Source of the DNA: Saprospiraceae bacterium | GTDB lineage: Bacteria; Bacteroidota; Bacteroidia; Chitinophagales; Saprospiraceae | DNA: 64,000 bases | Assembly (NCBI GenBank): GCA_016787505.1 | Contig: JAEUUQ010000619.1 | Span: 316-64,315 of the forward strand | Reading direction: 5' to 3' | In this document: positions 1 to 64,000 of the stretch, one piece after another | Layout of the letters: each line of letters starts with the position of its first letter | How positions within the stretch are numbered: position 1 is the stretch's first letter | Notes under the pieces: generated by a model | Databases searched by the model: none | What the model was told of the DNA's origin: nothing | What the model saw: the letters and a program-made list of their open reading frames with translations, nothing else | Made by a program: the position numbers and the translations under genes

Positions 1-180
1 ACTGTTTAGTAGGGTTTAGTAGGGTTTAGTAGGGTTTAGTTTTCAAAACATACAGCTAAACCCTACTAAACTGCGAATGCACTAAACCCTACTAAACTGC
101 GAATGCACTAAACCCTACTAAACTGCCGAAGGCACTAAACCCTACTAAACTGCCGAAGGCACAAAACCCTACTAAACAGT
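1..180. repeat. Compound tandem-repeat hairpin element, truncated by the window edge. The left arm is about 4x GGGTTTAGTA. The right arm is 4-5 copies of a ~26-nt unit carrying the complementary ACTAAACCCTACTAAAC plus a mini-palindrome (TGCGAATGCA or TGCCGAAGGCA).
   Basis: Read directly. 5-50 is (TAGGGTTTAG)n and 57-178 is (GCACTAAACCCTACTAAACTGCSAAK)n. The arms are mutually complementary. Confidence 0.85.
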
Positions 181-200
181 CACAAAAAATCAAACAACAG

Positions 201-1370
201 ATGTTGATTTTTCAAGAAAATACAATCCTCCAAAAAACCACCTGGACAGAAAAAACCTGGACCATTCCGGAACTGCTCGAAGACGTCGACCCGCTTGCCG
301 GCGAACCCCTCACCGCCAGAAATGAAGCCCTGCAAAAAATAGTCAGCCTGGCGCCCCAAAACCTGCAGGAACTTTCCAAAACCGCCCAACTCCATCTCGA
401 TTTTTGGGATAATTTTCAAAACCAAAAAATGGAGCAACACGCGGCTATTTTCAGGTACACCGTGGGGGAAAACAAGCGCTGGGAATTGACAATCAACGAG
501 CTGGGACTTTTTTACAGAGACTTTTCGGGGCAGTACATGAACACGCCCGGCGGGGTTATGGAGCAGTTGTTCAGCAATTTCTGGTTTTACGGCCCCTTGC
601 GCCCGCTGCCGGATTTGCATCTTCGGGAAAAAATTATCAGCACCCTCAAACAGGGTTTTGAAAACCCGGACTGCCCTTCGGCAAAGGCGCATTTTGAGTT
701 ATTCGAGTACCCGCAGCAGCAGTCCCCCGCGGATTTAGCGTGGGAAGAAGGCGACCACGTGCGGCGCGATTTCACCACCGTGCGCCCGTTTGGGATCGAG
801 TTGGGACACACAACCTGGCGCGACGGTTGGAGTGGGACTGGTTTTATTTCTTTTGAAAAATTCCTGCACCTGCCGCCGACCGAATACCAGATCTTTTCGC
901 CCGAAATCCGGGCAAAAATCGAACAGTACCTCGGCAAAACCTCGCTTATTAACCAGGGCAAGACCGTAGAAACCGAGCCGAAGCCACCCACGCCGGGAGA
1001 AAAAATGGACGCTGCAGAGGCGCTTTTGCAAAACCCGGCATCCGAAGAAGGTGCAACCATGTTGATTTCCCTACTCGATTTCGAGGCGGAGAGCGACTAC
1101 TGGCGCAACTACGTTTTCAATCGTTTTTTCAAACTTCGGGAAAACCCGGTGGTGCAAAATTTTCTCCTTGAGTGCCTGCGCAGCGATGACGAAATCAGGT
1201 TCAACAAATCGCGCGATGTGCTTATGTTCTGGGGCTTGCAGCTCGGTGAGCAGGCCTTGTCAGATAAAGCACTATTGAAAAGTCTGAACTGGGAAGACGC
1301 CACGGCCAACGACCCCGATTTCCGGGCAGCCCTCGAAAAAGTTGGCAAAATCATCACCCGAAGAAGTTGA
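201..1370 (+). CDS. Hypothetical protein (389 aa); I cannot assign a family.
   Basis: Long ATG-initiated ORF with host-like GC. The overlapping antisense ORFs look like shadows. I recognise no catalytic or recombinase motif. Confidence 0.6.
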   Translation: MLIFQENTILQKTTWTEKTWTIPELLEDVDPLAGEPLTARNEALQKIVSLAPQNLQELSKTAQLHLDFWDNFQNQKMEQHAAIFRYTVGENKRWELTINELGLFYRDFSGQYMNTPGGVMEQLFSNFWFYGPLRPLPDLHLREKIISTLKQGFENPDCPSAKAHFELFEYPQQQSPADLAWEEGDHVRRDFTTVRPFGIELGHTTWRDGWSGTGFISFEKFLHLPPTEYQIFSPEIRAKIEQYLGKTSLINQGKTVETEPKPPTPGEKMDAAEALLQNPASEEGATMLISLLDFEAESDYWRNYVFNRFFKLRENPVVQNFLLECLRSDDEIRFNKSRDVLMFWGLQLGEQALSDKALLKSLNWEDATANDPDFRAALEKVGKIITRRS

Positions 1371-1518
1371 AGGTTGTAAAGCCGGGTATGTCATGCTTTT
1401 AGCTTGACAGAATGGGGTATGGTTTTGTATATTGCGGTGTGGTATCATCCTTATCTACCCCGGAATGGGGTGATTGGGATGAAAAAATCATACTTATAAA
1501 CAAGTTAGCGGCAACCTT

Positions 1519-2076
1519 ATGACGACAGTTAGACCATTAATAATAATCATGCTTATTGTCGGACTTGCATCCTGCAACGACAAGAAAAATATACTTGAGA
1601 TTAATACCAGTTCAGACATGACTAACCACAACAGCATTTTGTTCTTAGTTGAATCAGCAAACGTTCCAATTCTCGAAGACAGTATTGAACTTGAGCGGTT
1701 CTTAACACCAGGACAAATGACTTTTGCTTTTGACAGCATGACTGACAATAATTTTGACCCGCCTGTTTTCCGTAAGTTGGAATACAAGGATTACGGGACA
1801 ATCATAAAAACCAAAAATTATCAAACGGACTTGTTGCTTCTAATTGACAATGAAAAACGGGGTCGATTTTATAGTTTTACACTCAACTCTTATGACAAGG
1901 ACAGAAACAAAGTTGGTCATCTTGACTTCGCATCTTGGACAGACGAAAGCCATTGGAGTGGAAAAATTAACGGTGACACAATTGTGGAAATTAAGTGTGA
2001 CGAAACCGATGAGCAAAGACAATTTAAAATTTCAGAGAATGGTGAGTTTATAATGATTAACACAAATAAAAAGTGA
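1519..2076 (+). CDS. Hypothetical lipoprotein (cassette ORF).
   Basis: N-terminal signal peptide with lipobox (LIVGLASC). The ATG is 10 nt after the GTTAGC core. The 5' end (GTTAGCGGCAACCTTATGACGACA) is nearly identical to that of the beta-lactamase cassette. Confidence 0.65.
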   Translation: MTTVRPLIIIMLIVGLASCNDKKNILEINTSSDMTNHNSILFLVESANVPILEDSIELERFLTPGQMTFAFDSMTDNNFDPPVFRKLEYKDYGTIIKTKNYQTDLLLLIDNEKRGRFYSFTLNSYDKDRNKVGHLDFASWTDESHWSGKINGDTIVEIKCDETDEQRQFKISENGEFIMINTNKK

Positions 2077-2106
2077 AACAGGACATGCTGGACAGGAAAA
2101 AGGCTA

Positions 2107-2240
2107 CCGCTAACAGCACATTTGCAATAGGCGGGGTTTCGTGCTCCGCAGACAGGTTTGTGGTAGCCGAAAGTTTTGTGCTCCGAATAAACATTTGTGG
2201 TAAAAATCCCGCCCATCGCAAATCTGCAAAACGTTAGCGG
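2107..2240 (+). other. attC-like recombination site (~134 bp).
   Basis: Left end CCGCTAACAGCACATTTGCAATAGGCGGGG pairs, with bulges, to the right end CCCGCCCATCGCAAATCTGCAAAACGTTAGCGG. The terminal cores GCTAAC and GTTAGC fit the R''/R' logic. Confidence 0.7.
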
Positions 2241-2283
2241 TCATTGTAGGACGACCCACGAATACTAAACTCATAAAGACAAA

Positions 2284-2694
2284 ATGAACGACAAAATACA
2301 ATACATCAGCCCAGATGGGCTTTCAAAAAATCAGGCATTTTCACAGGTTGTAATAACACATGGTAATGGAAAGACCATCTATATTGGCGGACAAGACGCT
2401 GTAAACGAAAAAGGAGAAATAGTCGGTAAGGGAGACATTGCCGAACAGACAGAACAGGTTATGAAAAACATACAAACAGCACTTGTGGCTTGTGGCGCAA
2501 CATTTAACAATCTTGTAAAACTAACCATCCATATTGTTCAGGGGCAGGACTTACGACTTGGATTTCAGGCTTCGCAAAAGTATTTGGGAGGGCTTAAAAA
2601 CCCACCTGCAATCACAGGCTTTTTTGTACCAGCATTAGCACATTCCGATTTTTTAATTGAAGTTGATGCTATTGCATTTATTTCAGAAGAATAA
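2284..2694 (+). CDS. RidA/YjgF/L-PSP family protein (cassette ORF).
   Basis: 136 aa. The pattern FSQVV..G..IYIGGQ...EKGEIVGKGDIAEQTEQVMKNIQTAL...G..F.NLVKLTI is typical of the RidA fold family. Confidence 0.85.
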   Translation: MNDKIQYISPDGLSKNQAFSQVVITHGNGKTIYIGGQDAVNEKGEIVGKGDIAEQTEQVMKNIQTALVACGATFNNLVKLTIHIVQGQDLRLGFQASQKYLGGLKNPPAITGFFVPALAHSDFLIEVDAIAFISEE

Positions 2695-2777
2695 TCTAAA
2701 AGTGATTTAGCCGAACAACTTGGTAATAAAACAGCGACTGATATTTTGTAGAACAATGAGTGAAAAAGAACAACGAA

Positions 2778-2804
2778 CCGCTAACAGCAAGCAAAAGTAA
2801 GCGG
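2778..2804 (+). other. Collapsed attC remnant.
   Basis: CCGCTAACAGCA-AGCAAAAGTAAGCGGTC reproduces the two ends of the 2107-2240 site with the interior deleted and the core mutated (GTAAGC). The same GGTCATTGTARGAC sequence follows both cores. Confidence 0.5.
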
Positions 2805-2828
2805 TCATTGTAAGACAACCCTTGAATC

Positions 2829-3035
2829 ATGAGTAAATATAATCTCTTGTGGAAACATATTAAGAAAAATGGTGGACAATCATTAAAATTATCTTTTGAT
2901 GAAATTAAAAATATTGCAGAAATTGCAATAGACCATTCCTTTTTAAATTACAAGAAGGAATTGCTTGAATATGGTTATGAGGTGAAAAAGATTTCATTGA
3001 AAGATAAAACAGTGCTTTTTCAAAAGATTAATTGA
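2829..3035 (+). CDS. Small hypothetical protein (68 aa, cassette ORF).
   Basis: ATG ORF in the cassette orientation, 27 nt after the remnant core. I recall similar small LSFDEIK...IDHSF..YKKEL proteins of unknown function, but this is from memory only. Confidence 0.5.
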   Translation: MSKYNLLWKHIKKNGGQSLKLSFDEIKNIAEIAIDHSFLNYKKELLEYGYEVKKISLKDKTVLFQKIN

Positions 3036-3146
3036 CAACCAACAAAACGGGGACAAGACAAGGGACTGAAAAAACTTGCACTTGACCATTCATAAATTAA
3101 ACCAGAATTACAATGAGTATCATCAGTAACTACTGACAACTTCTTT

Positions 3147-3491
3147 TTGCCTTCCGATAATTTGGAAACAGCGAAAGATTTTTACAAAAACAAACTGGGA
3201 CTTGACATTAAGTTTGACTTTTCCGATAAGGGGATGGTTGCGTTTAAGGTTGGCGACAACGAACCCGCAATTATTCTGCGTAAAGAGGTCAGCGCAAAGC
3301 CTGCGATTTGGTTTACGGTTGAGAACGTACGACAGGCATACGAAGAACTAAAAACAAAAGGAGTTCAGTTCTTAATTGAACCCTTTGAAATAATGACTGA
3401 TCTTTCTGTTGAGTTCACCGACCCGTTTGGTAACAAACTTGGACTAACTGACTATTCAAAAATGCCTCATGTGCGTGGACAGAAAAAATGA
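3147..3491 (+). CDS. VOC/glyoxalase-bleomycin-resistance family protein, possibly 5'-frameshifted.
   Basis: DNLETAKDFYKNKLGL...FTDPFGNKLGL is the beta-alpha-beta-beta-beta VOC signature. The only in-frame start is TTG 3147. An ATG at 3113 is one frame off and stops after 7 codons. Confidence 0.7.
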   Translation: MPSDNLETAKDFYKNKLGLDIKFDFSDKGMVAFKVGDNEPAIILRKEVSAKPAIWFTVENVRQAYEELKTKGVQFLIEPFEIMTDLSVEFTDPFGNKLGLTDYSKMPHVRGQKK

Positions 3492-3528
3492 TGCACCCGG
3501 ACAACTAACAGACACAGGAGAACAACGT

Positions 3529-3661
3529 CCGCTAACACGGGTTTTGCGTTAGTGGGCAGACAGTGCGAATAGAAACATTTGAGCAATTAATAAACGTTGG
3601 TGCTGGCAGACAGTTTTCGGTTTCAAAAGCCCACCAACGCAAAGCCCGAAACCGTTAGCAG
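3529..3661 (+). other. attC-like recombination site (~133 bp).
   Basis: CCGCTAACACGGGTTTTGCGTTAGTGGGC ... CCCACCAACGCAAAGCCCGAAACCGTTAGCAGC. The ends are inverted complements with bulges. Confidence 0.75.
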
Positions 3662-3668
3662 CAACAAT

Positions 3669-4499
3669 ATGACGACAACCAAACAAACAATATTTCTACT
3701 GACTTTAGCAGTTTTCGGACTGACAGGTTGTGTGCAAAGACAGGCGACTGAAGTTCGTGCCGACTTTAAAAAGTATTATGACCAGTTCAATATTGAAGGT
3801 TCATTCGTGCTATACGACCCACAAGCGGACAAGTATATTTTTTACAACAAAGACCAATTCGAGCAGACTTTTTCACCTGCTTCAACTTTTAAAATTTGCA
3901 ACTCACTAATCGGTCTAGAGACAGGAGTAATTAAAGACGAGAATTTTGTAATTCCGTGGGACAGTGTAGTAAGAAATCCTGTATGGGATAAAGACCACGA
4001 CTTAAAGACAGCATTTGCAAATTCTACCGTTTGGTATTATCAAGAGCTTGCGAGACGTGTAGGAGGGCAAAAATTGAAATATTGGCTTGACCAAGCTAAC
4101 TATGGAAATGCAGACACTTCAGGCGGCATTGACCAGTTTTGGTTAACTGGCGGACTTCGTATCTCACCAAAACAACAAATTGACTTTCTAAAAAGACTAC
4201 ACGACAATCAGCTTCCTTTTTCCAAACGTTCAATAGATATTGTAAAAAACATAATGATTGCAAAGGACACATTAGACTATGTAATAAGAGCAAAAACTGG
4301 TTGGGGTGGACACGGTAAAAAAGATGTAGGTTGGTTTGTTGGTTATCTTGAGACAAATGACAATGTTTATTATTTCACTAATTGTGTTCAAATAGAAAGT
4401 GAGAAATTAAATGATGTCAATCGTGCGATTAGTTTTGACAATTCAAGGACAGAAATTGTTTATAAAATATTTGACGAACTTAAACTGACCAAGCAATGA
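3669..4499 (+). CDS. Class D (OXA-family) beta-lactamase, predicted lipoprotein (cassette ORF).
   Basis: All class D boxes are present in order: S-T-F-K (ASTFKICNS), S-x-V (NSTVWYYQEL), Y-G-N (ANYGNAD...FWL.GGLRIS), K-T-G (AKTGWG) and GWFVGY. Signal peptide with LTGC lipobox. I chose ATG 3669 because the longer ORF (from 3597) would run through the attC. Confidence 0.9.
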   Translation: MTTTKQTIFLLTLAVFGLTGCVQRQATEVRADFKKYYDQFNIEGSFVLYDPQADKYIFYNKDQFEQTFSPASTFKICNSLIGLETGVIKDENFVIPWDSVVRNPVWDKDHDLKTAFANSTVWYYQELARRVGGQKLKYWLDQANYGNADTSGGIDQFWLTGGLRISPKQQIDFLKRLHDNQLPFSKRSIDIVKNIMIAKDTLDYVIRAKTGWGGHGKKDVGWFVGYLETNDNVYYFTNCVQIESEKLNDVNRAISFDNSRTEIVYKIFDELKLTKQ

Positions 4500-4508
4500 G
4501 AATTGCTG

Positions 4509-4683
4509 CTGCTAACACGGGTTTTGCGTCAGGCGGGGTGAAGTGCAAACATGTAGCTTTCCCGCTGGGGCGGGACAAGTTGTGCTTCTATTCAAGTTCA
4601 GTGCTGGTTGACAGTTTTCCTGATAAATCGGGACAGGTCGTGCTCCGAAATCCGACACTTCGCCAAGCCCGAAACCATTACCA
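4509..4683 (+). other. Terminal attC-like site with a degenerate right core.
   Basis: The left end GCTGCTAACACGGGTTTTGCGT is near-identical to the 3529 site. The right end GCCAAGCCCGAAACCATTACCACC has CATTAC where GTTAGC is expected. Confidence 0.6.
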
Positions 4684-4763
4684 CCAATATTTCTGCAACT
4701 CCTCGCATTCAAAAGATTGGCAGACAACCTTTGTAAAATAGGACTTCAGCCATGATTTTGATC

Positions 4764-4797
4764 TGCGGAGAATATTTCTACTATTCTCCGCATTTTT
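4764..4797 (+). terminator. Intrinsic terminator closing the cassette array.
   Basis: Perfect 11-bp stem TGCGGAGAATA-tttctac-TATTCTCCGCA followed by TTTTT. Confidence 0.65.
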
Positions 4798-4841
4798 GCG
4801 GCAAATAATCCTTATATTTGCCGCAAGCATACTTGCAGACA

Positions 4842-5939
4842 GTGGCAAAATACATTTACGAATACGAAAACTGGACAAATTTTACCTGGCAGGATACTGC
4901 CATTAATGCCATATTTGGAGAAGTCCGAAACCTGCAGGGAAAAATAATCGGACAAATGAACACGCTTGGCTTTGCCACGAAAGCAGAAACCTCGCTTACG
5001 ACACTTACACTTGATGTGATTAAATCATCGGAAATAGAAGGAGAAAATCTTGACTATCAACAGGTTCGTTCTTCGATTGCAAGGCGACTGGGTGTTAAGG
5101 TGGCTGGATTAGTTCCTTCCGATAGAAATGTAGAAGGGATTGTTGATTTGATGCTTGACGCAACTCAAAATTATCAAAAACCACTTACGGAGGAACGTTT
5201 ATTCGGATGGCATTCCGCACTGTTCCCAGCCGGATTTAGCGGAATGCACAGAATAGAGCTTGGTCGTTACCGCTCGGGTGAAATGCAAATTGTTTCCGGC
5301 GCAATGGGCAAAGAAAGGGTTCATTACGAAGCAGTTGCTGCCCGCAAGGTTAAGGAAGAGATGGACAAATTCCTTAATTGGTTCAATGATGATTTAAAAA
5401 TTGACCCTGTGCTTAAAGCTGCTATCGCTCACTTTTGGTTTATTATCATTCACCCCTTTGATGACGGCAACGGAAGAATGGCAAGGGCAATTTCTGATTT
5501 AATGCTTACCCGTGCCGACGGTAGCCCAGCGCGTTTTTATAGTATGTCGAGCCAAATACTGGTGGAGCGTAAACAATATTATGAGATACTACAGAAAGTT
5601 CAACATAGCAGTGGTAATATTACTGATTGGTTAGACTGGTTTCTGCATTGCCTCAAAAATGCCTTATTAGCAACTGAGGACACCCTACAAAATCTATTGC
5701 GCAAAACTGAGTTTTGGAAAATTCACGAAAACACCGAATTAAACGAACGACAACGATTGGTGCTTAACAAATTATTTGATGGATTTGATGGCAAATTAAA
5801 ATCATCGAAATGGGCAAAAATTGCCAAATGTTCGCCCGACACGGCTTTGAGAGACATAAAAGATTTGATAGAAAAGGGGATTTTACGTCAAGAACAACAA
5901 GGGGGGCGAAGCACAAATTATGAACTGGCAGATTTCTAA
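4842..5939 (+). CDS. Fic family protein (AMPylase-type), class II, with an N-terminal DUF4172-like region and a C-terminal wHTH.
   Basis: Fic motif HPFDDGNGRMARA. Inhibitory motif SSEIEG ([ST]xxxE[GN]) lies upstream in the same chain. The start is GTG 4842 (MAKYIYEYENW...) or TTG 4818. Confidence 0.85.
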   Translation: MAKYIYEYENWTNFTWQDTAINAIFGEVRNLQGKIIGQMNTLGFATKAETSLTTLTLDVIKSSEIEGENLDYQQVRSSIARRLGVKVAGLVPSDRNVEGIVDLMLDATQNYQKPLTEERLFGWHSALFPAGFSGMHRIELGRYRSGEMQIVSGAMGKERVHYEAVAARKVKEEMDKFLNWFNDDLKIDPVLKAAIAHFWFIIIHPFDDGNGRMARAISDLMLTRADGSPARFYSMSSQILVERKQYYEILQKVQHSSGNITDWLDWFLHCLKNALLATEDTLQNLLRKTEFWKIHENTELNERQRLVLNKLFDGFDGKLKSSKWAKIAKCSPDTALRDIKDLIEKGILRQEQQGGRSTNYELADF

Positions 5940-6015
5940 AAGTAATAAAACCTAATGCATTGGGGGATCATGTTTTTTTTCGCAAACCACTTCATGATCA
6001 GTATAACTGCAAGAA

Positions 6016-6801
6016 ATGAAAGACAAACTACAAATAATTCCAACCGTCCTGCTTCCTGACTATCTGGAACGGGTCCCCAACGGTCTGCAGGCAGCTTTTG
6101 AGCTTTTGCAGGATGCGGAGATTTCAACAGATACCTTTAGCTTTTACACTTCGGTGTCATCTGTTTTCAGTAGCAAAATTGAGGGAGAAGATATTGAGTT
6201 GGACAGCTACATCAAGCACAAAAAATTCGGCATTGAATTTTTGCCCGATTACACCCAAAAAATTGACGACCTGTACGATGCCTATGCTTTTGCCCAAACA
6301 AACGAACTGAACGAGAAAAACATAGCAGAGGCGCACCAATTGTTGAGCAAACATATAGTGGCAAAAAACTGGCAGGGTAAATTCCGCAACCACAACATGT
6401 TTGTAACAACTCCTGACGGGCGTATCGAATATGTAGCTGCATCGCCTTTTGAGGTAGAAACCGAAATGAAAAAATTCTATGATGATTTAGCTATCCTCCT
6501 CAAAACGGATATGAGCATTCAAGAAGTATTTTTTTTCGCTTCCATGATTCACCTGGTGTTTGTAAAAATTCACCCCTGGAATGACGGAAACGGAAGAAGT
6601 GCAAGGCTTCTTGAGAAGTGGTTTCTGGCTCAAAAACTTGGCCCCAAAGCATGGTTTGTGCAAAGTGAAAAGTTGTATTATCAACAGCATCAAACGTATT
6701 ACAACAACATTCGATTATTAGGCCTGGAATATCCCGAATTAGATTATAAACAGGCCTTGCCTTTTTTGCTGATGCTACCAAACACTATATTCAATGGCTA
6801 A
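6016..6801 (+). CDS. Fic family protein, class II (second, shorter paralogue).
   Basis: Fic motif HPWNDGNGRSARL. Inhibitory motif SSKIEG. Confidence 0.85.
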   Translation: MKDKLQIIPTVLLPDYLERVPNGLQAAFELLQDAEISTDTFSFYTSVSSVFSSKIEGEDIELDSYIKHKKFGIEFLPDYTQKIDDLYDAYAFAQTNELNEKNIAEAHQLLSKHIVAKNWQGKFRNHNMFVTTPDGRIEYVAASPFEVETEMKKFYDDLAILLKTDMSIQEVFFFASMIHLVFVKIHPWNDGNGRSARLLEKWFLAQKLGPKAWFVQSEKLYYQQHQTYYNNIRLLGLEYPELDYKQALPFLLMLPNTIFNG

Positions 6802-7459
6802 AATATTATTCCGCCTGCCATCAAGTAATATACTCGCTCCAGTCGCTCTGCTCCTGCTCACCTGCTCCTGCAGCAACTACTACCGCCACCTGGAGCCCGC
6901 CGCTGCCGAAAAAACAGCACAAGCCGGAATATTTACAGCACAAACCGAGGGCCTGGCCTACGACACTAATGTGCGCTTTCGCAAAACGGAGGTCAGCGGC
7001 ATCCTGTTTATTCAGCCGCAGGACAGCAGCCGCTACCGAATGGCGATGACGACAAAAATGGGGCAGAAAATCTTTGACTTTACGCTCACCCCGCAGCATT
7101 TTACGGTCAATTATTGCTTTCCGCAACTCAACCGCAAGATTGTGCTTCAGTTGCTGGAAGCCGACCTGCGCCTGCTCACGGAATATTTTGACAGCCTGTC
7201 AGCCGCTTCGGCATTCACAGATACCAGAAGCCGGCAAACTGTATTTCGGATAAAAAAGGGAAAGTCGTACCTTTACTTCCGATATGACAACACCGGCGAA
7301 CAGCCGGCGGGTTTAGAAAGCGGCAGCAAAAGGCGCCCGAAGATATTGGCAGACCTGAAAGATTATGAAGGGGCCTTGCCGCACCGCATCAAGCTCGAAC
7401 ACCGGATGATTTTTCCGCTCAGGCTCGACTTGTCCTGGGTTTCACTCAACGATGAATAA
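6794..7459 (+). CDS. Putative lipoprotein, first gene of the biosynthetic operon. It occupies the position of LolA/LolB-like carriers in aryl-polyene/flexirubin-type clusters.
   Basis: Signal peptide followed by LLTCSC. Overlaps the upstream stop by 8 nt. The functional assignment rests on synteny only. Confidence 0.5.
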   Translation: MAKILFRLPSSNILAPVALLLLTCSCSNYYRHLEPAAAEKTAQAGIFTAQTEGLAYDTNVRFRKTEVSGILFIQPQDSSRYRMAMTTKMGQKIFDFTLTPQHFTVNYCFPQLNRKIVLQLLEADLRLLTEYFDSLSAASAFTDTRSRQTVFRIKKGKSYLYFRYDNTGEQPAGLESGSKRRPKILADLKDYEGALPHRIKLEHRMIFPLRLDLSWVSLNDE

Positions 7460-7468
7460 GAAGCGATT

Positions 7469-7840
7469 ATGCTGGTTGACGATTTTTTTACAATAAAAAC
7501 AATACAAAACGAGGCCGGAAAAAGCCATGCCCGGCTGCGGCTCAACGCCGACCATGCGATCTTCCAGGGCCACTTTCCGGGCAACCCGGTGGTGCCCGGC
7601 GTTTGTATGGTGCAAATGCTGAAAGAACTGGTAGAAACCAGCCTCGGCCGAAGCCTGCAACTCGAAAAAGCGCCGATGATCAAATTTTTGGCTATCCTGC
7701 AACCTGCCCAGCACCCCGAAATCGACGCCGTTTACGACATAGCGGAGCTGCCGGAAGGGAAAGTGCAGGTATCCGGACAAATAACCGACGCAGAGTTAAC
7801 TTTTTTTAAATTCAAGGGCATTTTTCATGCACAATCCTGA
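7469..7840 (+). CDS. FabA/FabZ-like (hot-dog) 3-hydroxyacyl-ACP dehydratase.
   Basis: HFPGNPVVPGVCMVQMLKE matches the catalytic-His motif of FabZ/ApeI-type dehydratases. 123 aa. Confidence 0.75.
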   Translation: MLVDDFFTIKTIQNEAGKSHARLRLNADHAIFQGHFPGNPVVPGVCMVQMLKELVETSLGRSLQLEKAPMIKFLAILQPAQHPEIDAVYDIAELPEGKVQVSGQITDAELTFFKFKGIFHAQS

Positions 7841-9047
7841 CTACCCATCGCTGTTTGACCGCTGGAAAACCTGCGTGGTTATCCCCACCTACAACAACGC
7901 CGGCACCCTGCCGCAGGTGATCGAATCGGTATGGGCTTATACCCGCCACATCATCGTGATAAATGACGGCTCTAGCGACGACACCGCCGCCATTTTGTCG
8001 GACTGGGCAGACCGCATCACCGTACACCATCTCCCCAAAAACAGCGGCAAAGGCATCGCCCTGCGCAAAGGCTTCGAATTGGCCATAACCCTGGGTTACG
8101 AACGCGCCATTACCATAGATTCCGACGGGCAGCACAGGGCCTCCGACCTGCCCCGCTTCCTCGAATCCCTCGAAAAATACCCCGACGCGCTGATGGTCGG
8201 CGCCCGCAATATGGGCCAGGACAATGTACCGGGCGCCAGTAGTTTTGGACACAAATTCTCCAACTTCTGGTACCAGGTCATGACCGGCAGGCAGCTCCCC
8301 GATACGCAATCGGGCTACCGGCTTTATCCGCTCAAACCCCTGCAAGGCATGCATCTGTTTACCACCAAATACGAGCTGGAAATGGAAACGCTGGTGCGCC
8401 TGAGCTGGCTGGATATACCGGTGCTGCCCATCCCCATCGACGTATACTATCCGCCGCAGGGCGAGCGCATCACCCATTTTCGAAAAATACCCGATTTCTC
8501 GCGCATTTTTGCCCTCAATACCCTGCTGGTGATCATCGCCATATTTTACGAGCGCCCGCTGGCCTTCTTCCGGGAATTCAAAAAAAAAAGCGCCCGTGAT
8601 TTTATAAAAACTTACGTATTCGACAGCAACGAAACCAACCGCGAGATCACTTACGCTGTCATGCTGGGCTTATTTATCGGCGTTTCTCCGTTTTGGGGAT
8701 ACCAGATCATGCTGGTCATCTTTTTCTGCGTATTGCTGAAGCTCAACAAGGTCATTGCCCTGGTGGCCGCGCATATCAGCATACCGCCCATGATTCCGTT
8801 TATTCTTTATGGCAGTTACAAAGTAGGCCAGCTTGTATTACACGGCAGCTTTGTGGCCGATAGCGTAGCCTTTAGCAAGTCTATGTCTTTCAGCGACATC
8901 AAACACCATTTTTTTCAATACGTGGTGGGCAGTTTTGCACTCGGCATGGCGCTGGCCGTACTGGCCGGGGTGGTCTTGTACCCCTTGCTATGGCTATTGC
9001 GGCCCCACAAGCAAATAGCAAACCCCGACAATAGCGAAGCGATATGA
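7827..9047 (+). CDS. Family 2 glycosyltransferase fused to a DUF2062 membrane domain.
   Basis: CVVIPTYNNAGTLPQVIESV...VINDGSSDDT...DSDGQH is a GT2 signature. The C-terminal half, SPFWGYQIMLVIFF...AAHISIPPMIPFILYGSYKVG, is DUF2062-like. Confidence 0.8.
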   Translation: MHNPDYPSLFDRWKTCVVIPTYNNAGTLPQVIESVWAYTRHIIVINDGSSDDTAAILSDWADRITVHHLPKNSGKGIALRKGFELAITLGYERAITIDSDGQHRASDLPRFLESLEKYPDALMVGARNMGQDNVPGASSFGHKFSNFWYQVMTGRQLPDTQSGYRLYPLKPLQGMHLFTTKYELEMETLVRLSWLDIPVLPIPIDVYYPPQGERITHFRKIPDFSRIFALNTLLVIIAIFYERPLAFFREFKKKSARDFIKTYVFDSNETNREITYAVMLGLFIGVSPFWGYQIMLVIFFCVLLKLNKVIALVAAHISIPPMIPFILYGSYKVGQLVLHGSFVADSVAFSKSMSFSDIKHHFFQYVVGSFALGMALAVLAGVVLYPLLWLLRPHKQIANPDNSEAI

Positions 9048-9418
9048 TATGGGGTATCGGTATCGATATTATTGAAGTGGAACGCGTGGCGCAAAAAGTC
9101 GATAAGCCGGGCTTCAAAGAGCGGGTATTTACCGAAAAGGAAATAGCCTACTGCGACACTTTCCACCTCCGCGCCGAGCGTTATGCCGCCCGTTTTGCGG
9201 CAAAAGAAGCTTTTTTCAAAGCCATGGGCACCGGCTGGATGGGCTCTTTTTCATTTAATGAGGTAGAAATCGTGCACAATCCGGCGGGAAAACCTGAAAT
9301 TGTGCTCCACGGTGAAGTAAAACAATTTGCCGCCGAGCAGGCCTTTGTCAACATCCAATTGTCGATGTCGCATATCAAAGAAACGGCTGCGGCTTTTGTT
9401 ATTATTGAAAAAAAGTAA
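9044..9418 (+). CDS. acpS: Holo-ACP synthase (4'-phosphopantetheinyl transferase).
   Basis: 124 aa. GIGIDIIEVERV...FTEKE...RFAAKEAFFKAMG...SMSHIKETAAAFVIIE. ATGA overlap with the upstream gene. Confidence 0.85.
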   Translation: MIWGIGIDIIEVERVAQKVDKPGFKERVFTEKEIAYCDTFHLRAERYAARFAAKEAFFKAMGTGWMGSFSFNEVEIVHNPAGKPEIVLHGEVKQFAAEQAFVNIQLSMSHIKETAAAFVIIEKK

Positions 9419-9420
9419 TT

Positions 9421-9503
9421 GTTTAGCGATTGGGGTGAGTTGTAGGTTGTAGGTTGTAGGTTGTAGGTTGTAGGTTGAAGCCAACTAAACCCTATCGCTA
9501 AAC
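9421..9503. repeat. Tandem-repeat hairpin element inside the operon.
   Basis: GTTTAGCGATTGGG pairs with CCCTATCGCTAAAC. The loop carries 5x GTTGTAG. Confidence 0.85.
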
Positions 9504-9533
9504 TGCTACGAAAAACAAAACAAACTGATAAAC

Positions 9534-9794
9534 ATGGCTGTAGTAATCGAACAGGACGTCATCTGCCAGAAACTGTGTGAATTTATTCAGGCCAACCTGG
9601 TGGCGCCGGGTATTGGAGTGAGCCCAACTACCTCCCTTACCCAACTTGGACTTGATTCATTTTCTATAATTGAAATCGTATTATTTATAGAGCGGCAATA
9701 CGGACTTACGCTGCCCGATGTGGCCTTGAGCAAAGAAAACATCGAATCGCCACAGGCTTTTGCCGCCTGTGTACACCACTATATCTCACTATGA
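9534..9794 (+). CDS. Acyl carrier protein (dedicated).
   Basis: 86 aa with LGLDSFSIIEIV (DSx phosphopantetheine attachment site). Confidence 0.85.
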   Translation: MAVVIEQDVICQKLCEFIQANLVAPGIGVSPTTSLTQLGLDSFSIIEIVLFIERQYGLTLPDVALSKENIESPQAFAACVHHYISL

Positions 9795-11077
9795 ATGCAC
9801 AGTTGCCACAGCGGCTTCCGCTCAATGGCTCCGATTATTTCCAATTGTTTCTCGACAGGCATCACCGCGCTACGGGGCCTATGGGCAATGTAAGCCGCTT
9901 TGCCGTTTATCTGGACGAGCTCCCCGACCCTTCGGCCCTCGAATCGCGCATCAACGGCGATTCCCTGCTTTGTTGGCTCCACAGCTTGCGCTTGAATACG
10001 GGCTGGCCGTTTCAACTACCCCGATGGCAGCAAAAACAAGGCCCGCCTGTAGCTATTCCATTGCGGTTATACTTCACTGACCTCTCGCCACGCGAACTGC
10101 CGGAGATCATCTGGTCAACTGACTTGCGGGCCAAAAGCGAGGCGCCGGTTCGGTTCGACCTGGTATCATATGCATCCGGACAAGCGGCGCTCGTATTTTC
10201 GTGGAATCATATCCTGATGGACGCCCGCGGCGCCGAATTGCTGGTCAGACAACTGGGCAGTCCGGACACAGATGCGCAGTATTTTGCGCCGCCCGAGCTG
10301 CCGCTGCCCCTGATGGAAAGCCTGCAACACGCCCGAAAAGTAAAAGACTTCCTGCTCGACGGCACAAGGATAAAACCCGCCTTGTTGACGGGCAGACCTA
10401 CCCGTGAACACAACCGTTTTCATATCATCGATTTTACAGAAACTGAAAGCCGGCAAGTAGAAGCCAACTGCCAAAAATACCTGGCCCGCTTTGGCAAAAG
10501 CCCGGTATTGCTGGCGGCCACGCTGCGCGCCTATCAACATATATTGGATGAGCCGGCTAGCGCCGAGCAGCAATTTTGGGTGCCCATACCCCAGGATCAG
10601 CGCCGAAAAGGCGTAGCCGGGCCCGTCATCGGCAATCAGGTCTCTTACCTGTTCTACCGCCTGCGAGCGCCTCATCTGGCCGATTTGCAAACCGCCGTCG
10701 ATGAGATCAGCGCACAAATGGTATCCCAGATGCGGGCGGGCATCCCCAAAAGTTATCATATCATGATGGAACTCGTGCGCCGCATGCCGATGGGATTGTA
10801 CAGCCACCTCACCAAATCACCCACTAAAGGCATGCTGGCCAGTTTATTCTTCTCCGATACCGGGCATTCGCTCGACGACTTCACCGACTTTGCTGGTTGC
10901 GCCGTGACGGATGCTATTCATTACCCGCCCAGTGCGGGTATTCCGGGATTTACTACTATCTTTATGTCAGTACAAACCCGGCTGCGCGCCGTCATCGGCT
11001 ACACCGCCGATAGCGCCGGCGCCGATAAGCCATTGCGATTTGAACGCTTTTTGCGTAACGATTTACTTGGGTTATGA
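9791..11077 (+). CDS. Condensation-domain-like acyltransferase (HxxxD family).
   Basis: 428 aa. WNHILMDARG resembles the HHxxxDG motif of NRPS C-domains, PapA5 and WS-DGAT. Overlaps the ACP stop. Confidence 0.55.
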   Translation: MNAQLPQRLPLNGSDYFQLFLDRHHRATGPMGNVSRFAVYLDELPDPSALESRINGDSLLCWLHSLRLNTGWPFQLPRWQQKQGPPVAIPLRLYFTDLSPRELPEIIWSTDLRAKSEAPVRFDLVSYASGQAALVFSWNHILMDARGAELLVRQLGSPDTDAQYFAPPELPLPLMESLQHARKVKDFLLDGTRIKPALLTGRPTREHNRFHIIDFTETESRQVEANCQKYLARFGKSPVLLAATLRAYQHILDEPASAEQQFWVPIPQDQRRKGVAGPVIGNQVSYLFYRLRAPHLADLQTAVDEISAQMVSQMRAGIPKSYHIMMELVRRMPMGLYSHLTKSPTKGMLASLFFSDTGHSLDDFTDFAGCAVTDAIHYPPSAGIPGFTTIFMSVQTRLRAVIGYTADSAGADKPLRFERFLRNDLLGL

Positions 11078-12357
11078 ATATTTCGGCATCCCAACCGCTA
11101 CTCACCCAACCCGACGTATTGATCGTGGGGGGAGGCATAGCAGGCCTTGGCGCCGCTTTGGGCGCTGCGGAAGAAGGCGCGAAAGTCACCCTGCTGGAAA
11201 AAAACGGTTTCCTGGGTGGCAAAGCCACAGCGGCTTATGTGGGAACGGTTTGCGGATTGTACTACCGCAGCGAATCGCCGCGCCCCCGGTTTGTGATGGG
11301 CGGCCCCATCAAGGCCTTTGCCGATCAGTTACAGGCACAAAGCCGCACGCGCCCTATCTCCTACCGGAATGGACTGCACTTTCTTCCCTACGACCGCTTT
11401 GCTTTTCTGTTTATTTGTGATAAATGGGCCCTGCAACATGCAGATTCTATCGGTTTGCATGCTTATGTGCACGGGGTCTCCGTTGAAGAAAGGCAAATTA
11501 CAGCCGTCAATGCGCTCGTATACCACCAGCCCGTAGTTTTTATGCCACGCACCGTAGTAGATACCAGCGGAGAAGCCGTCATTGCCCGGCTTTCGGGTAT
11601 ATCCATGCTCAAAAGCGACGAATACCAGGCCTCTGCGTTGGTATTTTCCTTGTTGGGGCTGGCTGCCGTTGACCAAAACACCATCAGCCTGGCTTTAATC
11701 AGACTCGTACAAAAAGGCATCGCAAGCGAAGATCTGCCCCCCGATTGCGGGCGCCTGTCCGTCGTTCCCGGCTCCGTAAAAAACGGAAAAGCCCTATTCA
11801 AGCTGGGCATTCCCCTGAGCGTTAACGACAAGCTCAACCAGATGACCTACATTGAATTATACGCCCGGCAATTGGTGCGGCAGGCGATAGTTTACCTGCA
11901 GATGCAAAGCGAAATATTTCGCGACGCCCAGCTCGAAATTCTCGCTCCCGAGGTAGGTATCCGCACCGGGCCGCGACACGAAGGGCGCTACCTGCTTACA
12001 GAATCTGACGTGCTGGCTTGTCGCAAAAACAGCGACACCATAACCCGCGGCGCCTGGCCCATAGAAAAGTGGGCGCCGGGCGACAACCCCGTGATGACCT
12101 ACTTTGCCCTCGACGATTACTACGATATTCCCGCCGATGCCCTGCAATCGGTGCAGCTCGACAACTTGTTTTTTGCGGGCCGCAACATCTCTGCCGACGA
12201 AGAGGCCGTAGCCAGCGCCCGCGTTATCGGCACCTCGCTAGCCACGGGTTATGCCGCCGGCCGACTGGCCGCCGCTCAGGCGCTGGGCAACCCCCGCGGG
12301 CAAACTATTGCCGCCATTCAGCGGTCGCTTGAAATCACCTACACCCCACCATCCTGA
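11074..12357 (+). CDS. FAD-dependent oxidoreductase.
   Basis: N-terminal Rossmann dinucleotide motif VLIVGGGIAGLGAALGAAEEGAKVTLLEK. Confidence 0.8.
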   Translation: MNISASQPLLTQPDVLIVGGGIAGLGAALGAAEEGAKVTLLEKNGFLGGKATAAYVGTVCGLYYRSESPRPRFVMGGPIKAFADQLQAQSRTRPISYRNGLHFLPYDRFAFLFICDKWALQHADSIGLHAYVHGVSVEERQITAVNALVYHQPVVFMPRTVVDTSGEAVIARLSGISMLKSDEYQASALVFSLLGLAAVDQNTISLALIRLVQKGIASEDLPPDCGRLSVVPGSVKNGKALFKLGIPLSVNDKLNQMTYIELYARQLVRQAIVYLQMQSEIFRDAQLEILAPEVGIRTGPRHEGRYLLTESDVLACRKNSDTITRGAWPIEKWAPGDNPVMTYFALDDYYDIPADALQSVQLDNLFFAGRNISADEEAVASARVIGTSLATGYAAGRLAAAQALGNPRGQTIAAIQRSLEITYTPPS

Positions 12358-12358
12358 T

Positions 12359-13786
12359 ATGAAAGCACAAGACCTCCTGTTACAAGCCGCCCGCCAATGG
12401 CCCCGGCACATTGCCATCTACGATGTTCATGGCGCGATGACCTATGACGAACTGGCACAGACCGTGCGTCGGTTCAGCCGGTTTCTGAGCGATTCCGGAG
12501 TGCAGCCCGGCATGGGGGTAGGCGTCTTGGGCGACAATAGCCGGCACTTCATCGCCTGGGTTTTTGCCGTGATGGATGCCGGCGCGGTCGTCATGCCCAT
12601 CTCCAGCCAGCTCAAAGCCGGCGAACTGGCAGATATACTGCAGACCGCAAGGCTACACGCAGTAATTGAAGAAAAAAATACGGCGCTATCCGCACAACTT
12701 CCCGTGGTTGCCACTGAAGCGGGCTGGCAACTGGCCTTTAACTCCGCCGTCGACCCGCAGCAGCCGTTTGCCCCTCAGGCGTCGGAGGCTGCCCTGGTGC
12801 GCTTCACCTCGGGCACCACGGGCGTATCGAAAGGCGTCATTCTCTCGCACGCCTCTATCGAAGAGCGCACCGCCGCTGCCAACAAAGTGCTGGAACTGGG
12901 CCCAGGTGACGTAGTCGTTTGGATTTTACAAATGGCCTACCACTTTGTAGTGTCTATCATCCTCTACCTGCGTTACGGCGCCTCCATAGCCATCTGCGAC
13001 AACTTCATTGCCGATACGATCATTGAGACAACCAACCGCTACGGGGGCAGCTTTTTGTATGCTTCGCCCATGCATATCCGCTTATTGGCCAACGACCGCA
13101 GCGACAGGCAGATGCCCAGTCTGCGGCGCGTAATCTCCACCTCTACCGGTTTGGCGGTGGCCGACAGCCAGGCCTTTACGGGCCGCTGGGGATTGCCCGT
13201 GGCACAGGCCTACGGCATCATCGAAATCGGGTTGCCCATCATCAACCTGGCGCATGCCCAGGACGCGCCCGGCGCCGTAGGATATGCCCTGCCCGACTAC
13301 CGGGTGGGCATCCTCGACGAGCAACTTCAAGAGCTGCCCGATGGGGAAACCGGGCAATTGGCCATCAGGGGGCCGGGCCTGTTTGCCGCCTACCTGCAAC
13401 CGCCCAAATTGCGCGAGGACATTCTTCAGAACGGCTGGTTTCTCACCGGCGACCTGGCTTCGCGCCGCCCCGACGGACTGCTCACCATCGAAGGCCGCAA
13501 AAAAAGTATGATTAATGTGTCGGGCAATAAAGTTTTCCCCGAAGAAGTCGAAGCCGTATTAAACACCCACCCTGCCGTGGCTATGAGTCGCGTAAAAGGC
13601 GCCCCCCACCCTTTTCTCGGTGAATGCGCCAGTGCCGAAGTCGTGCTACACCCCGGCGCCGAAGTCGACGCCGAAACCCTCATCACCTATTGCCGCCAAC
13701 GTCTTTCTACCTACAAAGTACCGCAGCGCCTCGCCTTCGTCGACACGTTGCCGATGACGGATAGCGGGAAGGTGAGGAGGGTTTAG
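12359..13786 (+). CDS. AMP-dependent synthetase/ligase (acyl- or aryl-ACP/CoA ligase).
   Basis: A3 core FTSGTTGVSKGV, GWFLTGD, and a terminal GKV(R)R. ATG 12359 lies 2 nt after the upstream stop. The longer ORF from 12251 overlaps the FAD gene. Confidence 0.85.
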   Translation: MKAQDLLLQAARQWPRHIAIYDVHGAMTYDELAQTVRRFSRFLSDSGVQPGMGVGVLGDNSRHFIAWVFAVMDAGAVVMPISSQLKAGELADILQTARLHAVIEEKNTALSAQLPVVATEAGWQLAFNSAVDPQQPFAPQASEAALVRFTSGTTGVSKGVILSHASIEERTAAANKVLELGPGDVVVWILQMAYHFVVSIILYLRYGASIAICDNFIADTIIETTNRYGGSFLYASPMHIRLLANDRSDRQMPSLRRVISTSTGLAVADSQAFTGRWGLPVAQAYGIIEIGLPIINLAHAQDAPGAVGYALPDYRVGILDEQLQELPDGETGQLAIRGPGLFAAYLQPPKLREDILQNGWFLTGDLASRRPDGLLTIEGRKKSMINVSGNKVFPEEVEAVLNTHPAVAMSRVKGAPHPFLGECASAEVVLHPGAEVDAETLITYCRQRLSTYKVPQRLAFVDTLPMTDSGKVRRV

Positions 13787-13856
13787 TGAACTGTGAACAG
13801 TGAACTGTGAACAGATCAAGGTGCAGTTCACTGTTCACAGTTCACTGTTCACTAAC
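13781..13856. terminator. Bidirectional terminator hairpin built from tandem 7-mers (GTGAACW).
   Basis: GTGAACTGTGAACAGTGAACTGTGAACAG - loop - GTTCACTGTTCACAGTTCACTGTTCAC. It exactly fills the 74-bp gap between convergent stops. Confidence 0.7.
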
Positions 13857-13860
13857 TTCT

Positions 13861-15057
13861 TCACTCCGTAATCCCCTCAAACAGCCATTCTGCGAGGAAT
13901 TGGCGGTTTTTTTCCAGCACAATGCGTTGTTGGTCAGAATAATTGCGGATGTTGGCCAGCTCGATATAGACAGAGGTGGGTTTGCATTCGCGCAGCATAT
14001 GGAGGCCGCGGGCGCTCACCGTGCCGTGGTAATAGCCGCCGGCGCGGTATACCTTGTATTTGCTCTTAAAAGTCTGTTGGATTTTTTCGGCGAGGTCTTT
14101 GCCGTCTTCGCTATCCGAGTGGTGGTAGAAATACACATCGGTGCGTTCGCCGCGGCTACGGGAGTCGACGTGGATCATGAGCGCTATCTGAGTAGTGACG
14201 CCCTGCAGGCGGTGTTTGTCGTATAGTTCATTGATGATATTAGAACGTTGGAAAAGACGAGCTTTTTGATTAAAAGGCAGTTCGTCGTCGCCCCACACCA
14301 GTTCGTCTTCATCGCATTTCAGGTATTCGCCGCTGCGGATGCCGTCGTTGGGGTCGCGCACCACCATATAGGCGGTAGCGCCGTGGGATACCAGCAGGCG
14401 GCACAGGCGCAGGGATACGTCGTAGGCGTATTCATCTTCGCACAGATTGCGGCCTCCTCTTTTGCCTATAGCGCCGGGGTCGGGGCCGCCGTGGCCGCTG
14501 GAGATATAGAATACTTTGCCTTTCAGTTTATTGCTAAGAAGAGGAGTATAGGCCAGTTGTTTGCCGAAAATGGGGAAAACCCGTTTACCTGCGGCAATAT
14601 TTTCTTCTTCGGGGTTGGTATTCACGGGCGAGGGTATTTCGAGGTCGGTTTCGGGGCAATTGAGTTCGTGATAGGGCACCCAAAGGGCGGAGCCTACTTT
14701 TTTGTAGGAATCTTCGCGCAGCTTGTCTTCCAGCATTTGCTCGTTGAATTGCTGGATACGCACGGCGGTTTCCCAATCGCTGATGCCCACCGTAGAGCGG
14801 ATAGTTTTACCGTCGTATTTATACACCATAATGGGCACAGTATATACTTTTCCGGCATGGAGGGGCGCATTTTTGCGCAGTTTATTGAGGGTATAAAATT
14901 GGTCGAAATTGCAGGAGTGCTTGTCCAGCTTATAGCGGCGCAGCATAGAATAAATGCCGTCGCCGGCCAGGGCTTTCACCTTGTGGTAATTAGGGGAATT
15001 AGCCAGGGCGTCCTGGAGAAAAAAACAAAGTACAACCGATAGTAAAAGTCTGGGCAT
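13861..15057 (-). CDS. N-acetylmuramoyl-L-alanine amidase (Amidase_3) with an N-terminal LysM-like segment.
   Basis: ISSGHGGPDPGAIG...EDEYAYDVSLRL...ALMIHVDS...VYIELANIRN. Signal peptide from MPRLLL. Confidence 0.8.
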   Translation of the reverse strand: MPRLLLSVVLCFFLQDALANSPNYHKVKALAGDGIYSMLRRYKLDKHSCNFDQFYTLNKLRKNAPLHAGKVYTVPIMVYKYDGKTIRSTVGISDWETAVRIQQFNEQMLEDKLREDSYKKVGSALWVPYHELNCPETDLEIPSPVNTNPEEENIAAGKRVFPIFGKQLAYTPLLSNKLKGKVFYISSGHGGPDPGAIGKRGGRNLCEDEYAYDVSLRLCRLLVSHGATAYMVVRDPNDGIRSGEYLKCDEDELVWGDDELPFNQKARLFQRSNIINELYDKHRLQGVTTQIALMIHVDSRSRGERTDVYFYHHSDSEDGKDLAEKIQQTFKSKYKVYRAGGYYHGTVSARGLHMLRECKPTSVYIELANIRNYSDQQRIVLEKNRQFLAEWLFEGITE

Positions 15058-15158
15058 GGTCTGCTTGAGATTAATACAGTGTTCCAAAATTAAGAAGGTA
15101 TCACAAAAATCAAAACTCGTGTTGCAGGCTCGTGTTGGGTTGGCTATCTTTGCCGGTC

Positions 15159-15818
15159 ATGGGATTGATCAAAGAAACGCTGGCGCTGATGCGCAAAGAC
15201 CTCGTACTGGAGTGGCGCGGCAAGTATGCACTTAGCGGCATTTTGCTATATGTATTCTCAACGGTATTCATCATTTACACCTCATTTGACGAAGTAGAAC
15301 CCAAAGCCTGGAATACCTTGTTTTGGGTCGTATTGTTATTCGCATCTATCAGTGCAATAGTAAAAAGTTTTGTGCAGGAAAATAGTCCCCGCCAGTTGTA
15401 TTATTATTCGCTGACGAACCCTATTGCCGTAATATTATCCAAAACACTTTACAATATCGGCTTGTTGATGGTGGTAAGCCTGCTTACCTGGGCTTGTTTC
15501 GCGCTAATGGCGGGAAATGCCGTAAAAGACAACTCGCAATTTTTTCTGGCTTTATTTCTGGGCAGCGTGGGTTTGTCGATTACGTTTACCTTTGTAGCTG
15601 CCATTGCCGGCAAAGCCGACCACAGCGCTACTTTGCAGGCGATAATGAGTTTTCCGCTGGTGCTGCCGATTTTGCTTACACTCATTCGCCTTTCGGCAAA
15701 TGCGCTGCGGCTGGAGCAAGACAGCAGTATCAGCGACGATATTGCCATCCTGGCGGGGATCGATTTGTTGTCGCTGGGGATGGCGCTGTTGTTGTTTCCT
15801 TTTTTGTGGAGAGAGTAG
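15159..15818 (+). CDS. ccmB: Heme exporter permease, CcmB family.
   Basis: About 220 aa and multi-span. The N-terminus LMRKDLVLEWRGKYALSGILLY is typical of CcmB. Confidence 0.7.
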   Translation: MGLIKETLALMRKDLVLEWRGKYALSGILLYVFSTVFIIYTSFDEVEPKAWNTLFWVVLLFASISAIVKSFVQENSPRQLYYYSLTNPIAVILSKTLYNIGLLMVVSLLTWACFALMAGNAVKDNSQFFLALFLGSVGLSITFTFVAAIAGKADHSATLQAIMSFPLVLPILLTLIRLSANALRLEQDSSISDDIAILAGIDLLSLGMALLLFPFLWRE

Positions 15819-15883
15819 AGACGCAAAATTTTGCGTCTCTATGGCATTGCATGAATAGTGAGACGCAAAATTTTGCGTCTCTA
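15816..15883. repeat. Two copies of a 22-24-bp perfect palindrome (A)GAGACGCAAAATTTTGCGTCTC(T).
   Basis: Copies at 15817-15840 and 15860-15881, about 20 bp apart, between ccmB and ccmC. Confidence 0.9.
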
Positions 15884-15901
15884 CTCTTAAATTGAATTTG
15901 C

Positions 15902-16972
15902 ATGAAAAATCACTGGTGGAAGGCCCTGGGCGTCATCATCCTTTTATACACCTTCACGGCGGGAATGCTATTGCCGCTCAAACCCGGCATTGTGGCGGTA
16001 AATCCCTCTGCAGTGCGCACCGGCGATACCGTTACGTTGTCGGTACAGGGCTACAATACTTTTTTTACCCAATCAAAAACACCGGTGCGCGCCTGGCTCA
16101 AGCTGGACGAGCAGCGCGCGTTGGCAGCCAAAGATATTGAGGTCATTAGTGATAATGCACTGCGCGTTTCTTTTGATATTCCGGCTCATTTGCCCGTTTC
16201 GCGCCGGGTGCAGGATTTTACGCTGCTGCTCGACAACGACGTGGACGGCGCTTCGGTGCTGCCCAGCGCCCTGCTGGTCACCCAGGATTCGATACAACCC
16301 GAACGCGGGGAAGCGCTGTGGGCAAACAGCCCCATCACCGACCTCCACGAAAAAAGCGGCATTACTTTTCCTTTCCGCAATATCCTGGCCGAAACGATTC
16401 GCAATACGTATTTCCACGTGGCCTTGTGGTTTGCCATGCTGTTTTTGTTTATCGGCGGGGTGATCAGCAGTGTGCGCTACCTGGCCAACAACGACCTCAA
16501 CGCCGATTATCGCGCGCAGGCACAAACTACGGTGGGGCTTATATTCGGCCTGCTGGGACTCATCACGGGTATCATCTGGGCGCGCAATACCTGGGGCGCC
16601 GGCTATAAGTTCTGGAACCTGCGCGAGGTAGATGTAAAACAGGCGATGACGATGGTCGCCCTTTTTGTGTACCTGGCTTATTTTGTGCTGCGAATGGCTT
16701 TTGAAGACGCCGAACGCAAAGCCCGCCTCTCGGCAGTGTATAATATTTTTGCTTTTGTGGCGCTTATCCCGCTTATTTATGTAGTCCCCCGGCTCACCGA
16801 TAGCCTGCACCCCGGCTCGGGTGGCAATCCCGCACTCGGCGGCGAAGACCTCGACAATACGATGCGGATGATTTTTTACCCCGCGATTATCGGCTGGACG
16901 CTTCTGGGCTTCTGGATGGCGCAGCTTTACTACCGACTGATTAAGGCGCAGATGAGGGTTGATGAGGGTTGA
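15902..16972 (+). CDS. ccmC: Cytochrome c biogenesis protein, CcmC/CcsA family, with an N-terminal periplasmic extension.
   Basis: Multi-span C-terminal core with a Trp-rich segment (IIWARNTWGAGYKFWNLREV) and flanking His residues. Located next to ccmB. Confidence 0.7.
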   Translation: MKNHWWKALGVIILLYTFTAGMLLPLKPGIVAVNPSAVRTGDTVTLSVQGYNTFFTQSKTPVRAWLKLDEQRALAAKDIEVISDNALRVSFDIPAHLPVSRRVQDFTLLLDNDVDGASVLPSALLVTQDSIQPERGEALWANSPITDLHEKSGITFPFRNILAETIRNTYFHVALWFAMLFLFIGGVISSVRYLANNDLNADYRAQAQTTVGLIFGLLGLITGIIWARNTWGAGYKFWNLREVDVKQAMTMVALFVYLAYFVLRMAFEDAERKARLSAVYNIFAFVALIPLIYVVPRLTDSLHPGSGGNPALGGEDLDNTMRMIFYPAIIGWTLLGFWMAQLYYRLIKAQMRVDEG

Positions 16973-17066
16973 TGAGGGGTTGTGGGTTATGGGTTGTGGG
17001 TTATGGGTTGTGGGTTATGGGTTGTGGGTTATGGGTTGTGGGTTATGGGTTGTGGGTTATGGGTTT
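16951..17066. repeat. Tandem array: 3x GATGAGGGTT followed by about 6x GTGGGTTATGGGTT.
   Basis: Read directly. It overlaps the last codons of ccmC. Confidence 0.9.
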
Positions 17067-17082
17067 AGAAGTCAATACTAGC

Positions 17083-17183
17083 AGTCGTAGAGTCATACAG
17101 TCATACAGTCATACAGTCATACAGTCGTACAGTCGTACAGTCCTACAGTCCTACAGTCGTACAGTCGTACAGTCCTACAGTCC
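17083..17183. repeat. Tandem 8-mer array (GTCNTACA) of about 12 units, with block-wise variants ATAC x4, GTAC x2, CTAC x2, GTAC x2, CTAC.
   Basis: Read directly. It abuts or overlaps the 3' end of the minus-strand phosphoesterase gene. Confidence 0.9.
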
Positions 17184-17675
17184 CCTTTTCCCGAGTTCAA
17201 TGACTTCGAGGTTCTTGATATCGCCGGCGTCGAGCGTGAAGCGGATGAGAGTTTTGACGTGGTGGAAGCCCTCGTTGCCACAGGCGCCGGGGTTGATATG
17301 CAGCAAGTCGAAGCGGGGGTCGGGTATCACTTTGAGAATGTGGGAGTGGCCGCAGATATACAGCCGGGGTCGGTGGCTGCGCAGCAGGTCGCTGACGCGC
17401 CTGGTGTAGCGCCCGGGATAACCGCCGATATGGGTAATAAACACATCGACGCCTTCGCAAGTAAAAAATAAATCGAGCGGATAGCGCAGTTGCATCGCCT
17501 TGTCGTCGATATTGCCATAGACGGCCCGAAAGGGCTTGAAGGCTTCCAACTTATCAGCTACATCGGCGCTACCTATATCTCCGGCGTGCCATATCTCGTC
17601 GCATTCCGCAAAATAGGTAAATACTTTATCGTCGAGAAAACTGTGCGTATCGGAGAGCAGCCCTATGCGTTTCAT
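17175..17675 (-). CDS. Metallophosphoesterase, YfcE/MJ0936 family.
   Basis: LSDTHS...HAGDIG...GNID...ITHIGG...CGHSH metallophosphoesterase motifs. Confidence 0.85.
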   Translation of the reverse strand: MKRIGLLSDTHSFLDDKVFTYFAECDEIWHAGDIGSADVADKLEAFKPFRAVYGNIDDKAMQLRYPLDLFFTCEGVDVFITHIGGYPGRYTRRVSDLLRSHRPRLYICGHSHILKVIPDPRFDLLHINPGACGNEGFHHVKTLIRFTLDAGDIKNLEVIELGKRGL

Positions 17676-18637
17676 TGTGGTATTGAAAACACGATTTTGC
17701 CAAATTGCAGTCCCCTGTCCATGCGTTGGAATGCATTATTGCCATCGGAGAGGGAGTAGACGCTGTCCACCACCGGCGTAATGCGATGTTGGGCCACAAA
17801 ATCCACCATATCCTGGAATTCCTGGTCTGTTCCCATCGAAGTGCCGTGGATACTGATTTGCCGCCAGAAAAGATGCTGGGGTGAAAAGGTTGCCAATCCT
17901 TTGCCGCCGCCATACACAACAATACAACCACCCGGGCGACATAACCTCACAAGATGGGCAAAGGCTTCTCCGCCGGCGCTATCCACAATCACATCGAAAT
18001 CGACAGCCAGGGCCGACAACTGTTTTTGCCAGTCCGCATCCCTGTAGTTAACACCTCCGGTTATACCCAGCTTTTTGGCGCGCTGCAATTTTTCGGCTGA
18101 TCCCGAAGTAACCCACACCTCTGCGCCGGCAGCTAAGGCTAATTGAGCTGTCATGAGGGCCACACCGCCACCGATACCCGTCACAAGTACCCGCTGCCCA
18201 CTTTGCAAGCGTGCCTTTGTAAAAAGCGCCCTATAAGCCGTAAGTCCGCCCAAAGGCAATGCCGCTGCCTGCTCCCAACTCAAATGAGCGGGTTTGGACG
18301 CCAGCCTGTCAGCCGAAACAAGTACGCGTTGGGCAAAAGTTCCGTCGATAGGCATACCCAGCACCTGGTAATTCCTGGAGGGATAAGCCGGGTTATCGCC
18401 CCACCCGGTTCCAGGATTGATAATTACTTCGCGGCCATTATACAAACCGGCGCCATCAGAGCCCAACACGGACGGCGTGCGGATATTAGGGTATAGGCCC
18501 TGTGTGATAAACACATCGCGGTGGTTGAGCGCTGCCGCGCGTAATTGCACGAGCACTTCGCCGTCGCCGGGAGCAGGGTCGGGATAATCGCCAAATTGCA
18601 GCGCTTCGCCTGGTGCGTTGTAAACGAGGGCTTTCAT
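17672..18637 (-). CDS. Zinc-type alcohol dehydrogenase / quinone oxidoreductase (MDR superfamily).
   Basis: 321 aa. NHRD, GSDGAG, and the VTGIGGGVAL nucleotide-binding loop. ATGA overlap with the downstream gene. Confidence 0.8.
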   Translation of the reverse strand: MKALVYNAPGEALQFGDYPDPAPGDGEVLVQLRAAALNHRDVFITQGLYPNIRTPSVLGSDGAGLYNGREVIINPGTGWGDNPAYPSRNYQVLGMPIDGTFAQRVLVSADRLASKPAHLSWEQAAALPLGGLTAYRALFTKARLQSGQRVLVTGIGGGVALMTAQLALAAGAEVWVTSGSAEKLQRAKKLGITGGVNYRDADWQKQLSALAVDFDVIVDSAGGEAFAHLVRLCRPGGCIVVYGGGKGLATFSPQHLFWRQISIHGTSMGTDQEFQDMVDFVAQHRITPVVDSVYSLSDGNNAFQRMDRGLQFGKIVFSIPQ

Positions 18638-18656
18638 TGTTAGTAATTGTTTAGGA

Positions 18657-18762
18657 GGGTTTATGAGGGGTTTAGCGATTGGGTTTAGCGGTTGGGTTTA
18701 GCGATTGGGTATAGAAAACTAAACCCTAACGCTAAACTGCCGAAGGCACTAAACCCTACTCA
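18657..18762. repeat. Tandem-repeat hairpin. 3x GGGTTTAGCGRTT lies opposite CTAAACCCTAACGCTAAAC-TGCCGAAGGCA-CTAAACCCTAC.
   Basis: Read directly. It shares the module CTAAACTGCCGAAGGCACTAAACCCTAC with the element at 1-180. Confidence 0.85.
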
Positions 18763-18765
18763 ACA

Positions 18766-19929
18766 TTATATATCAACAACCGAAGCGGTATCTTTCACCA
18801 GTTCGGGAAGGATCTTTTTCAACTGGTCGATCACAAAATCAATTTCTTCCATCGTATTAAAATGCGAAAAAGAAAAGCGTATCGTTTTGCGGTCGGAGTT
18901 GCCATGCAGGGCGGCGATCACGTGAGAACCCGCATCGGCGCCCGAACTACAGGCGCTGCCGCCCGACACGCTTACGCCGTTAATATCTAAATTAAACAAC
19001 AACAAATCGCCTTTGGGCGAAGCGGGGAAAGATACGCTCAGCACTTTGTAATTGCCGTTATCGGGGTCGCCGTTAAATTGGATATCTTCAAATTCGCTCT
19101 CCAGGCGCGCTTTAAAATAATTGCGCACCGCGGTGATATGCGCGCGGTTTTGCTCCATATTTTCCACCGCCACCTCCATGGCCTTCGCCAAACCGATAAT
19201 ACCGTGCAGGTTTTCGGTACCGGCACGCATATTGCGCTCCTGAGCGCCGCCGTCGATAAAAGGCTTGACGATATTCTCCTTATTCATATAAAGAAAACCG
19301 ATGCCTTTGGGGCCGTGGAATTTATGGGCCGAGCCGGTCAGAAAATTCACCTTTATCTCGCTCAAATTGATAGAAAAAAAGGCCATCGTCTGCACTGTAT
19401 CCGTATGAAACAAAGCGTTGTATTGCTGACACAACCGGGACACTTCCGCCAGGTCGATCATAGTGCCGATTTCATTATTAGCGTGCATAAGGGATACCAG
19501 TGTTTTGGTATCGTCTTCGCGAAGCCATTGCTCCAGTTGCGCCATATCGATGCGGCCCTTTTCGTCGACCGACAGGTATTTTACTTCGGCCTGCTCTCCA
19601 TTCGAAATGCTATCGAGGCTATGCAACACACAGTGGTGTTCGGTGGGCGAGCTTATAATGCGCCTCACGCCCAGGTCGCGCACCGAGCATTTGAGCGCCA
19701 TATTATTTGATTCGGTGCCGCACGAAGTGAAGATAATCTCGCCTATAGAAGCGCCGAGATAATTGGCCACCTTTTTTCTGGCCTGTTCGATAGCGGCACG
19801 GGCCACCCGGCCTTCTGCGTGTATCGACGACGGATTACCGTGGTATTGATTCATTGCGGCCACCATAAATTCGATCACCTGGGGATCCATTTGCGTAGTG
19901 GCGGCATTGTCCAGATATACTCTTTTCAT
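18766..19929 (-). CDS. Cysteine desulfurase (NifS/IscS-type class V aminotransferase).
   Basis: SAHKFHGPKGIG (PLP lysine) and the SGGSACSSG active-site Cys loop. Confidence 0.85.
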   Translation of the reverse strand: MKRVYLDNAATTQMDPQVIEFMVAAMNQYHGNPSSIHAEGRVARAAIEQARKKVANYLGASIGEIIFTSCGTESNNMALKCSVRDLGVRRIISSPTEHHCVLHSLDSISNGEQAEVKYLSVDEKGRIDMAQLEQWLREDDTKTLVSLMHANNEIGTMIDLAEVSRLCQQYNALFHTDTVQTMAFFSINLSEIKVNFLTGSAHKFHGPKGIGFLYMNKENIVKPFIDGGAQERNMRAGTENLHGIIGLAKAMEVAVENMEQNRAHITAVRNYFKARLESEFEDIQFNGDPDNGNYKVLSVSFPASPKGDLLLFNLDINGVSVSGGSACSSGADAGSHVIAALHGNSDRKTIRFSFSHFNTMEEIDFVIDQLKKILPELVKDTASVVDI

Positions 19930-19955
19930 AAGTTGAGTTGGTTAGGATAAACGTA

Positions 19956-21332
19956 TTATAACTGGTTATCGACTACCTGTCTTACATCAAGCACCAGTTT
20001 ATCGGCAACGGCCTGGCTTGTACCCTCAGCATAAATGCGGATAATCGGTTCGGTATTCGATTTGCGCAGGTGCACCCAGCCATCGGCGAAATCTATTTTG
20101 AGTCCGTCTTCGGTATTACACTGTTCATTTTGGTAATGTTGATAGAGGGCTTGCAGTATTTTTTCCAGGTCGGTATCGGGGGTTAGCGCTATTTTATCTT
20201 TAATCATAAAATACTGGGGGTAGCCTGCTTTTAGTTCCGCCAGGGATTTTCCGGAGCGGGCAAGGTGCGACAACAAGAGCGCGATGCCTGCCAGCGCATC
20301 GCGGCCATAGTGGAGATCGGGCACGATAATTCCGCCGTTGCCTTCGCCGCCGATCGTGGCGCCTACGGCTTTCATTTTTTCTACCACGTTGACTTCGCCC
20401 ACGGCGGCGGCGTAATATTCGCATCCGTGGCGGCGCGACACATCGCGCAAGGCCCGGCTCGAAGACAAATTAGACACCGTGGGGCCTGGCTGGTGCGGCA
20501 AAATATAATCGGCGACGGCCACCAGCGTATATTCTTCGCCGAACATCGCGCCGTCGGCACACACCAGGGCGAGGCGGTCCACATCGGGGTCTACGGCGAT
20601 GCCCAGGTCGGCTCCGCTATGCCGGACGGTTTCTGAAAGTTCGCTGAGGTGCTCGGGCAGCGGTTCGGGGTTGTGGGCAAACCGGCCGTTTACCTCGGCA
20701 TTGATCGCGAGCACCTCGCAGCCCAGTTGTTCGAGCAAGGGCGTTACCGACAGGGCGCCAGTGGAGTTGACGCAGTCGACCACCACTTTAAAGGCTCTTT
20801 TGCGGATGACCTCCGCATCCACCAGGGGCAGGGCGAGAATTTTTTCGATATGTTGCGCTATGGCGCCTTCTTTTTTGCGATACGTACCGATGTTTTCCAC
20901 GCTGCAATAGCGGATAGCGCCCTGTGCCAGCAGGTCGAGCAGAGCCTGGCCGTCGGCGGCGGAGATAAACTCGCCTTTTTCGTTGAGAAACTTGAGTGCA
21001 TTCCACTCCACGGGGTTGTGGCTGGCTGTGACAATAATGCCGGCGCCGGCGCCCAGTTCGGTGACGGCCATCTCCACCGTGGGCGTGGTAGAAAGGCCCA
21101 GATCGATCACGTCGATACCCAGTCCTACCAGCGTATTGGCAACCAGGCTACTGACCATTTTGCCCGAAGGGCGGCCGTCGCGGCCCAACACCACTTTGGG
21201 GGTCCCTCCCCTTTCCAACAACCAAAAGCCAAAGGCGGCTGCGCATTCCACTACATCTTGCGGGGTCAGATTTTCGCCTGCCTGTCCTCCGATAGTGCCT
21301 CTTATTCCAGAAATTGATTTGATCAGTGTCAA
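19956..21332 (-). CDS. glmM: Phosphoglucosamine mutase.
   Basis: SISGIRG..., TASHNP (phosphoserine loop), DPDVDR, GGEGNGG. I chose the TTG start at 21332 (MTLIKSISGIRG). The longer ORF to 21524 would overlap the divergent gene. Confidence 0.85.
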   Translation of the reverse strand: MTLIKSISGIRGTIGGQAGENLTPQDVVECAAAFGFWLLERGGTPKVVLGRDGRPSGKMVSSLVANTLVGLGIDVIDLGLSTTPTVEMAVTELGAGAGIIVTASHNPVEWNALKFLNEKGEFISAADGQALLDLLAQGAIRYCSVENIGTYRKKEGAIAQHIEKILALPLVDAEVIRKRAFKVVVDCVNSTGALSVTPLLEQLGCEVLAINAEVNGRFAHNPEPLPEHLSELSETVRHSGADLGIAVDPDVDRLALVCADGAMFGEEYTLVAVADYILPHQPGPTVSNLSSSRALRDVSRRHGCEYYAAAVGEVNVVEKMKAVGATIGGEGNGGIIVPDLHYGRDALAGIALLLSHLARSGKSLAELKAGYPQYFMIKDKIALTPDTDLEKILQALYQHYQNEQCNTEDGLKIDFADGWVHLRKSNTEPIIRIYAEGTSQAVADKLVLDVRQVVDNQL

Positions 21333-21419
21333 CGTGAAATAGTTTTGCTGCAAAGTTACGTATAGCAACCGGTTTTTTATGCCAGTTGTGCTAACTTTGC
21401 CGTCAAACCCGATTGGCAG

Positions 21420-22157
21420 ATGCATCAGGAAGAAGATTGGTTTATCCACTGGTTTGACTCCCCGTATTACCACACGCTTTATAAAAATCGCGACGAAAAA
21501 GAGGCCCATACTTTTATCGATCAATTACTAGCCGAATTGTCGCCAGTGGCCCAATCGCGCATCCTCGACCTGGCCTGCGGGCGGGGTCGCTACTCGCGTT
21601 ATTTGGCCGACAAAGGTTATGAAGTGACGGGAGTAGATCTTTCCCCATCCAGCATAGCTTATGCGCAGCAATTTGAGCGAGAGAACCTTTCCTTTTTCGT
21701 ACACGACATGCGGACTTTATACCGTACCAACTACTTTGACTATATTTTCAACTTTTTCACCAGCTTTGGGTATTTCCACCGCGAAAAAGACGAAGTTAAT
21801 GTGTTAAAAAATGTGGCACGGGGATTGAAGCCATCGGGGGTATTTGTACTCGACTTTTTCAACAGCCGTTATGTGAGAAACCGCTTGATGGGCTCGGATA
21901 ACAAAACCATAGATGGTATTCATTTCAAATTACATAAATGGATCAACCACCATTTTGTACATAAATCAATTGATATTGATGAGGATGGGCAGGTTTTTCA
22001 TTTTGAAGAAAAAGTGAGGCTGTATGAACTGTCCGATTTTCAGCGATTATTTTCGCTGGCCGGTTTAACCATTGCACACACATACGGCAACTATCAACTG
22101 AGCGCTTTTGACGAAAATGAAAGTCCCAGACTAATCATCGTAAGCCGGAAAATATGA
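21420..22157 (+). CDS. Class I SAM-dependent methyltransferase.
   Basis: Motif I ILDLACGRGRYSRYLADKGYEVTGVDLS. Confidence 0.8.
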   Translation: MHQEEDWFIHWFDSPYYHTLYKNRDEKEAHTFIDQLLAELSPVAQSRILDLACGRGRYSRYLADKGYEVTGVDLSPSSIAYAQQFERENLSFFVHDMRTLYRTNYFDYIFNFFTSFGYFHREKDEVNVLKNVARGLKPSGVFVLDFFNSRYVRNRLMGSDNKTIDGIHFKLHKWINHHFVHKSIDIDEDGQVFHFEEKVRLYELSDFQRLFSLAGLTIAHTYGNYQLSAFDENESPRLIIVSRKI

Positions 22158-22723
22158 ACGAACTCCTTCAACTCGACCAGGCTCTGTTTTACTGGATCAA
22201 CAATGACTGGCACACGCCCTGGCTCGATGCTATCATGCCATACTGGCGCGACAAAAGCTTCTGGATACCGCTATATGCGATCGGGGTGGCGCTGGTAGTA
22301 TGGAAATACCGGCTAAAAAGCCTCTATTTCCTGGTGGCGGTGGCCATCACTATTGCCGTAGCCGACCAAACCAGCAGCGAACTCATCAAAAAAAATGTAA
22401 AAAGGCTGCGGCCCTGCAACGACCCCGAGGTAAAAACCCAGGTCGATCTGTTGATTCCCTGCGGGGTAGGATATAGTTTCACTTCCTCACACGCTGCCAA
22501 CCACTTTGCACTGGCGGCTTTTCTGAGTTTAACGCTAGGGCGCCGTTACCGCCGTATCCGCGTGCCGCTGTATGTATGGGCGGGCTCTATTGCGCTGGGG
22601 CAGGTGTACGTGGGGGTGCATTATCCGCTGGATATTACGATAGGCGCGCTGCTGGGGGTGCTTGTGGGTTGGGCGATGAGCAGGTTGTATTTGAGGTGGT
22701 TTTCCTTAGAGGTGACAGGGTGA
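22154..22723 (+). CDS. PAP2-family phosphatase (membrane).
   Basis: KRLRP...SFTSSHA...GVHYPLD tripartite PAP2 motif. ATGA overlap with the upstream gene. Confidence 0.85.
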   Translation: MNELLQLDQALFYWINNDWHTPWLDAIMPYWRDKSFWIPLYAIGVALVVWKYRLKSLYFLVAVAITIAVADQTSSELIKKNVKRLRPCNDPEVKTQVDLLIPCGVGYSFTSSHAANHFALAAFLSLTLGRRYRRIRVPLYVWAGSIALGQVYVGVHYPLDITIGALLGVLVGWAMSRLYLRWFSLEVTG

Positions 22724-22799
22724 CACGGTGACACGGTGACAGGGGGTTATTGAATACCTTGTCACCCTGTCACCTTGTCACCCTGTCACCCTGTCACCC
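22711..22799. terminator. Terminator hairpin built from tandem 8-mers (GGTGACAS / STGTCACC).
   Basis: 4 units lie on the left arm and 5 on the right. The stop codon of the PAP2 gene lies inside the left arm. Confidence 0.7.
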
Positions 22800-23022
22800 A
22801 AAAAGTAAAATTGGCGACGAAAAGCGGGTTTGCAAGCCGGGCATAGTATATAAGGCCTAAATTTCCGAAACAAAAGGAAATGTGCTTGCCTGTAATTTAT
22901 TCACATACAATGTATTGTCTTTCTTTAAAACACAAAAAAAAAGAAAGCTTTTAAATTTACAGATTTTCACTAATTTCGCCTGGCAGGCCAAATAATTTTC
23001 TAATCAAACACAGGTGAATGGT

Positions 23023-25863
23023 ATGAAAATTCTACAAAACCACCATATTCTAAATATAATTCTATTTTTTGGCATCATACAAGGCGCCATCGCACAGACC
23101 GTAATCCGCGGGGAAGTAGTGGATGACAACAGTGGCGAAGCGCTCATCAATGCCAGCGTGATCATCAAAGGCACCACAGAGGGCATGGTCACCGATTTTG
23201 ACGGCAAATTCGAGATCAGTACGAACCAGCGTTTGCCGTTCACGCTTACCGTAAGCTACGTCGGCTATACAGAGTTGGAAGTACCCGTAGCTTCGGCGAA
23301 TACAGCGTTAAAAATCAGGCTTAAAGAAGACGCCTTCACCATTTCCGGGGTGGAAGTCACCGGTCGTCGCATCTCAGAGAAGCAGCGGCAGTCGGCGCTC
23401 ACCGTAGAAACCCTCGACAACATAGCTATCAGGGAAACGCCCGCGGCCAACTTTTACGATGGCCTGGGTTCGCTCAAAGAAGTCGACTTAACGGCGGCCA
23501 GTCTGGGCTTCAAAATCATCAACACCCGCGGCTTCAACAGCACCAGTCCGGTGCGATCGCTGCAGATCATCGACGGCGTCGACAACCAGTCGCCGGGGCT
23601 CAACTTCTCGCTGGGCAACTTCCTGGGCGCCTCCGAGCTCGACGTCAACCGCGTCAACATGGTAGTGGGCGCCAGTTCGGCCTTTTACGGCCCCAACGCC
23701 TTCAACGGCGTGATCAGCATGGAAACCAAAGATCCCTACCTGCACCACGGCCTGTCGGCCACCCTCAAAGTGGGCGAGCGCAACCTGCTCGAAGGCGGTT
23801 TCCGCTACGCCGATGCATTTGAAAACAAAGCAGGCTTCCATACTTTTGGCTACAAGCTCAACATGTACTACTTCCGGGCCGACGACTGGGAGGCAGATAA
23901 TTACGATCCCGTATACGACTCAGAAACAGATCAATCCAACCCCGGGGGCTTCGACGCGGTGAATATATACGGCGATGAATACCTGGGGCAGAACAATTTT
24001 ACAAAAGTACTTTCCAGCCCGGGTCTCGGCATCATCCACCGTCGCGGTTATCAGGAGAAAGACCTGGTGGATTACAATTCCAGAAACCTCAAGTTGGGAG
24101 CGGCTTTCCATTTCAGGCTGAAACCTTCACTAGACGTGCTGTCGCCGACACTCATTCTGTCTTCTAATTTCAGTACGGGCACCACGGTATACCAGGGCGA
24201 CAACCGCTATAGCCTGCGCGACATCAAATTTTACCAGCACAGGATTGAGCTCAAAAAAGAAGACACCTATTTCCTGCGTTTTTATGCCACCCACGAAGAC
24301 GCCGGCAGGTCTTACGATCCCTATTTTACTGCTTTGCAGCTACAAGAGAACGCCAAAGAAAACGATTATTGGCGGGCCTCTTACAAGGCTTATTGGGATA
24401 TCTTCGTATCCCCCCAGATCAAAGCCCGCGAAGGATACCCCAATCCGCTGGATTACCTGGGGCGCCCTGCCGAATTCCAGGCTGCCGTTAGCACTTTTTT
24501 GAGTGACCCCCAACTTGAGGCGTTGTTATTCCAATGGCACGAAGCCGCCCAACATTACGCCAACCAGGCCGACCCCATCATCGGCGCCGAAGCCTTTTAC
24601 GACCCTCACCCCGACTCGCTTACGTACGACCGCTTCCGGGAAGAATTCAACAGCATTACTTCGCGCATTTCTTATACGGAAGGCGGCACGCGCTTTTACG
24701 ACAAATCGGCCCTGTTTCATTCCCATGGCGAATACCGGTTTAACGATATAGTGCAACAAAATACGATTACCGATCTCGACCTCGTATTTGGCGCCAATGC
24801 CCGCTTATACAGGCCCGATTCGAGAGGTTCCATCCTGCTCGACACCTTCGGACGCAAAATCGACACTTACGAATACGGCATTTATGGCGGCGGCACCATG
24901 GAGTTCAACAAAACCTTGAAAATCAATGCCTCGGTGCGTTTGGATAAAAACCAGAACTTCGACTACCTGCTTTCTCCGGCGGCTTCTATGGTTTACACCC
25001 CAAATCCCAACCACACTTTACGGGCCTCTTTTTCCTCGGCCATCCGCAACCCTACGCTTGCCGACCAATACCTGTTTTATAATGTAGGCAGGGCTATTCT
25101 GATTGGAAATTTGGAAGGTTTTCAGGACCTTGTCACCGTTGAATCGTTGATCGATTATCTCAATACCAACAATTCCGATACCTTAAGATATTTTGACGTT
25201 GCTCCCATCGAACCCGAAAAGGTTAGAACACTCGAAGCCGGGTATCGCACACTGATTGGCGATCATCTCTATATGGACGCCACTTATTACTACAGCTTCT
25301 ATCGCGATTTCATCGGTTATAATATCGGCGTAGACGCTACATTCGACCAACTGACGGGGTTGCCCACTAAAGCACAGGCTTATCGCGTAGCCGCCAACGC
25401 CACGGATAACGTAACCACGCAAGGTTTTTCGCTGGGGCTCAACTATTACTTCAGCAAATACTACGTGGTGAACGGCAACTACTCGTGGAACAAGCTGAAT
25501 ACAGCCTCAGACGATCCGATCATTCCGGCATTCAACACACCCGAACATAAGTTCAATTTCGGTTTGGCCGGTCGCGATATTCCCATTAAATTGGGCCGCC
25601 TTGTAATCAACAATTTTGGGTTTAATATTAATTATAAATGGATCGACGGTTTCATTTTTGAGGGATCGCCCCAATTCACGGGTTTTATCCCTTCATACGA
25701 CCTGCTCGATGCACAGATCAACTGGCGAGCCGCGAAAATCAACACGACATTTAAGCTAGGCGCCTCCAACCTGCTCAATAAACAGACGTTCCAGACTTAT
25801 GGCGGCCCACGGATTGGCAGATTGGCTTATTTTTCGATTTTGTACGATTTCAAGAAAAAGTAA
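23023..25863 (+). CDS. TonB-dependent receptor (CarboxypepD_reg domain + plug + barrel).
   Basis: VIRGEVVDDNSGEALINASVIIKGTTEGMVTDFDGKFEI is CarboxypepD_reg-like. A plug region follows, and the protein has the C-terminal aromatic-rich barrel end typical of the family. Confidence 0.85.
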   Translation: MKILQNHHILNIILFFGIIQGAIAQTVIRGEVVDDNSGEALINASVIIKGTTEGMVTDFDGKFEISTNQRLPFTLTVSYVGYTELEVPVASANTALKIRLKEDAFTISGVEVTGRRISEKQRQSALTVETLDNIAIRETPAANFYDGLGSLKEVDLTAASLGFKIINTRGFNSTSPVRSLQIIDGVDNQSPGLNFSLGNFLGASELDVNRVNMVVGASSAFYGPNAFNGVISMETKDPYLHHGLSATLKVGERNLLEGGFRYADAFENKAGFHTFGYKLNMYYFRADDWEADNYDPVYDSETDQSNPGGFDAVNIYGDEYLGQNNFTKVLSSPGLGIIHRRGYQEKDLVDYNSRNLKLGAAFHFRLKPSLDVLSPTLILSSNFSTGTTVYQGDNRYSLRDIKFYQHRIELKKEDTYFLRFYATHEDAGRSYDPYFTALQLQENAKENDYWRASYKAYWDIFVSPQIKAREGYPNPLDYLGRPAEFQAAVSTFLSDPQLEALLFQWHEAAQHYANQADPIIGAEAFYDPHPDSLTYDRFREEFNSITSRISYTEGGTRFYDKSALFHSHGEYRFNDIVQQNTITDLDLVFGANARLYRPDSRGSILLDTFGRKIDTYEYGIYGGGTMEFNKTLKINASVRLDKNQNFDYLLSPAASMVYTPNPNHTLRASFSSAIRNPTLADQYLFYNVGRAILIGNLEGFQDLVTVESLIDYLNTNNSDTLRYFDVAPIEPEKVRTLEAGYRTLIGDHLYMDATYYYSFYRDFIGYNIGVDATFDQLTGLPTKAQAYRVAANATDNVTTQGFSLGLNYYFSKYYVVNGNYSWNKLNTASDDPIIPAFNTPEHKFNFGLAGRDIPIKLGRLVINNFGFNINYKWIDGFIFEGSPQFTGFIPSYDLLDAQINWRAAKINTTFKLGASNLLNKQTFQTYGGPRIGRLAYFSILYDFKKK

Positions 25864-25888
25864 TTTCATTCATTCAAACAACGGCTAT

Positions 25889-27487
25889 ATGAAAAAACTC
25901 AACCTATTACTTCTGATGCTTTGCTGTGCAGTATTTAGCAGCCAGGCACAAACCCGTTATCTCGACCAGGTGTTCAACCAGGTTAGCGTGACGCCTGGCG
26001 TTACCTACGCTACCAATGTTTCGATCCTCACCGGCGCACCCGCTCCGCTGGATCTTAAAATGAACGTATACACTCCTGTTGGCGATGATGAAACAGATCG
26101 CCCGGTTGTGATTTACTTCCACACCGGCAGCTTTTTGCCGCAGTATTTCAACGGCCAGATTACGGGCGGATTGCTCGATTCTACAGTTGTAGAAATGTGT
26201 ACTCGCCTGGCCAAGATGGGTTATGTGGCTATTGCAGCTACCTACCGCCAGGGGTGGCTGCCGCTGGCTCCCGACCAGAACGCGCGCACCAGCACGCTGT
26301 TGCAGGCAGCTTATCGCGGCATCCAGGACTCGCGGGCCTGTGTGCGCTTCTTGCGCAAAAGCGTAGCGGAAGCCGGCAACCCCTACGGTATTGATCCCGA
26401 GAAAATCGTAATGTGGGGTCAGGGCACCGGCGGTTATATTTCGCTGGGCGCCGCTTACCTCGACTCTTATTCGGAAGTCGTTATCGACAAATTTATCAAC
26501 ACCGAAACCCTGCTGCCTTATATCGATACTACAATACATGGTAACGTGTATGGCACCAACCAGGCATTGTTAAACGTACCCAATCACGTAGGTTATAGCT
26601 CCGATTTCAAAATGGCCGTGAATATGGGCGGCGCATTGGGCGATATTTCCTGGATTGACGGCTTTGATAGTGAACCCGCCACCATTGGCTACCATGTGGT
26701 TACCGACCCCTTCGCACCGTTTGGCGACGGCCCGGTTATCGTGCCTACTACCGGCGACTTTGTAGTAGCCGTATCGGGCACAAGAACGGCTGTTGCCAAG
26801 GCGAATGAATTGGGCAACAACGACGTGTTGGCGGATGTACTCGATTTGCCGAGTCCGCTTACGGCTTATGTGAATGCGCTCAAGCCCATTCCTTTCCAAT
26901 TCCCGGGCCAGGCGCCAACTACGTTGGGTGAAGACCATATCTATCCCCTGATACCGCCAAACTTCCGCGTGGAATCAGGCCCGTGGGACTGGTGGAGCAA
27001 GCCGCTGCTCGACGCCATCATACCGGCTGTCAATGCTACTTACGGCACCACGTTCAACTCCGATTCACTGCATCATGACGGCCTGCTTACCAACCCCAAT
27101 ATGTCGCCGCAAAAAGCCCGCGCATATATCGATACGGTACTGACATACTTCGCGCCACGCGCCTGCGCTGCCTTAGGCCTGGGTGATTGCTGTGTCGCGC
27201 TCGGGTTTGAATGCGTGACTTCTGTTGAAGACCTGGTGGATGCCGGCGAGGTAGGCCTGTTTGTAGCGCCCAACCCCGCTTCAGAAGAAATGTTCTTCCA
27301 GAGCCGTCCCGAGTCGCCGATGCTCGATATTCAGCTTTTCGACTTCAGCGGCCGACTGGTGCAAACGCACAATAACGTGAAGAGCGATGTGTTCCTGCTA
27401 CAACGAGGGTCGCTGCCTCCGGGCATGTATGTGGCCAAGGTGCGCTTTGAGAAAGGCGTGTCTTCGCAGAAGTTGATATTCAGGTAA
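25889..27487 (+). CDS. Secreted alpha/beta-hydrolase-fold (HSL/Abhydrolase_3-like) protein with a T9SS C-terminal sorting domain. The nucleophile elbow is atypical.
   Basis: Signal peptide. VVIYFHTGSF, YRQGW, IQDSRACVRFL and GIDPEKIVMWGQGTGGY follow the HSL-family order. The C-terminus VAPNPASEEMFF...KLIFR is a type-A CTD. Confidence 0.7.
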   Translation: MKKLNLLLLMLCCAVFSSQAQTRYLDQVFNQVSVTPGVTYATNVSILTGAPAPLDLKMNVYTPVGDDETDRPVVIYFHTGSFLPQYFNGQITGGLLDSTVVEMCTRLAKMGYVAIAATYRQGWLPLAPDQNARTSTLLQAAYRGIQDSRACVRFLRKSVAEAGNPYGIDPEKIVMWGQGTGGYISLGAAYLDSYSEVVIDKFINTETLLPYIDTTIHGNVYGTNQALLNVPNHVGYSSDFKMAVNMGGALGDISWIDGFDSEPATIGYHVVTDPFAPFGDGPVIVPTTGDFVVAVSGTRTAVAKANELGNNDVLADVLDLPSPLTAYVNALKPIPFQFPGQAPTTLGEDHIYPLIPPNFRVESGPWDWWSKPLLDAIIPAVNATYGTTFNSDSLHHDGLLTNPNMSPQKARAYIDTVLTYFAPRACAALGLGDCCVALGFECVTSVEDLVDAGEVGLFVAPNPASEEMFFQSRPESPMLDIQLFDFSGRLVQTHNNVKSDVFLLQRGSLPPGMYVAKVRFEKGVSSQKLIFR

Positions 27488-27575
27488 TACGACTTTAGGA
27501 CTGTACGACTGTACGACTGTACGACTTGGCGTCGTTTGTTCGTACAGTCGTAAAGTCTTATAGTCGCAAAGTCTC
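27488..27575. terminator. Bidirectional terminator hairpin built from tandem 8-mers (ACTGTACG / CGTACAGT).
   Basis: It fills the entire 88-bp gap between convergent stops. The unit is the same word family as the 17083-17183 array. Confidence 0.7.
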
Positions 27576-28310
27576 CTACACTCCCTTCAGTACCCCGAGA
27601 AAGTCGTCCTTTCGGCGGCGGGAAACGGGAATTCGGGCGCCGTCCTGCATAATGGCAAGGCCGCAGCCGGGATCATTCACAAACTGCCGCACAAACGCAA
27701 TATTGATGATATGTGATTGGTGCAGGCGAAAAAAACAGGGGCCGGGCAGCATTTGCTCGAAATGTTTTAGATTGCGTGACACCAGGCAGCGCTCCCTGTT
27801 GGCGAAATACACAAACGTATAATTGCCGCAACTCTCCAGCCTGGTAATTTCATTTGCTTGCGCAAAAACGCAGCTCGAACCCACGGGTAAAGCGATTTTA
27901 TCGGGCAGGCTCCCCTTTTGGTTTTGTAGGATTAACGCGTACTGCTGTTGGATAGTCTCCGCATACTGGCGTTGTCTTGCCTTTTTTACGGCCGTATAAA
28001 ATTCATGGGGTACAAGGGGCTTAAGCAAACAATCAACGGCATTATAGCGGAAGGCGCGGATGGCCGCTTCGTGATGCGCAGTAGTAAAGACTACCTGCGT
28101 ATTCAATTCCGGCAAGCGGTCGAGTAAATCGAAGCCGGCGCCGTCTTTTAATTCCACATCCAAAAACAGCAGGTCTACCTGCCGGTTGCGCAGCAGATGC
28201 TCCGCCTGGTGCAGGCTGTCGGTTTCGCCCACCACCCTGGCGCCGGGGCAATTTTTTGCCAGCAGTTGGCGAATCAGGCTGCACAAGTACCGGCAATTTA
28301 CAGCCAGCAT
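27576..28310 (-). CDS. LytTR-family response regulator with an atypical receiver.
   Basis: The receiver has LFLDV (Asp), FTTAH (Thr) and LLKP (Lys), but the N-terminal acidic pair reads NC. The C-terminal LytTR region contains RLHQSHIINIAFV. Start at the internal ATG (MLAVN). Confidence 0.75.
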   Translation of the reverse strand: MLAVNCRYLCSLIRQLLAKNCPGARVVGETDSLHQAEHLLRNRQVDLLFLDVELKDGAGFDLLDRLPELNTQVVFTTAHHEAAIRAFRYNAVDCLLKPLVPHEFYTAVKKARQRQYAETIQQQYALILQNQKGSLPDKIALPVGSSCVFAQANEITRLESCGNYTFVYFANRERCLVSRNLKHFEQMLPGPCFFRLHQSHIINIAFVRQFVNDPGCGLAIMQDGARIPVSRRRKDDFLGVLKGV

Positions 28311-28673
28311 AATTCGGGTATCAGTTTTCGCGGGTATTGCCGCCGGGTAAGAAGTTGTAGGTAATTGATCAGGCCAATACGATTTGGTTCCCATATAGTA
28401 TGTGCGTTTTGCTAACCGGACTATACCGGCTTTTTACATACATACCATTGCCTTTTTGTTTGTTACCTCCTTTTTTCGCCTTGTGTATCCCTTAATCCCG
28501 CAATCCGGTTCAAGACATCGCCGAATTTCACGGAATACTGACCGAATATCAGGAACCTGAGCAGCCTTGTGACAAGTTGACTATATTTGTCCATCTCCTC
28601 GTTCTGGCTTTTCTGAAAAGTAACCGGCGCCCTGTATGCAGTAATTTGCTCCAGTGTGAAATATCGTACATCT

Positions 28674-31600
28674 ATGAAAAAATCATTTTTCGCGGCATTA
28701 GCCTTGTTTGTCGTATCAGAAATCTCCGCTCAATTTCTGCCCGAACAAATCATTGCAGGGAGCACCACCGGCTTTTTCGCCGTCCAGGCCGCGGATATCA
28801 ATGCCGACGGCCATCCCGATCTGGTGAGCATCAGAGGTGTTGATGCGCAGGCTGTATACTGGCACCTCAACGACGGGCAGGGGCATTTCCCGAAAGAGCC
28901 TTCGGATTCGCTGGAAATCGAATTCCAGGCCTCCGAAGCCATGATCGACGATTTGAACGGCGACGGCTTTTTGGACCTGGCCTTCCCCGATTTCGTGACC
29001 ACCGGAAAAGTCATCTGGTATGCCGGCAACGGACAAGGGCAATTTGTGAAACACCCCGTAGAATACGCCGACAATATTCCCGTAGGCAGTATCGATGCAG
29101 CAGATATTGACCAGGACGGCGATTTGGATCTGGTATTGCAACAATTACTCTTTTCCTCATTTCAAATCCGATGGGTTGCCAATGATGGCCAGGGCAATTT
29201 TTCCAATCCCTATCTTATCGGCGCCCACGACGGCGGCAACACCCGCGTTGAAATCGCCGATTTGAACGCCGATGGATTGCCCGATGTACTCGTGCCCGAA
29301 CTGTCGGCCTGGTATTTTAATTACGGCCCCGGCTATTTCCAGTCAGCGCCACTCCCCACGGGTCCATATGCGTTGTTCGGCGTGGAAGATGTGGATGGCG
29401 ATAGCGACAAAGACCTGCTTGCATACGGGTTAAACGGCAATCTGGTATTACACCGCAACATCACGACACAGTTTACCACAGAAGAAATTCCAGTGGCTTA
29501 CGGCCAGTACGACCGCATATCGGTGGGAGACTACGACAACGACGGCGACCCGGATATGATGTTCAACTCTACCGCCTGGATCGAAAACGACGGCACGGGA
29601 GAATTTACGCTGCACAACAGCAGCTTTGATCAGAATAGCCTGTACATAGCGCCCAATATCATACTCCCCACCGCTGTGGATTTTGACGGCGACGGCAGGG
29701 TGGAGGCCCTCATACCCGGCGGTGGCTGGGTCGGCCAGGTTGGCCTTTCTACTGGAGGAGAGGTAGTCTCCGACATCATTGTGCCGGATATTGTCGGAGC
29801 CTGGGCCCTCAAAACTTTTGATTTCGACGGCGATGGCGATCAGGACATTATGATAACTGCCGACAAGTTGTATTGGTTTGCCAACGAGGGAGGCGGGTTA
29901 TTCGGCGCCCGGCAAACTGCTACCGATTTGCACCTTATCAGCACCTCGTTCCAATTCGCGGATATCGACGGCGATGCGGACCTCGATATTATAGCTCAAT
30001 CCTACCAGCTACCCAACAGCCTGTATCCCAGCTATATGTTGCGCAACCTGGGTTTTGGGTTTTATGCCAACCCCATCACCTTGCCTTTTTACGGCCCCGC
30101 TCCTCTGCTGCCTTTTGATTTTGACGCAGATGGAGATACGGACATCATCGGCGGCGCGCCGCTGCACTTCGGCGAAAACATCGGCAACGGCAATTTTGCC
30201 ACTCCGGAAGCCCTGACGGTGTGTTACGCAGGCACTCCCGCCGCAGCCGACATGGACAATGACGGCGACCTCGACATTGCAGTACCTTGCGACCTGGGCG
30301 TGACCATCCTGGAAAACGACGGGGCTGCGAATTTTACCGTGGCGCAGGATTTGGCCTTGCCCAACGTTTCGCGCAAAAGCTGGTGGGCCGACCTCGACGG
30401 CTCCGGCCTTCTCGATATCGTCGTGGCGCTGGATAGCTCCATCACATGGTTTCCCCGGCTGGCCGACGATACCTTTGGCGCCATGCAGGTGATCTATCAA
30501 TCGGTAGATTCGGAGATTACACCCCAGCTTATCCAATTGTTCGACCAGGACAGCGACGGCGATGTAGATATTGCAGCCACGGCGTCTCATCATATTTTGA
30601 TTATAGAAAATGACGGCACGGGAGGTTTTTCCTCCGTATACCAGCCGTTTTACATTCCGTTTATAAGCGATTTGGCGGTAATGGATGTGGACGACGACAT
30701 GGACCTGGATTTGGTTTTTGCCAACAATCTAATCGTCGGCTGGTTCGAAAACGTAACTACCGAAGCTTATATCTCGGGCACTTGTTATTGGGATAAAAAT
30801 GAAAACAAACAACGCGATCCCGGCGAACCGCCTTTCCAAAAACAAATCCTACGGCTCAATCCCAGCGGCAAACTCACTTTTACCGATGAAGACGGCAGCT
30901 TCCGGTTGTATGCCGATCCCGGGCAGTATGAGTTGCGTATTTCGCCCGACTCCTGTTGGGCGCTTACCACGGACTCGGCCGCTTACCATCTCGATTTCGA
31001 CGGATACACTCCCCTAGGCGAACTTGATTTCGGTTTAGCGCTCACGGGCACAGAAAAAAAACCTGCGGCCCAAATAGCTACCAGCCCTACGCGCTGCGGT
31101 TTTGAAGTGCCGGGTCTCGTCACGATTCTCAACAAAGGCTGCGCCCTGACCAATGCTGTTTTTGACCTTCACCTCGATTCGCTGGTGACATTCATCAGCG
31201 CCTCCCCGCCGCCTGACGTGGTGATGCCCGGCTTGCTCAGCTGGCAACCAGCCGATACCTTACTGCCCGGCGATAAACTCGATATTCATTTGGTGTTAAA
31301 AATCGCCGGTCCCGAACACCTCGGCGATACCCTCCGGATACTCGGCATCACCCGAGCACTCGACCAGAATGGAAATCCCGAAATCCAGGCCGACTCTACT
31401 TTTTTATTTTCTGTCATCAACTGCGCTTACGACCCCAACGACAAGCTCGTTAACCGCGATATGTTACCGGAAAACTACGAAACGGCCGCTTCCGAGCTCG
31501 TTTACACCATTCGGTTTCAAAACACCGGCACCGATACGGCTTTTCACATTAATATTCGCGACCGGCTCGCTCCGGAGCTGGATTGGAGCAGCTTCCGGCC

Positions 31601-32132
31601 ATTAGGCGCCAGCCATCCCTATTCCGTCACGCTGGATTCAGCGACCCGCACGGCGGTATTTTCTTTCAGCAATATCCTGCTGCCGGATTCAAGCGCCAAC
31701 GAATTGGCCAGTCACGGCCTGGTGCAATTTTCCATATACCCGGTTGCTGATTTGCCTCCCGGGACGGTCATCAGCAACCAGGCGGGCATTTATTTCGATT
31801 TCAACCCGCCCATTGTGACCAATTACGCCGAAACGTGGGTACAAACCACCGTGGGCGTCCACCAGCCGGTATTTGCGCAAGAAAAAATACGCCTTTGGCC
31901 CAATCCAGGTTCAGGGGATATTTTCATCGATTGGGGCGCTCCGATGCCCCCGGCGGGAGGCCGTTTGCTGCTGACCGATCTGACCGGGCGTTTGCTCCGG
32001 GAAATTCCCCTGCCCGCTGCTTCCAATCAAAGCCGCCTGGCATTGGGCGATTTACCCCAGGGTATGTACCTGATACACATACTCGCAGAAGGCCGTATCT
32101 GGCGGGCAGCCAAAGCCGTAAAGTCAAATTAA
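28674..32132 (+). CDS. FG-GAP/VCBS-repeat protein with DUF11-like conserved repeat region and T9SS CTD (paralogue 1).
   Basis: Signal peptide. Many D.DGD.D Ca-binding FG-GAP loops. CAYDPNDK...[14 protein letters not shown]...ILLPDS..NE..SHG block. C-terminal LWPNPGSGDIFI... Confidence 0.85.
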   Translation: MKKSFFAALALFVVSEISAQFLPEQIIAGSTTGFFAVQAADINADGHPDLVSIRGVDAQAVYWHLNDGQGHFPKEPSDSLEIEFQASEAMIDDLNGDGFLDLAFPDFVTTGKVIWYAGNGQGQFVKHPVEYADNIPVGSIDAADIDQDGDLDLVLQQLLFSSFQIRWVANDGQGNFSNPYLIGAHDGGNTRVEIADLNADGLPDVLVPELSAWYFNYGPGYFQSAPLPTGPYALFGVEDVDGDSDKDLLAYGLNGNLVLHRNITTQFTTEEIPVAYGQYDRISVGDYDNDGDPDMMFNSTAWIENDGTGEFTLHNSSFDQNSLYIAPNIILPTAVDFDGDGRVEALIPGGGWVGQVGLSTGGEVVSDIIVPDIVGAWALKTFDFDGDGDQDIMITADKLYWFANEGGGLFGARQTATDLHLISTSFQFADIDGDADLDIIAQSYQLPNSLYPSYMLRNLGFGFYANPITLPFYGPAPLLPFDFDADGDTDIIGGAPLHFGENIGNGNFATPEALTVCYAGTPAAADMDNDGDLDIAVPCDLGVTILENDGAANFTVAQDLALPNVSRKSWWADLDGSGLLDIVVALDSSITWFPRLADDTFGAMQVIYQSVDSEITPQLIQLFDQDSDGDVDIAATASHHILIIENDGTGGFSSVYQPFYIPFISDLAVMDVDDDMDLDLVFANNLIVGWFENVTTEAYISGTCYWDKNENKQRDPGEPPFQKQILRLNPSGKLTFTDEDGSFRLYADPGQYELRISPDSCWALTTDSAAYHLDFDGYTPLGELDFGLALTGTEKKPAAQIATSPTRCGFEVPGLVTILNKGCALTNAVFDLHLDSLVTFISASPPPDVVMPGLLSWQPADTLLPGDKLDIHLVLKIAGPEHLGDTLRILGITRALDQNGNPEIQADSTFLFSVINCAYDPNDKLVNRDMLPENYETAASELVYTIRFQNTGTDTAFHINIRDRLAPELDWSSFRPLGASHPYSVTLDSATRTAVFSFSNILLPDSSANELASHGLVQFSIYPVADLPPGTVISNQAGIYFDFNPPIVTNYAETWVQTTVGVHQPVFAQEKIRLWPNPGSGDIFIDWGAPMPPAGGRLLLTDLTGRLLREIPLPAASNQSRLALGDLPQGMYLIHILAEGRIWRAAKAVKSN

Positions 32133-32153
32133 AAAATTGAAAACCAATAGTAT

Positions 32154-35100
32154 ATGAAATATTATCTGTGTGTTATCGCTGCATTATTTGGCTTGGCAAC
32201 GGCCCAGGCTCAATACACGCCACCGGTTGTGATCGACAGCAGCGCAAATAATTTTTATGCGCTGGGCGCCGTCGATTGGGACCGCGACGGTGATCTGGAT
32301 ATGCTCGGCAATATTCTCCTCTATATATCTCCTCAATTTAACGCCTATTATGCTTTTGGCTGGTTAGAGAATACGGGCAATAGCTTATCTGCATCGCCGA
32401 TCATATTGGACACCATTTATTACTCCGAACCTCCTCTGGTGGCAGATTTTAACGGCGACAACCTTTCAGACATCGTATACAACGGCTTCACAGATGCCAA
32501 CAACACCCTTTTCGTGGTTATCCGGCTACAATTGGAAAGTGGCGGCTTTGGTCCGCCTGTGTTACAATTTCCAAATCCCAGTTATTACAAAAACTATGGC
32601 ATAGCCGACTTCGACGGCGACGGAGATATAGATTTTGTTTGGACAGACGATGCCTCGCTGAGTTGGTACGAAAACGACGGTACGGGCCATTTTGAACCGC
32701 CCCATTTCATTGCCGACCCGGCAGGGAAAATACTGCATACCGCCGACGCCAATTCAGACGGGCTGCCGGACTTGTTTGCCGTGGATGAAGACACCTATGA
32801 AGTGTTTTATTTCGGAAACCTCGGCGGCGGCAATTTCTTCCCCAATATACTGGCAGCTACCTTGCCGTATTGGCCGGACCATTTCAAAAATGCCGACCTC
32901 GACGGCGACGGGCTGACCGATCTGTTGCCGGTATATCGCGACGGCGGATTGACTCCCGGCCAGTCCTGGCTGAAAAACCTGGGCAATGGGCAGTTTGCCG
33001 ATCCGCAAGCCCTTGATCCGGCGGCTGATTGGTCGCATTTAGTCAAGGAAATTGCAGCGGGAGATATAGATCTGGACGGCGATGCGGATGTTATCGCCTT
33101 CATGACCCGCGATTCGCTGGTTTGGTTTGAAAACACAGGTAGCAGCCAATTTTCTGCCAAATTACTGGCCGTCTGGCCGGAGGTGCAAAACCTGGAGCGG
33201 TTAACCCTGGGCAATTTCGATGGCGACGGCCTGCCCGACCTGGTCGCTAATTACTACATTATCGGCCCTATTTTGATAAAAAACCTCGGCAGCGGTCAGT
33301 TTGCTCCCCGCCAAACGATACTGCCCAAACTACTGTCACTGACCATAGCGGAGGCTACCGACCTCAACCAGGACGGATTAAAAGACATTTTGGCGATATC
33401 GGGCAACGATGGCAAATTGGCCTGGTACCCCAACCTCGGGGGCGGGCAATTCGGGCCAAATCAGATCATTTCCCATACCAATTACAACGGCGCTTTTGCC
33501 CATTGCGCCGACCTCGACGGCGACGGAGATACAGACCTACTTTCGGGTATCCCCAAAAAATGGGATACGCCTGTACCCACGCATGAATTAGTGTGGTATC
33601 CCAATACAGGCAATGCCACATTCGGCGAAGCCATTAGAGTAACGCCCGACAGCTTCTACCTGCCCGTTCAAAGCGCTGAAATCGCCGATATGGACGGCGA
33701 CGGTCACCCGGATATCGTTTGTATGGTCGTCACAGCCACGCAGAGTTTGGCCTGGCTGCGTAACGACGGCGCCGGCAATTTCGAATTCCCTTTATTTATC
33801 ACCCCCGGTGAATATTCAGGTTCATTTTCACTCACCGACCTCGACGGAGATTCGGATAAAGACATATTGGTCAGCTTCAACACCGGTCTCCATTGGCTTG
33901 CCAACGATGGAACGGGGCATTTCGGCGCTCCGGCATTAATCGGACCGATAGCTAGTAATTATCCCATCTTTGCCGAAGACCTCGATGCCGACGGCGATAT
34001 AGACGTTGTTTCCGTCTTCGACTCGTGGTACCCTAACCAGGGCGACCAGACCTTTGGGCCTCCCATTCCCATGCCTACCGACCTGTTTCCTACCCATTAT
34101 TATGACCTGAACCACGACGCCAAACCCGATCTAATCGGCAATTACGGCGATCTAATAGGTTGGAAGCCCAACCTGGGCAACGGTGTATTTGGCGATCGCA
34201 TCATCCTTCATTTCAAATATAATCAGCAGAATAGGAACGCCTGGGGAGTTGACGTAGACGGCGACGGCGACCTGGAAATCCTGTACTCCTGGGAATCTGA
34301 AATCGGCTATATTGATGATTTTGGCGGGCTGCCTTACATTTCGGGACATTGTTTCTTGGATGAAAATGAAAACGGCTTACGCGACAGCACAGAAATTGGC
34401 ATTGCGGATATTCAAACTACGCTTCTAGGAGCTTTCCGATTAGCCTACTCGGATGCAGAGGGTCAATTCAGGTTTTACGTAGAGCCGGGAGCATATACCC
34501 TATCCTATTTGCCGAGCGATTGTTGGGCGTTGACCAGCGACTCGTCCTCCTGGCATATTGCAGTGTCTGATACAGCCATTTTAGATAAATATTTTGGCTT
34601 CAAGCCCACGCTGGGCGTGCGGAAATTGTCCACCATGCTGGCTTCAGGTCCGACCATCTGCGGACAGGACGTAACCTTTTGGCTACAAACACGAAACGAC
34701 GGCTGCCTGTCTGCTTCCGGAAAAACAGCCCTGGTGAACGAAGAAAACCTTGCCCTCCACTGGGCCGAACCGCCGCCCGACTATGTGGTGGGAGATACGC
34801 TATTCTGGCTGGTAGACAGTCTATACCCCGGAGAAATCCAGAAAGTCTATTTATTGTTTCAGGTTGGCGTACTGCCTGCCGGTGACACGTTGCGTATGGC
34901 GGCCCTCAGCGAAACCTACGGCGCCGACGGCGTCACGCCCGTATATCGGGATACTTTTTCATTCCAATCCGCAATATTGTGCTCTTATGACCCCAACGAC
35001 AAACTGGTGGACCGTCCTGAACTTCCGCCCAATTACCAGCCGGAAGACGGCGAACTCATATACACCGTTCGTTTTCAAAACACAGGCAACTACCTGGCTT

Positions 35101-35684
35101 TCAACATCCGGATACGCGACACCTTAGATGCAGGCCTCGACTGGGCTACTCTGCGTCCGCTGTTTGCCAGCCATGATTTTTTCACCGGCCTCGATATTGA
35201 AAATGGTATTGTAGAATTCAATTTCCCGGATATCCTGTTGGCAGATTCGACCTCCAACGAGCCCTTGAGCCATGGCTTTGTCTCCTTTGCCATCCGCCCC
35301 AAAGCGGGGCTTGCCGAGGGGACACTCATCCCCAACCGGGCGGGAATTTACTTTGATTACAACCCGCCTGTCATCACCGATTACGCTGAAACGAGAGTGG
35401 GTGTAACCGTCAGCGTGCGTCCCGAAAAATCGGCGGACAATTGGGTTTCCTTATTCCCCAATCCGGCGTCCACGGCGATAACCCTGCAATTCAGCCAATC
35501 GCCTGGACTAACGCGGGTCAGGATTTTTGATATGCAAGGGCGACCTTGCCTGGATCGACCGCTGGAGACGGCGGGTCTGTCGGCCAGTCTCGACCTGCCG
35601 CTTTTACCTGCGGCGGCTTATATCCTGGAAATTACCGGAGAAAACGGCGAGTTGCGCAGAGCTATACTCGTTATTCACCAATAA
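32154..35684 (+). CDS. FG-GAP/VCBS-repeat T9SS cargo protein (paralogue 2).
   Basis: Same architecture as paralogue 1: CSYDPNDK...[14 protein letters not shown], and C-terminal [14 protein letters not shown]. Confidence 0.85.
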
Positions 35685-35703
35685 TTATCAAAAAAATAAT
35701 AAC

Positions 35704-38700
35704 ATGCGATTAGCTATAGCCCTTTTATTCCTGAATCTGGCATTTTTCGCTCAGGCGCAATTCAGTCCGGCCACAACCCTCGCTCAAGCCAATGCACCGG
35801 ACGGCCAAAGTCATCTGGTCCAGGATATGGATAACGACGGCGACTTCGATCTGTTAATATTAGGAACCAATGGTAGCCTGGCTTTGCACCGCAACGAAGG
35901 CGGCGGGCAATTCGCCGTACCTGTGATCATCGCAGAATATTTGACTGCCATGCCCTTTTTTGTAGATTTCAACTACGACAACCTGCCCGATATGATCGTG
36001 CCCTGCGGCGGCGGGTTCAATTGCTGGATGCCCAACGACGGCGACGGCACCTACAGCAACATGGTGCCCATCGGTCCATTCGGCGTTTTTAAGGTCGTAG
36101 ATATGAACCACGACGGGGAAATGGATCTTTTTGACGGCTTTAAATGGCTGGAAAATGAGGGTTTCGGGATTTTTATCGACCAGCACGAGTTTTTCATCCC
36201 CGACCCCTCGTACGAATATCTCATTGATTTCGTAGATATAAATGGAGATGGCTTACTCGATATAGTCTTCAGAAATATTTTCAGTAATAACATTTTTTGG
36301 CGTGCACAATTGCCCAATATCACCCTGAGCCCGGTAGCGAACTTAATACCTTATAACTATAACGGCCAACAGCAATTAGTCGACCTCGATAACGACGGCG
36401 ATATAGATATTGTGGATCATATAGATAACCCCGCGCCCTATGGGGTATTTATACAATGGCGGGAAAACGACGGCGCCGGCGGGTATTTACCTCCTGTTGA
36501 ACTGGCACAAACTTACAATGGAGAATATAGCTTATTGGATATTAATGGGGATGGTTTTACGGATATTTCCTTCCGGAATATTGATGGACAACTGGCCTGG
36601 CTCCGCAATGAGGGCGGCGGTCAGTTTATCCAAATTAATACTGGCATCGTTCCTTATGGCAATTGGGAAATAGCCGATATTTCCGGAGATGGGTACATCG
36701 ATTTCGTTTTTGTGCATGGCGCCTCCTATTCCGACGGCGCCGGCGGCTACGGGCCGGTAACCAGTTATTATCCCGAAATTGGCGTTGTACCGAACCTGTC
36801 GATAGCCGATGTAAACGCCGATGGGCATCGCGACATCGTTTTTTCTGACCAAACCAAGCTGGAAATGGGTTGGTACCGTAACAGCGGGCAAGAGGATTTT
36901 GAAAAAAATATCGTCCAAACCAGTTTCGAAAACTACGCGTTGGTAGACGATCTCAACGGCGACGGCTATCCGGAGATCATTGGTGGGCGCATTGACAATA
37001 CGCAATTGATCTGGCAGGGCGCCCCCGGGGGCAATTACGGCCCACCCGACACCCTTGTGCGCGGTTTTGAAGGCGCCTTTATTTCGGAAATGGTCGACCT
37101 CAACGGCGACGGACTCCGCGACTGGCATATTCTCACCGATGCGCTGGCGCCAGTCTATATAGACGCTTGGATGTACAACGAAGGTAATGGCCAGTTTTCC
37201 AACCTGGAAACATTCAATGTATCGCCGATAGGCCTCGCCGACATAGATGGCGACGGGTTAACAGATTTTATTTCCACTCAGTTTTTCCCCTCTCCCGAAT
37301 TATTTTGGCAAAAAAACCTGACGAATGGCAACGTCGGTCCACCCATCACCCTTGGTCCATATTATTCCATAGGCGCCGCCGGTGCTGATCTGGATCAAGA
37401 TGGCGATACCGACGTAGTTGCAAGAGCCGATGCCAATATCAACGGCGAAATATACTACCTGATCTGGCTCGAAAACCAGGATAACGGCAATACCTGGGTA
37501 GCGCATCCGATCTCGCAATTTGGCACATTACCCCTCGGTTTCGCCGATTTTAACCAGGATGGCTTGATAGATATTTATACCGGTGAGGCCCACAATTTTT
37601 CGGCGGATACCCTCAATATCAAGTGGTACGCCAACGAGGGGGCGGGTAATTTTTCGGCTGCGAGCTTCCTGGGGCGTCGCAATTTTCTCCGTTCGCTGGA
37701 AGCCGTCGACCTGGATCAGGACGGCGACCCGGACCTCCTTTTCAGTGACGAACAAGGCATCGGCTGGTTTGAAAACCAACACGGCACACCTTCCATACAG
37801 GGCATCTGTTTTTGGGATGAAAATGCCAACGGGCAGCAAGACAGCCTCGAACTCCCGCTGGCAGGCGTAAAAATCAGCCTGGAACCCGCCGGACAAACCA
37901 CCTACACGAATGAAGAAGGCGCCTTCCGGTTTTTCGCCGGGGCCGGCGATTTTATGCTGAGTGCCGAGCCGGACGCGTGCTTTGCGATCACGACCGATCC
38001 TGCTGCCTTCCAGATTCAGTTGCCACTTCAAAACCCCGATTCCCTATTCGCTTTCGGTTTCAAAAGCAATGACGAAGCGGCCATGATGACCACCTCCATT
38101 GCTTCGGCGTCAACGCGATGCGGCTTCAACACGTCATTTTGGATTACCCTTAAAAACGAAGGTTGCTCGCCGGCAGCGGCGGCTTTTTTAATGGAATCCA
38201 ACGGCCTCGTCACATTTGTATCAGCAGTGCCGGCGCCGGCGCTTGTACAGGGCGACTCCATCGTCTGGATTAGTGCCGACTCTCTTCAGCCCGGCGAAAC
38301 GCGCGTTATCACAGCCCTCTTGAACGTGGCGGGCGTTGAACACCTTGGCGAGACCATCGAATTGACCGGTTTGGCCTGGGCCCTGGATACGTTTGGCATC
38401 CCGATTCTACCGCCTGCTACTTCGTTTTACGCTTCGCAAATCAACTGCGCGTACGACCCCAACGATAAGATGGTGAACCTGCGATCGGTTGCCCCCGACT
38501 ACAATCCGGCGTTTTCCGAACTCATCTATACCATCCGGTTTCAGAATACGGGGACTGATACTGCGTTCACCGTCAGGGTACTCGACACCCTCTCTACTGC
38601 ATTGGACTGGAGCACTTTCCGTCCGATCGGTGCGAGTCATGCCCATGCGATCACGTTGGACGGCTTGAACGGCACTGTAATCTATGAGTTCGATCAAATT

Positions 38701-39150
38701 TTGCTGCCCGACAGCACCATCAACGAGCCGGCCAGCCACGGGTTCATTTCTTTTGCCATACAGTTGAAACCGGAGTTGCCGCCGGGTATAGTAGTAGCCA
38801 ACACAGCGGCTATCTATTTTGATTTCAATCCGCCCGTAATGACCAATACCGTAGAAACGACCGTAGAATTACCGGTATCCGTATCATCTGAAAAAGGCCG
38901 GCCCTGGCCGGTTCAGCTCAATCCCAATCCCAACGACGGTCACTTTAGCGTTGGCCTTCCGGAGCCCGCTACACCCGGCACAGTCTTCCGCGTCATCGGC
39001 CTCACCGGGCAGGTATTACTGGAAAAAAGGGCAGAAGCCGGCAGTGCGAAGTATAACCTGCAAGTGGGCGATTTGCCGGCTGGATTGTACCTGCTGCAAG
39101 TAGTAGCTGAAGGGAGGGTGATGGGTGTGGGGAGGTTTGTGAAAAAGTAG
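35704..39150 (+). CDS. FG-GAP/VCBS-repeat T9SS cargo protein (paralogue 3).
   Basis: Same architecture. ATG 35704 gives a signal peptide ([19 protein letters not shown]). The longer ORF from 35527 overlaps paralogue 2. Confidence 0.85.
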
Positions 39151-39188
39151 ATTATTTCATGCTTCAACAATACAATTTCGGGGCATAG

Positions 39189-40634
39189 TCATACCGGTGG
39201 GCTAAAGCTATCGTAAGCGAATAATTTTTCCATCGTCACTACCTGGTCAATTTGTCCGGAATTGACGGGACTGTGGCTCAACGGGTATGTTGTGACCAGC
39301 GTATTGAACAACTGCTTTTTGGTACCGGATAGTCGGCGGAATTTTTCCCGTCGCAGGCGAAGATAATCAGCGTAGGCGTCTGTGAGCCGAAAATCATCGC
39401 CGTAGAATTTTATTTCGCATAGGTTCATCGCCCGGTCAGCCCGATCAATGAGCAGGTCAATCTGGAAGCCTTCGCCAGTGGTTTCGGCTTTGTACAGGAA
39501 AGTACCGATTTGGGTATGTATTCCCGAAATACCGAGCGCCATTTTGATAGCTTCCGCGTGTTTCAGGCATATATTTTCAAAAGCGTATCCGCACCAGATT
39601 CTGTATGCTTCTTTACCTGATTGCAGGAGCCATTCATTTTTGCCCGGAGCGGGTTTACCCTCCACAAAGCGCAGATAAAATAGCGAATACTCATCGGAAA
39701 GGCGGTAAACGAAGCCCGTTCCACGCTTTTTGTAAAGCGGGAACCGCATGATGAAAGAGGCTGCTTCGAGTTCGTTCAGTACCTGAGTCAAGCCGCCGCC
39801 GTCCTGCATTTTTGACTGGGCAATAATTTCCTGCCGGGTCAAGCCCCGCCATTTTTCGGCCAATGCTTTAATAACACTAACGTGATTTTGGTGCGAAGCA
39901 AAAAGCGCTGCGTAAAGATTGTCAAACTCCGTGCGTAAAAAGCCTTCGGGGCTAAAAAACAGGCGGTCAATTGCCTGAGATACAGTTTCTCCGCTTCTCG
40001 CCTCTTGCAAGTAAGCCGGCACACCCCCCACCGCCATGTAAAACTGTAGCGTTTGGTAATAATCCCAATGCACGCCTAAGCTTTCGAGAAAAAGTTTGGC
40101 TTCTGCCAGTGTAAAAGGTTTGAGGTTGATACGTCGGGTGAGCCGGTTGTGCAAGCCGCCTTTATTCCCTACTACTCTTTGTAGCATCCATGCCGCAGCC
40201 GAGCCGCATACCACAATGACGAGATTGGGCTGATACGCCGCCCAGTCGTTCCAGAAATAGCCTAACTCTTCCAAAAACCCGGATTTGGGCGTGGCAATCC
40301 AAGGCAATTCATCAAAAAAAACCACCTGCCGGCGGTCAGTATTTTTGGCAAGACTGTTTTTCAGCAATTGAAATGCTTCGTACCAGGTGGCAGGCGGTCG
40401 GTTTGCCTGCGCTTCGCCGAAGTGCGTTTTTATCTTTTCAGCAAACTTAAATAACTGGTTTTTCAAAGTCGCATTTTGCGTGCCCGTGAACTCGAATGCC
40501 AAATGCCCGGCGTATACGTTTTTGACCAAAAACGTTTTCCCGATACGCCGCCTCCCATATATGGCAATGAATTCCGCCCTTGGTGTTTCGAGCGCTTCGA
40601 GCAGTACGCGACTTTCATTTTTTCTGCCTATCAT
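39189..40634 (-). CDS. AAA-type ATP-binding protein (Arch_ATPase/DUF234-like).
   Basis: Walker A IYGRRRIGKTFLV and Walker B VVFFDELPW. 481 aa. The architecture is that of orphan ATPase + DUF234 proteins. Confidence 0.7.
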   Translation of the reverse strand: MIGRKNESRVLLEALETPRAEFIAIYGRRRIGKTFLVKNVYAGHLAFEFTGTQNATLKNQLFKFAEKIKTHFGEAQANRPPATWYEAFQLLKNSLAKNTDRRQVVFFDELPWIATPKSGFLEELGYFWNDWAAYQPNLVIVVCGSAAAWMLQRVVGNKGGLHNRLTRRINLKPFTLAEAKLFLESLGVHWDYYQTLQFYMAVGGVPAYLQEARSGETVSQAIDRLFFSPEGFLRTEFDNLYAALFASHQNHVSVIKALAEKWRGLTRQEIIAQSKMQDGGGLTQVLNELEAASFIMRFPLYKKRGTGFVYRLSDEYSLFYLRFVEGKPAPGKNEWLLQSGKEAYRIWCGYAFENICLKHAEAIKMALGISGIHTQIGTFLYKAETTGEGFQIDLLIDRADRAMNLCEIKFYGDDFRLTDAYADYLRLRREKFRRLSGTKKQLFNTLVTTYPLSHSPVNSGQIDQVVTMEKLFAYDSFSPPV

Positions 40635-40756
40635 TTCAGAATAAATTTATATTCCGCTGGAATTGTGTAAAAATATACATTTTCAGCGAAATATAACAAC
40701 AAATCCTGCTGAAAGTGTAGTAAATGGTGAAGCCGCTTATCAATGCCTTCCAACCA

Positions 40757-40992
40757 AATCTCACCCAATCCCGACCAAATCCCATTTCCTCTACCCAAAA
40801 ATCCAAAGTTGTATTATCTTTATTGCATACTGAAAGTCCCCCCCCCCCTACTTCATCGCTCTCCATCTGGCTAAAGGATTCTTCCCGGCTTGAGTGTGAG
40901 GGGGTGTGAGAGTGAGCGTGTGAGATTATCGTTGATCCCTCCCTCCCTCTCTCCCTCAAGCCCCGATTATATCATTGACTAAACACAGCTCT
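40757..40992 (+). promoter_or_regulatory. Conserved leader/promoter element, copy A, upstream of giant adhesin A.
   Basis: The AAATCCCATTTYCTC..CAAAAATCCAAAGTTGTAKTATCTTTATTG..ACTGAAA core recurs at 46557-46680 and 50558-50820. It contains a TAnnTTT-like Bacteroidota -7 candidate, a C11 tract and a purine/pyrimidine hairpin. Confidence 0.55.
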
Positions 40993-43900
40993 ATGCGCCC
41001 AGTTTTACGCCACCTGTTCATCCTTGCAATCAGCTTATTGCTGACCGCTCCGGCCTCCGCCCAATTCCAGCGCCAATTCGGCACTAATCTGGATGAAACT
41101 TTCAACAAAGTCATCAAAAGCGGGACCAACTATTACGTACTTGGCACGGCAGAAATCACCAACGGACAGCAGCCCCGCGCCACCGTGACCCGCCTCAACG
41201 CCGACGGCGAACTGCAATGGACCCTGAGCGTCAATACCGCCTCGCAGTGGAACGACGCCGTGCTAACTCCAACCGGCGACCTGCTGGTGGTGGGCCGCTC
41301 CCTGCCCGATGACAATACCAGCCGGGGTATTATGGGCCGCGTGACCTCCACCGGTACGTTTACCTGGCTGCGCTCCTACGACCAACCCAACCGCGACGGC
41401 TTCGACCGCATTGTGCGCAACCCCGTACCGCAGACCGGCACGCACCCTTATTATGTGCTCGGACACCAGTTGCAAGCCTTGCCGGCTGTTGACGACGTCT
41501 TCCTGATGAATATCGACGAAAACGGCGATATCAACTGGAAAAAAATATACCTCAGCAGCGCCGATGACGAATTCACCAACGTCCTGCTGGCTATGCCCAA
41601 CGGCGACCTCATCCTGGCCGGCCATCGCGGCGGCGAAGGTCTCGTCATGCGGGCCAATAATACCGGCGCCCTGTTTAACGGCGCTACGCCGTCGCAGCCC
41701 TTTACTTATATCGACGTGGCCTCCGCCGGCGGCGCCGGCTTTTACGCCGTGGGGTATAATTTTCAGCAGGAAAAAGTGCAACTCATTTCCTTCGACGTAG
41801 ACCTGCTCAACCAATGGGAGGTGACCGTCAATGGGTTTACGGCGGTGAACAATGTCTTCACCGCTGCCGGCAGCATCTTTCTGGGAGGGCGAAAAGTCAG
41901 GGAGGCCTGCGCCAGGATATCCGTAAGCGGAGGCGACCCCCAATTGTTGTGGACAAAAACCCTCGACAACGGCGTATTGTCGCAAACCGCCTCCCATCTC
42001 TCCTTTTTATCGCCCGCCCAGATCGCTTATGTCGACGGCAGGACGATAGAAACCGGCGGTTTTGGACAAAACTGCGCCTTTATGTCGCTGAGCGACCTGG
42101 AGCTCAATACCTGCATGACCGAAGTGGAAGACGACGTTTTCCTCACGTCGGTCAGCACCCTGTATAACGGCCCGGTGCTGCCCGATATCGAGTTTTACGA
42201 CGAGCCCATGGGGACCAACCTTACTGGTGGGCCGAGGACCTGGCAGCAGGGGGAGGCGTGTATGCCCTTGTCGTGTACCGCGGACTTTAGTTTTCAATTC
42301 CCAAATTGCGACCCCACGGTCAGCTTTACCAATTTGTCTACCGGTTCGGGGCAACTCAGTTATTTCTGGGATTTCGGCTTAACGGTTTTAGGCATACCTC
42401 AAACTTCAGTTGCCGCCAACCCTTTTTACACCTACATGGCCCAATGCGGTACCTACAACGTATGCCTTACGGTGACCGGTCCAGGCTGTTCGAACACAAT
42501 ATGTAAACCGGTAACGATCAAGTATACCCAAACACCCGTGATGGTATGCCCGCCGACCGCCACCGTGGCATGTAATACGGGTATCTCGCCCACCATTACC
42601 GGATTTCCTACCCTGACTGGCGCCTGTGCGGCCCACAATTTTACCTATACCGACGTCATGAGCGGGTCGATGCCCTGCAATGGCACGGTGACCCGCACCT
42701 GGACGGTGATGGACGACTGCGGCACAACGCATACTTGTATACAAACAATACTCGTACAAGACAACGTGCCGCCGACAGCCCAGTGTGAGCCGGGGTTTGG
42801 TTTGTCATTGGATGAGGTTACTTGCAGCGTTGCGCTTGATCCGGAAATGATCAATAATGGTTCTTTTGATAATTGTCAAATACAATCCGTCAGTATAAAC
42901 CCTGCCGTACTCAACGGTTGCGGCAATCATACGGTGACGCTTACGGTGACTGATTTGTGTAATAATACGAGTACTTGTACTACCCCCATACAAACCATAG
43001 AAATCACCCCTCCATTGATGACCTGCCCCCCCAACACCCAGGTATCGTGTGATACGGATGCCTTGCCCGCGATGACCGGCACGGCTGTAGCCAACGACAA
43101 CTGTGATCCTAGCCCTGTAGTTAGTTACACAGACGTCGCCTCCGGGCCGATCCCCTGCGGTGGGCAGATCATCCGCACCTGGACGGCCAGGGACAATTGC
43201 GATAACGAAAGTACTTGCCAGCAGGTAATTACGGTACAGGATAACATCCCCCCGACTATCACATGCCCCTCCAATATGACTGTCACAGCTACTCCGCCGC
43301 TCTGTACGGCAATTGTGAACAACATCACCTGGAGCAGCGTATCGGATAATTGTGCTTTGCAGTCTATGGTCTTTGTCGTAAGCGGCGCTACCACCAATTT
43401 CGGTATCAACGACGCCAGCGGGTCGACTTTCAACGTGGGCCTTTCAACGGTTACCTATACCGTATCCGATGCTTGCGGCAATCCTGCTTCCTGTTCTTTT
43501 GACGTATTGGTAGATGAAAATGTACCACCCACAGCCATTTGTCTATCCGGTGTAGGTCTTTTGCTGGATGCCACCTGCACGGCCAGTTTATCACCCGGCA
43601 TGATCGACGACGGCTCATTCGACAATTGCCAGATACAATCGATGAGCGTTAGCCCCAATACCTTTAACCAATGCGGTATTTTTCCGGTAGTATTGACCGT
43701 AATTGACCAGTCGGGCAACAGCAGCACCTGCAACAGTAGCGTGCAGGTTGCAGATGGTATTGTGCCTACAGCATTGTGTAGCGGCATTGGTGTAAACCTC
43801 GATGCCAACTGCGTGGCATTCATCACCCCTGAGCTTGTTGACGGCGGCTCGTATGATAATTGCCCCATACAATCGATGAGTGTAAATCCCAGCGTACTTA

Positions 43901-46449
43901 TCGGCTGCGGCGTGTTTCCGGTCACCCTTACTGTGACGGATAACTGCGGAAATAGCAGCAATTGCGTGGCGATGGTACAAACCATTGAGAGCGTGCCGCC
44001 TGACATAATGTGCCCTCCGAATATTTCCGTAGAATGCGGCTACAATAGCGCTCCCGGCTTAACCGGCATAGCTACGGCCACCGACGATTGCATCCCGGCG
44101 CCGACGGTCAGCTACACCGACTTTCTCAATCCGGGGCCGACCCCTTGTGAAGGCGTCATTGAAAGAACATGGTTAGCCACCGACTTCTGCGGCAATACAG
44201 CGACTTGTACCCAGTTTATCAATTTCGCCGACCTCATTGTGCCTGATGCCCTATGCACGGGCGGCATAGGCATAGACCTGGATGCCAGTTGCGTAGCAAC
44301 CGTTCCTGCAAGTCTGATAGACGTAGGATCTTCTGATAATTGCCAGATACAAAGTATGAGTGTTAGTCCTGCCAGCTTCAATCAATGCGGCACGTTTCCG
44401 GTTACCCTAACCGTGACCGACTGGTGCGGCAATACCAGTACTTGTGCCAGCCAGGTACAGGTAGGCGACCCGTTCGCACCGATGATTACTTGTGTGCCCA
44501 GTTTTTCGGTAATCGCAGCTCCGCCGGTCTGTACAACCGTTGTCAACGGCTTGCAATGGACCTCGCTGAGCGATAATTGCGGAACGCCAACTATTACTTA
44601 CGAAGTAACGCAAGCCACTACCGCTATAGGAACTGGCGACGTAAGCGGACTTACCTTCAACGAAGGAATTTCCGAAATCACTTATACCGCCACCGACAAT
44701 TGTGGAAACACGGCTTCGTGTACCTTTGAGTTGGAAGTAGCTTGTGCGGAGGCTGAGGACAATTGTTTCGTTTGGGCCAAACAAATAACGGGCAACGAAG
44801 ACGACATAGGCCGGTCGATTGCAGTCGATGCTGCCGGAAACGTATATACGGTGGGGACCATCGAAGATAATGCGGATTTAGACCCGGGCCCCGGCGTATT
44901 CACCTTAACTTCAAATGGCGGACTGGATATCTTCATCTCCAAACTGGATGCTGCCGGCGATTTTGTGTGGGCCAAGCAGATTGGCGGGATCGGCATATTT
45001 GACAATGCTGAAATGATACTCGATGCTTCTGGTAATATCATCCTGGTAGGATTTTTTCACTCCACACTGGACTTTGACCCGGGCCCCGGCGTATTCAACC
45101 TCACTTCAGGCGCAGGGGGAGATAAGTTTATTTGCAAATGGGACGCCTCCGGCAACTTTATTTGGGCAAAAAAAATAGTAGAAGCCATCGGTGCGCCGTC
45201 TGCCGGTGCCTCAATTGGAGATTTTACTACTGATTTACAGGGTAATATCTATATCGCGGGTTTTATATCCTATGACAATTTTGATCTTGACCCCGGCCCT
45301 GGCGCTTTCCCTGTCAACGGGACCAACGGTCGCCTATATTACTTCAAGCTGGATGCCGCAGGCAATTTTGCCGGCGCTGTAATCCTTGCAGGAAGGGGCG
45401 ATATCAACGGTATTAGAGTAAATGCCTCTGGAGAGGTATTTATTACGGGAGCAATAAATGATTTAACTGATTTTGATCCGGGGCCGGGAACACTCAATTA
45501 TTATCCCATTGGAGGTTTTGGCGATAACGATATGTATGTAGCCAAATATACTTCAGGTGGCAACATGCTATGGGCAAAACGAATGGGCGGGGGTAGTTCC
45601 GATATCAGTTATGCCATAGCCCTGGATGCTACAGGCGGTATTTATTTCACCGGCACTTTTAGCAATAACTGTGATTTTGACCCGGGGCCGGGCGTTTATA
45701 CAATACCTTTAACCGGTACTACAGACATGTTTGTTGGCAAATTAGATGGCGCGGGCAATTTTGTGTGGGCTGTCGGCATGGGTGGTACCTTTTCCGAGCG
45801 GCCCTACGATCTGGAGGTAGATGCAAGCGGGAAAATATTTCTCACTGGCTTTTTTATTTTGACCGTTGATTTTGACCCCGGCCTGGGCGTCTACAATCTC
45901 ACCTCTCAAGGAAATCCGGATGTATTTGTACTTAAATTGAACGGCGGCGGCAATTTTGTTTCGGCTCAACAATTCACGGGTTTGCTGGAAAAAGAAGGTC
46001 TTTCCATAGCAATAGACGCGATGGGTTGTACGTATACTACCGGTTTTTTTAGGGGACTTACCGATTTTGATCCGGGAGTGCCGGTTTACAATCTTACCGG
46101 CATTAACCGGGATGTTTTTATCCAAAAAATGTGCCCCTGTCTGCGGATTACCGATACGGAAGAACCTGACGAATTCTCTACCGGCTACTCCCTTTTGCCG
46201 TGTTATCCGAACCCATTTGAGCAAACGACCACCATCGAATACGTATTGCCGGTTTCGGCATCAGTGCGCCTTACGGTACACGACCTGTTCGGCAGGGAAT
46301 TAGCGGTATTGGTCAATCAAACGAAAACGGAGGGAAAACACGACGTTAACTTTAACGCAAGTAATTTACCATCAGGCACTTACTTCTACCATTTGCAGGC
46401 GGGTGATTATATCGCTACGCGAAAAATGGTGCTATTGAAAAATAACTAA
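40993..46449 (+). CDS. Giant T9SS-secreted adhesin-like protein A. Domain order: conserved 428-aa head, PKD, about 10 HYR/Ig-like Cys-containing repeats, SBBP beta-propeller repeats, CTD.
   Basis: Signal peptide MRPVLRHLFILAISLLLTAPASAQ. PKD-like FTNLSTGSG..YFWDFG. Repeated CPP..V.C....TG.A...D.C....V.YTD......C.G...RTWT..D.CGN...C.Q.I.V.D..PP units. FVWAKQIGG....DFDPGPG SBBP repeats. C-terminal CYPNPFEQTTTIEY... Confidence 0.85.
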   Translation: MRPVLRHLFILAISLLLTAPASAQFQRQFGTNLDETFNKVIKSGTNYYVLGTAEITNGQQPRATVTRLNADGELQWTLSVNTASQWNDAVLTPTGDLLVVGRSLPDDNTSRGIMGRVTSTGTFTWLRSYDQPNRDGFDRIVRNPVPQTGTHPYYVLGHQLQALPAVDDVFLMNIDENGDINWKKIYLSSADDEFTNVLLAMPNGDLILAGHRGGEGLVMRANNTGALFNGATPSQPFTYIDVASAGGAGFYAVGYNFQQEKVQLISFDVDLLNQWEVTVNGFTAVNNVFTAAGSIFLGGRKVREACARISVSGGDPQLLWTKTLDNGVLSQTASHLSFLSPAQIAYVDGRTIETGGFGQNCAFMSLSDLELNTCMTEVEDDVFLTSVSTLYNGPVLPDIEFYDEPMGTNLTGGPRTWQQGEACMPLSCTADFSFQFPNCDPTVSFTNLSTGSGQLSYFWDFGLTVLGIPQTSVAANPFYTYMAQCGTYNVCLTVTGPGCSNTICKPVTIKYTQTPVMVCPPTATVACNTGISPTITGFPTLTGACAAHNFTYTDVMSGSMPCNGTVTRTWTVMDDCGTTHTCIQTILVQDNVPPTAQCEPGFGLSLDEVTCSVALDPEMINNGSFDNCQIQSVSINPAVLNGCGNHTVTLTVTDLCNNTSTCTTPIQTIEITPPLMTCPPNTQVSCDTDALPAMTGTAVANDNCDPSPVVSYTDVASGPIPCGGQIIRTWTARDNCDNESTCQQVITVQDNIPPTITCPSNMTVTATPPLCTAIVNNITWSSVSDNCALQSMVFVVSGATTNFGINDASGSTFNVGLSTVTYTVSDACGNPASCSFDVLVDENVPPTAICLSGVGLLLDATCTASLSPGMIDDGSFDNCQIQSMSVSPNTFNQCGIFPVVLTVIDQSGNSSTCNSSVQVADGIVPTALCSGIGVNLDANCVAFITPELVDGGSYDNCPIQSMSVNPSVLIGCGVFPVTLTVTDNCGNSSNCVAMVQTIESVPPDIMCPPNISVECGYNSAPGLTGIATATDDCIPAPTVSYTDFLNPGPTPCEGVIERTWLATDFCGNTATCTQFINFADLIVPDALCTGGIGIDLDASCVATVPASLIDVGSSDNCQIQSMSVSPASFNQCGTFPVTLTVTDWCGNTSTCASQVQVGDPFAPMITCVPSFSVIAAPPVCTTVVNGLQWTSLSDNCGTPTITYEVTQATTAIGTGDVSGLTFNEGISEITYTATDNCGNTASCTFELEVACAEAEDNCFVWAKQITGNEDDIGRSIAVDAAGNVYTVGTIEDNADLDPGPGVFTLTSNGGLDIFISKLDAAGDFVWAKQIGGIGIFDNAEMILDASGNIILVGFFHSTLDFDPGPGVFNLTSGAGGDKFICKWDASGNFIWAKKIVEAIGAPSAGASIGDFTTDLQGNIYIAGFISYDNFDLDPGPGAFPVNGTNGRLYYFKLDAAGNFAGAVILAGRGDINGIRVNASGEVFITGAINDLTDFDPGPGTLNYYPIGGFGDNDMYVAKYTSGGNMLWAKRMGGGSSDISYAIALDATGGIYFTGTFSNNCDFDPGPGVYTIPLTGTTDMFVGKLDGAGNFVWAVGMGGTFSERPYDLEVDASGKIFLTGFFILTVDFDPGLGVYNLTSQGNPDVFVLKLNGGGNFVSAQQFTGLLEKEGLSIAIDAMGCTYTTGFFRGLTDFDPGVPVYNLTGINRDVFIQKMCPCLRITDTEEPDEFSTGYSLLPCYPNPFEQTTTIEYVLPVSASVRLTVHDLFGRELAVLVNQTKTEGKHDVNFNASNLPSGTYFYHLQAGDYIATRKMVLLKNN

Positions 46450-46461
46450 AAAGGCTGGGGT

Positions 46462-46556
46462 GTCTTGAACAGGATTTTTAGGATTTTATGATGTACAGGA
46501 TTTTTTTTCTTCAACTAATCCTGTGTATCCCTCAATCCCGTAATCCTGTTCAAGAC
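46462..46556. repeat. REP/MITE-like long imperfect hairpin (GTCTTGAACAGGATT ... AATCCTGTTCAAGAC).
   Basis: Read directly. A second full copy lies at 50477-50557, with half copies at 28483-28516 and 46736-46778. Confidence 0.85.
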
Positions 46557-46680
46557 TTCGCCGAATTTCACCTCACCCCGACCAAATCCCATTTTCTCCA
46601 TTCAAAAATCCAAAGTTGTAGTATCTTTATTGACACACTGAAAATTTCCCCCTAATTCATCGCTCTCCATCTGGCTAGCG
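46557..46680 (+). repeat. Orphan copy (B) of the adhesin leader element, with no downstream plus-strand gene.
   Basis: TTCGCCGAATTTCACCTCACCCCGACCAAATCCCATTTTCTCCATTCAAAAATCCAAAGTTGTAGTATCTTTATTGACACACTGAAAATTTCCCCCTAATTCATCGCTCTCCATCTGGCT aligns with copies A and C. Confidence 0.8.
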
Positions 46681-46803
46681 GTGTGAGCTATAAATTCCAC
46701 TGAATTCCCACCGAATGTTTTCATTTCAACTTAACCTTGTGTATCCTTTAATCCCGCAATCCTGTTCAAAACCACGCTGAATATCATCAATTTAAACCCG
46801 GAT

Positions 46804-47694
46804 TCACCTTTTAGCCATCCCCGTCCAGTCCGATGGGCATACACCCCAATGCCGTTTAAAAGCTTTTGAAAAACTTACCAAATCGCCGTAACCGCAGCGC
46901 AGGGCTGCTTCGGTGATATTGTATTGCGCTAGCAAAGCCTTCGCTTTTTCCAGTTTTAATTTGCGAAACCATAACATCGGCGATTCTCCGAAAATCTCCC
47001 GGAATGTACGGTGAAAATGATAGGGCGACAGGCAGGCATAGCGGGCAACTTCGTGGAGGGTCAGCGGGGCGTCCCATTGATCGTGCATAAAGGAATGGGC
47101 GGCAAGCACTCTCCGGTAAAGCTCTTCTTTTGTAGAAAAACTGCGGGCGTTGATGGAGTTGATTTGTTGCCGGGTCTGACGCTGATCCATTAGCAGGTTT
47201 TCAGCAAGACTGAAAAACAGGTCGTGAGAGCAGGTAGGATTATCCTTGCCGGAAGCTGCCATTTGATGGGCAATACGCTGCAATTGGGTAGATAAGCGGC
47301 TGGGCTGCCGGTGAAGGTGCTCAAAAAAATGCAAGCTACCGGCGCCGGCCTCCGGAGCGTTGAGGAGTAGCTTGTCATTGCCGCTAAGGGTTCTATTGAC
47401 ATCGGCGAGCAGTTGAGTGGTAAAAAAGGCCATAACGGCTTTTGTACCGGGAGGCGTGGGGAGACACTCCAATTCCGTACCATTATTAACGGTGAAATAG
47501 CTGCCCGAATTTATTTTAACAAATTGATTACCCAAAATATATGTTACACTATTACTAAGACAAAACCTTACAGCGGCTGCGGATGTAAATTTCAGATAAC
47601 GCACTACATTTTCTGCATAAAACAGGCTGTTCGTTTCAATGGGTTGTAGGGCTGGAGAAGCGTTTTCCAGTGTCCAGTAAATGATTTTGCCCAT
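46804..47694 (-). CDS. AraC-family transcriptional regulator.
   Basis: C-terminal dual HTH LHEVARYACLSPYHFHRTFREIFGESPMLWFRKLKLEKAKALL...ITEAALRCGYGDLVSFSKAFKR. Confidence 0.85.
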   Translation of the reverse strand: MGKIIYWTLENASPALQPIETNSLFYAENVVRYLKFTSAAAVRFCLSNSVTYILGNQFVKINSGSYFTVNNGTELECLPTPPGTKAVMAFFTTQLLADVNRTLSGNDKLLLNAPEAGAGSLHFFEHLHRQPSRLSTQLQRIAHQMAASGKDNPTCSHDLFFSLAENLLMDQRQTRQQINSINARSFSTKEELYRRVLAAHSFMHDQWDAPLTLHEVARYACLSPYHFHRTFREIFGESPMLWFRKLKLEKAKALLAQYNITEAALRCGYGDLVSFSKAFKRHWGVCPSDWTGMAKR

Positions 47695-47752
47695 GCTTCG
47701 CTTTTTTTTATAAAAAAGACGAACGGCATGGCCACATGGTTGCAGGACAAGC

Positions 47753-49222
47753 TCACCTTGCCCCCGAAATCAACTTCAGCGTATTGCGCTTGAGGTCATC
47801 ATAGGCGCCGTTGTTTTGGTTATTAAAAACGAGCAGTGCGATGTCCAAACGGGGGAAATAGCGGAACTCGAAATTTACGCCGCCCGCTGTACCGCCGTGG
47901 CCGTAGGTATTTTCTTGTGCATGCCGTTCGAGAATAAGTCCCAGCCCGTAAGGTTGAGCGTCATTTGTACCTTCCGTCCAATCCGTCGTCATCAACTTCA
48001 GGCTTTCAGCGCTTACCAACTGATTGTTTTTTAATGCTTTACAAAAGCGAAGCATATCGTAAGCATTGGAATAGCAGCCGCCGGCAGGCGAGCCTTTTTT
48101 GAATTGTTTCGCCCTGTTGTTTTGCCAGCCGCCGCCTTCTTTGCGGGCATAAGGCACAACGAGCGGCAGCGTGTTATCGCGGTGGTCGAAAAAACCGCTG
48201 TGCGCCATTCCCGCTTTTTTTAAAATATACTGTTCGATATATGGGTAATAATCCTGCCCGCTCGCTTTTTCGATAACTGCCCCCAGCAGCATAAAATTGG
48301 AGTTGGAATAATAAGACTCCGTGCCCGGCTCAAATCGAAATCCTTCTTTGTAAATCAGAGGTATATACTGATGCCAGTCGGTAAATTGCAGCATAGCCCC
48401 TTCGTTTTCCTTAGTCCAATATTCGGCGATACCGGAGGTGTGTGAAAGCAGGTGTTTGAGCGTCACCCGCTCCGCCCAGGCCTTGTTCGGGAAATCGGGG
48501 AAGTAGTCGGTGAGTTTATCCGTCAGTTGCAGCTTGCCCTGCTCCATCAACTGCACGATGGCGGTAGCGGTAAACATCTTGCTGCCCGAGGCCAGCCCGA
48601 ACAGGCTTTCCGCATTGATTTTCCGGGCGTTTTCCAGGTCGGCGGAACCCCAATATTTTTCAAAAAGCACCTGGTCGCCCTTAGCGATGAGAATGCTGCC
48701 GGAGAGGTCATTTTCCCGCTCCAGTTTTTCGATGTAACCGTTGAGCCAGTCCAGCGTTTCCCGCTGTTCGATGCTGCCGTTGGGCAGGGCTATCGGCTCG
48801 GCGACTTCGGCGATAAACGCCAATTTGTCAATACGGTGCGGCGCTGAGGTTTCGAGGTAAAACTGGAAATCCTGCCACATCACCTCACCATGTTTGCGGG
48901 CATAGATATGCATCACGTAGGTTGTGCCGCCGGGTTTCCGAAACTCCAACCGCTCGCTGTGGTGGTATTCGAGCGGGGCATAATGTTGGTGCAAACTTTG
49001 AAAATGCGCGACGATACGCTGTATGCCCAATTTTTCGATGGTGGACGGGGCATAAACTTCTTTGGTAATAATTACTTGTAAAGCTGTATCCGAAGTGTTG
49101 ACAGCTTCCATGAAGCGTCTCCCCAACTGTTCAATGCCGGGCGATTGGGTGGAGGTCTGGCAGGCGGCTGCCTGGACAAGCAGTAGGGCGGTCAGAAAAA
49201 AAAATTGAGTTAGTTTTGGCAT
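47753..49222 (-). CDS. Serine hydrolase of the beta-lactamase/transpeptidase (class C-like) family with an N-terminal extra domain.
   Basis: Signal peptide. SxxK (ASGSKMFTA) and YxN (YYSNSNF). Confidence 0.8.
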   Translation of the reverse strand: MPKLTQFFFLTALLLVQAAACQTSTQSPGIEQLGRRFMEAVNTSDTALQVIITKEVYAPSTIEKLGIQRIVAHFQSLHQHYAPLEYHHSERLEFRKPGGTTYVMHIYARKHGEVMWQDFQFYLETSAPHRIDKLAFIAEVAEPIALPNGSIEQRETLDWLNGYIEKLERENDLSGSILIAKGDQVLFEKYWGSADLENARKINAESLFGLASGSKMFTATAIVQLMEQGKLQLTDKLTDYFPDFPNKAWAERVTLKHLLSHTSGIAEYWTKENEGAMLQFTDWHQYIPLIYKEGFRFEPGTESYYSNSNFMLLGAVIEKASGQDYYPYIEQYILKKAGMAHSGFFDHRDNTLPLVVPYARKEGGGWQNNRAKQFKKGSPAGGCYSNAYDMLRFCKALKNNQLVSAESLKLMTTDWTEGTNDAQPYGLGLILERHAQENTYGHGGTAGGVNFEFRYFPRLDIALLVFNNQNNGAYDDLKRNTLKLISGAR

Positions 49223-49226
49223 GGTG

Positions 49227-50375
49227 TTAACGCATAATCGAAATCCTTCCCGTTTTGATTTTTCCCGAAGGGATTTCTGTTGTTTTTAATAAATAAATGC
49301 CGACAGGTAAATGTCCAATGTTCAGCGTAGTGTTGTTTTTTTTCGATAAAACCAGCCTTCCAATTTCATCAAAAAGGTCAACCTGAAAGGCTCCAGCCTC
49401 CATTTCCAGCAGCACAAAATCGCTTGCGGGGTTGGGATAGACTGATAATTTTCCGGCAAGATGGCTTTCATTTACCGAAGAGACAGTACCTGTAACCCGT
49501 ACCTTCACGGCATTGGGGTCTGCCAACCCGAATCCGCTTGTAAAATATCCCAGCACAGTACCCGTGCTGTCAATCAGGTGTACGGCATCTTCTCCCCAGT
49601 CGCCGATCAACAGGTTGCCATTGGGCAGGAAAGCGATACCTTCGGGGTTTGACAGGCCGTCGATGAATACGCCGAGATACTGTCCTGTCGAGCTATACCG
49701 AAGTACCTTACCGACCGACCAGTCCTCCACCAGCATATCCCCGTTGTCGTCAAACCAAATATTAGTGGGGCCTTGCAGGATATTTGAATTGATAAACGTG
49801 CCGAGGCTGTTGCCCAGCGAATCGAATTTCTGGACGGTACCGTTTGCGCCGTTGCCGAAGATAGCTATATAAAAATTTTTGTCGGCATCCCATATATGCC
49901 CAAGGCCTTTGGGGGCCGGGGTTTGGGTAAACTCGTCCACAAAATTGCCGTTGAGGTCAAAGCGGACGACCTTATTTTGGGTTGCGCTCCATTGCGTGAC
50001 ATAAATCAGGCTATCCCAGCCGATAGACATCTTCGAGGGATAGTCGAGCGCATAACCCGAGGAAAAATTGCCCAGGTATTGCCCTGTTTGGCCGTCGTAC
50101 CGCTTGATAGCCGTATTGCCTGCTCCGGTGACGAGCATCGAGCCGTCGGGATGGAAAACGATGTCTTCGGGGGCGATCAGCCCGCCGGCATTCGGGGCGA
50201 TGAAGTTGCCTTCGTAATTGCCGTTTTCGTCATATTTTTTGATAGCGTTTGTGCCCCTGCTGTTGACGAAAACTTCGATCTGCGTTTGCGCAAAGCTGCC
50301 AAAAGCGAGCAATACGGCGGCAACCGAAACAGTCCATTTTGCGAGAAGCCCACGCGATAAAGTAATAAAAGCCAT
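49227..50375 (-). CDS. NHL-repeat / six-bladed beta-propeller protein with T9SS CTD.
   Basis: Repeated ..P.GI.F..DG.L.V.. blades. C-terminal VYPNPASDFVLLEM...GIYLLK. Confidence 0.75.
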   Translation of the reverse strand: MAFITLSRGLLAKWTVSVAAVLLAFGSFAQTQIEVFVNSRGTNAIKKYDENGNYEGNFIAPNAGGLIAPEDIVFHPDGSMLVTGAGNTAIKRYDGQTGQYLGNFSSGYALDYPSKMSIGWDSLIYVTQWSATQNKVVRFDLNGNFVDEFTQTPAPKGLGHIWDADKNFYIAIFGNGANGTVQKFDSLGNSLGTFINSNILQGPTNIWFDDNGDMLVEDWSVGKVLRYSSTGQYLGVFIDGLSNPEGIAFLPNGNLLIGDWGEDAVHLIDSTGTVLGYFTSGFGLADPNAVKVRVTGTVSSVNESHLAGKLSVYPNPASDFVLLEMEAGAFQVDLFDEIGRLVLSKKNNTTLNIGHLPVGIYLLKTTEIPSGKIKTGRISIMR

Positions 50376-50476
50376 ATTTCAGTCGGGTTTGGTGAATCTT
50401 GAACTATAGTTTTTTGTAAATGTATAAAATAGGCTAAAGGGCGGTTTGTCTGTTCTTGCTAAAATGGCATCAACTC

Positions 50477-50557
50477 GTCTTGAACAGGATTTTTAGGATT
50501 TTATGATGTACAGGATGTATCATGTGTATCCCTCAATCCCATAATCTTGTTCAAGAC
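50477..50557. repeat. REP/MITE-like hairpin, second full copy.
   Basis: GTCTTGAACAGGATTTTTAGGATTTTATGATGTACAGGAT...CCCTCAATCCCATAATCTTGTTCAAGAC. Confidence 0.85.
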
Positions 50558-50820
50558 ATCGCCGAATATCACCTAACCCCGGCCTAATCCCATTTTCTCC
50601 TCTCAAAAATCCAAAGTTGTAGTATCTTTATTGGCATACTGAAAATTTCCCCCTGATTCATCGCTCTCCTTCTGGCTGAAAGTTTCTCCCGGCTTGAGGG
50701 AGAGAGTGAGAGAGGGAGGGAGTGAGAGATCAAAGACAAAATTCTCTCCTTCTCTCCTTCCCTCCCTCTCTCCCTCAAACCCCGTATATATCATTGTCAA
50801 ACCAAGCTAATCACAGTTCT
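50558..50820 (+). promoter_or_regulatory. Conserved leader/promoter element, copy C, upstream of giant adhesin B.
   Basis: Aligns with copies A and B and carries the longest purine/pyrimidine hairpin (50691-50780). Confidence 0.55.
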
Positions 50821-53800
50821 ATGCGCCCAGTTTTACGCCACCTGTTCATCCTTGCAATCAGCTTATTGCTGACCGCTCCGGCTTCCGCCCAATTCCAGCG
50901 CCAATTCGGCACCAACCTGGATGAAACCTTCAACAAAGTCATCAAAAGCGGGACCAATTATTACGTGCTCGGCACGGCAGAAATTACCAACGGCCAACCG
51001 CCACGCGCCACCGTGACCCGCCTCAACGCCGACGGCGAACTGCAATGGACCCTGAGCGTAAATACCGCCTCGCAGTGGAACGACGCCGTGCTCACTCCCA
51101 ACGGCGACCTGCTCGTGGTGGGCCGCTCCCTGCCCGACGACAATACCAGCCGGGCTATTATGGGAAGGGTTACAGCCACCGGCACGTTCAGTTGGCTGCG
51201 CTCCTACGACCAACCCAACCGCGACGGCTTCGACCGCATTGTGCGCAACCCCGCGCCGCAGACCGGTACGCACCCCTATTACGTGCTAGGCCACCAGTTG
51301 CAAGCCTTGCCGGCTGTTGACGACGTCTTCCTGATGAATATCGACGAAAACGGCGATATCAACTGGAAAAAAATATACCTCAGCAGCGTCGATGACGAAT
51401 TCACCAACGTCCTGCTGGCCATGCCCAACGGCGACCTCATCCTGGGCGGCCACCGAAGCGGCGAGGGCCTTATCATGCGGGCCGATAATACCGGCGCCCT
51501 GTTTAACGGCGCTACGCCGCCGCAGCCCTTTACGTATATCGACGTAGCCTCCGCCGGCGGCGCCGGCTTTTACGCTGTGGGCTATGATTTCCAACAGGAA
51601 AAAGTACACCTCGTGCATTTTGACGTCGATCTGCTCAACCAATGGGAGGTAACCGTCAATGGGTTTACGGCGGTGAACAATGTCTTCACCGCTGCCGGCA
51701 GTGTCTTTCTGGGAGGGCGAAAAGTCAGGGAAGCCTGCGCCAGGATGTCCATAGGCGCCGGCGGTCCGACACTGACCTGGGTAAAAACCCTCGACAACGG
51801 TGTGCTGACACAAACCAGTTCTCATCTCTCCTTTTTGTCGCCCGCCCAACTCGCTTATGTAGATGGCCGCACCGTAGAAACCGGCGGCTTTGGCCAGAAC
51901 TGCGCCTTTATGTCGCTGAGCGACCTGGAGCTCAATACCTGCATGACCGAAGTGGAAGACGGCGTAAGTCTCACGTCGGTCAGCACGTTGTTTAACGGCC
52001 CGCTACTGCCCGAAATCGAGTTTTACGACGAGCCTATGGGTACCAGCCTCACCGGCGCGCCGAGGACCTGGCAACAGGGCAATGCCTGCCCCGATCCTGC
52101 TAACGCAATTATTATCGGGGTGAAATACAAAACATGCGAGGGGCTTCCCTATAGCGACCAAACTCCTATAGCAGGCTGGGAAATCCAGCTATTGAACAGC
52201 GAGGGTATAATCATCGGCGAACAAGTCACCGGCGCTGACGGCAGTTATGCTTTCACCGACCTTCCCCTCGGGCAATATTTAGTAAAAGAAATTGCTCAAC
52301 CCGGCTGGACGCCCAACGTACCGGCAAGCGGTCAACTGGCGGTTACCTTGGCGGCTTCCGAACAACGGATTGTGAATTTTGGCAACTGCCCGCCCCCACC
52401 TCAGCAAGTATGTGCTTGCACGGCGGGGAATCAACCCGGGAACAACCTGGCCGCAAATGCCAATTTTTCGGGGGGCAACACGGGTTTCAGCTCCGGATAT
52501 ACCTTCAGCAATTCCTCTCCCCTGCAGCCCGGTCAATACTGGGTGGGCCCGAATCCGAGCCAGATCAACGCCGGCTTTACCAGTTGCGGCGACCACACCA
52601 CAGGATCGGGTAATATGCTCGTGGTGAATGGCGGCGCTAGTACAAGCACCCCGATATGGTGCCAAACCTATACCGTGGTACCAAACAGCACTTATCTTTT
52701 TGAGACCTGGGTGGCTTCTTTGACAAGCGCCTCGCCGGCCAATGTGATGTTGTTTGTGAATAACATATCGCAAAACGCGGGATTTTTTGCCTCCGGTACT
52801 TCGTGTAATTGGGAAAAATATTGCGTATTGTGGACATCGGGAGTCCAAACATCCGTTACCCTTTGTCTGTATGATCTGAACGTCGCAAATACCGGCAATG
52901 ACTTTGCCCTTGACGATATCAGCTTCCGGCGCTGTGTTTCTCCTTTTGGTAACATTTCAGGCAGAGTTTACGAAACCTGCGATGCCCTACCCTATACCGA
53001 TCAACCTGTTTTGCCCGGATGGACGGTGCAATTGCTTGATGATATGGGAACTGTTCTTGCCGAGCAAGTCACCGGCGCCAATGGCGAATATGCTTTTGCG
53101 GATTTGCCATTGGGGCTCTATTATTGCAGGGTCGTAAATCAGCCAGGTTGGATGCCCAAAGTACCAGCAACAGGCCAATATGCCGTCAACTTAAATGATT
53201 CTGAACAAATAACGGTACTTAACTTTGGGTTGTGCCCAATGTCGCCCCCCTGCGACGTAACCATTAATCTTACCTATGTCGACAACTGCGGCCACATACA
53301 ACTCGACGCCGTGGCTTCCGGACCATCCGGCTACAGCTATCAATGGTGCAGCGGCGAATCCACGCAGATGCTCGATTTGATGCTACCCTGTGGCTCTCAC
53401 GACTTCTGCGTATCGGTAACCTGCTCCGACGGTTCCGTGGCCAGCGATGCCATTACGGTGGTGGTAACAGACAACATTCCACCCAATATCGTTTGTCCGC
53501 AAAACGTGCAATTTGATTGCTTCAGTCCGACAACGCCTTCTGCGACCGGCTTTGCCACTGCTACTGATAATTGCAATTTCCCCTTAGTAACGTACATGGA
53601 TGCGGTTACCGGCGGCCAACCCTGCGATCAACTCATCGTGAGAACCTGGAAGGCAGAAGACTGGTGCAACAACATCTCAACTTGTGTACAGACCATCTCA
53701 GTGATGGACAACGTGGCGCCCTCCATCAACTGTCCGCAGGATATGACCATTACCGAACTTGATCCCAATTGCGATATGCCGGTATTTGGCATCCACTCGC

Positions 53801-56787
53801 TGGGCGCCAGCGACAACTGCGGCACGCCCACGGTGACCTACGCTATCAATGGCGCTACTACAGCGTCGGGTTCGGGCGACGCCAGCGGTACGACGTTTAG
53901 CTCCGGCACTTCTACAGTGACGTACACCGCTACCGACGGGTGCAACAACACAAGCTCCTGCTCCTTCGACGTGACCATCGACTGCGACACCTGCGCCTGC
54001 CTGGGCTTCCAGAACCTGGAATTCTACAACTTCCTCGGCGGGCCCAATTTGCCGGCGCTTTGCGACAGCACGTCCGTGATGTTGCCCTGTATCGGGTCCG
54101 ATGCGTTGTATTGGTTCCAGTGGGGATTGCTGTGTTCCGACCCCTTGTGTCAGCAAAGTTACAGTTACAGCGTAGTGCCTGCGAGCGGCGGACCTGCGTT
54201 AGTTTCCGGTACCGTGCCCTTAGGCAGTCCGCCATTCCTCAACTTCTCCTATAACCAGCTCGCGGGGCCGGGCAACTACCAGATCATCCTCACAGGGCAT
54301 TGCGGTACCGACTCCTGCGTATGCCATATCAACTTCTCCGTGCCTACCTGCTGCGAATGCGGCGGATTTTCGGGCATGACCTACCGGCCCACGCAGGGCA
54401 TTATGAACCTGCCATTTATGTGCGGCGATACGATGGGTGTAGCATGCGACCAGGCATTTCAGCCGCGAGTAAACGGACTTTTCCAGTGTATGGGCTCTTC
54501 CTGCCCCAGCAACAATCCCATTCAGTGGATATTGACCGACCCGCAGGGCAACCCGATACAGAGCAGTGCCGGCCCAATTACGGCCAATCCGGGATTTAAC
54601 TTCACCTTAGACCCCACCTGGTTTAACCAGCCCGGTACATACGCACTGACCATGACCGGCATGTGCGGGGGAGTGGCTTGTGATTCTTGTGTGTTGTATC
54701 TGGAGTCGCTGGGGTGTCAAGGGCCCTGTTGCGGCTTTACCGACCTATTTATAAACGAACCGAACGGCACCAACCAGTCCATAACCTGCGATGGGCCTGC
54801 CGTGAACATCGGCTGTCCCCCTCCGGGTGGCAACTACACCTTAACCGGCAAATACGGAGGTGGGCCGACCATACAAGCGATTATGGTGGACGCTTGTGGT
54901 ACGGAAGCAAACAACGAGTTTATGATTCTTTATTCAGGCGGAAAAGGATTTAACATAAATGATTTAGAAGTCGATTTAGATCCCTCCGGCAACACCGGAG
55001 GATCGCAAAACAACGACATCAACCTGGGCGCCGCAGCATGTGGCTGGCAGACGGGCGAAGCGGGCATGTTTTCCGGTTGTCCAAATGTGATTATAGCCGG
55101 CCCGGGCACGGTCATCCCCGCCGATGCCTACCTGGTAATCCAGACCAGCTCCGCAGCTTCCACTTCTAACATTTATGACTTCTCCAATCTTTGTAGCGCA
55201 CCCCAGCCCGTTTATGTTATCAAAAACGCATGTGTGAGAACCGCTCCCGCTTTCACAAACTTCGGAGCAGGGTTGCACACCACTGTGGTTTCGCTAAACA
55301 GCGCCTGTGTGGACAGCGCTACTTACATTAAAAACCTGTTAGCCAATTCTAACGGCGCTTACTTTTTGCCCCCGGCCTTTTACGGCAATGCGGGATGTTT
55401 TGCGCCGTCTTATACCCAATTTAACAACAACCTCTCTTACCAGATCAACTGGACCCTGATAGGACCCAGCGGCGCCCAAAATAGCCAGCTTACGGGCAAC
55501 AGTCCTTATTTTGCGCTTAACCTGCCATCCAGTTACTTCTCCCAGGGCGGCATATATACCCTGACCCTTGACGGGCAAAACGGCAGTGATTCCTGCCAGT
55601 GTTCGCTTACGTTTATAGTAGATCAGGGCTGCCCCGATCCCTGCCCCTGCGATCTGGCTGATTTGAATAACGACGTCAATCAGGGATTTGCTACGGCGTA
55701 TTCCACCTATTCCTGCAAGGTTTGTCTGACCCCGCTGGCCCTCACCGATTGTGACGAAGTAGAGTGGTATGTCAACCAGCCCTTTGGTCAGCCCGTGGGT
55801 ACCAGTATAGGCAATCAGACCTTCTGTTACAACTTCCCTGTTGGCGGTACGTACACCGTATATATGTCTGTAATTCGCCGGAGATCCGATGGCAGCTTCT
55901 GTGAGTCGTCCACCAAAAGCCAGACCGTCACCGTCACTTGTCTGGCCCGGGCCGTATGCGACGTCTCCGCTTTCCCCAATCCCGATTTTGACGAAGGCGC
56001 TGTGGAGGGCAGCTTCCTCGAAGGCGGCATGTCGAACGGCTGGACGCGGATATGGGGCGATCCGCATGTACAAGAAAACGACGGTAAATGGAAATTCTCC
56101 AAGCGCGGCAATTTTACCAGCGCCGACGTAGTGGGTACCATCGAACCGGTTTGCCTGGCCAAAGACACCGGCACCATCAGTCTGCGCTACGGCATCAGGG
56201 AAAAAGGCATCAAAAGCGCCATCGTCGTACAGTTCTTTACCAGCGACAACTACGAATTCGGCGTTTGCGAAAGTGCCGACTGCTACGAAGTGGCCCGCAT
56301 CGAACTGCCCGACAGCGATAACCCGGAAGAAGAATTCGACCTGGAAATCCCCTACGACCTCAGCAATTGGGATGCTACGGCGACCTGCGGCGACCAGCCC
56401 GGCGTGCGGGTGCGGCCGGCCATCTTTGTGACCAGTCCGTTCAGCGACGAACAGGGCCCCGGTTCGCTCACCGTCATCGACCTCGATTACTTCTGCGTAG
56501 ACGGCAGCGTAATCACTTCGCAATCAGAGCCGGAGCTCAAACAACGTCTGCTCCTCTACCCCAACCCCAACACCGGCCAATTCACCCTCGATTGGCAGGG
56601 CGCACCCTGGCCCGAAGGCCGGGTAGAGATCGCCGGCCCGCTGGGACAAACGCTGCGTTCCTTCTCCGTGCCGGAAGGCGCCGGGCAGATGGGAATACAA
56701 ATCGCCGATTTGCCGGCGGGAATGTATTTTGTGAAGGTGCTGTCGGAAGGGCGGGTGGTGAAGGTGATGCGGGTTGTGAAGTTGTAG
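50821..56787 (+). CDS. Giant T9SS-secreted adhesin-like protein B. Domain order: same head as A, then SdrD-B/Cna-B-like domains, a CBM-like domain, HYR-like repeats, Cys-rich modules, CTD.
   Basis: ATG 50821 gives the same signal peptide as A. GWEIQLLNSEG..VTGADGSYAFTDLPLGQY and GWTVQLLDDMG..VTGANGEYAFADLPLGLY are SdrD-B-like. C-terminal LYPNPNTGQFTL...VKVLSEGRVVKVMRVVKL. Confidence 0.85.
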   Translation: MRPVLRHLFILAISLLLTAPASAQFQRQFGTNLDETFNKVIKSGTNYYVLGTAEITNGQPPRATVTRLNADGELQWTLSVNTASQWNDAVLTPNGDLLVVGRSLPDDNTSRAIMGRVTATGTFSWLRSYDQPNRDGFDRIVRNPAPQTGTHPYYVLGHQLQALPAVDDVFLMNIDENGDINWKKIYLSSVDDEFTNVLLAMPNGDLILGGHRSGEGLIMRADNTGALFNGATPPQPFTYIDVASAGGAGFYAVGYDFQQEKVHLVHFDVDLLNQWEVTVNGFTAVNNVFTAAGSVFLGGRKVREACARMSIGAGGPTLTWVKTLDNGVLTQTSSHLSFLSPAQLAYVDGRTVETGGFGQNCAFMSLSDLELNTCMTEVEDGVSLTSVSTLFNGPLLPEIEFYDEPMGTSLTGAPRTWQQGNACPDPANAIIIGVKYKTCEGLPYSDQTPIAGWEIQLLNSEGIIIGEQVTGADGSYAFTDLPLGQYLVKEIAQPGWTPNVPASGQLAVTLAASEQRIVNFGNCPPPPQQVCACTAGNQPGNNLAANANFSGGNTGFSSGYTFSNSSPLQPGQYWVGPNPSQINAGFTSCGDHTTGSGNMLVVNGGASTSTPIWCQTYTVVPNSTYLFETWVASLTSASPANVMLFVNNISQNAGFFASGTSCNWEKYCVLWTSGVQTSVTLCLYDLNVANTGNDFALDDISFRRCVSPFGNISGRVYETCDALPYTDQPVLPGWTVQLLDDMGTVLAEQVTGANGEYAFADLPLGLYYCRVVNQPGWMPKVPATGQYAVNLNDSEQITVLNFGLCPMSPPCDVTINLTYVDNCGHIQLDAVASGPSGYSYQWCSGESTQMLDLMLPCGSHDFCVSVTCSDGSVASDAITVVVTDNIPPNIVCPQNVQFDCFSPTTPSATGFATATDNCNFPLVTYMDAVTGGQPCDQLIVRTWKAEDWCNNISTCVQTISVMDNVAPSINCPQDMTITELDPNCDMPVFGIHSLGASDNCGTPTVTYAINGATTASGSGDASGTTFSSGTSTVTYTATDGCNNTSSCSFDVTIDCDTCACLGFQNLEFYNFLGGPNLPALCDSTSVMLPCIGSDALYWFQWGLLCSDPLCQQSYSYSVVPASGGPALVSGTVPLGSPPFLNFSYNQLAGPGNYQIILTGHCGTDSCVCHINFSVPTCCECGGFSGMTYRPTQGIMNLPFMCGDTMGVACDQAFQPRVNGLFQCMGSSCPSNNPIQWILTDPQGNPIQSSAGPITANPGFNFTLDPTWFNQPGTYALTMTGMCGGVACDSCVLYLESLGCQGPCCGFTDLFINEPNGTNQSITCDGPAVNIGCPPPGGNYTLTGKYGGGPTIQAIMVDACGTEANNEFMILYSGGKGFNINDLEVDLDPSGNTGGSQNNDINLGAAACGWQTGEAGMFSGCPNVIIAGPGTVIPADAYLVIQTSSAASTSNIYDFSNLCSAPQPVYVIKNACVRTAPAFTNFGAGLHTTVVSLNSACVDSATYIKNLLANSNGAYFLPPAFYGNAGCFAPSYTQFNNNLSYQINWTLIGPSGAQNSQLTGNSPYFALNLPSSYFSQGGIYTLTLDGQNGSDSCQCSLTFIVDQGCPDPCPCDLADLNNDVNQGFATAYSTYSCKVCLTPLALTDCDEVEWYVNQPFGQPVGTSIGNQTFCYNFPVGGTYTVYMSVIRRRSDGSFCESSTKSQTVTVTCLARAVCDVSAFPNPDFDEGAVEGSFLEGGMSNGWTRIWGDPHVQENDGKWKFSKRGNFTSADVVGTIEPVCLAKDTGTISLRYGIREKGIKSAIVVQFFTSDNYEFGVCESADCYEVARIELPDSDNPEEEFDLEIPYDLSNWDATATCGDQPGVRVRPAIFVTSPFSDEQGPGSLTVIDLDYFCVDGSVITSQSEPELKQRLLLYPNPNTGQFTLDWQGAPWPEGRVEIAGPLGQTLRSFSVPEGAGQMGIQIADLPAGMYFVKVLSEGRVVKVMRVVKL

Positions 56788-56798
56788 GTTGTGGATTC

Positions 56799-56833
56799 AG
56801 ACCTTGCAAGGTTTTCGAAACCTTGCAAGGTCT
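56799..56833. terminator. Perfect hairpin AGACCTTGCAAGGTTT-TCG-AAACCTTGCAAGGTCT.
   Basis: Read directly, 12 nt after the adhesin B stop. The same word (AGACCTTGCAAGGTCT) recurs at 57958-57973. Confidence 0.7.
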
Positions 56834-57035
56834 TTCCAATGCCTTTCCGCAAAAGAACGGCGCTACTAATTTTTCCCCTCCTTATCGCTTCGGCGTCTGA
56901 CTGGGCTTCACCTCTATTTTGCGGGGCATTGCGCGCGAATTCTTGCATTGTAGCTTGACAAGTATCTTACTATTTATAGGGGCATTTTAAAAAAATAAAC
57001 TTTTTTGCGTAAGCAAATTTGCTTATTTTTGTATA

Positions 57036-57494
57036 ATGAATACGCATTTAGACCTCATCAAAGGCATTCATCCAGGCTTCATTCTTGAACGCGAATTGAA
57101 TCTAAGGCAATTGCGCAAAGGCCGATTTGCGCTTTCTATACAAGAGTTTCCACAAACATTGGGAGCTATTACCAAAGGTAAACGCGATATGAATACCGCG
57201 CTTTCTTTAAAAATCGAAAAAGCGCTCGGACTTGAAGAAGGCTATTTTATGATACTGCAAGTATATTATGATATTGCGCAGGAGAAGAAAAAGCAAAACA
57301 CAGCATCTCCCGATTTGACCAAGCTGAGACCCGTTTTATTCTGGGATACCAAAATTGAAACGCTGAATTGGCAGAAACAAAAAAAAGCTGTTATCAAAAG
57401 AGTATTTGAGCGGGGTAATGATATGGAAAAAGAAGAAATTACGCGTTTCTATGGGGTAGAAACCATTGAAAATATATTACGCGATAATGAATAA
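57036..57494 (+). CDS. HigA/VapI-type XRE-family HTH antitoxin-like protein with a C-terminal extension.
   Basis: IHPGFILERELN.R.L....FA..I...P..L..I..GKR....ALSLKIEKALG matches the HigA antidote fold pattern. 152 aa. Confidence 0.75.
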   Translation: MNTHLDLIKGIHPGFILERELNLRQLRKGRFALSIQEFPQTLGAITKGKRDMNTALSLKIEKALGLEEGYFMILQVYYDIAQEKKKQNTASPDLTKLRPVLFWDTKIETLNWQKQKKAVIKRVFERGNDMEKEEITRFYGVETIENILRDNE

Positions 57495-57885
57495 AAAACT
57501 GTATACCGATATAGTTGCCCCACAGCTATTGCGTATTTTGAAAACGCTCATGGCGTCTCACACATTTGATGATTTCAGGCTGGTTGGAGGCACTGCATTG
57601 AGCTTATACAGAGGACATCGAGTATCGGTCGACATAGACGTCATTTCCAGAGGCGGCAGAAAAAAGGATTTCTGGGATATCCATGAATTGATGGATGATT
57701 ACTCTATTAAAGAAATGCTTGTTTTACACGAAAAACGTTACCCTTACACCCATGACAAAGCGGTAATTAAAGCCAATCTCTGCAGCTTTACCATTGCCGA
57801 CGAAGATTTCGATCCAATTTGTTTGAGAAATAAACATTTGGAAATCATTAAGTTAGACATGATTGATTTTGCAAAAGGTATTTAG
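57487..57885 (+). pseudogene. Nucleotidyltransferase AbiEii/AbiGii-family toxin homologue, apparently shortened by an internal in-frame deletion.
   Basis: LVGGTALSLYRGHRVSVDIDV (NTase N-terminal motif) is joined directly to ISRGGRKKDFWDIHELM... (C-terminal region). 132 aa, versus the roughly 250+ aa I recall for this family. 8-nt overlap with the HTH gene. Confidence 0.55.
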
Positions 57886-58214
57886 GGCTTGTTTCAGCTA
57901 TTAAAAAAGCTCGCCATGAAGCATGGGTGAGGGAGCAAGCGGGTATTAATTAGGCTTAGACCTTGCAAGGTCTTTACCGGGCCAAACGGGGCACTCCTCG
58001 CCAAATCCCATCAATTTCCCACCGGATTTCATCTAAAATTGACATTAACAGTCGCAGGCTGCTATATTTGAATCAACCTCCAAGATATTGCTCTACTGAC
58101 GACATGTTGAGCGATAGCCTCTATAGCAATTGATTTCTACTTATCTCAATGCGCTCCATACTTATTGCCTTGATTGACAGGATTTTCATTTGTACATCTA
58201 AAAACCAAATCGAT

Positions 58215-60608
58215 ATGTATTATAAAACTAGACTCCGGTTTTTACTTGCGCTGGCATGCTGGCTAACTGCCATAGGATACGGAAATGCACAATGCAGCAA
58301 CCTCGCGCTGGCTTTCGACGGCAACGGCGACTTCATTTCCAGCAATTTGAATACGACCACCCCTGTCATGGCGGGCAACACCGATTTTACGATAGAAGCC
58401 TGGTTTTATTCCAGCGCGACGAGCGCTTCCACGAATTGCAACGGCAACTTTAAGCGGCTGATCGGCTTGATAGGCCCTCCGGGCAGTGGCACCCGATTTG
58501 AGGTGGGGGAATGTGGCGGCGAGTTAAACTTTTTTTGGAACAATTCGACTTCGGGTAGCGTAGTTCCTATCCTGCTTGACCCCAATAATATTCGCAACAA
58601 CTGGCATCATATTGCCGTAACGCGCAATAGCAGCACGAATACCGTCAAAGTGTATCTCGACTGCATGCCACTGACCTTTACCGGTGCTACTACCGGGGCT
58701 TTCAATTTCTCGGAATTGCGCATTGGCCAATGGGGTGGGGGCTCCACTTCAACCGACGAGTGGCAGGGCCGGGTAGACGAAGTGCGCCTGTGGAACCGGG
58801 AGCGCACCCCCACCGAAATCTGCGATTTCAAAGACTGTACCCTCGGCGGGACTTCGCCCGACCTGGTCTTCAACTGGACCCTGGACCAAACCCCCGCTGT
58901 TACTGCCAATGGCAATAATGCAGGCGCGCTTGCACTCAACATGACGGGCAATTTCAATCACGGCTCGCTTCAAGGATTTAACCTGGGCTCAGGCAACTTG
59001 ACGAGTAATTTTGTCTGCTCGGACATACCACCCGCTTACTTCTTGAGTATTTCGGACCAACCTGTTTTATTTCCTTCCAGCATTGGCGCCATTTGCAGCG
59101 GCGAAGCGGTACACTTCTGCGCTATCAATCAAATTAACCCAGGGCCGCTGCCCCCAAATACAAGCGTCATCTGGGAATACAACGACAACAACCAGGGCTG
59201 GCTGCCCGACCCCAACCTGAACCCCGCCTATTCGGGGTATCTGTGCTTCGGTGTGCCGGGTGGAGTAATTACAGCCAACTGCGGGGCCTCGGGGTATGTA
59301 GACCGGTTCTACCGCGCCAAGATCACCAAACAGATGGGCAACCTCACCTGTACCTATACCACTTTGGAAACCGGCTTTAGCATATACTGTCCGGTGACCA
59401 ACCTGCAGATCAGCACCGTGGTCAACGGCCCTACGCCCTTCAACGGCGCTTTTTGCGAGGGCCCTGTCAACATCGACGTATCGCTGAGTTCTACCGATCC
59501 CTTTGTTATTCCGCCGGCCATACCGCCCATCGGTTATCTCAGCATTCAATGGCTTATCAACGGCGTGCACGACCCGACGTACGACAACCTGACCTTCTTC
59601 AATTACAGCATGCCGGCAATAGCCACTTCGCTGTGTTTTGAAGCAATAGTTCAAAATTTCATTTGCGCGCCGGTGACCGCCAAAGTGTGTTTCCAGGTAG
59701 ACCCCCAACCCATGTGCGGGCTGATCGACGGTATGTCGTCTAACCTGATTGCAACCGCCAACCCATACTCCTACCTGATTTGCCCGGGCGACGACGCTGC
59801 TGTAGGCATGGTCAATCCCACCCAATTTGTCAATTGCAACCCCGTCTGGCAGTTTTCATTTGACCAGGTAAACTGGCAAAACCTCGGCGCTTCAAATGCC
59901 CTCCAAAACACCAATATACTACCCCAGACCTTCCCGCCCAACAACCCTCTATCGCCCTATTTGTGGCCGGCGGGCGCCAACTGCATCTACTACCGCATCG
60001 AATGTCGCCCCTTGAGTTACCCCAATTCCGGCTGCGATCCCTGTTATAGCAATATCGTAGAAGTTTGCCTGCTGCCGCCGCCTGCAAACGGCCTTATCTC
60101 GGGTAACCAGCAGTTTTGTTCCATGACCGGCTCCACCACGCTTACGGTGAGCCCCTACAACAGCGCCAACACCTACAGTTGGTACTTAAACGGCATGGGG
60201 CCGGTGGGATTTGGACAGAACTACACGGCCAACCAACCCGGTTATTACACCGTCGTCATCACCGATGCCTACGGTTGCCATTCGGTAGTTACGCCGCCAT
60301 TTTATGTAGAGGAATGCATCATCGTGCCGCTCATCAGTTGCCCCATAGACAACCCTTGCGCCTGTGACGGCCTGCCTATCACGCTGAGCGGCTGCGATTC
60401 GTACGATACCTGTGGGGGTACAGGGCCGCTGACGTACACCTGGTCGGCCAGCAATGGCGGCCCCGGTACGGTATCCGGCCCGGGCGGATGCGAGTTTACC
60501 CACATCCCCGACCCGTTAGTGGGCACCACCTATACGCTTACGGTGTGCAATTCGCTCAACCCCAGTTGTTGCGCGACTTCTACGCTTTTCATTAAGCCTT
60601 GCAACTAG
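58215..60608 (+). CDS. Secreted LamG/concanavalin-like lectin domain protein with a Cys-rich Ig-like C-terminal region.
   Basis: Signal peptide. FTIEAWFYSSA...NWHHIAVTRNSSTNTVKVYLDC...WQGRVDEVRLWNRERT is a Laminin_G_3 pattern. An SprB-repeat-like unit (YSWYLNG...GYYTVVITDAYGC) follows. Confidence 0.8.
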   Translation: MYYKTRLRFLLALACWLTAIGYGNAQCSNLALAFDGNGDFISSNLNTTTPVMAGNTDFTIEAWFYSSATSASTNCNGNFKRLIGLIGPPGSGTRFEVGECGGELNFFWNNSTSGSVVPILLDPNNIRNNWHHIAVTRNSSTNTVKVYLDCMPLTFTGATTGAFNFSELRIGQWGGGSTSTDEWQGRVDEVRLWNRERTPTEICDFKDCTLGGTSPDLVFNWTLDQTPAVTANGNNAGALALNMTGNFNHGSLQGFNLGSGNLTSNFVCSDIPPAYFLSISDQPVLFPSSIGAICSGEAVHFCAINQINPGPLPPNTSVIWEYNDNNQGWLPDPNLNPAYSGYLCFGVPGGVITANCGASGYVDRFYRAKITKQMGNLTCTYTTLETGFSIYCPVTNLQISTVVNGPTPFNGAFCEGPVNIDVSLSSTDPFVIPPAIPPIGYLSIQWLINGVHDPTYDNLTFFNYSMPAIATSLCFEAIVQNFICAPVTAKVCFQVDPQPMCGLIDGMSSNLIATANPYSYLICPGDDAAVGMVNPTQFVNCNPVWQFSFDQVNWQNLGASNALQNTNILPQTFPPNNPLSPYLWPAGANCIYYRIECRPLSYPNSGCDPCYSNIVEVCLLPPPANGLISGNQQFCSMTGSTTLTVSPYNSANTYSWYLNGMGPVGFGQNYTANQPGYYTVVITDAYGCHSVVTPPFYVEECIIVPLISCPIDNPCACDGLPITLSGCDSYDTCGGTGPLTYTWSASNGGPGTVSGPGGCEFTHIPDPLVGTTYTLTVCNSLNPSCCATSTLFIKPCN

Positions 60609-60658
60609 TGAGTTATCATGCGGATTGTACCCATTTTCAAAAAGCTAAATTTCAGGAA

Positions 60659-63600
60659 ATGAAAAAGTTATTGACAATAAAAAATATATCGCGACTGCTA
60701 CGTTGTTGTTTGGTTGCGCTTTTCATGTGGTGCACATTGCCCCTTGTACATGGACAGTTTCAATCTATTATCGGACTGTCGCATCCTGTTTATGAGCGAG
60801 GCATAAGCGGCGTTCTCGACCCGTCGGGAAATTTCGTCATTTTAGGCCACAATTTTAACCACCCCAATGCTCTTGATCCCAGTGGCGACCTCCAACTTGT
60901 GTGGCTTAATAACTCCGGCGCTTTTGCAGCAAACACCAAAATTTTGGGTATTCAACTTACGGAACAAGCTGCCTGGATCGAAAATACGGTATGCAATGCA
61001 AGCAACCGATATATAGTAACCGGCACCGACCAGGACGATATATTGCTCGCTTTGCTCGACTTATCGGGTTTTCCCGTTTGGACAAAAAAAATAGGCCGGC
61101 CCAATATGGTAGAGTCGGGCGCTTGCGTAAAAAGGGACGCCACCGGCAACCACGTTGTTCTGGGCAACCAGATAGACCCCGCTAGCGGTATTTCTTCCGT
61201 GCATATCAGCAAGATCAACTGCGCTGGCAATTCGCTTTGGGTGAACGTCTACACCCTGAACGGCTATTCCTTAACAGCCACTTCGATTACTACATTCGCG
61301 ACTTTCCAATCGATTTGCCCGGCAATGTTCAGCCCTAATACCTATTTCGCTACCGGCAGAGCGTTACCCCTGGCCGGCGGCAATGAAGTGGTATTTATAT
61401 TGGCTATTGATGTAAATACCGGCGCGATTCAATATTTCAAAATCTATGACATAGCCCCCGGCGCCGACGATATTGCCACCACTATACAAGGCAGTTGCGC
61501 ATTTGATCAACTGGGAGAATTATGGATTTCAGGTTACTCCATTGATAATAACGTCCCATCTACCCAGGTGTTAATGATGAAAACCGATTTCAGCGGAAAC
61601 CCGTTGTGGGCGAATAACTATGACAGAGCAAACGGAGATGAGTTTGCCACCCATTTTGTTTTTGATAGTAATAACAAAATAGTGGTCACTGGAAAAGCGG
61701 AAGAGAACGTCGTTTTTCAGGGTACCAAATCGGGCAATTGTATGCTCATGCGAATGGATGCCGGCGGAAGTATTATTGATTGGGGATATACTTATACCAA
61801 CAACGATTTTTCGTCGCAAGGCAACCGCGTAATAGCGGCGCCTAATAACGAATATTATATCGCCGGGCAAACGCTCGAACTACTATCGCCTTCACAATCC
61901 TCCACTAATATTTTGGCAATAAAAACCGACCAGCAAGGGCAAACCACCAGCAATTGTTTCAATAGTGACACCATAATTATTTCAGGCCGAATACCTGTGG
62001 TCGGTACACCAATGCTCAACTTACAGGATAATCCCCCGCCGAATAATTCGGGTCTGGATATCGTCACGATTACCGATCAATCGTCACCCGCTTGTGCGCC
62101 GCCGCCTTGCCCGGCAGATTTTACCTGGGTGACCAGCAATTGCTTTGACGTGACGTTCACAGGTACCAGCAGTTCTAACATCCCGGGCAACTATACTTTC
62201 ATCTGGGATATTGGCTGTGATAACAACCCGGAATATACGCAAAACGTATTATCTAACACCAGTAGCGTGAATCACACCTTCCCTTGTGGCGGAGGCGTCT
62301 TCAACGTATGCCTGACCGTAATCGATCCGACGGGATGCGCCAGCAACCAGGTCATGCACACCGTTACCGTACCCAGCACTTGTTGCGGGCAAGTAAACGC
62401 TACTTCAATAACCTGCGGCAGCGCGCTCAATGAATACAATTACAGCGTTACCGTTAGCAATCCGCTGGGTTCTACGGCATGTGCGTGTACCGTATCGGCC
62501 GGCACAGGGGTAGCTTTGGGGCCTTATACGTGTACTTCTACGCCTACCACTATCACCGTTACCGGTACGGCTATATTTACCACGCCGGTAGTGCCGCTTA
62601 GCCTGAATCTAAGCGTGCAGACCAGTTGCATTTGTCCGGGTACTAACCTGCCTTATACCTGTACTTTGCCGGTATCTATCCCTACAATATGTTGCAAAAC
62701 GATAGCTGTAGCCGACCATATCGTCTGCAAAGACGACGCTGCCTATGACGTGCCGATACAGGTAACCAACTGGCCGCCGCTCAACAATATCTCACAGGTG
62801 AGTTGGTACGTATTACCAAAACCGGCGAATGGAATATGCCCAAACTATTGGGGTGGTACGCCTTATCAGGACAATCTCACCAACGTACTGGAACCCCTGC
62901 ATTTGAACCCCCAAACCCTCAAAACCGACTTGTGCGTGTACGTCGTTGTGCACCTCAATGACGGGCCTTGTACCATGCTCACTTCCAACATAGCCATGGT
63001 GACCTTGTGCGCGCCCAGTACTTGTGATGTTGCCGGTATCGACACCTGCTTTACGGGCACGCCTATCGTGCCTGGCTTGCTTACACTCAACTTAAATTCG
63101 CCTGCCAACGCCTGTCCTCCCACTATCGACTGGTACGACCCCAACGGCATGCTCGTCCACACGGGTACTACGCCCTACCAGCCCACGCTGGCCCTGTCGA
63201 TGGCCAACCCGGCGAATTGTTATGAAGACTTTTTCTACACCGTGCGCATTACCGACGAATGCGGGCAGCGCGACTGCCAGGCGCGCATCAGGTTGTACAG
63301 CTCGACGGCTGCTGTCGGCACGCTGGCCATGGATCCACTGGAGTCGCAGCCGTTTTGCCCCGGCGAAGATGCCACGCTCAAGTTTACTCCCGCATGCGCA
63401 GGCGCCCCGCCCAAATGGACCTGGCATTTCCGCGATTGTGTGGGCGGCCCTTCCTCTCCGATACAAGGTACAGGCATGATGAATCCTACTTTCAACACCA
63501 ACAAACTGTACCAATCGGGTTGGTATATCGTAGAAGCGAGCAACGGCGTTTGCCCGCCCAATCGGGTAGAATACAAAATTGAGGTAAAAGATCCGTTGGC

Positions 63601-64000
63601 CATCGTCAATTTCACCGCCGTACCCGATCCCTGCGTAGAACTTTATGTAGACCTTTCCGTCGATTTTACGCCTTGCACCATCCAGGGCTGCGGTACGTCC
63701 TGTTCCTGTACCTATACCGTAGAATGGTACCTAAATGGCTTTTTGATTGGCAGTACCCAGACCTCATTACCTACAGCCACCTTTACCTGGAACGGCACGC
63801 CGCTCACCGGCAACTACTACGCGGTAGTAAAAGACGACTGCTGCCTAAACAATACGGCGACCACCTGGCCCATCGCTATTGAACCAAGCTGTGTGCCGGT
63901 GATCTTGGGGCCTTGTTTTATCTGCGACAACGACCCGGTGACCTTGATGGCCCAAATGGTCGTACCCCCCAACAAGCCTTGTACCGACCCTTGTACCTTT
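60659..64000 (+). CDS. Large secreted Cys-rich protein, 3'-partial (>1113 aa, runs off the window). It is absent from the supplied ORF track.
   Basis: I translated 60659-64000 by hand as 1114 sense codons with no stop. Signal peptide MKKLLTIKNISRLLRCCLVALFMWCTLPLVHGQ. A PKD-like segment (FTWVTSNCFDVTFTGTSS...YTFIWDIGCD...VCLTVIDPTGC) is followed by repeated Cys-rich modules. Confidence 0.8.
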   Translation, partial: MKKLLTIKNISRLLRCCLVALFMWCTLPLVHGQFQSIIGLSHPVYERGISGVLDPSGNFVILGHNFNHPNALDPSGDLQLVWLNNSGAFAANTKILGIQLTEQAAWIENTVCNASNRYIVTGTDQDDILLALLDLSGFPVWTKKIGRPNMVESGACVKRDATGNHVVLGNQIDPASGISSVHISKINCAGNSLWVNVYTLNGYSLTATSITTFATFQSICPAMFSPNTYFATGRALPLAGGNEVVFILAIDVNTGAIQYFKIYDIAPGADDIATTIQGSCAFDQLGELWISGYSIDNNVPSTQVLMMKTDFSGNPLWANNYDRANGDEFATHFVFDSNNKIVVTGKAEENVVFQGTKSGNCMLMRMDAGGSIIDWGYTYTNNDFSSQGNRVIAAPNNEYYIAGQTLELLSPSQSSTNILAIKTDQQGQTTSNCFNSDTIIISGRIPVVGTPMLNLQDNPPPNNSGLDIVTITDQSSPACAPPPCPADFTWVTSNCFDVTFTGTSSSNIPGNYTFIWDIGCDNNPEYTQNVLSNTSSVNHTFPCGGGVFNVCLTVIDPTGCASNQVMHTVTVPSTCCGQVNATSITCGSALNEYNYSVTVSNPLGSTACACTVSAGTGVALGPYTCTSTPTTITVTGTAIFTTPVVPLSLNLSVQTSCICPGTNLPYTCTLPVSIPTICCKTIAVADHIVCKDDAAYDVPIQVTNWPPLNNISQVSWYVLPKPANGICPNYWGGTPYQDNLTNVLEPLHLNPQTLKTDLCVYVVVHLNDGPCTMLTSNIAMVTLCAPSTCDVAGIDTCFTGTPIVPGLLTLNLNSPANACPPTIDWYDPNGMLVHTGTTPYQPTLALSMANPANCYEDFFYTVRITDECGQRDCQARIRLYSSTAAVGTLAMDPLESQPFCPGEDATLKFTPACAGAPPKWTWHFRDCVGGPSSPIQGTGMMNPTFNTNKLYQSGWYIVEASNGVCPPNRVEYKIEVKDPLAIVNFTAVPDPCVELYVDLSVDFTPCTIQGCGTSCSCTYTVEWYLNGFLIGSTQTSLPTATFTWNGTPLTGNYYAVVKDDCCLNNTATTWPIAIEPSCVPVILGPCFICDNDPVTLMAQMVVPPNKPCTDPCTF

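Follow-up and report, generated by a model that had tools for sequence, protein, structure and literature searches.

Analysis of a 64-kb stretch of Saprospiraceae DNA, hereafter the window, points with good confidence to a decaying chromosomal array of gene cassettes that lacks an integrase and belongs to a non-canonical, integron-like system characteristic of Bacteroidota. In each cassette, a ~130-nt site comes after one or two ORFs; the cassettes are joined at G|TTAGC, and the array is anchored on an attI-like site that follows an unrelated host gene (Table 1). The first-pass annotation had described an integron-style cassette array with three attC-like sites and one collapsed copy. That description is borne out by the presence of all four sites where it had placed them, by covariance model matches, by bottom-strand folding and by cassette homology bounded by the cores.

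Table 1. Coordinates of the cassette array, its head and its flanking genes within the window
Feature	Position	Strand	Details
Host flank gene	201..1370	+	389 aa; without a Pfam or NCBIfam match; outside mobile unit
attI-like region	1399..1511	+	Repeat TATCATCCTTATC 1443-1455; small palindrome ACCCCGGAATGGGGT 1457-1471; repeat ATCATACTTATAAACAA 1487-1503
Promoter-like TTGACA-18-TATATT	1404..1433	+	Faces cassettes; candidate cassette promoter
attI-like core GTTAGCGG	1504-1511	+	Presumed crossover G|TT at 1504|1505
Cassette 1	1505..2233	+	Lipoprotein-like ORF 1519-2076 (lipo185, 185 aa, no family) and attC1
attC1, intact	2107..2240	-	118.3 bits minus vs 36.9 plus, by construction (model match 2105-2242)
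Cassette 2	2234..2797	+	RidA-family ORF 2284-2694, PF01042
Collapsed attC	2778..2804	-	R'' and R' 11 nt apart; right core GTAAGCGG
Cassette 3	2798..3654	+	68-aa ORF 2829-3035 and VOC/glyoxalase ORF 3147-3491, PF00903
attC2, intact	3529..3661	-	121.6 bits minus vs 38.1 plus, by construction (model match 3527-3663); right core GTTAGCAG
Cassette 4	3655..4677	+	Class D (OXA-type) beta-lactamase ORF 3669-4499, lipoprotein signal peptide
attC3, decayed	4509..4683	-	41.9 bits, E 1e-8 (model match 4507-4686; outside model's training set)
Resident Fic/DUF4172 cassette	4678..5950	+	ORF 4818-5939, Pfam matches; common to L121
Second Fic gene	5951..6831	+	ORF 6016-6801; low-GC insert, no L121 counterpart, no site by model

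Inspection of the 64-kb window reveals five exact GTTAGCGG/CCGCTAAC octamers (1504, 2107, 2233, 2778 and 3529), and one-mismatch matches elsewhere occur at chance level. A strict two-ended pattern matched at least 119 stretches of species-representative genomes, where the taxa among the matches listed are nearly all Bacteroidota with some Ignavibacteria and Chlorobi. We built a covariance model from 123 family members, both intact window sites included. The underlying alignment contains 22 pairs with compensatory changes at 10 of them (one pair is GC 54, CG 36 and UA 7 times; another is UA 61 and AU 57 times), and its frequent G-U pairs are found on the bottom strand only. The intact window sites match this model strongly, with ~120 bits for the bottom strand versus ~37 for the top, although these scores are by construction because both sites are among the model's 123 members. 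The model finds no further sites in the window beyond attC1, attC2, attC3 and the collapsed copy.

On the bottom strand, the hairpin comprises an R box of 7-8 bp, in which GCTAAC pairs with GTTAGC, then a 4-nt bulge, a short helix, a stem of 15-16 bp and a long loop. The cores, CGCTAAC and GTTAGCG, lie ~115 nt apart and are joined by the covarying hairpin; they do not fit the RYYYAAC/GTTRRRY class to which they had been assigned. The attC-like bulged pairing proposed earlier holds insofar as a bulged hairpin forms. The bulge itself differs from canonical attC geometry, which has two extrahelical bases on the L'' arm (PMC5027507, PMC3053210): it is 4 nt long and sits on the R'-L' arm, opposite L'', and neither the window-site folds nor the family alignment place any extrahelical base on L''. 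Across 60 8-kb loci, all distinct sites of a locus share one strand, with arrays of up to ~12 sites (L097) at a spacing of roughly 0.5-1.4 kb. Together these observations define a conserved, Bacteroidota-wide site family with a defined structure, and no description of such a system was found in the searchable literature.

The individual window sites differ in their state of preservation. Folded as single-stranded DNA, attC1 reaches -32.8 kcal/mol on the bottom strand (z -5.65) versus -25.8 on the top (z -2.4). In its bottom-strand fold, the R box is accompanied by a bulge (TTTT), a helix of 3 bp, a stem of 16 bp and a terminal loop of ~75 nt. The corresponding values for attC2 are -26.8 (z -3.4) and -22.7 (z -1.9). 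These two sites are only 50% identical to one another, yet attC1 shares 93.5% identity with a site in L003 and attC2 shares 92% with sites in L046 and in L006. This fits a pooled origin, each site being closer to sites in other orders than to the other. Alignment of attC3 with type-C sites in L008 and L013, and with L121, reveals two insertions of 21 nt, disruption of the stem and a right core of ATTACCA instead of GTTACCA; its fold is no better than that of shuffled sequences (z -0.1). The collapsed copy scores 11.8 bits (E 0.45; model match 2776-2806), with both R-box halves aligned and 112 internal positions skipped. Damage thus affects two of the four downstream sites: the collapsed copy has a GTA core, and attC3 has an ATT core and insertions.

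Comparisons with other genomes place the cassette boundaries at the GTT core. The homologue of cassette 1 in L119 (81% DNA identity; 82% amino-acid identity for the ORF by tblastn) begins at 1511 just after the core and stops at 2119 within R'', while homology of cassette 2 with L061 (76% DNA, 73% amino acid) begins exactly at the core G at 2233, and in L061 this RidA cassette is the first one beside the recombinase. The arrangement of cassette 3 recurs with two SNPs in a Logan contig (L001) that ends inside attC1 and attC2. Two cassettes share the same start, as had been noted (GTTAGCGGCAACCTTATGACGACA at 1504 and GTTAGCAGCAACAATATGACGACA at 3654), and ORFs start 15-51 nt after the core G (first given as 10-46 nt after each core). 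The predicted cargo also stands: RidA, VOC/glyoxalase and class D beta-lactamase are each supported by family matches, and no protein family was found for two array ORFs. The beta-lactamase matches PF00905 and NF012161 (257.5 bits versus a cut-off of 250), carries STFK, STV, YGN and KTG motifs in its translation and has 6nhs as its best solved relative; its scores stay below the cut-offs of all named OXA families. A frameshift has probably affected the VOC N-terminus in cassette 3, where an ATG at 3113 meets a stop after seven codons. The array is AT-richer than its neighbours, as described (GC 31-43% versus 50-58% in the flanks), and the low-GC block extends to about 6800.

At the head of the array, the solitary core at 1504 does occupy an attI-like position, 134 nt downstream of the host gene and inside an aryl-polyene-like gene cluster. 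The attI-like region aligns with recombinase-to-first-cassette spacers of four other loci (L106, L087, L044 and L085), and a similar junction is found in L129. Within 1300-4900, the promoter-like site is the best consensus match (11 of 12 positions); it is kept as TTGGCA...TATATT in L121, and cassette transcription would start from it.

Given its ~92% identical flanks, the related Saprospiraceae genome L121 allows the same junction to be compared directly. Both genomes contain the host gene (92% DNA identity), the attI-like region (84% identical to L121 11285-11400, with divergence directly after GTTAGCNGCAAC) and the Fic cassette (92%). Between the latter two, the window's four cassettes are replaced in L121 by a DpnII/MboI-like cassette and a further Fic cassette. 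Similarity resumes at the right core of an L121 attC, where window positions 4672-5950 match L121 13776-15025 at 92%. Thus, cassette content differs at the G|TT junctions of one and the same locus. The two L121 sites score only ~52 bits. Homologous exchange of entire segments, as opposed to site-specific events at this locus, could also account for the difference between the genomes.

The integrase is indeed missing from the window. Searches of the 64-kb window by tblastn, using an IntI1 sequence and seven array-head recombinases, and by Pfam, using 29 of the window ORFs of at least 180 aa, found no tyrosine recombinase, such that none is encoded in the window, which covers 62 kb downstream; none is present in 21 kb of L121 either, including 10 kb upstream. 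Elsewhere, an IntI/XerA-like tyrosine recombinase adjoins the array head in seven loci among the at least 119 stretches, and in the reverse direction three of three recombinase homologues (Spirosoma, Saprospiraceae, Dyadobacter) have co-oriented sites downstream. The sites are therefore associated with this recombinase family in other genomes. In this lineage, its gene mostly reads in the cassette direction, with about 100-135 nt separating it from the first core downstream, so ORF 201-1370 fills the expected slot. The earlier view that an unrelated ORF holds the integrase position is correct to this extent, while the layout is not that of a canonical integron. ORF 201-1370 was rejected as a recombinase: it has no family matches, and its homologues at 49-53% identity occur in other contexts without sites. 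Its product matches a protein from a Saprospiraceae MAG at 100% identity, and L121 encodes an orthologue at 91%.

The array-head recombinases lack the IntI-specific insertion (alpha-I2, beta-4,5). All seven fall below the TIGR02249 cut-off and align in two pieces that skip model positions ~178-244, and VchIntIA chain residues 181-245, a region holding residues that touch the extrahelical bases (PMC3053210), correspond to only 23 residues. Most carry an extra N-terminal beta-beta-alpha-beta-beta-alpha domain of ~75-110 aa. They are annotated as XerD, and their closest sequence match is archaeal XerA, with whose structures 4a8e and 5hxy they align in a single uninterrupted stretch. For NF040815, the NCBIfam family 'site-specific tyrosine recombinase/integron integrase', their scores of 192-239 bits lie at or around the cut-off of 220; by fold, the recombinase model is closest to VchIntIA (2a3v) and then to XerA.

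These features bear on whether the array is an ordinary CALIN, that is, the remnant of a canonical integron with standard attC sites that lost an insertion-bearing IntI. Several features are shared with integrons, including CALINs as IntegronFinder defines them (clusters of attC sites without an integrase): co-oriented, mostly single-ORF cassettes ending in AAC/GTT imperfect palindromes that fold best on the bottom strand, G|TT junctions, a leading attI-like site with direct repeats and an upstream promoter-like site, classic cargo including a class D beta-lactamase, and no nearby integrase. CALINs are moreover common and mostly without a nearby intI pseudogene (PMC4889954), and the L041 recombinase is an exception in being divergent, as in class 1 integrons. 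We nevertheless consider this reading improbable given the missing insertion, the cores and the bare L'' arm; the mostly co-directional recombinases with an N-terminal domain and the long loop, whose sequence is conserved across orders within a given site subtype, are further differences from integrons. Sedentary chromosomal integrons such as the Vibrio cholerae superintegron with its VCR sites likewise share a chromosomal position kept in related genomes, long sites (~130 nt) and cargo largely of unknown function, including toxin-type (Fic) genes. Unlike them, the present array is small, has no integrase in cis and contains heterogeneous sites (50% mutual identity, 92-93% to distant taxa), the opposite of the sedentary pattern.

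Very improbable is an origin as Xer-type modules, in which host XerC/D-like resolvases act on dif-like sites, as proposed for Acinetobacter plasmid pdif modules. The XerD annotation, the XerA similarity and the lack of a nearby dedicated recombinase in the window would suit it, and pdif modules are also small and often OXA-bearing. However, a pdif site is a double-stranded XerC/XerD target of 28 nt, made up of two 11-nt arms that flank a spacer of 6-8 nt, and successive pdif sites alternate in orientation, whereas the present sites form strand-specific hairpins of ~130 nt that all point the same way. XerA itself resolves chromosome dimers at dif, whereas the recombinases of this family head cassette arrays beside an attI-like site, mostly with the added domain. 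Generic intergenic repeats (REP/MITE-like) or terminators unrelated to cassette exchange are scarcely credible and largely refuted, since the palindromes, although intergenic, hairpin-forming and GC-richer than their surroundings, do not recur in the remaining 59 kb of the window, are strictly co-oriented, arrayed downstream of ORFs and tightly associated with one recombinase family, with cassette homology beginning at the core. Their G-U pattern favours the strand complementary to mRNA, which speaks against a terminator.

For the non-canonical, integron-like array, recombination would proceed by a single-strand, bottom-strand route as in integrons, with the recombinase provided in trans, now or formerly. 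Decay is apparent in two of the four downstream sites and in one ORF. Together with the low-scoring L121 sites, the damaged sites and the frameshifted-looking VOC gene suggest that the array may be inert at present.

The reading that best fits the array near the start of the window is that of a decaying integron-like system of the Bacteroidota type, without an integrase. Three full-length palindromes (attC1, attC2 and attC3) and one collapsed copy had been proposed in the first-pass annotation; the sequence reads as described there, with plus-strand ORFs upstream of every palindrome. Inspection of the outer boxes (CCGCTAAC...GTTAGCGG) reveals the AAC and GTT triplets on an imperfect palindrome that characterize integron attC sites. 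The exact octamer GTTAGCGG or its complement occurs five times in the 64 kb window, always within 1504-3536, and one-mismatch core matches outside the array are at chance level. Canonical R boxes conform to RYYYAAC / GTTRRRY (PMC5027507), the class to which the annotation had assigned the cores. That assignment does not stand: the boxes are CGCTAAC and GTTAGCG, where two of the four degenerate positions in each box deviate and only the triplet and its neighbours agree. The proposed AT-richness is borne out, with the block at 31-43% GC against 50-58% in the flanks, and the low-GC stretch extends to about 6800 with two Fic genes inside.

Features of the array and its surroundings, with the loci compared
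Feature	Position	Strand	Remark
Repeat region of the biosynthetic cluster	1-190		AGGGTTTAGT four times, then five 26-27 nt units with CTAAACCCTACTAAAC
Host gene	201-1370		Directly upstream of the attI-like site
Promoter-like site	1404-1433		TTGACA-18-TATATT, directed toward the cassettes
attI-like region	1443-1511		Aligns with recombinase-to-cassette spacers of loci L106, L087, L044 and L085
Leading core	1504
Conserved post-core stretches	1504-1527, 2233-2256, 2797-2820, 3654-3677
attC1	2107-2240
Loop with repeated motifs	2136-2202		Aligned with family sites (alignment A2)
Collapsed copy	2778-2804		GTA core
VOC/glyoxalase start	3113-3149
attC2	3529-3661
Cassette 4 ORF	3669-4499	+
attC3	4509-4683		ATT core; two 21-nt insertions (4555-4644)
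Fic cassette shared with related locus L121	4672-5950		Match begins at the right core
Second Fic gene	ORF 6016-6801, low-GC insert 5951-6831	+	No counterpart in the related genome
Repeat region of the biosynthetic cluster	9440-9510		GTAGGTTGTA-type repeats, then ACTAAACCCTA
PF00144 protein	47753-49222		489 aa
Repeat counterparts	L121: 9883-9990, 17697-17844
Recombinase remnant	L059: 5651-5746
Recombinase-headed array	L126: 10001-19600		Dyadobacter psychrotolerans

Folded as single-stranded DNA, attC1 and attC2 each perform better as the bottom than as the top strand and far better than shuffled sequences, while the folding of attC3 is no better than that of its shuffles. The folds contain an unpaired asymmetric region beside the R box, a 70-80 nt terminal loop and a 4-nt bulge on the 5' (R'-L') arm (TTTT in attC1, GTTT in attC2); no bulged bases are found on the bottom-strand 3' arm. 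Model R1, a family covariance model from 123 sites, gives attC1 and attC2 minus-strand scores of about 120 bits and plus-strand scores of about 37, values that arise by construction because both sites were members of the model. The decayed attC3 receives 41.9 bits and the collapsed copy 11.8 bits. Since the model detects no further site in the remaining 59 kb, the sites are not dispersed repeats there. An Rfam search returned no family for the sites; its only hits were microRNA families matching the 1-119 repeats, and these are spurious. attC1 and attC2 are only 50% identical to one another, and each is 92-93% identical to sites from other orders, which points to cassettes drawn from a common pool. 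Compared with near-identical type-C sites of other genomes, attC3 carries two similar 21-nt insertions, CCCGCTGGGGCGGGACAAGTT and CCTGATAAATCGGGACAGGTC, both located directly 5' of a GTGCT motif.

To place these sites in a family, species-representative genomes were searched with a pattern derived from the two intact sites (GCTAACA-N5-TTTGC ... GCAAA-N5-AAANCGTTAGC). At least 119 stretches match, nearly all from Bacteroidota of many orders; among the matches listed, some derive from Ignavibacteria or Chlorobi and two are labelled Proteobacteria. The Proteobacteria-labelled records are a 795-nt contig of Pseudidiomarina fusca (L007) and a MAG labelled Asaia bogorensis (L113), whose sites may reflect contamination, mis-binning or transfer beyond the phylum. 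Family sites are typically 128-132 nt long, and alignment of 123 distinct sites as bottom strands yields a consensus hairpin of 22 pairs, 10 of which show compensatory double changes. G-U pairs are confined to the bottom strand; several pairs are G-C in some sites and G-U in others, which would leave A-C mismatches on the top strand. The R box is invariant over the 123 members, partly because the search pattern imposes it, and the bulge beside it on the 5' arm is conserved family-wide as (G/T)TTT. Within a site subtype, the terminal loop is conserved even between orders. Among 60 full-length loci, arrays run to about a dozen sites, spaced roughly 0.5-1.4 kb apart (for example in L097, L010, L058, L008 and L071). 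Across 122 family sites, conservation was also observed for 16 nt past the right core, in the form GTTAGC-NNNN-A (1.7 bits at +11) with TA at +15/16, often followed by GACGAC, and this pattern is independent of an ATG there. In canonical integrons, conservation past the core spans only about 6-7 nt.

A remnant of a canonical integron is one rival reading. Folding favours the bottom strand (by energies, z-scores, G-U pairs and model score), which is the candidate for the recombined strand. As in integrons, an unpaired central spacer and a terminal structure are present, and the cassette layout has its G|TT junction. The differences lie in the R boxes, in the terminal loop, which is conserved within subtypes here and variable in canonical sites, and in the unpaired bases. 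Canonical attC sites carry extrahelical bases near L'' on the bottom-strand 3' arm (PMC5027507), and two extrahelical attC bases are contacted by residues of the IntI-specific insertion (PMC3053210). The L'' bases are absent here, and a 4-nt bulge on the opposite arm is found instead, such that a canonical remnant fits worse than a Bacteroidota-type system. Dispersed repeats or terminators likewise fit worse: REP and MITE elements have many dispersed copies in both orientations, whereas in 60 full-length loci the distinct sites of any one locus all lie on one strand. Modules of the Xer/dif type also fit worse.

Inspection of the loci found by the pattern reveals a partner enzyme. In seven of the 119 listed loci, a tyrosine recombinase directly heads the array. 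Six of these seven genes are co-directional with the cassettes and encode proteins of 345-383 aa with 75-110 extra N-terminal residues; the gap from gene end to a GTTAGC-type core is about 85-215 nt, and about 100-135 nt at the four closest loci. L041 instead has a divergent gene for a protein of 298 aa. An eighth locus, L059, retains a 32-residue C-terminal recombinase remnant, 87.5% identical to the recombinase of L087, adjoining an array of at least six sites, and thus illustrates how a recombinase is lost in place. The reverse test gives the same association, in that all three database homologues chosen regardless of sites (from Spirosoma, Saprospiraceae and Dyadobacter) have co-oriented sites downstream. 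The recombinase family includes at least 7967 proteins at E <= 1e-30 (8000 candidates scored), annotated mostly as XerD or 'tyrosine-type recombinase/integrase'. A complete recombinase-headed array, in Dyadobacter psychrotolerans (L126), has at least four model-detected sites; the co-oriented small ORFs downstream of it include an Arr-ms (rifampin ADP-ribosyltransferase) gene, so resistance genes are found in such arrays in cultured strains.

For the XerA-type family NF040815 ('tyrosine recombinase/integron integrase'), the array-head recombinases reach or come close to the cut-off. Against TIGR02249, the integron-integrase model, they reach 173-238 bits, where the cut-off is 265, and align in two pieces with model positions ~178-244 skipped. 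In comparison with the solved structure of the integron integrase VchIntIA, residues 181-245 of that structure correspond to just 23 residues; alignment with archaeal XerA is continuous. A structural model of one family member finds VchIntIA as its best fold match and XerA as the next, with the N-terminal 60 residues predicted as a confident beta-beta-alpha-beta-beta-alpha domain. Messier and Roy (2001), as cited in PMC4889954, define integron integrases by an additional domain. This IntI-specific domain is missing from the recombinases adjoining attI-like sites in related loci. Site geometry departs from the canonical form in step with the enzyme. The terminal loops of attC1 and of family sites contain repeated TTTGTG(C/G)T-type motifs about 18-19 nt apart, with two ~37-nt units in the attC1 loop; as a speculative suggestion, these could form a candidate binding array for the extra N-terminal domain.

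The window resembles recombinase-headed Bacteroidota arrays in its co-oriented sites and attI-like junction but has no recombinase gene directly upstream of that junction. The 110 nt preceding the first core contain two ATCAT(A/C)C-TTAT-type repeats, a small palindrome and the junction ...TTATAAACAA|GTTAGC. An arrangement of ATCATAC-TAT-type repeats followed by AA|GTTAGC is common to the window, the related Saprospiraceae locus L121 and a metagenomic contig, L129. The promoter-like site matches the consensus at 11 of 12 positions and is the single notable site in a scan that overall performed at chance (8 sites found versus 8.5 expected). Scanning metagenomes with the exact 32-nt attI junction gave no match, and a shorter version retrieved one contig, L129 (Ga0308414_1027094, 2751 nt). 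There, the junction ..TTATCATACTTATAAACGA|GTTAGC leads into two cassettes with a site between them, the first being metal-transporter-like. The L129 array is flanked by two direct copies of one IS-like sequence, with no recombinase on the contig, and looks like a composite-transposon-borne array.

The earlier claim that the integrase is missing holds up under tblastn with seven array-head recombinases and IntI1 (the latter an approximate sequence) and under Pfam searches of 29 of the ORFs with at least 180 aa, none of which detects a recombinase or remnant in the window. At permissive tblastn thresholds, no recombinase or remnant appears in window positions 1-1600 or in L121. Within the window, the four sites have no recombinase in the 62 kb downstream or 1.5 kb upstream; the locus is a candidate CALIN, a class defined by at least two attC sites with no integron integrase within 4 kb. 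Exact-sequence look-ups of the products of 201-1370 and 7827-9047 and of P0001 matched no record, and the syntenic relative L121 supplied the context further upstream. The host gene that takes the upstream slot encodes a product 100% identical to a Saprospiraceae MAG protein. This gene was also considered as a novel array-head protein, since it sits exactly at the recombinase's usual position. The candidate was rejected: the protein has no family assignment, its more distant homologues lie in unrelated, site-free contexts, and its own family has been inherited vertically in Saprospiraceae.

The cassettes each contain one or few co-oriented ORFs with a site downstream, and profile matches agree with the cargo named in the annotation (RidA, VOC/glyoxalase, a class D beta-lactamase and small unknowns), leaving two ORFs without a family. 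The ORF of cassette 4 scores 257.5 bits against NF012161 (cut-off 250) and reaches no named OXA family at that family's own cut-off. Its translation contains STFK, STV, YGN and KTG motifs, and the closest solved structure is 6nhs; by profile and motifs, cassette 4 is predicted to encode a class D (OXA-type) beta-lactamase. A separate serine beta-lactamase/transpeptidase-fold protein (PF00144) is encoded far from the array, with host-like composition, adjoining an AraC-type regulator. The VOC/glyoxalase gene is probably frameshifted: translation from the ATG at 3113 stops after MSIISNY, and the domain resumes in another frame. Logan contig L001 (1477 nt, assembled from public reads) shows the same state. 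It carries cassettes 2-3 almost unchanged, and its ends lie within attC1 and attC2, as would be expected of an assembly broken at repeats that occur in more than one context.

Cassette boundaries are apparent from homologues elsewhere. The RidA cassette has a homologue of 73% protein identity in a Saprospiraceae MAG (L061), where it is the first cassette beside the recombinase, and DNA similarity begins exactly at 2233, the G of the core. The lipoprotein cassette is 81% identical in DNA to a stretch of L119, with similarity running from 1511, just past the core, to inside the left box. No recognisable site was found on either side of the low-GC insert carrying the second Fic gene; the end of this gene runs into the next ORF, which starts at 6794.

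Comparison with L121 (Saprospiraceae MAG GCA_016715405.1) shows how the slot is used in a related genome. Identity at the DNA level is 92% in the host gene, 84% in the attI-like region and 92-93% in the downstream genes. The annotation had proposed comparing related strains for individual cassettes, and content does differ: L121 diverges right after the leading core. Directly after GTTAGCAGCAAC, L121 has a DpnII/MboI-like cassette with its site, then a Fic cassette with its site, followed by the Fic cassette shared with the window. Because the boundaries are shared, the four window cassettes and two L121 cassettes fill the same slot. No recombinase lies within 10 kb upstream or downstream in L121. 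From the L121 reading, the locus sits within an aryl-polyene-like cluster of ketosynthases, ACPs, and ApeP-like and ApeI-like genes. Two intergenic regions of this cluster contain decamer tandem repeats followed by inverted copies, with unit number differing between the genomes (five versus two), and these may be operator or regulator binding arrays. Both cassette arrays are decaying: the window has the collapsed site, the interrupted attC3 and the probable VOC frameshift, and the L121 sites score only about 52 bits each.

By analogy with integrons, the bottom strand of each site would fold, a recombinase would cut at the AAC/GTT triplet, and cassettes would enter at the attI-like site. Since neither genome has a recombinase in cis and the cassettes differ, either a recombinase acted in trans, its cis gene lost or never present, or whole segments have been exchanged by homologous recombination. 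The broader reading, which we advance tentatively and at somewhat less than an even chance, is that Bacteroidota together with Ignavibacteria/Chlorobi host a widespread, perhaps unrecognised integron-like lineage with an insertion-less enzyme and altered site geometry, and that this locus is an orphan attI platform served in trans. The lineage enzyme would usually carry an extra N-terminal domain and be encoded in the same direction as the cassettes, and the platform, inside a host biosynthetic cluster, would have acquired its own set of cassettes in each of the two relatives without a recombinase in cis.

Integrase-less cassette arrays, termed CALINs, are an established class (PMC4889954). 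According to IntegronFinder 2.0, Bacteroidetes proper have almost no complete integrons, with Salinibacter ruber the sole named example (PMC9024848). A classification of tyrosine recombinases described the integron insertion of its integron-like subgroup as 'not fully conserved' and did not describe arrays (PMC8138268), and a Chryseobacterium resistome study reported resistance genes adjoining 'XerD' without recognising cassettes (PMC11194056). Our literature search, covering few subscription journals, found no account of the site family or of insertion-less array-head recombinases in Bacteroidota; this is weak evidence, and an earlier description is possible.

If the lineage reading is true, standard integron detection would miss or misfile such elements owing to their altered unpaired-base geometry. 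The paired change in enzyme and site is a natural experiment on the recognition of single-stranded recombination sites: the insertion with which the enzyme would read extrahelical bases has been lost, and in the site these bases are gone and the opposite arm has acquired a bulge, so recognition becomes testable. An attI-like site with no nearby recombinase and with differing cassettes in relatives bears on servicing in trans. Should these elements behave as integrons do, a large pool of cassettes would have been overlooked in a major environmental and host-associated phylum, a pool whose resistance genes include the putative class D beta-lactamase here and Arr-ms in the gene run downstream of the Dyadobacter array.

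What the first reader, a model, noticed from the sequence alone, without database searches (positions are those of the whole stretch)
16951..17183. Two unrelated tandem arrays back to back between convergent genes, one with ordered variant blocks
16951-17066 is G/T-rich: GATGAGGGTT x3 followed by GTGGGTTATGGGTT x~6. 17083-17183 is an 8-mer array whose fourth base changes in blocks (GTCATACA x4, GTCGTACA x2, GTCCTACA x2, GTCGTACA x2, GTCCTACA). The two arrays are not complementary to each other, so this locus is not a hairpin. The 8-mer is the same word as the arm of the 27.5-kb hairpin (CGTACAGTCGTA). Each array overlaps the 3' codons of its adjacent gene, so the C-terminal peptides (...MRVDEG and ...GKRGL) are partly repeat-encoded. 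The G-rich array on the plus strand has GGG runs spaced 4-7 nt apart, which is G-quadruplex-compatible.
Basis: seen in the sequence. Interest (0 to 1): 0.4.

Follow-up and report, generated by a model that had tools for sequence, protein, structure and literature searches.

The report
Mismatched two-arm repeat between convergent genes
The two back-to-back repeat arrays are real and vary between strains, and they are a mismatched left and right half of a short-repeat layout that fills about 2,000 gaps between genes in this Saprospiraceae bacterium, a kind of bacterial DNA that is described but not explained.

Summary
GATGAGGGTT x2.8 and GGGTTGTGGGTTAT x6.4 (16951-17065) and CAGTCGTA x12.6 (17082-17182) lie between a ccsA-like gene and a convergent metallophosphoesterase gene. 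Each side supplies the last codons and the stop of its gene.

The two sides are not complementary, and neither RNA strand folds better than shuffled sequence.

An independent metagenome contig about 98% identical has the same layout and spacer, with 3 and about 6.75 copies. The locus is therefore real and changes by slippage.

The locus is not a one-off. The genome (a Saprospiraceae MAG) holds about 2,000 arrays of 7/8-nt period built from a few dozen words. In paired arrays each word family always takes the same side. The left arm is G/T-rich and reads as sense after stop codons. Two thirds of adjacent pairs are complementary hairpins. This locus is one of about a dozen clearly mismatched pairs that still follow the left-then-right order.

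Relatives at about 92% identity carry a different, complementary hairpin in this gap.

The closest described relatives are the convergent G-rich heptamer repeats of Xanthomonas and Nostoc (Rehm 2015) and cyanobacterial STRR. This scan has met the class on other DNA at least 18 times. Function is unknown; I favour neutral or selfish slippage-prone DNA.

The parts
15902..16972 (+). ccsA-like cytochrome c assembly gene. Its last 7 codons and its TGA stop lie in the 10-mer array.
   Evidence: Pfam PF01578, E 2.8e-14. ORF listed. Relatives share the protein only up to ...AQM, after which the tail differs.
16951..16978 (+). Left-type array 1: GATGAGGGTT x2.8. TGA occurs in all three frames, so it caps the ccsA frame.
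   Evidence: TRF, 100% matches. The word family recurs elsewhere in the genome and is assigned to the left side.
16977..17065 (+). Left-type array 2: GGGTTGTGGGTTAT x6.4, G-quadruplex-compatible, on the sense strand of ccsA.
   Evidence: TRF score 178. G4Hunter 1.38 with 13 GGG runs. GTGGGTT and ATGGGTT are always left arms. The 98%-identical strain L053 has only 3 copies.
17066..17081 (.). Unique 16-nt spacer TAGAAGTCAATACTAG between the two sides.
   Evidence: No related spacer sits next to any other array in the genome. It is identical in L053.
17082..17182 (+). Right-type array: CAGTCGTA x12.6 with variant blocks. On the - strand it reads TACGACTG, the left-type orientation for the metallophosphoesterase gene, and it supplies that gene's TAG stop.
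   Evidence: TRF score 146. ACAGTCGT is always a right arm, 27 of 27 and 44 arms in the wider count. L053 has about 6.75 copies and no GTCATACA block.
17175..17675 (-). Metallophosphoesterase gene (Metallophos_2), convergent with ccsA. Its stop codon, the last Leu codon and part of the Gly codon lie in the array.
   Evidence: Pfam PF12850, E 4.4e-29. Found in 31 of 31 related genomes searched.

Best explanation
The locus is a mismatched two-arm member of a genome-wide class of polar, slippage-prone short tandem repeats. They fill intergenic gaps in this Saprospiraceae genus.

In this class a gap normally holds one left block and one right block. The left block is usually G/T-rich, and its 5' end abuts the gene on the left. 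The right block is usually its reverse complement, so the pair can fold into a long hairpin. Here the left block comes from the GTNGGTT / GATGAGGGTT word families and the right block from the ACAGTCGT family, so no hairpin or cruciform can form.

Shown:
- Both arrays are real and are inherited together with their spacer.
- Their copy numbers change independently between 98%-identical strains, by whole units and by multi-unit blocks, as replication slippage predicts.
- The arrays reach into the flanking genes and provide their stop codons.
- At about 92% identity the same gap holds a different, complementary pair.

Inferred:
- The two arms are semi-independent modules, and each can be replaced by a word family from elsewhere in the genome. 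Short identities with the old flank at both junctions (GATG on the left, CAGTCC on the right) hint at template switching or microhomology-mediated copying.
- At this convergent gap the arrays are tolerated, neutral or selfish DNA and not a specific signal.
- The fixed left/right order reflects inheritance of the two-arm layout, selection by the flanking genes' expression, or both. Sense RNA is G/U-rich after stops and A/C-rich before starts.
For: Abundance: 1,993 arrays (395 per Mb, 1.7% of bases). Periods 7 and 8 dominate, with only about 42 distinct 7-mers and 47 distinct 8-mers.

Location: 81% of arrays lie outside my crude gene calls or overlap gene ends, and 285 overlap a 3' end.

Pairing: of 472 adjacent pairs, 322 are complementary, that is 67% against about 11% with shuffled partners.

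Fixed sides: no word is seen on both sides. ACGACTGT is left 27 times and right 0 times; GTNGGTT is left 43 times and right 0 times. Left-oriented words have G>C in 174 of 197 types.

Mismatched pairs follow the same order: left-then-right 19-23, right-then-left 0, left-left 2, right-right 2.

Gap architectures: LR 331, L 168, R 148. Only 2 contain RL and none is LRLR.

Solitary arrays: next to 3' ends, 151 read left-type in sense against 49 that do not. Next to 5' ends, 73 read right-type in sense against 39 (summed).

No hairpin at this locus, against z = -6 to -10 for cognate pairs.

Strain comparison with L053: same spacer, 14-mer x3 against x6.4, 8-mer x6.75 against x12.6.

Orthologous gap in G002 and G003: a GAGAGKGT / CTCTCACC hairpin of 120 nt.

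Other gaps in the window also gain, lose or swap elements. One swap occurred within 2% divergence.

The same family combination recurs at C473:13603-13765.
Against: - No expression, 3'-end or read-level data could be obtained, so 'no specific function' is an inference from turnover, not a measurement.
- The near-absolute left/right rule, which also holds for the compositionally neutral ACGACTGT word, is stronger than a purely neutral model predicts without strict inheritance or selection.
- How one arm is replaced was not observed. The microhomologies rest on one locus and could be chance.
- Gene calls were a crude home-made ORF filter.
- Unit families are not independent, so the sign tests overstate significance.
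Confidence: 0.6

Rival explanations
1. Functional gene-end punctuation that does not need a hairpin. Each arm acts alone on its own gene's transcript. The G-rich left array after ccsA would form an RNA or non-template-strand G-quadruplex or R-loop that pauses or ends transcription or protects the 3' end. The TACGACTG array would do an equivalent job for the metallophosphoesterase, perhaps as a protein-binding site.
For: - The arrays sit flush on both stop codons.
- The left array scores G4Hunter 1.38 with a 108-nt canonical motif.
- Genome-wide, sense RNA reads left-type after stops in 151 cases against 49, including solitary and mismatched arrays, where hairpin geometry cannot explain it.
- Rehm et al. 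2015 (PMC4692102) report the same placement for GGGAATC repeats, G-quadruplex formation in vitro, and that most of the repeats are transcribed.
Against: - The - strand array has no G runs (G4Hunter -0.17) and is less structured than shuffles, z = +2.5.
- Many left-arm families are not G-rich.
- No U-tract or terminator consensus was found and there is no Rfam match.
- Close relatives manage with a different element, or at other gaps with none.
- Copy number halves between strains.
Confidence: 0.17
2. A chimera of two miniature mobile elements. A GTNGGTT-armed palindrome and an ACGACTGT-armed palindrome inserted next to or inside each other, and the inner arms were then deleted, leaving the left arm of one and the right arm of the other.
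For: - Subfamilies of ACGACTGT hairpins share conserved non-palindromic cores (15 or more copies, in both orientations). Four copies share the identical spacer atatgatcattgt. Whole elements are therefore copied between loci.
- Small selfish-looking genes (PF05635, PF13366) sit in the loops of such arm pairs, including one ACGACTKT pair.
- Elements appear or vanish between close relatives while the flanks stay intact.
Against: - No intermediate was seen. None of about 1,100 array clusters has an LRLR architecture and only 2 contain RL.
- There is no terminal inverted repeat and no target-site duplication is evident at this locus.
- The spacer matches no other element.
- The conserved cores are not derived from the IVP-carrying loop.
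- GTNGGTT hairpins have no shared core.
Confidence: 0.15
3. Assembly artefact. The short-read assembler joined two contig ends that each finished in a repeat array, or mis-estimated the arrays.
For: - The genome is a 640-contig MAG, and 51 arrays lie within 100 bp of contig ends.
- Reads could not be inspected.
Against: - An independent metagenome contig of 89.8 kb has the same left arrays, the same 16-nt spacer, the same right array and the same flanking genes.
- The convergent gene pair is conserved in G002 and G003.
- Both arrays (89 and 101 bp) are short enough to be spanned by ordinary reads.
Confidence: 0.02

Closest known systems
G-rich heptamer SSRs of Xanthomonas (GGGAATC) and Nostoc (GGGGA(C/T)T), singly or as 'convergent' inverted pairs (Rehm et al. 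2015, PMC4692102)
   Same: - Intergenic 7-nt tandem arrays, hundreds per genome.
- The G-rich strand lies on the sense strand within 50 bp of, or overlapping, the stop codon, and on the antisense strand just upstream of start codons.
- Pairs occur only in convergent orientation.
- The repeats are G-quadruplex-capable, and function is unknown.
- The left array here fits all of these.
   Different: - Those genomes use essentially one word. This genome uses dozens of 7-, 8- and 10-nt words, many of them not G-rich.
- Mismatched left/right pairs such as this one are not mentioned in the passages of that paper that I read.
- Rehm et al. report increased genomic stability around their repeats. Here the elements turn over within 2-8% divergence.
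STRR (short tandemly repeated repetitive) heptamers of heterocystous cyanobacteria (Mazel et al. 1990; my own knowledge and leads, paper not read here)
   Same: Abundant intergenic heptanucleotide tandem arrays belonging to several word families in one genome.
   Different: - A different phylum (Bacteroidota) and different words.
- 8-mers are as common as 7-mers.
- A strict left/right order with mostly complementary pairs.
TAACTGA direct repeats of Beggiatoaceae, cyanobacteria and some Bacteroidetes (MacGregor 2015, PMC4679880)
   Same: - Intergenic heptamer arrays with a fixed orientation relative to neighbouring start or stop codons.
- Indels in 7-nt steps between strains.
- Long arrays in Bacteroidetes, with other heptamer direct repeats in the same intergenic regions.
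   Different: - One word, mostly 2-6 copies, mostly just upstream of start codons, and almost never inverted pairs.
[quoted passage not shown]
MITEs and REP/BIME elements
   Same: Small non-coding intergenic repeats, often palindromic, often at 3' ends of genes. Some ACGACTGT hairpins here do behave like dispersed copies with a conserved core.
   Different: - This locus has no inverted repeat, no evident target-site duplication and a unique spacer.
- The genome's RAYT-like Y1 transposase at C104 is flanked by its own ordinary REP palindromes, not by tandem arrays.
Intrinsic (bidirectional) transcription terminators between convergent genes
   Same: Position between two convergent stop codons. 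Relatives carry a strong hairpin there.
   Different: No stem at this locus, no U-tract, and no match in the terminator scan.

Membership tests
Polar intergenic short-tandem-repeat arrays (Rehm-type convergent heptamer SSRs / STRR-like) | Head-to-tail repeats of a 6-9 nt unit, three or more copies, far beyond chance | tested here: met
   TRF scores of 178 and 146, against a maximum of 72 in 20 Markov simulations.
Polar intergenic short-tandem-repeat arrays (Rehm-type convergent heptamer SSRs / STRR-like) | Many arrays per genome, built from a small set of words and concentrated between genes | tested here: met
   1,993 arrays. 81% lie outside gene calls or overlap gene ends. About 42 heptamer and 47 octamer words.
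Polar intergenic short-tandem-repeat arrays (Rehm-type convergent heptamer SSRs / STRR-like) | Fixed orientation: the G-rich (left-type) strand is sense next to stop codons, and pairs are convergent only | tested here: met
   Both arrays at this locus read left-type in the sense of their own gene. Genome-wide the counts are 151 against 49 at 3' ends, and RL pairs are essentially absent.
Polar intergenic short-tandem-repeat arrays (Rehm-type convergent heptamer SSRs / STRR-like) | G-quadruplex formation by the repeat | tested here: inconclusive
   The left array is predicted to be competent (G4Hunter 1.38). The right array is not (-0.17). In vitro folding cannot be tested here.
Two-arm tandem-repeat hairpin (the majority form in this genome) | The right arm is the reverse complement of the left arm, and the fold is far more stable than shuffles | tested here: not met
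   Complementarity 0.37. No inverted repeat. z = +0.13 and +2.5 against -6 to -10 for true members.
MITE | Terminal inverted repeats, target-site duplication, and an internal sequence shared by copies | tested here: not met
   No inverted repeat. The junctions with the ancestral flanks show no evident duplication. The spacer is unique in the genome.
REP/BIME with RAYT | Imperfect 20-40 nt palindromes that also flank a Y1-transposase (RAYT) gene | tested here: not met
   Of the three full-length Y1_Tnp genes, one (C104) is flanked by a different, classical REP palindrome and none is framed by tandem-word arms; one (C637) has a single heptamer array about 170 nt upstream.
Intrinsic terminator | G+C-rich stem-loop followed by a U-tract | tested here: not met
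   No site found within 16951-17183, and the folds are not better than shuffles.
Contingency (phase-variation) SSR | Copy-number change shifts a reading frame or promoter spacing and switches a gene on or off | tested here: not met
   Only the last 2-7 codons lie in the arrays. The strain with half the copies keeps the same stops and the same tails.

The most novel reading that the evidence does not exclude
The arms are independent, orientation-specific gene-end signals, and hairpin formation is dispensable. G/U-rich words placed as sense RNA directly after stop codons, and their complements before start codons, would mark transcript or translation boundaries in Bacteroidota. They might work through G-quadruplex or R-loop pausing, or through a word-binding protein. 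The small four-helix-bundle (PF05635) and PD-(D/E)XK_3 (PF13366) genes found inside such arm pairs are candidate partners. Mismatched pairs such as this locus would then be natural experiments showing that each arm works alone.
Probability: 0.13. Interest if true: 0.65.

Novelty: new variant of a known kind. Interest (0 to 1): 0.35.

Why it matters
Short 7-8-nt tandem arrays are among the most abundant unexplained features of many bacterial genomes. Described cases include cyanobacterial STRR, the Xanthomonas heptamers and the Beggiatoa TAACTGA repeats.

This locus shows three things in one place:
- The left/right orientation rule of the arms does not depend on the arms being complementary.
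- The two arms change copy number independently within 2% divergence.
- A whole element can be replaced at a fixed gap while the flanking genes keep only their core, with their last residues and stop codons coming from whatever repeat is present.

This argues against 'long hairpin terminator' as the general reason these arrays exist. Any explanation now has to account for polarity without pairing.

In practice, the arrays fragment short-read assemblies and make gene 3' ends unstable in annotation.

Tried and rejected
1. Hidden hairpin through G-U pairs. The + strand RNA folds to -68.7 kcal/mol, but shuffles average -69.3. The - strand folds worse than shuffles. Rejected.

2. Telomere-like inward growth of each arm. 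G-rich strands point 5'->3' into the gap from both sides, which suggested it. I tested for a gradient of unit heterogeneity from the outer to the inner end in 94 long arrays. The fractions were 0.268 and 0.261, p = 0.99. No support.

3. Chimeric spacer. The 16-nt spacer has no relative next to any other array.

4. Empty ACGACTGT hairpins as deletion derivatives of the IVP-gene-carrying ACGACTKT element at C199. Core-to-loop alignments score within the shuffled null. Rejected.

5. REP/RAYT link. One Y1 transposase (C104) has its own classical REP palindromes, and none of the three full-length genes is framed by tandem-word arms.

6. Known RNA family or consensus terminator or promoter in the gap. 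None found.

7. Polarising the ancestral state with the 88%-identity genus member. Synteny is broken there: ccsA and the metallophosphoesterase are not neighbours. That genome does have a left-type GTTGTAG x7 array right after ccsA. Suggestive only.

9. Literature search for Saprospiraceae, tandem repeats and intergenic. It returned nothing.
Full report
**1. Observation**

Tandem Repeats Finder reports three arrays:
- GATGAGGGTT x2.8 at 16951-16978
- GGGTTGTGGGTTAT x6.4 at 16977-17065, with 100% matches and score 178
- CAGTCGTA x12.6 at 17082-17182, with 92% matches and score 146

A unique 16-nt spacer (17066-17081) separates the two sides. In 20 second-order Markov simulations of the window no array scored above 72.

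The flanking genes are convergent:
- A ccsA-like cytochrome c assembly gene at 15902-16972 (+), PF01578.
- A Metallophos_2 phosphoesterase at 17175-17675 (-), PF12850.

The ccsA frame ends ...MRVDEG at a TGA inside the 10-mer array. The phosphoesterase frame ends ...GKRGL at a TAG created by the GTCCTACA variant unit.

The two sides are not complementary:
- No inverted repeat of 10 nt or more exists in 16900-17250.
- Best complementarity is 0.37.
- The + strand RNA folds no better than shuffles (z = +0.13), and the - strand folds worse (z = +2.5).
- Genuine two-arm hairpins in this window and in relatives give z = -6 to -10.

The left array is G-quadruplex-compatible, with 15 GGG runs and a G4Hunter mean of 1.33-1.38. 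The right array is not (-0.17).

**2. Reality of the locus and its short-term dynamics**

Instead I scanned metagenome contigs for the spacer junction and found one independent 89.8-kb contig, Ga0209573_1000443 (L053). It is about 98% identical in the flanks.

It has the same 10-mer array, the same spacer and the same gene ends. It differs in copy number: only 3 copies of the 14-mer and about 6.75 of the 8-mer. It lacks the GTCATACA x4 block and the second G-G-C block.

So the layout is inherited and is not an assembly join. The 'ordered variant blocks' are the footprint of single-unit and four-unit (32-nt) slippage. The same contig has GTTGTAG x11.6 where the window has x5.6 at 9439.

**3. 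Genome-wide context**

The window lies in a 5.04-Mb, 640-contig MAG. Its closest named relatives are Saprospiraceae MAGs.

TRF finds 1,993 arrays, or 395 per Mb and 1.7% of all bases. Periods 7 (459 arrays) and 8 (398) dominate, along with their multiples. The arrays are built from only about 42 heptamer and 47 octamer words.

ACAGTCGT is the commonest octamer (89 arrays). GTNGGTT is the commonest heptamer group. Both arrays of the finding therefore use the genome's standard words, and GATGAGGGTT also recurs.

Using a crude ORF-based gene call (3,849 genes, 88% coding), arrays per gap are:

| Gap type | Arrays | Gaps |
|---|---|---|
| Convergent | 411 | 555 |
| Tandem | 785 | 2,107 |
| Divergent | 193 | 547 |

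A further 285 arrays overlap a gene's 3' end.

**4. The grammar**

Of 472 adjacent array pairs (gap of 60 nt or less), 322 are complementary. That is 67%, against about 11% when partners are shuffled.

In these pairs every word family has a fixed side:
- ACGACTGT is the left arm 27 times out of 27.
- GTGGGTT, GTAGGTT and GTCGGTT are left arms 43 times out of 43.
- No word occurs on both sides.

Left-oriented words have G>C in 174 of 197 types and are keto-rich. ACGACTGT is compositionally neutral and still never flips.

An inverted pair looks the same from both strands. 'Left word first' is therefore an intrinsic property, not a geometric artefact.

The test that does not depend on geometry uses arrays that are not in complementary pairs:
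- Mismatched pairs with assignable words are left-then-right in 19 cases (23 with the wider word list), right-then-left in 0, left-left in 2 and right-right in 2.
- Gap architectures are LR 331, L 168 and R 148. Only 2 contain RL and none is LRLR.
- Solitary arrays next to a 3' end read left-type in the sense strand in 151 cases against 49.
- Solitary arrays next to a 5' end read right-type in sense in 73 cases against 39 (summed).

The finding's locus obeys this rule. A GTGGGTT-type left block faces an ACAGTCGT-type right block, and each reads left-type in the sense of its own gene. About eleven assigned pairs are as unrelated as this one. The same family combination recurs at C473:13603-13765.

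**5. Turnover**

Two species of the same genus, G002 and G003, are about 91-93% identical to the window in nucleotides. They keep the convergent gene pair but fill the gap with a 120-nt complementary GAGAGKGT / CTCTCACC hairpin, which folds with z = -6 to -8. Homology stops at ...GCGCAGATG on the left and resumes at CCGAGTTC on the right.

The C-terminal tails of both proteins differ accordingly, and in the relatives too the stops lie inside repeat units. The new arrays meet the old flanks at short identities. On the left this is GATG. On the right it is CAGTCC, which is present at the edge in G003. This is one observation and could be chance.

Other gaps in the window behave alike:
- The GGTGACAS hairpin at 22711 corresponds to a solitary GGGGGCGA array in G003 and to nothing in G002.
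- The GTGAACW hairpin at 13786 corresponds to a simple, non-repeated hairpin in G002 and also in the 98%-identical L053. That replacement is therefore very recent.
- Only the 27488 ACGACTGT hairpin is shared with G003.

ACGACTGT arrays (pattern hits) are abundant in G000 (434) and G003 (162) and rare in G002 (18). They were not found in the fourth genus member or in 60 other Saprospiraceae genera sampled. GTNGGTT-type arrays are patchy, found in 8 of 60 genera.

**6. How it most likely works**

Shown:
- Slippage-type copy-number change, independent in the two arms.
- No pairing between the arms.
- Repeat-encoded gene ends.
- Element replacement at a fixed gap.
- A polarity rule that holds without complementarity.

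Inferred: the arms are semi-independent modules of a two-arm layout, and here one or both were replaced by words copied from elsewhere in the genome.

Whole-element copying does occur. ACGACTGT hairpins fall into subfamilies with conserved, non-palindromic 35-nt cores, found in both orientations, and four copies share an identical 13-nt spacer. These typically have one long homogeneous arm and one short variant-rich arm. That asymmetry itself shows that arm length is not held by pairing.

I found no intermediate for a 'two elements then deletion' origin, since no LRLR architecture exists. I also found no sign of directional growth.

I therefore favour tolerated, slippage-prone, partly self-copying DNA whose orientation is constrained by inheritance, by the neighbouring genes' expression, or by both (confidence 0.6).

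The main rival is that each arm is a hairpin-independent gene-end signal, with a G-quadruplex or R-loop for the G-rich words and a binding protein for the others (0.17). The data allow this. Against it are the non-G-rich right array, the rapid turnover, and the absence of any U-tract, Rfam match or terminator-like site.

A chimera of two mobile elements (0.15) and an assembly artefact (0.02) follow.

**7. Comparison with what is known**

Rehm et al. 2015 (PMC4692102) describe GGGAATC and GGGGAYT heptamer arrays with the following features:
- They lie within 50 bp of stop codons on the sense strand, or upstream of ORFs on the antisense strand.
- They often overlap the stop.
- They form pairs only in convergent orientation.
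- They form G-quadruplexes in vitro, and most of the repeats are transcribed.
- Their function is unknown.

That is the same grammar for a single word. MacGregor 2015 (PMC4679880) describes oriented TAACTGA arrays, including long ones in Bacteroidetes, with 7-nt indels between strains. Cyanobacterial STRR are the classical case (my own knowledge).

In the passages of these papers that I read, I did not find three things: a genome with dozens of word families all obeying the rule, mismatched left/right pairs, or the Saprospiraceae case.

This scan has met the class on other DNA at least 18 times, in several phyla. I therefore rate this a new variant of a known, unexplained kind, of moderate interest.

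**8. Side observation bearing on mechanism**

I followed leads from earlier notes by looking for arm pairs with long loops.
- All four PF05635 (23S rRNA IVP, four-helix-bundle) genes of the genome lie between inverted tandem-word arms.
- At least three of the four full-length PF13366 (PD-(D/E)XK_3) genes do too.
- One IVP gene lies between ACGACTKT arms, the family of the finding's right array.

The conserved cores of the empty ACGACTGT hairpins are not derived from that loop. The association is striking, but its direction is open. The genes may use the arms, or they may simply land in hairpin loops.

Noticed in passing
G000 contigs C199:10165-10738, C122:7626-8069, C392:14011-14506, C415:4164-4661 (IVP); C588:1290-1767, C249:6702-7359, C227:4633-5200, C626:2450-3050 (PDDEXK_3): All four PF05635 (23S rRNA intervening-sequence, four-helix-bundle) genes lie in the 'loop' between inverted tandem-word arms. 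So do at least three of the four full-length PF13366 (PD-(D/E)XK_3) genes. One IVP gene sits between ACGACTKT arms. These are candidate partners or passengers of the repeat system.
   Followed up: partly
window 13781-13856, against L053 and G002: The GTGAACW / WGTTCAC tandem-arm hairpin replaces a simple, non-repeated hairpin. That simple hairpin is still present in a 98%-identical strain and in a 92%-identical species. The whole element was therefore swapped within less than 2% divergence. The old stem already contained GTGAAC...TTCAC.
   Followed up: partly
G000, e.g. C436:5807-6045, C145:1828-2019, C3:29140-29408, C473:10811-10973: A subfamily of ACGACTGT hairpins shares a conserved non-palindromic core of about 35 nt (...acaagatacgtgaag...) in both orientations. 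One arm is long and homogeneous (up to about 25 units) and the other is short and rich in variants. Four other copies share the identical spacer atatgatcattgt. This looks like a dispersed, copied element.
   Followed up: partly
G000 C104:7160-8020: A Y1-transposase (RAYT-like, PF01797) gene is flanked on both sides by classical REP-type palindromes (gctccgtagcg...cgctacggagc). This is a separate REP-RAYT system, unrelated to the tandem-word arrays.
   Followed up: no
window 9439-9477: The GTTGTAG array has 5.6 copies here and 11.6 in the 98%-identical contig L053. This is another strain-level copy-number difference.
   Followed up: yes
G003:C3, stitched G003 region 15838-15913 (ccmB-ccsA gap, about window 15818-15902): G003 has an AGTGAAC / GTTCACT tandem-arm hairpin between ccmB and ccsA, where the window has no array. 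The same word family sits at a different gap (13786) in the window.
   Followed up: no
G000 contig ends: 51 arrays lie within 100 bp of contig ends, and several contigs begin inside long ACGACTGT arrays (C128, C204, C121). The arrays probably cause much of the MAG's fragmentation into 640 contigs.
   Followed up: no
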